Below are positions 1 through 12,639 of a stretch of 12,639 nucleotides of DNA, one piece after another; positions within the stretch are counted from its first letter, which is position 1; the number at the start of each line of letters is the position of its first letter. Location: IMG/VR virus record IMGVR_UViG_3300045988_123990. One strand, written 5' to 3'. The position numbers and the translations under genes were made by a program. The notes beneath the pieces were generated by a model. That model did no database searches. It worked only from the letters and a program-made list of their open reading frames with translations, and was not told the origin of the DNA. Origin of the DNA: a virus.

Positions 1-5
1 TTTGC

Positions 6-28
6 TGATGCATATGATGGAACTGATG
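6..28. repeat. Three direct TGATG iterons at an exact 9-bp period inside the ITR (mirrored at 12612-12634)
   Basis: TGATG occurs at 6-10, 15-19 and 24-28. The overlapping palindromes ATGCAT (8-13) and CATATG (11-16) lie between the first two copies. The repeat is observed directly; its function is unknown. Confidence 0.85.
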
Positions 29-31
29 ACG

Positions 32-60
32 TTGAGCTTATTAATGCGACAAACGATAAA
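32..60 (+). promoter_or_regulatory. Candidate early promoter inside the ITR (TTGAGC-N17-GATAAA)
   Basis: The -35-like TTGAGC (32-37) and the -10-like GATAAA (55-60) are separated by 17 nt, and each matches consensus at 4/6. Only 123 nt lie upstream of the first gene and every gene is on the + strand, so an early promoter should sit in this interval. The exact hexamers are uncertain. Confidence 0.25.
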
Positions 61-123
61 GAAGCTATTGAGTTATTTAAAGAGATTATGAGATTAAAAG
101 AGGAAGAACAGGAGGAACACTAA

Positions 124-498
124 ATGAAATCAAAATACAAAAAAATTAAGTACACTAATACCGGGGTAAAAGCCCCGGTAGTAACTCTCATGAAATCAAC
201 CCCGGAACTTGATAGGTCAGACATAATAGAATTAAATTATCCAGAAATAAGGATCATCATAAGGAGAGTTGCACGAAAAACAATGTACAATCGTGCAAAG
301 TCTCTTATTTCCGTTTGCAAGGATGGCATTGTTAATGATTTTTATGTATATGATATCATTAATGATGCAAGAATTGTTTGTGAAAATCTATACTTAATCA
401 TAAAAAAACCAGAGTTAGTTACTTATGTAAAATTTGGGGAATATAAGATGATCTATAATGATATGAGAGGAGTTTTGTCACATGCCAAAGAATCCTAA
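124..498 (+). CDS. Hypothetical protein (124 aa), first gene after the ITR
   Basis: ATG at 124 lies 8 nt after GGAGG (111-115), and that SD is itself inside the ITR. The N-terminus is basic (MKSKYKKIKY). I recognise no motif. The ORF overlaps the next gene by 17 nt. Confidence 0.65.
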   Translation: MKSKYKKIKYTNTGVKAPVVTLMKSTPELDRSDIIELNYPEIRIIIRRVARKTMYNRAKSLISVCKDGIVNDFYVYDIINDARIVCENLYLIIKKPELVTYVKFGEYKMIYNDMRGVLSHAKES

Positions 499-1102
499 AA
501 TTCCAACAACAAGTAAAGGTTTGAATGTCAATCCGAACATGCTTACTACGCTGGAAGCTTTACAGCTACGCAGACAGCTTGCAAAACGTCTTAATCAGCG
601 TATGCGCAGATTAAAAGCAAAAGGTTTTGATTCAGAGGTTGGAGGAGCGTACGCAGACTACCAGGATCTACTTGCAAGATTTTTTCCGGGTAGATCAACC
701 ATCCCGGAAAACTTGGAAAATGAAAAATATAAAGGTCTGCCACGAACTCAAGTGAAAGCTATTCAAAAAATATTGAAAGAAAAAAGCAGCACAGTACAGG
801 GCTGGCATGAGATCATAGATCAACGTCAAAAAACCCTCAGCACTGAATACGGAATTAACTTCAAATCAAAAGAGGAAATGAAGTTATTTTTTAAATCTGA
901 GGTATGGAAGTGGATGCAACGATTTTATGACAGTAAACAGACAATGAGAATCATCAGTCATAAACTGGATGATTCTACGGTTTCTGAGATCATAAAAGAT
1001 CTGGAAAAATTCCGGGAGAGAACTGATCCAGATGCAGCTGATACGATAGCAAAACAACTAGGTTTTTCTGGCGAAGCAGAAGCTTTGAAATATAGACCAT
1101 AG
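482..1102 (+). CDS. Candidate terminal protein (replication primer), 206 aa
   Basis: The ORF lies 15 nt upstream of polB, which is where the terminal-protein gene sits in phi29 (gene 3 then gene 2). The SD AGAGGAG (466-472) lies 9 nt before the ATG. The basic helical N-terminal stretch LRRQLAKRLNQRMRRLKAKGFD resembles the phi29 TP N-terminus as I remember it. Coding status is strong; the functional call rests on synteny plus weak similarity. Confidence 0.5.
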   Translation: MPKNPKIPTTSKGLNVNPNMLTTLEALQLRRQLAKRLNQRMRRLKAKGFDSEVGGAYADYQDLLARFFPGRSTIPENLENEKYKGLPRTQVKAIQKILKEKSSTVQGWHEIIDQRQKTLSTEYGINFKSKEEMKLFFKSEVWKWMQRFYDSKQTMRIISHKLDDSTVSEIIKDLEKFRERTDPDAADTIAKQLGFSGEAEALKYRP

Positions 1103-1117
1103 CAAGGGAGGTAAAGT

Positions 1118-3241
1118 ATGGTAGTCGCAGGATATCCAATTCTTTATTTTAAAAACTATGATTATATGCGACTATTCAATGGTGATTTTATCCGGAGATC
1201 CAATGCAGGTCATTATCTAGGTGTCTATGAAAAAATAATAACTGTTGATACGGAAACTTTTGTCTATCTTAACAAAAACATTGGCTTTGTCACGGATTGG
1301 ACAATCACGATAGAGGATGATTGTTGTATTTACGGCAACCATGTTTCTGATCTGATTGATACGATCGACAGGATTTGCACAACTTTACATGCTGACGATA
1401 GCCACCTTGTACGCTTTTATGTGCATAACTTTCCATATGACTATGTTTTTCTTCGTAACCATTTTTTCCAAAAGTGGGGGAATCCTGATAAATCACTGGC
1501 TGCTAAGACACATAAATATATTTTTATGAAATGGACAGGACAAGGCATTGAGTTCCGTGATAGTCTCATCTTGACACAAAGATCACTTGAGAAGCTTTGT
1601 AAAGACATGGGAACAACTGAAAAAGCTGTGGGAACATGGGACTATAAGAAATTCCGAACGCCAGCAAGTCCACGTACAGCAAAAGAAATAGCCTATGTCT
1701 GTACGGATACAATCAGTCTATGCAAGGCATTACGCAAATACATAGATCAGCGAGGATTTAACGTGGCGAACTGTCCGCTGACCAATACGGGCTTTATCCG
1801 GACGAACGCCCGCAGGAGAGCAAGAAAAGACAAGAAATGGAGAAAGCAATTTGAGAAAATGGCTCTGACGTTGGAGCAATACGATCAAATGCTTGACTGC
1901 TATCATGGTGGCTATACGCATGCTAATAGGTATTATGTGAATCAATTAATAAAAGGGACTGTTGAATGTTATGATTTTGCAAGCTCATACATAGCCTGGA
2001 TGTGCTATTGTAAGTTTCCTATGTCGAATTTTTGTTATACAAATAATATAACATTAAAAGACATTATGGATTTGAAAGATGATTATGCTTTTTCTGGTTA
2101 TATCAGATTAAAGAATCTGAGACTGAAAAAAGACTGTCCTATGCCCCCGCTGTCTTTTTCAAAAGCAAAAGTTTGTGTTTTTCCAGAAGCCAAAAGCAAA
2201 AAAGAACAGTTTCATGATAATCTGGATAACGGAAAGATCGTCAACGCTGATCTTGTCATCTATCCATTTACGGATCCAGATTTAGAAGTAATCCTGTCAA
2301 GCTATGATTATGAATGGGCTGACGTGTCAAAAGTAATGAGAGCTACAAAAGACTACTTGCCGGAGTGGTTTACTGATTACTTGATGGAATTGTTTTTTAA
2401 AAAATGTATCCTTAAAGGTTTGGACGAAGCTAATTATATGATATCAAAGGGGGAGCTAAATGGCATGTACGGCATGACGGTTCAGAGAATCATTCAAATC
2501 TTATGTACAGAGCTTATGGAGTCAGGAGAGTGGGAAGCAAAAGAACCAGAGGACAGGGAAAAAGAGCTTGAAAAGTTCTATCGGAACAAGAACAGCTTTA
2601 TGCCCTACCAGTGGGGGCTATGGATCACAGCGTATGCACAAGATTATCTTTTCCGGCTGGGTTCCTGCTGCCGGAGGTGGTTATATTCTGACACAGATTC
2701 CGTAAAAGGCGCAGACTGGGATCATGATAAACTGGATGCATTTAATCAATCTATAGTTAACATGTCAGAAAAAAGAAATATCGGTGTAGTAGAGTATAAG
2801 GGAAAAATTTTCCGGCTTGGAATCGCTGAGTTTGACGGAATATACAGTGAGTTTATTACAATGGGTAGCAAACGCTATTGTTACCGTCTGAAAAAAGATG
2901 CATCTTTGCATCTAACGGTCGCAGGAGTTCCAAAAGATGGTATTTACTGTTTGAATGATGATATAACAAATTTTCGAAAAGGGTTTATTTTCAAAAATGA
3001 TTTGACATTCCGCAGGAACTACCGCAGAGCGAATGATTGGCAGGATCCAAAATGGAAGATGAAAACAGAGTATCTTTTCCATGACGGAATCAATGAAATG
3101 AATATTGATGGAAGCAAGATTGAATATGGTTGTGCCATCCGGTTAACAGATACAGAATATGAATTAGATCATACAATCCCATACGATAAAGAAACAGGAT
3201 TACCATTGCCGTTTGAAATGGAAGATACCGTGTACGGATAA
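1118..3241 (+). CDS. Family-B DNA polymerase, protein-primed (phi29 gp2-like) type, 707 aa
   Basis: GGGAGG (1106-1111) lies 6 nt before the ATG. Exonuclease motifs: Exo I TVDTETF (D44/E46, nt 1247-1255), Exo II HNFPYD (N104/D108, nt 1424-1441), Exo III YVCTD (Y193/D197, nt 1694-1708). Pre-motif A YHGGYT matches phi29 YRGGFT. Polymerase motifs: motif A YDFASSY (D286, nt 1973-1975), motif B KGELNGMYG (K444), motif C YSDTDS (D525/D527, nt 2684-2701), KxY motif GSKRY. Confidence 0.95.
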   Translation: MVVAGYPILYFKNYDYMRLFNGDFIRRSNAGHYLGVYEKIITVDTETFVYLNKNIGFVTDWTITIEDDCCIYGNHVSDLIDTIDRICTTLHADDSHLVRFYVHNFPYDYVFLRNHFFQKWGNPDKSLAAKTHKYIFMKWTGQGIEFRDSLILTQRSLEKLCKDMGTTEKAVGTWDYKKFRTPASPRTAKEIAYVCTDTISLCKALRKYIDQRGFNVANCPLTNTGFIRTNARRRARKDKKWRKQFEKMALTLEQYDQMLDCYHGGYTHANRYYVNQLIKGTVECYDFASSYIAWMCYCKFPMSNFCYTNNITLKDIMDLKDDYAFSGYIRLKNLRLKKDCPMPPLSFSKAKVCVFPEAKSKKEQFHDNLDNGKIVNADLVIYPFTDPDLEVILSSYDYEWADVSKVMRATKDYLPEWFTDYLMELFFKKCILKGLDEANYMISKGELNGMYGMTVQRIIQILCTELMESGEWEAKEPEDREKELEKFYRNKNSFMPYQWGLWITAYAQDYLFRLGSCCRRWLYSDTDSVKGADWDHDKLDAFNQSIVNMSEKRNIGVVEYKGKIFRLGIAEFDGIYSEFITMGSKRYCYRLKKDASLHLTVAGVPKDGIYCLNDDITNFRKGFIFKNDLTFRRNYRRANDWQDPKWKMKTEYLFHDGINEMNIDGSKIEYGCAIRLTDTEYELDHTIPYDKETGLPLPFEMEDTVYG

Positions 3242-3264
3242 AATGTTATAAATCTGTAATAGTT

Positions 3265-3292
3265 TTGTAACATAAATAAGTTACAATATAGA
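3265..3292 (+). promoter_or_regulatory. Palindrome TTGTAAC-N8-GTTACAA overlapping a promoter-like TTGTAA-N16-TATAGA
   Basis: This lies in the 68-nt gap after the polB stop. The 7-bp inverted repeat spans 3265-3271 and 3280-3286. The -35-like TTGTAA is at 3265-3270 and the -10-like TATAGA at 3287-3292. It could be an operator plus middle promoter or a weak hairpin. Confidence 0.3.
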
Positions 3293-3309
3293 CAGGAGGT
3301 GAAAAAACC

Positions 3310-3423
3310 ATGAAAAAATTCTGGAAAGAAAATAAAGAAGATATTGAAACGCTTTTCTGGACTTGTGTTACTTTTGTTTGTATGTTTGCAAGCTGTCAAG
3401 TATGGTTACTGTTAGTGGATTAA
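3310..3423 (+). CDS. Small membrane protein, 37 aa (not in the ORF track)
   Basis: ATG 3310 lies 10 nt after GGAGG (3295-3299). Translation: MKKFWKENKEDIETLFWTCVTFVCMFASCQVWLLLVD. The N-terminus is charged and is followed by one hydrophobic helix. The ORF fills an otherwise empty gap. Confidence 0.55.
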   Translation: MKKFWKENKEDIETLFWTCVTFVCMFASCQVWLLLVD

Positions 3424-3437
3424 AGGGAAGGTAAATC

Positions 3438-3659
3438 ATGAAAAAAGTTGTTGAAGTGGCTGAGATTAAAAAGAAAATTGAAAAATTAATAAACTCAGCA
3501 AATGAAGATTTTAAGAAAGGGTTTAATAATTTATATGACTTGAAAATCTATGTGGCAAAAGTAATGTTTTCCTATTTAGAAGATCTAATATGTGAACCGG
3601 AAACTTGGGAAGATGATATGTTTCGTCTGAATGAGTGGATGGATTCATTAAGACATTAA
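3438..3659 (+). CDS. Hypothetical protein, 73 aa, basic N-terminus and acidic C-terminus
   Basis: ATG follows AAGGGAAGG (3422-3430). The protein looks helical and has the acidic tail EPETWEDDMFRLNEWMD. I recognise no motif. Confidence 0.7.
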   Translation: MKKVVEVAEIKKKIEKLINSANEDFKKGFNNLYDLKIYVAKVMFSYLEDLICEPETWEDDMFRLNEWMDSLRH

Positions 3660-3672
3660 GGAGGTGAGAAAA

Positions 3673-3804
3673 GTGATTGATATGTCAGAAATTTATGAAA
3701 CATTGCGAACAAGCAGCCTGCGAAGAGTAACTTACGAGGATGACGAAATTAGTATCGTAGCTTATAAGGTTGGAAAAATCATTAGAATTGATATAAGGGG
3801 GTAA
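3673..3804 (+). CDS. Hypothetical protein, 43 aa, GTG start (not in the ORF track)
   Basis: GTG 3673 lies 8 nt after GGAGG (3660-3664, within AAGGAGGTG). Translation: (M)IDMSEIYETLRTSSLRRVTYEDDEISIVAYKVGKIIRIDIRG. The ORF fills the gap between 3659 and 3809 exactly. Confidence 0.5.
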   Translation: MIDMSEIYETLRTSSLRRVTYEDDEISIVAYKVGKIIRIDIRG

Positions 3805-3808
3805 CAAG

Positions 3809-4006
3809 ATGAATCTGTCTATGGATGATGCTTATAAAGCACTTACTATCATTTCTAAAGTGTGCAGGGAAAATGAACAATGTAAATCCTGCCCATTTTC
3901 AATCACAGGAAAATGTGGGATAGTAACACAAGGTTATCCGTCTTATTGGGACATAAAAGTTCCTAACATAGAATTATTTAACCAAAGGAGAGAAACTTCA
4001 TGTTAA
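3809..4006 (+). CDS. Hypothetical Cys-rich protein, 65 aa
   Basis: ATG lies 7 nt after AAGGGGG (3795-3801). The cysteine pattern is C19-x5-C25-x2-C28-x7-C36 (CRENEQCKSCPFSITGKCG), a possible metal-binding knuckle. Confidence 0.7.
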   Translation: MNLSMDDAYKALTIISKVCRENEQCKSCPFSITGKCGIVTQGYPSYWDIKVPNIELFNQRRETSC

Positions 4007-4299
4007 AATCAAATGTAAAAATTAATTGCAGACCTTATAATGGAAACTCAAAAACAAAAGCTTTTGTTGATCTGGAACTGGACAAGACTCTTGTAATTAA
4101 AGGGTTAACACTGGTTAAGGGTAAAGACGGGCTTTTCCTGTCATTCCCAAGCACAAAAGGAAAAGATGGAAAATACTATAATTCAGTCTATTCACTTGAT
4201 AAAGAATGGACAGGGATTCTCCAGGATGCTTGTATCAAAAAATACAATGAATGCAACCAGACTTCACAGCCTACATCCTCCGGAGGTGTATTTCAATAA
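4000..4299 (+). CDS. SpoVG-fold nucleic-acid-binding protein homologue, 99 aa
   Basis: KAFVDLELDKTLVIKGLTLVKGKDGLFLSFPSTKGKDGKYYNSVYSLDKEWTGILQDACIKKY aligns by eye to the SpoVG core ([46 protein letters not shown]...IQDAVLNEY). GGAG (3987-3990) lies 9 nt before the ATG. The stop overlaps the ATPase start (TAATG). Confidence 0.7.
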   Translation: MLKSNVKINCRPYNGNSKTKAFVDLELDKTLVIKGLTLVKGKDGLFLSFPSTKGKDGKYYNSVYSLDKEWTGILQDACIKKYNECNQTSQPTSSGGVFQ

Positions 4300-5345
4300 T
4301 GAATATCTACGATAAAAATGGTTGGTTGGACGTTCCAAGGATTGTCCAGCTTGCCGATAAAAATGAAATTAACTTCATTTTCATCATTGGCGCACGTAGA
4401 ACCGGAAAAACATATGGAATTTTCCAACACTTCATTAATGATCTTTTTTCCAAAAATGAGAAGATCATCTACATGAGACGTACAAAAGAGCAACTGAAAA
4501 AAGTATTTCTTCCGGAGTTTGATCCGTGGCTGGATATCAATAAAGTTATGAACAAGTTTTTTCATTTTGAAAAACCCAGAGGTGAATACGGACGTATCAA
4601 GATCATGGAGCAAACAGAAGATGAACAAGTTTATAGGGGTGAAGCGTTTTGCCTTACATCCATGCATAACAACCGTGGATTCTCTGGATCTGATTTCTCT
4701 GAGGGGATTTATGATGAGTTCATCCCGGAGAAGATCGCTAAGTCAATCAGTGGGGAGGATGATGCTTTTCTGAATGCGGTTGAGACCATATCGGCAAACA
4801 GGGAGTTGCAGGGAAAGAAGCCGTTCCGGTGGTGGCTTGCTTCCAATTCGAACACACTGGACAACCCGATTGTACAGGCTTTTGGTTTGCTTCCAGTCTT
4901 GGAGCGAATGAAAAAGAACAAGCAAGAGTTTTCCATGTTGAGAGAGAGAGGAATCATCTTAGTTCTGATTAATGATTCCCCGATTTCAGAAAAGAAGAAA
5001 TATACTGCTTTGTATCGTGCTTTATTGGGAGATAGTGACTTTGCAAAGATGGCACTCTCAAATGAATTTGCATACGATGACGTTTCTGCTATCCGATCGG
5101 AAGATATCCGACAATACAAACTTATTTGTGTGATCGGAAAAGTTGCGATTTATGAACACAAGTCAAAAGCGCACTTGTATGTGTCGGATCATGTTTCTGG
5201 ATCTTGCAGGGACGTATTTGAAGACACACAGCATGGCAAGGATCAGTTCCGCTGCTTTTATAGCTGGATTGACAGCTATCGTCTGACAAATAGAATCAGC
5301 TATCAGAATATTTCTGTAAAATTCTATATTGACAAACTATTTTAA
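4299..5345 (+). CDS. DNA encapsidation (packaging) ATPase, phi29 gp16-like, 348 aa
   Basis: Walker A GARRTGKT (aa 31-38, nt 4389-4412) sits in FIFIIGARRTGKTYG, close to phi29 gp16 FVIGARGIGKSY as I recall it. A Walker B-like GIYDEF is present. I chose the start at ATG 4299 (TAATG coupling, GGAGGTG at 4282-4288) over the ORF-track ATG 4251, which lies inside the preceding gene. Confidence 0.9.
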   Translation: MNIYDKNGWLDVPRIVQLADKNEINFIFIIGARRTGKTYGIFQHFINDLFSKNEKIIYMRRTKEQLKKVFLPEFDPWLDINKVMNKFFHFEKPRGEYGRIKIMEQTEDEQVYRGEAFCLTSMHNNRGFSGSDFSEGIYDEFIPEKIAKSISGEDDAFLNAVETISANRELQGKKPFRWWLASNSNTLDNPIVQAFGLLPVLERMKKNKQEFSMLRERGIILVLINDSPISEKKKYTALYRALLGDSDFAKMALSNEFAYDDVSAIRSEDIRQYKLICVIGKVAIYEHKSKAHLYVSDHVSGSCRDVFEDTQHGKDQFRCFYSWIDSYRLTNRISYQNISVKFYIDKLF

Positions 5346-5358
5346 AAATTATATATTA

Positions 5359-5440
5359 GAGATAGGTCAACGTGGCTACATCGACCGCCGGAAGCGGATG
5401 CCATGGGGTGATTACCCAGAAGCGTTGACCTATTTTAATT
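5359..5440 (+). terminator. GC-rich branched stem-loop (three-way junction) plus U tract: intrinsic terminator and/or small structured RNA
   Basis: 5362-5372 ATAGGTCAACG pairs perfectly with 5423-5433 CGTTGACCTAT (11 bp). Inside are two hairpins. The first spans 5373-5403 (TGG/CCA, CAT/ATG, CCGC/GCGG, loop CGGAA). The second spans 5404-5418 (TGGG/CCCA). TATTTTAATTTT follows. The element lies in the ATPase-scaffold intergenic gap. Confidence 0.5.
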
Positions 5441-5471
5441 TTCAATTCCGGCAGAAAAGGAGAAAAAGAAA

Positions 5472-5807
5472 ATGAATGTAAATGAAATTTTAGAACTCGG
5501 AAAGCTTGGATTTTCAAAAAATGAGATCATTGGGATTCTGAACGCTCAGAACATGACTGGGCTTAATCAGATCACAAGCCCACAGGGTACAGAACAGATT
5601 CAGAATCTGGGGCAGCAGGTTGCAAATACTCCACTGAATCTGACAGCACAGACAGGACAGGATGCAACCAATACAGCTCTGCTGACAGCAATCAATACTC
5701 TGACTGCTACGTTACAGGCTGGGAACCTGTCAGCTTCCGGAAAAACTGGATCTGCTCCACGCACTTCGGATAACGTGGCAGAAGATCTTATGAAACTTAT
5801 GAATTAA
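5472..5807 (+). CDS. Candidate scaffolding protein, 111 aa
   Basis: The gene lies immediately upstream of the major capsid gene, as phi29 gp7 does. It is small, with a helical N-terminus and a Q/T/N/A-rich low-complexity centre. AAAGGAGA (5457-5464) precedes the ATG. The call rests on position and composition only. Confidence 0.45.
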   Translation: MNVNEILELGKLGFSKNEIIGILNAQNMTGLNQITSPQGTEQIQNLGQQVANTPLNLTAQTGQDATNTALLTAINTLTATLQAGNLSASGKTGSAPRTSDNVAEDLMKLMN

Positions 5808-5819
5808 GGGGGAAATAAA

Positions 5820-7016
5820 ATGGCAAATAGTTTAGTCGTACAGGATGCATATTTGATCATTAATGACCTGTACAAGATGGCTACCGGACGGGAGAATATC
5901 AAGGCAGTAGATACAAGTTCTTTTGTAGCTGTTGGTGAAACCATGCTGCGGACAGGTGTAGAACCAACACTGAAAGCACTCAGTCAGTGGTGTGGACGAA
6001 CCTATTTTGAAATGGAAAAATACAGATCCGGAGTGTTTCGTTCTATCATCGAGAATAATGAGAGATGGGGAGCTATCACCCGTGAGATCATCTCACTTCC
6101 ATTGGATGCAGAAGCATCCCAGGATTGGAATACAGATCTGAATGAAAACCAGCTCGCCGATGGTCAGTCTGTCGATATGTACAAAATTAATGCACCAAAA
6201 GTAGTGGAGTTGAAATTCTATGGTTCAAAACTTTTGCAATCTCATATAACACGTTTCCGGGATCAGCTGGCATTGGCTTTTTCCAACGAAGCAGAGTTTC
6301 TTATGTTTGTAACTTCCTATATGACAGCTTACTATAATGACATTGAATCAAGAAATGAAGCAAAACGCAGACTGACGGTGCTTAACTTCATGGCTGGTAT
6401 CTCCTCGCTTGGCACAAATGAGGTAGATCTTGTTAAGGAATATAACACAGCCTACGGTACAGAGCTTACAAGAAAGCAGCTTTTAAGTTCGGAACATCAC
6501 AGAGACTTCATGGCTTTTGTGGTTGCCAGGATTAAAAAAGATTCAAAGAAGATGCAGGATCGCACAACAAAATATCATATGAATCTGACTGGAAAAGATA
6601 TTTTGAGATTCACTCGACCAGAGAACCAGAAACTGCTTATGTACACAGATTTCTGGATTGACAGCGAAACACAGGTATTCCCGACAGTCTTTTCTGATGA
6701 ACAGCTTAAAATCGCTGACAAAGAGTTGGTAAACGGCTGGCAGGAGTTCGACAGCCCTGCGATCAATATTACCCCAAACATCATTGATGCTGATGGAGTT
6801 TCAAAAAAAGCAACAACAGCGGTATCTCTTCCTTATGTGCTTGGTCTTTTATATGATCGTCGTGCAATGGGAGTAAATAACCAGTGGATGTATTCCGCAG
6901 CTACGCCATTCAATGCAGCAGGTGGTTATTACAATATCTTTGACCACTATCGTTTTAACGCTTGGAACAACTTCACACACAATGCAATTCTTTATGTACT
7001 GGGGGAGGGAGTATAA
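5820..7016 (+). CDS. Major capsid protein, phi29 gp8-like, 398 aa
   Basis: The C-terminal block GLLYDRRAMGVNNQWMYSAATPFNAAGGYYNIFDHYRFNAWNNFTHNAILYV parallels phi29 gp8 [51 protein letters not shown] (from memory). The N-terminal AVDTSSFVAVGETML parallels gp8 ATANNVAEVGAGIL. AAGGGGGA precedes the ATG. Confidence 0.85.
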   Translation: MANSLVVQDAYLIINDLYKMATGRENIKAVDTSSFVAVGETMLRTGVEPTLKALSQWCGRTYFEMEKYRSGVFRSIIENNERWGAITREIISLPLDAEASQDWNTDLNENQLADGQSVDMYKINAPKVVELKFYGSKLLQSHITRFRDQLALAFSNEAEFLMFVTSYMTAYYNDIESRNEAKRRLTVLNFMAGISSLGTNEVDLVKEYNTAYGTELTRKQLLSSEHHRDFMAFVVARIKKDSKKMQDRTTKYHMNLTGKDILRFTRPENQKLLMYTDFWIDSETQVFPTVFSDEQLKIADKELVNGWQEFDSPAINITPNIIDADGVSKKATTAVSLPYVLGLLYDRRAMGVNNQWMYSAATPFNAAGGYYNIFDHYRFNAWNNFTHNAILYVLGEGV

Positions 7017-7017
7017 T

Positions 7018-7329
7018 ATGGTTCATTTTTATATACCTCCATCATCTTCCGTAATCATTAGTGGTTTGACAGGGGATGATGGAATTAGAAGAATAATATG
7101 CTATTCAAGTGGTGCATCAACTTCAAACTTATTATATAAAGGGGAATTAATCGCTAGCTTTAATAATAATAATAACATTGATATTGATTTTAGAAGCTAT
7201 TATGGCTTTCCAAAATTGTCAGATTTCTCAATCGAGTCATCTCCTAATATTACAATTTCGGTTCTGGCTGACATTGTGCCATACAGTGTTAGTGTAGATG
7301 ATTATATCGAAACAAGGGAGGTCACATAG
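7018..7329 (+). CDS. Hypothetical small beta-rich protein, 103 aa, in the head-fibre/decoration position
   Basis: ATG 7018 follows GGGGGAGGGAG (7001-7011) and lies 1 nt after the capsid stop. I chose this start over the upstream ATG 6913, which lies inside the capsid gene. The ORF contains an NNNNN run encoded by (AAT)4AAC at 7162-7176. I recognise no motif. Confidence 0.65.
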   Translation: MVHFYIPPSSSVIISGLTGDDGIRRIICYSSGASTSNLLYKGELIASFNNNNNIDIDFRSYYGFPKLSDFSIESSPNITISVLADIVPYSVSVDDYIETREVT

Positions 7330-7331
7330 AA

Positions 7332-7556
7332 ATGATGGATACATTTTTGACAATTCTTGGCAACTATGCTTTTCCAATCGTATGCTGTTGTGTGATGGCA
7401 TACTTTGTCAAGTATATGTATGACCAAACCAACGCACGAGTTGACAAGCTCAACGAGGAACACAAAAACGAAGTTGATACACTTTCTGAGGTTATAAAAA
7501 ACAATACACTTGCAGTTGAAAAAATGAACTCACTTATTGAACACTTGGGAAAATGA
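7332..7556 (+). CDS. Putative holin (single N-terminal TM helix, charged coiled C-terminus), 74 aa
   Basis: The hydrophobic segment FLTILGNYAFPIVCCCVMAYFV resembles YvrJ-family small membrane proteins and is followed by a highly charged tail. The gene lies immediately upstream of the lysin gene. AAGGGAGGT (7313-7321) lies upstream. Confidence 0.55.
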   Translation: MMDTFLTILGNYAFPIVCCCVMAYFVKYMYDQTNARVDKLNEEHKNEVDTLSEVIKNNTLAVEKMNSLIEHLGK

Positions 7557-7567
7557 GGTGAAAAGAC

Positions 7568-8188
7568 ATGACAGCGAACGAACTTATCGAAAATGCAAAG
7601 GAATTACTTGGAGTGAGATATGTGTGGGGTGGTTCAACCCCCACACAGGGACTTGACTGTTCTGGCTTGCTTTACTGGATCCAGAAAAAAGCGGGGTCAA
7701 ATGTTGGTAGACTGACTGCTTCCAGCTACTCAAAGCTTGGTGAAAAGATTCCAATTGGAGAGCAGAAAGTAGGTGACTTTCTTTTTTTCGGCGCTCCGGT
7801 AACTCATTGTGCTATTTTTATAGGCAATGGCTATATGATTGAGAGCCGAGGAGTTGGAGTAGTCAAAAGTCTTGTAAGTCGTAGGTCTGACTTATCTTGC
7901 ATCCGCAGGGTATGGGATGAAAAAAGTCCATCTTATGAAATAGGCAACACTTATACTACCATAGTAGATCATTTACACGTACGCTATTCTATCTGGGGAC
8001 AGGTCAAAGAGTATGCACAGCTGACAAGGGATGGCATGAAACATGCTTATTCAGATGGTTGCTTGAAAAGAGGAACCACAGTCACGGTAAAAGATATAAA
8101 AAAAGATGAAGTTGGGTCAACGTGGGTACGGATTCCATCTGGCTGGGTATGCGCAATCACATCAAAAGGCGAGGTATATATAAAATGA
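7568..8188 (+). CDS. NlpC/P60 cysteine peptidase with C-terminal SH3b-like wall-binding domain (endolysin), 206 aa
   Basis: VRYVWGGSTPTQGLDCSGLLYW carries the catalytic C31. GDFLFFGAPVTHCAIFIGNGYMIES carries H80 and E92 as the likely third residue. The C-terminal roughly 80 aa (HVRYSIWGQV...GTTVTVKDIKKDEVGSTWVRIPSGWVCA) looks like SH3_3. GAGGTG lies 7 nt before the ATG. Confidence 0.9.
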   Translation: MTANELIENAKELLGVRYVWGGSTPTQGLDCSGLLYWIQKKAGSNVGRLTASSYSKLGEKIPIGEQKVGDFLFFGAPVTHCAIFIGNGYMIESRGVGVVKSLVSRRSDLSCIRRVWDEKSPSYEIGNTYTTIVDHLHVRYSIWGQVKEYAQLTRDGMKHAYSDGCLKRGTTVTVKDIKKDEVGSTWVRIPSGWVCAITSKGEVYIK

Positions 8189-9531
8189 CAGAAATTATTT
8201 TATATCATTTTTCCAAACGAAAAAACAGCACCAAAAGACCGACAGGACAGGGGACAACCGTCCCCTGTCTTTTAAAATCAAATACAACTTTTCAAAATCC
8301 GGTATTTAAGCTAAAATTATCATTAGATAATGCTTTGCAATACAACTATTTGAAGTGGGCTGACCATTACTATTTTATTAGCTCAACAGTTTCACTGAAT
8401 AATGACATGGTTGAGATCTCAGCGAGTGAGGATGTGTTAGCTACTTACCGGACAGAAATTAGCAACTATACATGTTTTATTGAGAGATCCAGTAAACAAA
8501 CTACGCTTGCCAATGATCCTATGTATATAGCAACAAATGATTGGGTGCTAACCACAAGAAATGTAAGTCACAAAGAAAAAATAATGTCATCTACATACGC
8601 ACAGCACTATATCATACGAGTAGTTTCAAGAACTGGCGTAGCATCCTACTATATAAACGGCGATCAATTAAACAATTTGCTTGACTATATGTACACAGAA
8701 TCAAATTTTACCGACGTAATAACGGATGCCGTTACAAAGTTAATGTTTGATCCTTTTAAATATATAGTTGATTTGAAATGGGTTCCCTTTATTGAAGCTG
8801 CCTTTAAAAATAGTAATACTGAAACAATACAGCTAGGCTTTTGGGACAGCGGTGTAATGGCAAAAAGAATTGATGAAGATACAGTTGTGAATTTTTCTTA
8901 TTCTTTTGCTTTTGATAATCCACTTTATGCTATCACTGATTTCAGATACTATAGTCCCTCATTTTCAAATTATTTTATAAAGCTTCCTTTTATTGGAGTG
9001 GTTGCACTTAACCCTTATAAAATAGATGAAAGTGTAAATGCATTGTATCAGTTTGATGGAACAAGTGGGTTGTGCAATGTGTTTTTACAATCAAAAAAAG
9101 TTGTTTTTGCAACTTATCAATTCCAGCTTTCGGTTCCAGTGCAAATAGGTTATGCAAGCACAAACATAGCTCAACTAACTACCTCAGCTGTGAGTCTTGT
9201 TGGGGCTGGATTGCAAGGAAATATTGCACAAGGTATCTCCGCAGGAATAGAGACAGGAAGAAGCATTACCGCACCGGAAGTATCTATGCTAGGGACTATT
9301 GGCAATATATCAAACATATTAAATAACCAGATTTTAGAGTTCAATTCATATTCTTGTACAAGTCTTGATCCAGATGGAGCAAGTGAGGGTTATGTAGATG
9401 GTACTGTAAGCACCATTTCTGCACTGAGTGGGTTTCTAAAGTGCCGGGATGCATCAATCCAGATTGCAGGATTTGAGGGAGATCAAGAACAAGTGAATAG
9501 TTACTTAAACGAGGGATTTTATTTTGAATAA
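8185..9531 (+). CDS. Tail knob / distal tail tube protein, phi29 gp9-like, 448 aa
   Basis: The start is ATG 8185, which overlaps the lysin stop (ATGA). The ORF-track GTG 8122 lies inside the lysin gene. The N-terminal KLKLSLDNALQYNYLKWADHYYFISSTVSLNNDMVEISASEDVLATYRTEISNYTCFIERS parallels phi29 gp9 VSLRLDLLYNASYIMFQN...[29 protein letters not shown]...FIVREH (from memory). Its position beside the portal gene fits. Confidence 0.55.
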   Translation: MTEIILYHFSKRKNSTKRPTGQGTTVPCLLKSNTTFQNPVFKLKLSLDNALQYNYLKWADHYYFISSTVSLNNDMVEISASEDVLATYRTEISNYTCFIERSSKQTTLANDPMYIATNDWVLTTRNVSHKEKIMSSTYAQHYIIRVVSRTGVASYYINGDQLNNLLDYMYTESNFTDVITDAVTKLMFDPFKYIVDLKWVPFIEAAFKNSNTETIQLGFWDSGVMAKRIDEDTVVNFSYSFAFDNPLYAITDFRYYSPSFSNYFIKLPFIGVVALNPYKIDESVNALYQFDGTSGLCNVFLQSKKVVFATYQFQLSVPVQIGYASTNIAQLTTSAVSLVGAGLQGNIAQGISAGIETGRSITAPEVSMLGTIGNISNILNNQILEFNSYSCTSLDPDGASEGYVDGTVSTISALSGFLKCRDASIQIAGFEGDQEQVNSYLNEGFYFE

Positions 9532-9551
9532 GGGAGGAATGAAAAAAAAAC

Positions 9552-10472
9552 ATGTGGACACCGGTTAATTTTGATAAAATCAACATATGCACTAATTACT
9601 TCCAACCATCCGGCATAAAAGTTGACAGTTTATATACTGATACATTTGATCGGATGCTTTACGAGCGTGTATGTTCTATACTTGATATAACATACAATGG
9701 AAACATTGACATTGACTATTTCAAATATTGCCTGCTTTTTGGGGGGTATATTTGCATCACAAAGACAGATCTTTATGGAATGATCGCACAGTACCCAATG
9801 CTGACAGGGTACAATATTTACTTTAAGCCAACCACAGCTACTATACACACGTATGCAAGTAATGCTACAATTGACATGGAGGACATGGAGATCGGAAAAG
9901 ATTGCTCAGTCATCTATCTCAGACCAACTTTCTGTGGAATTGGAGATATTATTGGATTTTATAGTTATAAACTGGCACTTGTAGCAAGTGCTTTTGACAT
10001 GAATGTTTTTAATTCAAAGCTTGCATTTCTGATAGCTGCGAAAAATAAGGCAGCAGCTCAGACATTGAAAAAAATCTATGATAGCATACAAGCTGGTAAT
10101 CCAGTTGAAGCTTTTGATGTATCAATTAAAACTGAGGACAGACAGGGAAGCAAACAGGATGCATGGGAAAGCTTCAACAAGGATCTGAAGCAAAACTTTA
10201 TTGCACCGGAGCTGATTGAAGTATTTGAAAAGCTTCTGGATCAGTTCGACACAGAAGTCGGTATCCCGTCCGTCGGATCAGATAAAAAAGAACGTCTGAA
10301 TGTGCTTGAAACAAGCAAGAATGATGCAGAATCCGTGACACGGTTAACAACCTGGCTTGAGACAATGCAAGCAGGAGTTGACATGACAAACAGACTTTAT
10401 CCGGAGATGAATCTGTCAATCAAGATCAGAAGTTATGAAACTGCGGAGGTGAAAAGTTATGGGACTTTATAA
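9552..10472 (+). CDS. Portal / head-tail connector (upper collar), phi29 gp10-like, 306 aa
   Basis: The size matches gp10 (about 309 aa). [26 protein letters not shown] parallels gp10 [36 protein letters not shown]...[30 protein letters not shown]...[14 protein letters not shown] parallels gp10 MGVVIYNND...[30 protein letters not shown]...LKQVYNQYEGNAPV (from memory). Confidence 0.8.
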   Translation: [306 protein letters not shown]

Positions 10473-11148
10473 GGTTACGATAGCAGGACTTTATGAATGG
10501 AATAGCGCACTGTTTGACAAGATGGAGTTCCCAGAATCAGCAGACAGGCAGAATTTTATTGATAGCTTGCTTCTGTCCTATGGGGATTGTGAACCGTTAT
10601 ACCCGGACTGGGATTTCATGCATGAGAGTGCTATTCCTGCCTGGAGCAGGAAGTGGAAAAGTAGCATTGACAAGGTTTATAACGTGTTAGAATTAACAAA
10701 TTATGAACCGATTGAAAACTATGACCGTCATGAAGAATGGACAGATAGCCCGGATATGACGCGAACAAGTCAAAGTTCCGGGCAGGATGTAAACAGGGCA
10801 GAAGCTGAACAGGGAACCACTACGACCAACTCTGGGGCAGATACAGCTACAAATGAAGTCAGTGCTTTTAATGAAGCAAACTACAGCCCAAACGAAAAAA
10901 CAACTACAGAGTACGGCGGTAGCACAACGGTGCAAATCTCCGGTGAAAATAAAAACACGTTTGAATATGGCAAGGGTGAAACAAGCAGAGAGACAGGACA
11001 GAATAAGCACTCCGGGCGAATTCATGGTAATATCGGCGTAACTACTTCACAACAGATGATCCAGTCGGAGCTTGAGTTGCGAAAACAAAGCTTTATTGAC
11101 TATTGCACCGGACTATTTGCACAGGACTTGCTTTTATTAACTTATTAA
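10459..11148 (+). CDS. Lower collar / tail tube adaptor, phi29 gp11-like, 229 aa
   Basis: The gene follows the portal gene with a 14-nt overlap, and GGAGGTG (10445-10451) precedes the ATG. The N-terminal ...PAWSRKW...YNVLELTNYEPIENYDRHEEW and the C-terminal GNIGVTTSQQMIQSELELR are patterns I associate with picovirus lower-collar proteins. The centre is a T/S/G/N-rich low-complexity region. Confidence 0.55.
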   Translation: MGLYKVTIAGLYEWNSALFDKMEFPESADRQNFIDSLLLSYGDCEPLYPDWDFMHESAIPAWSRKWKSSIDKVYNVLELTNYEPIENYDRHEEWTDSPDMTRTSQSSGQDVNRAEAEQGTTTTNSGADTATNEVSAFNEANYSPNEKTTTEYGGSTTVQISGENKNTFEYGKGETSRETGQNKHSGRIHGNIGVTTSQQMIQSELELRKQSFIDYCTGLFAQDLLLLTY

Positions 11149-11161
11149 GGAGGAATAAATT

Positions 11162-12418
11162 ATGTTTTTCAGATACCCACATAGCGGATCACAGGACATG
11201 AACTTAGACTGGTTGCTTAAAGTTGGCAAACAGGCTGACAAGGATCATGAGGAATGGACGCATATTAAAGATACTGCACAAACCATGATTGATGATGCCA
11301 TCCAGAAAAGTCTTGATGATGGAGAAATCGGAAAAGTGGTAAATGATGCCACTACAAAAGTAATCAACGAACAGATTGACCCATTAAAAGAACAGGTTGG
11401 AACAAATACGACTGATATCACAAAGTTACAAAAAAGGGAAGGACTTTTTGACCATTCCGGGAAAACCATCATCATTGGAGATAGCTATACCGTTGGCTAT
11501 ACTCCGGATGGCAATATTACTCCTTGGACTACTAACTTTATCAAGTACACCGGACTTGAGGATGTGACAATCTCCGCAAATGGTGGGGCATCTTTCTCAA
11601 CAGCTGCTAATTCATTTCTTATGCTATTAAACTCTGTACCGGCTTCTGCGGATGTAAAACAGATCCTTGTCGTAGGTGGATTTAATGAGTTCGGAACTTA
11701 TTCAGAAATTGAAAATGGAATCAATGCTTTTATGGGAGCAGCAGAAGTGAGATTTCCGAATGCAAAAGTATTTTCTGCCATGGTAGCATGGTCAGTAGAT
11801 CGGACGGATGATCCAACTGTACAGAATAGGCTCAAGATTGCAAAATCTGTTTATAACATCCAGAGAAAGAATTGGCGGTATCTGACAGGATCAGACTATA
11901 TTCTTCATGCTGACGGATTCCTTGGTTCTGATGGCTTCCACCCAAACGCAACCGGACAGGAGAGGCTTGCCTCCTATCTTGCTACCGCTGTTGAAACAGG
12001 GGCTTGTAGTCCATCATTCTATGAAGTTAGTGCAAATTTTGAAGCAGGTGACTTTGCGCCTACTCTAGGATCAAGTTGGGTGTTTGTTAGTTCATACAAT
12101 GAGAATACAAGTACTTTAATCTGGGGCAACTATGTTTGTTTACCAAACAGCGGAACACTTATCTGTGATGGCACTGAGTACCGTTTGGGGCGTATTTTCT
12201 CAACGTCCTTTATTGGAGACCATAACGGCTACACATGCTATCCAACTACTGTGATTATTAAGTCCAGCAGTGACTTTTATCACATCCCCGCACAGCTTAA
12301 CTTTCGGGGTCGGCATATCTATTTGAGTTTGTACGATATTTCTGATGACAAGCACAACTACCGGACTTTGACAGAAGTCACACAGGTACAGATTCATAGA
12401 GGAAGTATTACAATGTAA
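11162..12418 (+). CDS. Tail appendage / receptor-binding protein with central SGNH (GDSL) esterase domain, 418 aa
   Basis: AAGGAGG (11147-11153) lies 8 nt before the ATG. The N-terminal roughly 95 aa form a helical anchor (DMNLDWLL..., heptad-like). SGNH block I is IIIGDSYTVGY (G106-D107-S108, nt 11477-11485), block II ANGGASF, block III VVGGFNEF, and block V SDGFHPN (D257/H260, nt 11930-11941). The C-terminal roughly 140 aa are beta-rich and of unknown function. Confidence 0.8.
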   Translation: MFFRYPHSGSQDMNLDWLLKVGKQADKDHEEWTHIKDTAQTMIDDAIQKSLDDGEIGKVVNDATTKVINEQIDPLKEQVGTNTTDITKLQKREGLFDHSGKTIIIGDSYTVGYTPDGNITPWTTNFIKYTGLEDVTISANGGASFSTAANSFLMLLNSVPASADVKQILVVGGFNEFGTYSEIENGINAFMGAAEVRFPNAKVFSAMVAWSVDRTDDPTVQNRLKIAKSVYNIQRKNWRYLTGSDYILHADGFLGSDGFHPNATGQERLASYLATAVETGACSPSFYEVSANFEAGDFAPTLGSSWVFVSSYNENTSTLIWGNYVCLPNSGTLICDGTEYRLGRIFSTSFIGDHNGYTCYPTTVIIKSSSDFYHIPAQLNFRGRHIYLSLYDISDDKHNYRTLTEVTQVQIHRGSITM

Positions 12419-12430
12419 ATATAAAATATG

Positions 12431-12466
12431 ATAGCCCAGCATACCGCTGGGCTATTGTTTTATTTT
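12431..12466 (+). terminator. Rho-independent terminator closing the late operon (possibly bidirectional)
   Basis: A perfect 10-bp stem ATAGCCCAGC (12431-12440) / GCTGGGCTAT (12446-12455) carries the loop ATACC and is followed by TGTTTTATTTT. On the minus strand the hairpin is followed by CATATTTTATATTT. Confidence 0.8.
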
Positions 12467-12520
12467 GCATCTACCAAAAGCTTTCTTGATTTTCTTATGA
12501 TATATAGTCATTTCAAATAC

Positions 12521-12639
12521 TGTTCCTCCTGTTCTTCCTCTTTTAATCTCATAATCTCTTTAAATAACTCAATAGCTTCTTTATCGTTTGTCGCATTAAT
12601 AAGCTCAACGTCATCAGTTCCATCATATGCATCAGCAAA
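12521..12639. repeat. Right inverted terminal repeat (119 bp)
   Basis: Exact reverse complement of 1-119, ending at the last base of the window. Confidence 0.97.

Follow-up and report, generated by a model that had tools for sequence, protein, structure and literature searches.

The window, which is the whole 12,639-nt stretch of viral DNA analysed here, carries replication and packaging genes followed by head, lysis and tail genes, and is bounded by a perfect inverted repeat (Table 1). As the preliminary description had observed, positions 1-119 are the reverse complement of 12521-12639 with zero mismatches, and identity collapses from position 120 onward.

Table 1. Features of the window, with position, strand and basis of assignment
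Feature	Position	Strand	Basis or remark
Inner 119 bp of left ITR	1..119	+	Perfect mirror of right end; not genome end
ITR-borne small early gene, last 40 codons and stop	1..123	+	81 aa when complete: MKHGKILYGRY...EEQEEH
Early ORF, 124 aa	124..498	+	Good RBS
Putative terminal protein (TP), 206 aa	482..1102	+	Position only, directly upstream of polB
Protein-primed family B DNA polymerase (polB), 707 aa	1118..3241	+	Pfam, PHROG, motifs, PDB profile
Membrane ORF, 37 aa	3310..3423	+	RBS GGAGG, hydrophobic core, gene call in L060
Three small ORFs: 73, 43, 65 aa	3438..4006	+	
SpoVG-family protein, 99 aa	4000..4299	+	Pfam SpoVG 1.5e-15
gp16-type DNA packaging ATPase, 348 aa	4299..5345	+	Pfam Podovirus_Gp16 7.6e-16; PHROG 2150 5.8e-29
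Late promoter TTGACA-17-TATATT	5329..5357	+	Kept in all relatives
Three-way-junction RNA, 72 nt	5362..5433	+	Covariation, z-score, covariance model
RNA P1	5362-5372/5423-5433	+	
RNA P2a	5374-5376/5400-5402	+	
RNA R loop	5377-5384	+	
RNA P2b	5385-5388/5394-5397	+	
RNA pentaloop CGGAA	5389-5393	+	
RNA P3	5405-5407/5415-5417	+	
RNA L loop	5408-5414	+	
Scaffold-position protein, 111 aa	5472..5807	+	Precedes capsid gene
phi29-type major capsid protein, 398 aa	5820..7016	+	Pfam Phi29_MCP 4.2e-14
ORF, 103 aa	7018..7329	+	L060 gene call
Holin-like membrane protein, 74 aa	7332..7556	+	PHROG holin 5.9e-4
NlpC/P60 peptidoglycan endopeptidase (endolysin or tail lysin), 206 aa	7568..8188	+	Pfam NLPC_P60 9.3e-17
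Tail protein at gp9 (tail knob) position, 448 aa	8185..9531	+	Position; PHROG 2248 'tail protein' 1e-4, weak
Connector / upper collar (gp10), 306 aa	9552..10472	+	Pfam Phage_connector 3.6e-13; PHROG 2038 1e-22
Lower collar (gp11) homologue, 229 aa	10459..11148	+	Profile match and synteny
Tail appendage / receptor-binding candidate, SGNH (GDSL) esterase domain, 418 aa	11162..12418	+	gp12 position
Bidirectional intrinsic terminator	12428..12458	both	Closes rightward operon and leftward right-end gene
Right-end leftward copy of ITR gene, last 43 codons and stop	12508..12639	-	84 aa when complete
Inner 119 bp of right ITR	12521..12639	-	Perfect mirror of 1-119

The polymerase (Pfam DNA_pol_B_2, 1.3e-9; PHROG 1907, 3e-51) has the Exo and Pol motifs noted previously: ExoI D44/E46, ExoIII Y193/D197, motif A D286, motif B K444/N448/G452, motif C D525/D527 and KxY K585/Y587 are invariant in 11 diverse polBs, and a profile of these 11 returned phi29 DNA polymerase as its sole match in the PDB (1XHX, 4e-20). 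The putative TP stands where phi29 has gene 3, directly upstream of polB, and is weakly similar to the same-position ORFs of phage astrithr (E=0.004) and of the relative L065 (1e-5), with no match in Pfam or the PDB. The 124-aa ORF preceding it matched no family in Pfam or PHROG, and an identical protein occurs in ENA contigs. Downstream of polB, the 37-aa membrane ORF sits in an apparent intergenic gap. The SpoVG-family product is a candidate nucleic-acid-binding protein, and a 'stage V sporulation protein' has been reported from C. perfringens podophages (PMC3362512). The start codon of the gp16 ATPase was set by the L060 gene call.

The ATPase, the capsid protein and the connector all score above Pfam cut-offs, and a profile built from 62 diverse homologues of the lower collar protein found its best PDB match in 6QZ9, the phi29 'proximal tail tube connector protein' (E=1.5e-3). 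The phi29-type gene set of the preliminary description is thus borne out for polB, gp16, gp8, gp10 and gp11 by Pfam, PHROG or profile matches. Its gp9 analogue holds in part: a tail protein does occupy that position, with homologues in the same place in Amedibacillus phage AD70P2 and five metagenomic relatives, but its PHROG match is weak and a profile search of the PDB gave no match. The scaffold-position protein shares an N-terminal motif with L066 and L053 and matched no Pfam or PHROG family, the holin-like protein has an AD70P2 homologue at 6e-14, and the SGNH protein matches Lipase_GDSL_2 slightly under the Pfam family cut-off (3.7e-7) and PHROG 31573 (3e-24).

The predicted start of the late transcript coincides with the first bases of a structured RNA. 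Its helices covary, its z-score is -3.6, its R and L loops are complementary and this complementarity covaries as well, and a covariance model retrieves copies in distant relatives; no Rfam family matched, and RF00044 (pRNA) gave no score. We consider it an undescribed folded RNA with the topology of phi29 pRNA, and a candidate pRNA or late-mRNA leader. As in the phi29-family pRNA (features from PMC5066667), the 5' and 3' ends pair in one helix that opens into a three-way junction, helix 2 has a bulge loop on its 5' side and then a short helix capped by a conserved hairpin loop, and the loop of the third helix is complementary to the bulge loop and covaries with it. Unlike pRNA (117-174 nt; 174 nt in phi29), the RNA measures about 62-85 nt across members, and it lies at the 5' start of the late operon, whereas pRNA lies at the left genome end. 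The chance that it acts in cis as a 5' leader of the late mRNA (stabiliser, translational operator or antitermination element) rather than in trans as a packaging RNA falls a little short of even. It always starts at the predicted late-transcript start, only 5-40 nt separate P1 from the RBS of the following gene in many lineages, it remains with the holin-scaffold-capsid operon in L066 while gp16 is elsewhere, and the CGGAA pentaloop of the window clade and of L065 has its complement, UUCCG, just 5' of the RBS of the scaffold-position gene. A simple hairpin would, however, be enough for a stabiliser, whereas the three-way junction, the near-invariant C(A/G)GAA pentaloop and the covarying loop pair are kept despite only 25-35% protein identity; a three-way junction with paired covarying loops is the defining architecture of pRNA (PMC5066667), and many members have a U-rich tract 3' of P1.

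Both edges of the window fall within genes. Frame +1 meets its first stop, counted from base 1, at 121-123, and the complete left ITR ORF, with an RBS and a TTGACA-17-TATAAT promoter, is present in L057, in which window positions 1-119 and 1-123 correspond to 344-462 and 344-466, making it 343 bp longer on the left; in L002, which begins at the consensus terminus, positions 1-123 correspond to 278-400. On the right, L060 (99.99% identity over 11.5 kb) continues 259 bp and L061 (100% identity) 205 bp beyond the window, and both carry the complete right-end gene with RBS and promoter. The left end of L057 equals the right end of L060 over a stretch that opens about 96 nt inside the terminus and closes at window position 119; the two diverge exactly at 120. 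Two further contigs, L058 and L059 (99.8-99.95% identical, one of them a SPAdes NODE), both begin at window position 65, a SPAdes-type cut 55 nt outside the repeat boundary as against 119 nt in the window, and in other relatives the terminal repeats, 55, 99, 99 and 119 bp long, begin at internal ITR positions. Both 55 and 119 are common assembler k-mer sizes, and a de Bruijn assembler halting at a collapsed inverted repeat leaves each end with a repeat exactly k bases long. Truncation would thus be systematic rather than random, and the earlier argument that a repeat flush with both edges marks the genome ends is not confirmed: the assembler would merge both ITR copies, halt k bases in and yield a short contig.

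The clade terminus, 5'-AAACTTGGCAAG, lies at 27 contig ends, all opening exactly with AAACT[TA]GGCAAG, and occurs nowhere inside a contig; in L016 the Illumina adapter tail CTTCCGATCT immediately precedes it. The window ends lack it. In the nine relatives that have both true ends, the genome measures 12.88-13.56 kb and the ITRs 117-442 bp. From the clade terminus to window position 119, the real ITR of the window strain is about 474 bp rather than the 119 bp first reported, an estimate extended on the left with L057, a strain of 97.9% identity that stops 12 nt short of the consensus terminus. The terminus-to-terminus picture is pieced together from several contigs, none of which spans the exact window strain end to end, and it gives an estimated genome size of about 13.35 kb. 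Judged by these alignments, the window is almost the whole genome, with about 355 bp absent at each end, and not the complete, self-contained replicon that had been proposed. Within the ITR lie a terminal block that is conserved, short repeats of GTTCATA(T/A)TT, a promoter of sigma-A type directed inward and almost the entire small gene, so that the right end, from its sequence, is transcribed leftward through the 84-aa gene; the one-directional layout described previously applies to the large genes. ITR lengths and terminal genes vary from strain to strain within the species-level clade.

We conclude, with a probability of about 0.88, that the window is the unique core plus 119-bp ITR stubs of a phi29-like podophage genome that is linear, measures about 13.35 kb and comes from metagenomes of the human, in part infant, gut. 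It is improbable that the terminal repeat is instead an assembly chimera (fold-back or mis-join) of a real phage with the usual unique right-end gene and the ~225-bp ITR of most relatives. Some relatives (L006, L050) do have perfect terminal repeats, of 557 and 1430 bp, that arouse suspicion, and most relatives carry a different leftward gene, of 90-95 aa, at the right end. Against a chimera, the junction 12520/12521 recurs in L060 and L061, from different samples and assemblers, the k=55 cuts of L058 and L059 imply the same junction, what is left of the usual right-end gene ('KLLVDAK*') comes after it, as expected from recombinational takeover, and L033 independently has a 442-bp ITR holding a whole gene.

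Still less credible is a complete 12,639-bp genome with ITRs of exactly 119 bp and every gene rightward, which the perfect repeat flush with both edges would suggest; it is already contradicted by ORFs without a start at both ends, identical-strain contigs that pass both ends, the missing conserved terminus and independent assemblies cut at 55 nt, not 119 nt, from the same boundary. The chance is as slight that the element is a prophage, plasmid or circular phage genome. The one relative that hints at it, a 12,636-bp contig assigned to an Odoribacter MAG, is the size of a phage and is not joined to other DNA. The window lacks an integrase gene, a tRNA gene and bacterial flanks, the longest contigs reach about 13.8 kb, the terminal motif is never permuted or internal in relatives, and the polB profile matches phi29 polymerase alone. 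Among several hundred clusters, contigs with TP homologues do not surpass about 13.5 kb, which argues for an independent replicon.

The linear, protein-primed podophage genome with ITRs, a Gram-positive-style gene set and gut origin, as originally envisaged, is supported. The phi29 termini read AAAGTA (PMC11476376), and those of the window clade also begin 5'-AAA. By analogy with phi29, a covalently linked TP, probably the 206-aa ORF upstream of polB, would prime replication at both ends on the 3'-TTT template with sliding-back, and the gp16 ATPase on the connector would package unit-length TP-DNA. On the same model, the left ITR promoter would drive the rightward early genes (124-aa ORF, TP, polB, small ORFs, SpoVG-like protein, gp16), the internal promoter the late genes (scaffold-position, capsid, holin, lysin, tail, connector, lower collar, SGNH tail protein), and the right ITR promoter the leftward 84-aa gene as far as the shared terminator.

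The lineage, earlier suggested as possibly undescribed, is already public: GenBank MT836115.1 (UNVERIFIED Bacteriophage sp., human faeces, Mexico) aligns to 86% of the window at 88% nucleotide identity, polB identity is 92-97% in over 50 genomes of IMG/VR, and among ENA/Logan contigs identity rises to 99.99-100% (L060, L061). These records, which by sequence belong to the same species-level clade as the window, are unannotated, and we found no description of them in the literature. Nor is the genome near the lower size limit for tailed phages, as had been suggested, since cultured relatives measure 10.4-12.3 kb and IMG/VR holds hundreds of relatives of 10-14 kb.

Likeness to phi29 (Bacillus phage, Salasmaviridae) extends from the protein-primed polB, the gp16, gp8 and gp10 families and the gp11 homologue to the gene order gp7-8-9-10-11-12. 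Unlike the window, phi29 is 19.3 kb long with 6-bp ITRs and divergent early operons, its gp16 lies to the right of the late operon whereas gp16 here precedes the head genes, and its p5, p6, gp12 and gp13 have no detectable counterparts in the window. The Astrithrvirus group (Salmonella phage astrithr, Pectobacterium DU_PP_III, Acinetobacter Phanie, Vibrio K58 g2) consists of phi29-related podophages of 10.4-11.9 kb with polB close to the left end, mainly rightward transcription and a few leftward genes at the right end; it differs in Gram-negative hosts, a different order of head and connector genes and only 22-29% identity, and astrithr has neither a gap nor an RNA after the ATPase gene. Phanie depends on a helper myophage (PMC11476376). 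Amedibacillus phages AD70P2 and AD70P3 (OP172638, OP172639; Guelinviridae in GenBank), at 12.2-12.3 kb and with a human-gut-associated host, also have a terminal inverted repeat, recorded as 55 bp versus about 474 bp for the window strain. They share seven homologous proteins with the window at only 24-33% identity, with no nucleotide similarity, and SpoVG, NlpC/P60 and SGNH homologues were looked for in them and not detected. The same promoter and three-way-junction RNA come after gp16 (L063 6412-6473, minus strand). The gene order of AD70P2 and AD70P3 is that found here (TP-position gene, polB, small genes, gp16, scaffold-position gene, capsid, tail, portal, lower collar, fibre), and a single small opposite-strand gene again stands at the far end. 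The four departures from phi29 singled out earlier are thus the normal plan of cultured relatives, as seen in AD70P2 and similarly in Astrithrvirus.

In the 126-nt gap between the gp16 gene and the gene in the scaffold position, a conserved TTGACA-17-TATATT promoter is followed at once by a 72-nt RNA element that folds as a three-way junction of helices P1, P2 and P3 (see table for coordinates). The element has 56% G+C against 38.5% for the window, 97% of which is coding, and its folding z-score is -3.6. In an alignment of 36 sequences from the clade (the window and more than 50 near-identical gut genomes), 97% of the helix cells are paired, compared with 27-43% when the partners are slid, and eight pairs are changed on both sides, compared with 2.8 in shuffles (0/500); examples of covarying helices are CAACG/CGTTG, CAGAG/CTCTG and GGAAAGCA/TGCTTTCC. 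A covariance model (R1) built from the clade sequences alone found eight distant loci with E values from 3e-8 to 7e-4, every match lying on the gp16 strand. Using a descriptor that specifies a C[AG]GAA pentaloop on a closing stem of at least 4 bp, itself enclosed by a helix of 7 bp or more, we obtained a match no more than 400 nt 3' of the gp16 stop codon in half (40) of 80 very divergent loci, at 50 times the density in the rest of those loci. Variants with other pentaloops were seen by eye, including a copy in the cultured Amedibacillus phage AD70P2 (OP172638, 6412-6473, minus strand), and the element is absent 3' of gp16 in L133 and L141, the two contigs inspected from a further clade of gp16-encoding relatives (L123-L150). 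Searches of Rfam with the whole window and with 5340-5460 gave no credible family, and RF00044 had no match at E<=10 to the whole window or to this 121-nt region alone. The element is widely conserved and undescribed.

Coordinates of features in the window
Feature	Position	Strand
Left copy of the 119-bp inverted repeat	1-119	
Partial gene at the left edge (frame +1, open from base 1; stop codon at 121-123)	1-123	+
polB	1118-3241	+
37-aa hydrophobic ORF	3310-3423	+
SpoVG-family protein	4000-4299	+
Promoter ahead of the RNA element	5329-5357	
RNA element	5362-5433	+
Pentaloop CGGAA	5389-5393	
UUCCG complementary to the pentaloop	5446-5450	
Scaffold-position ORF	5472-5807	+
gp9-position ORF	8185-9531	+
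Last structural gene (SGNH/GDSL esterase domain)	11162-12418	+
Shared bidirectional terminator	12428-12458	
Mirror of the left-edge partial gene	12508-12639	-
Right copy of the 119-bp inverted repeat	12521-12639	

Two of its loops are complementary: R, an internal loop that lies immediately 5' to the helix of the pentaloop, and L, the hairpin loop that caps the third helix. The longest Watson-Crick run averages 3.58 over 40 distinct R/L pairs, compared with 2.13 for mismatched partners, and none of 20000 permutations reached 3.58. The core is AUC/GAU in the window and takes the forms ACC/GGU, UCC/GGA, GCAC/GUGC, GGCA/UGCC, GAGC/GCUC, GACC/GGUC, CAGC/GCUG and UGAUAA/UUAUCA elsewhere. Domain I of the phi29 packaging RNA (pRNA) consists of an end-to-end A helix, a three-way junction, a right-hand CE bulge loop, an E helix with its loop, and a left-hand D loop that pairs with the CE loop (PMC5066667). 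The RNA element has the topology that defines this domain, with the end-to-end helix, the junction and the C/E- and D-type helices all present, and its R/L complementarity resembles that of the CE and D loops, in a sequence that fits pairing within or between molecules. It differs in being about half the size of domain I and in being unmatched by the Rfam pRNA model. We put the probability that it is a true packaging RNA, a miniature prohead RNA with relatives in at least half of the 80 divergent gp16-encoding contigs and in AD70P2, at roughly 0.4. A packaging RNA of this kind would be freed from the 5' end of the late transcript, assemble into a ring by way of its covarying R and L loops, and link the connector to the gp16 ATPase.

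A cis-acting leader of the late mRNA is a serious rival, since the element is invariably found where the late operon begins, at its 5' end and only 5-40 nt ahead of the next ribosome-binding site (RBS), since one related locus (L066) keeps it with the late operon although gp16 is located elsewhere, and since the pentaloop can pair with a UUCCG segment just 5' of the RBS of the scaffold-position gene. This last complementarity is found in the window clade and in the related locus L065 but not in L053 and L054, and could affect translation by way of a pseudoknot or an alternative pairing. The packaging-RNA reading bears on the old question of whether gp16-type motors outside the Bacillus phages use a packaging RNA, and the cultured AD70P2 makes that question directly testable because it carries a copy. 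Reviews restrict the known occurrence of pRNA to phi29 and its Bacillus relatives (PMC5066667; PMC11476376), and a pRNA proposed for Cp-1 was not reliably identified by a covariance model (PMC6266182). If the element does serve in packaging, pRNA would be ancestral and widespread in gp16-type motors rather than peculiar to the Bacillus relatives of phi29, and the element would represent it in a natural form of much smaller size.

The genes around the element are largely as the preliminary description had them. The ORF called polB scores above the Pfam DNA_pol_B_2 cut-off and matches PHROG 1907, the ExoI, ExoIII, motif A, B and C, and KxY residues do not vary across 11 aligned polBs that are 26-31% identical to that of the window, and a profile of this alignment run against the whole PDB had phi29 DNA polymerase as its sole polymerase match (1XHX, E=4e-20), in an alignment that spans the TPR1 region. 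The gp16 ATPase, gp8-type capsid and gp10 connector likewise exceed the Pfam cut-offs (Podovirus_Gp16, Phi29_MCP and Phage_connector), and the proposed gp11, a 229-aa ORF following the connector, is syntenic and has phi29 gp11 as its best PDB match with a 62-sequence profile (6QZ9, E=1.5e-3). For the proposed gp9, a 448-aa ORF preceding the connector, synteny and a weak PHROG 'tail protein' match (1e-4) speak for the assignment, but its profile had no PDB match. Profiles of eight sequences matched nothing in the PDB for either the 229-aa or the 448-aa ORF, and single-sequence PDB searches with these two, polB and the terminal protein (TP) candidate returned nothing useful. That all genes run in one direction holds for the large ORFs, which are all on the plus strand, but not for the right end, which carries a leftward 84-aa gene.

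The remaining set comprises an NlpC/P60 lysin, a holin-like protein, a SpoVG-family protein and an SGNH-esterase tail protein, and the window holds no tRNA. An SGNH/GDSL esterase domain lies in the last structural gene and points to a receptor-binding protein with deacetylating activity, which by analogy would fill the role of the gp12 appendage of phi29. The SpoVG-family protein sits among the early genes and might stand in for the missing p6/p5-type DNA-binding proteins or bind the RNA element; a 'stage V sporulation protein' has been noted in C. perfringens podophages (PMC3362512). The apparent gap 3' of polB (3242-3437) was considered as a pRNA gene and rejected, as it is occupied by a 37-aa hydrophobic, membrane-type ORF with a strong RBS, which the standard 40-aa listing had missed. 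By its position, and as in phi29, a 206-aa ORF directly 5' of polB and overlapping the polB RBS region is the candidate TP. It is weakly similar to its equivalents in astrithr (Astrithrvirus group) and L065, has no Pfam or PDB match, and among the homologues listed found only relatives at least 88% identical; TPs are not recognisable by sequence across groups (PMC11476376).

The perfect 119-bp repeat at the two edges of the window, which had been taken to delimit a complete genome, is exact, the match breaking down from position 120, yet completeness does not follow: the edges fall within a gene, contigs of the same strain run beyond them, and about 355 bp of the inverted terminal repeat (ITR) are missing at each end. 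The left-edge frame (FADAYDG...EEQEEH*) is open from base 1, so the window starts mid-gene, and the minus strand at the right edge mirrors this partial gene. The closest GenBank record (MT836115.1) reaches past both edges. Searching IMG/VR with polB gave 55 relatives, mostly with 92-97% polB identity and on contigs of 11-13.8 kb, in which polB usually lies 200-400 bp farther from the contig end than in the window; the first 37 bases of the window have no exact match in IMG/VR. Window positions 1-123 map to 278-400 of L002, a relative that starts at the true terminus, and to comparable internal sites in 16 others.

Exact-protein look-ups located the same strain in other assemblies. One such contig, L057 (identical 124-aa ORF1, 97.9% identical overall), extends 343 bp farther left, stops 12 nt short of the consensus terminus and holds a full 81-aa gene with an RBS and a TTGACA-17-TATAAT promoter. 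Two others extend beyond the right edge, L060 (99.99% identical over 11.5 kb) by 259 bp and L061 (100% identical) by 205 bp, and both carry a complete 84-aa leftward copy of the ITR gene with the same RBS and promoter. The left end of L057 and the reverse complement of the right end of L060 are identical up to window position 119 and split at 120. Two more contigs of this strain, L058 and L059 (99.8-99.95% identical; one a SPAdes NODE), have their first base at window position 65, which is exactly 55 nt to the outer side of the 119/120 boundary, and other relatives have terminal repeats of 55, 99, 99 and 119 bp with starts at internal ITR positions. A de Bruijn graph assembler that meets a collapsed inverted repeat ends the unitig k bases inside it, and cuts at 55 and at 119 from one boundary look like assembler k values. 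From the divergence at 120 together with these cuts, we conclude that the inner boundary of the repeat is real and reproducible, while the outer boundary at the window edges is an artefact. The window is thus a worked example of a flush, perfect terminal repeat of k-mer length that is an assembler stub without being a genome end. In virome pipelines a contig commonly passes as complete if it has any ITR of 20 nt or more (PMC9610469), a criterion that mislabels many contigs of this clade.

When all contig ends were printed, a conserved terminus, 5'-AAACTTGGCAAG(G/A)NNAACCTGTGAACAAATTGT..., was found to start at the first base of 27 of them and at no internal position among the clade contigs. 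At the right end of one contig (L016; first 10 bases of the reverse complement), an Illumina adapter tail, CTTCCGATCT, directly abuts AAACTTGGCAAG; this junction is a physical DNA end caught in a read. The end of L061 is Nextera adapter sequence. By contrast, the window edges read TTTGCTGATGC... and differ from the conserved terminus. The clade genomes are therefore linear with ITRs at their physical ends, and the window lacks the outer ~355 bp of its ITR; with the 119 bp present, this puts the real ITR at about 355 + 119 = 474 bp and the genome at about 13.35 kb. This predicted genome would consist of AAACTTGGCAAG, L057 1-343, the window and the mirror image on the right, and would begin at the first A of AAACTTGG. 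Nine relatives with both true ends measure 12.88-13.56 kb, a size range that includes our estimate, and have ITRs of 117-442 bp. The ITRs contain a conserved terminal block starting with AAA, one to three GTTCATA(T/A)TT repeats and an inward promoter.

In the window strain, recombination has carried the ITR through the first gene and displaced most of the usual right-end leftward gene, of which a 'KLLVDAK*' remnant precedes the shared bidirectional terminator. Among L001-L056, the ITR-adjacent genes are mosaic between strains otherwise more than 90% identical (e.g. L002, L017, L031 and L033) and include at least three unrelated small ORF types plus hybrid ORFs. The mosaic end genes and the spread of ITR lengths among end-complete genomes suggest that end-to-end recombination is frequent in the clade. 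In two contigs (L006 and L050) whole genes fall within perfect terminal inverted repeats, of 557 and 1430 bp; these may be fold-back assembly chimeras or very long natural ITRs.

The window phage is a linear, protein-primed, phi29-like podophage. The AAA end would give a 3'-TTT template suited to sliding-back as in phi29, whose terminus is AAAGTA (PMC11476376). On the phi29 model, the early genes would be transcribed from the left ITR promoter and the late genes from the promoter ahead of the RNA element, gp16 would package TP-DNA through the connector, and lysis would fall to the holin and the NlpC/P60 enzyme. No sign of a prophage or a circular form was seen: integrase and tRNA genes and bacterial flanks are absent, none of the related contigs among hundreds of clusters is longer than ~13.8 kb, and in none is the terminus permuted or internal.

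The replicon itself is ordinary, a further member of the catalogued 10-14 kb phi29-like gut phages with cultured relatives of the same plan. The suggestion of an undescribed lineage gives way to a large catalogued assemblage with relatives in GenBank, IMG/VR, ENA and Logan, though these are undescribed there. A review from 2024 puts the number of phi29-like entries above 2000, many of them 12-16 kb human-gut genomes (PMC11476376), and an IMG/VR search with gp16 gave at least 471 relatives on contigs of 10-14.4 kb. The L123-L150 clade of IMG/VR contigs is large, and its members measure only 10.2-11.3 kb; if complete, these genomes are smaller than that of the window phage. The capsid protein has no relative in GTDB genomes, and a lysin search of bacterial genomes gave only one phage-sized contig (L151, CABPYD010000046.1; 12,636 bp, lysin 81% identical), filed under an 'uncultured Odoribacter sp.' MAG (UHGG/GTDB). 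The strong GGAGG RBSs, the TTGACA/TATAAT promoters, the NlpC/P60 lysin and the SpoVG-family protein of the phage argue that this placement is probably mis-binning, and the host is probably a member of the Bacillota.

We found no nucleotide similarity to classified phages. The polB is 23% identical to that of CpV1 over half its length (2e-4) and 29% identical to that of AD70P2, which GenBank files under the ICTV family Guelinviridae and which groups apart from the Clostridium members of that family (PMC11476376). The nearest cultured phages include Clostridium phage HM2 (polB 31% identical), the Astrithrvirus group (10.4-11.9 kb), and AD70P2 with its fellow Amedibacillus phage AD70P3 (OP172639). 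The two Amedibacillus phages are 12.2-12.3 kb long and share with the window seven homologous proteins at 24-33% identity in the same gene order, together with one small opposite-strand gene at the far end, as in the window plan. Since AD70P2 has this plan and the Astrithrvirus relatives a similar one, the four features that had been read as departures from phi29 are the standard layout of the relatives of the window phage.

Follow-up and report, generated by a model that had tools for sequence, protein, structure and literature searches.

The window analysed in this study is a stretch of 12,639 nucleotides (IMG/VR record IMGVR_UViG_3300045988_123990), which represents almost the whole genome of a 12.6-kb gut phi29-like podophage. 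The human-faecal phage record MT836115 showed 88% identity to the window, and the nearest cultured relatives by ATPase are the Amedibacillus phages AD70P2/P3 (Guelinviridae, 12.3 kb). An intergenic gap of 126 nt separates the end of the packaging ATPase ORF (5345) from the start of the next ORF (5472), and the RNA element described here lies in this gap. The tRNA/tmRNA scan of the window returned none. The genes and expression signals around the element are listed below.

1118–3241, plus strand: family-B DNA polymerase (PHROG match)
4000–4299: gene of a SpoVG-like protein
4251–5345, plus strand: packaging ATPase (terminase, phrog_2150; PHROG match)
5329–5357, plus strand: promoter of the sigma-A/sigma-70 type, with −35 TTGACA at 5329–5334, a 17-nt spacer and −10 TATATT at 5352–5357 (score 11/12)
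5458–5474, plus strand: Shine-Dalgarno AGGAG and ATG (5472) of the putative scaffold gene, the first late gene (from the sequence and the ORF)
5472–5807, plus strand: 111-aa protein without annotation in the scaffold position, putative scaffold (ORF)
5820–7016, plus strand: major head protein, MCP (PHROG match)
9552–10472, plus strand: upper collar connector (PHROG match)

The gene content is that of a phi29-like phage, with a gp16-type ATPase, a phi29-type connector and MCP, and a polymerase of the protein-primed type. Relatives encode PF05894 Podovirus_Gp16, PF05352, PF25622 and PF03175. The N-terminus of the window connector is without the basic RKR motif of phi29; little weight was given to this, as cryo-EM revealed no close contact between pRNA and connector (PMC6542822).

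The TTGACA-17-TATATT promoter is the joint best match in the whole window, the other being TTGACA-16-TAGAAT (5269–5296). It overlaps the last ATPase codons and ends 5–7 nt before the outer helix of the element, which places the predicted transcription start at about 5364–5365, at the 5' end of that helix. The same arrangement, 5–7 nt upstream of the helix, was observed in every clade. The phi29 promoter A1 (TTGACA-17-TATAAT) ends 7 nt before helix A of the pRNA. The element and the segments next to it comprise the following parts.

5362–5372, plus strand: 5' strand of the outer helix (helix A, or P1), ATAGGTCAACG, paired with 5423–5433
5374–5376, plus strand: 5' strand GGC of helix C (P2a), paired with GCC at 5400–5402 (100% paired)
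5377–5384, plus strand: 5'-side bulge UACAUCGA, corresponding to the CE bulge, of which AUCG at 5380–5383 pairs with 5409–5412
5385–5397, plus strand: helix E (P2b), CCGC/GCGG, with the apical loop CGGAA at 5389–5393 (100% paired)
5400–5402, plus strand: 3' strand GCC of helix C (P2a), supported by covariation
5405–5417, plus strand: helix D (P3), GGG (5405–5407)/CCC (5415–5417) with the loop GUGAUUA, supported by covariation
5409–5412, plus strand: D-loop segment UGAU, partner of the bulge (supported by covariation)
5418–5422, plus strand: junction strand AGAAG, the AA of which is invariant in the 51-sequence alignment
5423–5433, plus strand: 3' strand of the outer helix, CGTTGACCTAT, paired with 5362–5372
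5433–5442, plus strand: U-rich tract TTTTAATTTT, directly after the outer helix (from the sequence)
5446–5452, plus strand: TTCCGGC, complement of GCCGGAA at 5387–5393 (equalled in 0/1000 shuffles)

The outer helix comprises 11 perfect base pairs, and A-U and G-U pairs stretch it to 5359–5436. A single spacer A stands between AUCG and helix E. The folding energy of the 72-nt element was −29.0 kcal/mol (z = −3.6) and none of 200 shuffles was equally stable, so the fold is better than chance; folding of the region had been proposed as a check in a first-pass annotation of this DNA. Structure was missing from the other two intergenic regions of appreciable size (z = −0.4 and +0.8), and no further structured non-coding region was found in the window, in accordance with the earlier statement that no other pRNA candidate is evident in the genome. 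The first-pass annotation had described an 11-bp outer helix around two hairpins followed by a U tract. Its coordinates and sequences for the element agree with the window, and the perfect outer pairing, the loop CGGAA (5389–5393), the second hairpin (GGG/CCC, 5405–5417) and the U tract just 3' of the outer helix, placed here at 5433–5442, were all recovered. Its first hairpin, drawn with about 10 bp and two 3-nt bulges, had to be redrawn, as covariation backs only GGC/GCC and CCGC/GCGG. The middle helix AUC:GAU of that drawing is broken in the L067 relative and in the clade with about 40% ATPase identity described below (the 40% clade), and its bases pair with the D loop instead.

The conservation of the element was analysed in relatives recovered with the ATPase as query, which gave 80 IMG/VR loci in identity tiers of about 93%, 65% and 40%; in the first two tiers the element lies 3' of the ATPase. 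Two alignments were used, A1 with 51 distinct sequences and the wider A2 with 21 sequences. A1 aligns easily, the interior being nearly invariant and the sequence of the outer helix varying freely (versions among relatives are GGUCAACG, GGUCAGAG, AAGGGAAAAC and AAGGAAGCG). The three-way-junction structure was paired in 97% of the cells of A1 and showed double changes in 13/21 pairs, so the compensatory changes that the first-pass annotation had made a test of the element are present among its relatives. The observed paired percentage and covariation score were matched in 0/500 shuffles of A1, and slid controls gave about 40% pairing. RNAalifold predicted the same fold on the relatives. Considering the helices individually, compensatory double changes were found in 9/11 pairs of the outer helix in A1 (10/11 in the wider set) and in 2/3 pairs of helix C in A1 (3/3 in A2). 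Helix E showed compensatory changes from C-G to U-A, and helix D, which is invariant in A1, covaries to GGAG/CUCC in the 40% clade. The E loop CGGAA is invariant in A1 and is represented in other clades by CAGAA, CGAA, UGGAA and GUGGAA. CsrA-type GGA sites were considered as an explanation and set aside, the GGA of the loop being unconserved (CAGAA, UUGGGAG). Taken on its comparative sequence evidence, the element is a real, conserved and previously uncatalogued structured RNA family.

Comparison of the identity tiers also revealed that the bulge segment AUCG (5380–5383) is complementary to UGAU (5409–5412) in the D loop. Across the 21 sequences of the wider alignment, bulge columns 20–23 and loop columns 52–55 were 100% paired and 2/4 pairs were compensatory, with swaps from A-U to G-C and from U-A to C-G. 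The versions of the bulge and D loop seen across the tiers include AUCR:UGAU, ACCA:UGGU and GCCA:UGGC, and distant versions are UCCAC:GUGGA (L167), GCUA:UAGC (L178), GUCG:CGAC (L180), GAGU:ACUC (L165) and AUCC:GGAU (AD70P2). The 17 clade representatives carry 15 distinct pairing sequences. At least four Watson-Crick pairs were formed in 14 of these 17, against 3.1 on average and 8 at most for shuffled loops, and mismatched combinations of bulge and loop reached 4 bp in just 13% of cases. The pairing is weaker, at 3 bp, in L162 and L179. The pattern of changes thus shows a four-base pairing of the bulge, next to helix E, with the D loop. The promoter, this pairing and the family of relatives are not part of the first-pass annotation.

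A larger form of the element was found in the Clostridium perfringens phage phiCPV4, where the promoter and then a 108-nt version lie in a gap of 213 nt that separates the SpoVG-like gene from the scaffold gene. This form has a helix A of 13+7 bp, a helix C of 10 bp with one mismatch and a helix E of 3 bp, together with the bulge CGCCA, a 6-nt E loop GUGGAA, a 6-nt junction and a helix D loop UUGGCA; GCCA of the bulge pairs with UGGC of the D loop. In the phages phiZP2 and CPS2, helices C and A have changed in a compensatory way, and no change breaks a pair except for a shifted single mismatch. Helix A of phiCPV4 is followed by neither a U tract nor a terminator, hence a free RNA would need processing. 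Judged by its predicted helices, the 108-nt form approaches the dimensions of the phi29 pRNA.

The covariance model gave exactly one copy in the window and 24 matches in 24 full contigs, one in each; model R1 is too narrow and misses L165, L180 and phiCPV4. All phages in which the element was seen have a gp16-type ATPase, MCP and connector of the phi29 type, and a family-B polymerase of the protein-primed type, and the element is present in many clades of small gut phi29-like phages, including the cultured AD70P2 and phiCPV4. The degenerate core pattern, searched against 185,579 bacterial and archaeal species genomes (one each), gave one chance match only, of 12 bits and without the outer helix. 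This near-absence from cellular genomes argues against a host-derived riboswitch. A search of IMG/VR with the L162 ATPase gave no matches, and several contigs recovered by MCP homology are cut off at the scaffold or MCP gene, which makes absence of the element from these uninformative.

The genomic context of the element differs between clades. It lies between the ATPase and the scaffold gene in the window, clade 2, the L067-like phages, AD70P2 and L180, and in L179 it stands between the ATPase and the gene of a small membrane protein, which is followed by the scaffold gene. In L162 and L167 the ATPase and the holin flank the element, and the structural operon is encoded on the opposite strand. 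In the 40% tier, L178 and phiCPV4 the element heads the late operon and is distant from the ATPase; in the 40% tier it sits at the other genome end, with TTGACA-17-TATATT before it and scaffold and MCP after it. The element of L165 comes after the ATPase at the end of a rightward operon, with its own promoter and no gene downstream on the same strand, and beyond it lie a separate strong bidirectional terminator and convergent genes. It follows from the L165 arrangement that the RNA cannot be only a leader.

The element was compared with the phi29 pRNA (RF00044, Phage_pRNA), the consensus structure line of which was taken from the RF00044 match to the phi29 sequence (145 bits). In phi29 the order is helix A, a 1-nt junction, helix C of 5+4 bp, a bulge of 9 nt that is confined to the 5' side and reaches up to helix E, helix E of 4 bp with a 6-nt loop, a 3-nt junction, and helix D of 6 bp with a 5-nt loop. 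These parts recur in the window element in unchanged order but shorter, namely helix A of 11–14 bp, helix C of 3 bp, an 8-nt bulge, helix E of 4 bp with a 5-nt loop, and helix D of 3 bp with a 7-nt loop. As in domain I of the phi29 pRNA, the outer helix is made of the 5' and 3' ends and leads into a three-way junction with two arms. A consensus promoter abuts the element, each genome holds one copy, and the phages have a gp16-type ATPase, as is the case for phi29. In both RNAs, four bulge bases by helix E can form Watson-Crick pairs with the D loop, and in the element family this complementarity covaries. The intermolecular AACC:GGUU pairing of phi29 joins the 3' end of the bulge to the D loop (PMC5066667), and some relatives use AACCA:UGGUU in its place.

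The differences are equally clear. Known pRNAs have 117–174 nt, whereas the element has 72–78 nt, about 40% smaller, and is without domain II. Its helices C and D have 3 bp each, compared with 9 bp and 6 bp in phi29. Helix A of phi29 is about 25 bp long with a CCA bulge that binds gp16 (PMC5066667), while that of the element has 9–14 bp, no bulge and, unlike the phi29 pRNA, itself carries a U tract. The element stands directly upstream of late genes and the phi29 pRNA gene stands at the genome end. The secondary-structure layout of a pRNA and the covarying complementarity of about 4 bp between bulge and D loop were found, and its size, long bulged helix A and domain II were not. The Rfam check that the first-pass annotation had named, pRNA family included, came back empty on the element: at E ≤ 10, RF00044 gave no match in the window, phiCPV4, AD70P2, L178 or L179, and all 4227 Rfam families (among them pRNA, hammerhead, twister, pistol, hatchet and riboswitches) gave nothing on the element in the window and four relatives. 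No report of a pRNA in Guelinviridae or gut phages was present in the literature searched.

The layout was also expressed as a descriptor with two arms inside an outer helix of 6 bp or more, in which arm 1 carries a 5' bulge of 4 nt or more facing no more than 2 nt, and the bulge/D-loop complement measures 4 bp or more. The descriptor recovered the phi29 pRNA and the window element, each as the only match. It replaced a first descriptor based on the MFE structure, which missed the window element and several relatives, the MFE structure being different from the consensus. Across 20 phage genomes the bare descriptor gave 59 matches in real and 46 in dinucleotide-shuffled sequences and is unspecific alone; once ΔG ≤ −18 kcal/mol and a directly adjoining promoter scoring 9/12 or better were also required, six real and no shuffled matches were obtained. 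The AD70P2 element falls slightly under the energy cut. No strong match was seen in Cp-1, Athos or CI644P5. For the Streptococcus phage Cp-1 a putative pRNA was proposed from structure alone (Martin et al. 1996, as cited in PMC6266182), and according to PMC6266182 a covariance model of Bacillus-phage pRNAs failed to find the Cp-1 RNA reliably. The putative Cp-1 RNA resembles the element in belonging to a phi29-like phage outside Bacillus and in being poorly found by a pRNA covariance model.

The transcription unit was examined for its 3' side. The outer helix and TTTTAATTTT form a stable stem with a directly adjoining U tract, which is the signature of an intrinsic terminator in the window phage and not a family-wide one; most clades have a U-rich tail behind the helix, whereas phiCPV4, L167 and L172 have no convincing or usable U tract. 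The terminator consensus scan omitted the outer helix, the loop of which is longer than 8 nt. The U-rich tract at 5433–5442 is probably both the 3' end of a small RNA and a leaky terminator, judging from its place after the helix. With the promoter at the helix and the U tract after it, the predicted unit consists of a promoter, an RNA of about 75 nt and a terminator. The window promoter scan gave no promoter match between the element and the scaffold ATG or the late genes. Outside L165, with no separate promoter to serve the late genes, transcription of their mRNA has to pass through the element, so that termination there must be leaky or regulated.

These observations were combined in a model in which the element is a miniature small RNA of the pRNA type, the outer helix of which doubles as a leaky terminator between early and late transcription; the chances of this reading are put at about even. 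Host RNA polymerase would start at the 5329–5357 promoter, about 7 nt before the outer helix, and the predicted RNA of about 75 nt would close its 5' and 3' ends into helix A. The RNA would fold into a three-way junction in which arm 1 is formed by helix C, the 5' bulge, helix E and the loop CGGAA, and arm 2 by helix D with its loop. Helix A and the U tract may terminate the RNA in the window phage, and a leaky stop would set the ratio of small RNA to late mRNA and close the early operon. By analogy with phi29, the pairing of bulge and D loop would link neighbouring molecules into a ring on the prohead, and helix A would present the gp16-type ATPase for DNA packaging.

The pRNA-type reading is favoured by the topology with its covarying pairing, the promoter, the restriction to phi29-like phages, the single copy, the L165 arrangement and the phiCPV4 form. 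It is weakened by the missing RF00044 match, the small size, the short unbulged helix A and the near-constant proximity to late genes, and the downstream complement of helix E in the window clade has no counterpart in pRNA biology. The first-pass annotation had offered a very small pRNA analogue as one of three options and called it speculative; it is the option best backed by the comparative data, namely layout, covarying pairing and promoter, and the missing RF00044 match and the small size speak against it. The stronger statement, that the element is a working prohead RNA of about 75 nt, the smallest natural one, and belongs to a family found widely among the small phi29-like phages that infect gut Firmicutes, with the cultured AD70P2 and the C. 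perfringens Guelinviridae as members, is put forward tentatively on the comparative evidence, at slightly less than even chances.

To our knowledge, pRNA is the only RNA that is an essential part of a viral DNA-packaging motor. If the pRNA-type reading is true, RNA-dependent packaging would be a general and probably ancestral trait of phi29-like phages and not an oddity of Bacillus phages, beyond which it may extend. The motor RNA and the structural mRNAs would in that case come from a single promoter, and helix A would also gate late transcription. Reviews call the pRNA unique to phi29 and related Bacillus phages, and the docking of the short ATPase on the portal in other phi29-like phages is left unexplained there (PMC11476376, PMC5066667). 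A covariation-supported family with pRNA topology that includes two sets of cultured phages would make this docking question directly testable. A natural version of 72 nt would also give structural studies and RNA nanotechnology a minimal pRNA scaffold.

Among the other explanations, a cis-acting leader or attenuator of the late operon is the main rival and is judged rather unlikely. Here a constitutive promoter and a terminator would keep the late genes off until the pseudoknotted core binds a phage factor that allows read-through later, with a logic like that of lambda PR'-tR'-Q or N/nut; the SpoVG-like protein (4000–4299) is one candidate for the factor, and the SpoVG-family gene is conserved across these phages. 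The lambda PR' promoter is strong and constitutive and makes the short terminated 6S transcript ending at the tR' terminator, and the Q antiterminator then gives access to the late genes. The element resembles PR'-tR' in having promoter and terminator within about 75 nt, the late structural and lysis genes beyond, and a short terminated RNA as default. Lambda differs in needing no conserved tertiary fold of the RNA, and here no Q-like gene was identified and one clade is without a downstream gene. The attenuator explanation draws on the late gene that stands on the same strand 20–70 nt downstream in all clades but one, being scaffold in the window, clade 2, the L067-like phages, the 40% clade, AD70P2 and phiCPV4, a small membrane protein followed by scaffold in L178 and L179, and the holin in L162 and L167. 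The missing promoter between element and late genes agrees with it, as does the fact that in the 40% clade and L178 the element travelled with the late operon and not with the ATPase. Against it stand L165, the unconvincing U tracts of phiCPV4, L167 and L172, and L167 again, in which no second copy occurs at the structural operon within the contig (its end is incomplete). No conserved pairing alternative to the outer helix, as an antiterminator would form, was found among the relatives. Mutually exclusive terminator and antiterminator pairings, a constant upstream position and presence in cellular genomes, which would mark a riboswitch or attenuator, were each missing from the data. The attenuator explanation also leaves unexplained why a pRNA topology appears in exactly the phage group that uses pRNA. 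If it were right, the element would still be a new and widespread class of cis-regulatory RNA gating the late genes of the smallest tailed phages.

A trans-acting small RNA, which would act as antisense on its own read-through mRNA through 5387–5393/5446–5452 or as a decoy against a host defence or RNA-binding protein, appears improbable. The layout of promoter, RNA and terminator suits such an RNA, and so does the downstream complement. GCCGGAA (5387–5393), made of two helix E bases and the apical loop, is the exact complement of TTCCGGC (5446–5452), 5 nt before AGGAG, as had been noticed on first inspection; the comparison was made with 1000 shuffles of the downstream 60 nt, and the match of 7–8 nt upstream of the Shine-Dalgarno sequence is non-random in the window clade and in L178 (8 bp). 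C-to-U variants of the segment in L039 and L055 retain G-U pairing. The complement is weaker in clade 2 and L174 and most clades do without it, although all share the core fold. GRCAGAAAGGA, a portion of the downstream segment, is kept as ribosome-binding-site context whatever the sequence of helix E, and neither a target nor a partner was identified. The first-pass annotation had further considered this 7-nt pairing as a possible terminator/antiterminator switch. Three observations speak against that reading: the complement lies 3' of the terminator, rivals helix E and not the outer helix, and is clade-specific. As it competes with helix E and sits beyond the terminator, the pairing is not a classical antiterminator, and on its distribution among the clades it is treated as an accessory feature specific to the clade.

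An elaborate intrinsic terminator and/or a stabiliser at the 5' end of the mRNA, with no further specific function, is held to be very improbable. The branched terminator of the first-pass annotation survives in its outer helix and U tract at the early/late boundary; the stem is stable from the predicted +1 and the U-rich tract comes next. It leaves unexplained the relatives without a U tract, the interior that is nearly invariant and far more conserved than the outer helix, and the covarying tertiary pairing. L165 has a separate strong terminator directly past the element, and in the 40% clade a simple hairpin terminates after the ATPase gene. A metabolite-sensing riboswitch controlling the late genes, which a compact pseudoknotted three-way junction with highly conserved unpaired bases and an outer helix coincident with the terminator stem might recall, can practically be dismissed in view of the empty Rfam scan, the core pattern absent from cellular genomes bar the one chance match, an outer helix of 9–14 bp that is stable without ligand and has no competing structure, and L165 with no gene to regulate.

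Returning to the pRNA-type reading, the geometry of the pairing was considered. The pentamer ring of the phi29 pRNA has an inner diameter of 85 Å (PMC6542822), and by our own estimate a pentamer whose helices C and D have 3 bp each would fall far short of this; hence the ring would have to contain more subunits, or the pairing would be within one molecule. With helices C and D so short, an intramolecular (H-type) pseudoknot looks sterically possible in the mini form. A hammerhead was rejected by eye, the junction strands being 1, 2 and 5 nt long and CUGAUGA missing. The THF-I riboswitch and natural hammerheads are three-way junctions closed by a loop-bulge pseudoknot. Unlike these, the element has no Rfam match and no hammerhead core and is absent from cellular genomes; the tie between internal loop and hairpin loop is shared, and this would be the fold class of the element if the pairing is intramolecular.

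The sequence between the RNA element and the putative scaffold gene was compared in the related phage loci. In clade 2a (L056, L064 and L129), the 3' strand of the outer helix, UUCCCCUUAA, was repeated 15-35 nt past the element, ahead of the SD, and a complement of helix E, CAUCCGUUUUU, was found in the same interval. From their sequence, these two segments would allow a quite different fold of the read-through mRNA. At L067, CCCGUGAC lying 3' of the element was complementary to GUCACGGG inside it. The first-pass annotation had drawn attention to a 7-nt complementarity in the window between GCCGGAA (5387-5393) and TTCCGGC (5446-5452). Around the scaffold ribosome-binding site, the window (5453-5463) and the related loci L067, L172 and L174 share the motif GRCAGAAAGGA at the same position. 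It is conserved across clades that differ in their RNA elements, so that part of the 7-nt complement may have been kept for translation.

The promoters ahead of the element revealed a second match, located within the ATPase gene and 60 nt upstream of the first promoter (5329-5357).

Window 5269-5296, + strand: near-consensus promoter match TTGACA-16-TAGAAT (11/12).

This match was kept in the 93% clade, which may reflect coding constraint; RNA begun here would carry a 5' extension ahead of the outer helix. At the related locus L041, the promoter segment TTGACAAATTATTCAAATAATCTTATA was tandemly duplicated (x2) before the element, about 20 nt past the ATPase stop.

A gene directly upstream of the ATPase gene, and overlapping it, was assigned to the SpoVG family.

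Window 4000-4299, + strand: SpoVG-family protein, 99 aa (PF04026, 57.5 bits).

In most related phages, as in C. perfringens Guelinviridae, its homologues adjoin either the ATPase gene or the RNA element. SpoVG proteins bind nucleic acids, which makes this one a candidate partner for the element RNA.

Structured RNAs possibly related to phi29 pRNA or to the element were found in two other phages.

L186 (Enterococcus phage Athos), about 4612-4770, + strand: promoter TTTACA-17-TAAAAT driving a structured RNA of ~150 nt.
L181 (MT835901), 3817-3914, + strand: match to the layout descriptor, 98 nt, -36.5 kcal/mol.

The Athos RNA has a long outer helix (z = -3.5), a four-way junction in the MFE fold and a strong terminator at its end, and lies directly upstream of a separate scaffold-gene promoter; bulge-loop pairing was looked for in this RNA and none was found. 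It may be a pRNA-like gene of another phi29-like lineage. The L181 match, 3' of the polymerase gene, has a 14-bp outer helix and the bulge/D-loop complement AUGAA:UUCAU; no promoter abuts it and a possible 37-aa ORF shares part of its sequence, which leaves its membership of the element family uncertain. In Clostridium phage CPS2 (L189, 70-192; record 1337-1459), the 40-aa 'hypothetical protein' CPS2_5 is annotated over the conserved 108-nt RNA structure and is probably a spurious ORF call.

Two further RNA features were observed, one close to one end of the genome in a related gut phage and one 3' of the last ORF of the window.

L179 (MT836263), 12447-12510, - strand: type II hammerhead ribozyme-like match (E = 0.011; 32.2 bits, below the gathering score of 37).
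Window 12428-12458: strong bidirectional terminator-like hairpin, 13 pairs, then TTTATTTT.

The hairpin is probably where the late operon ends.
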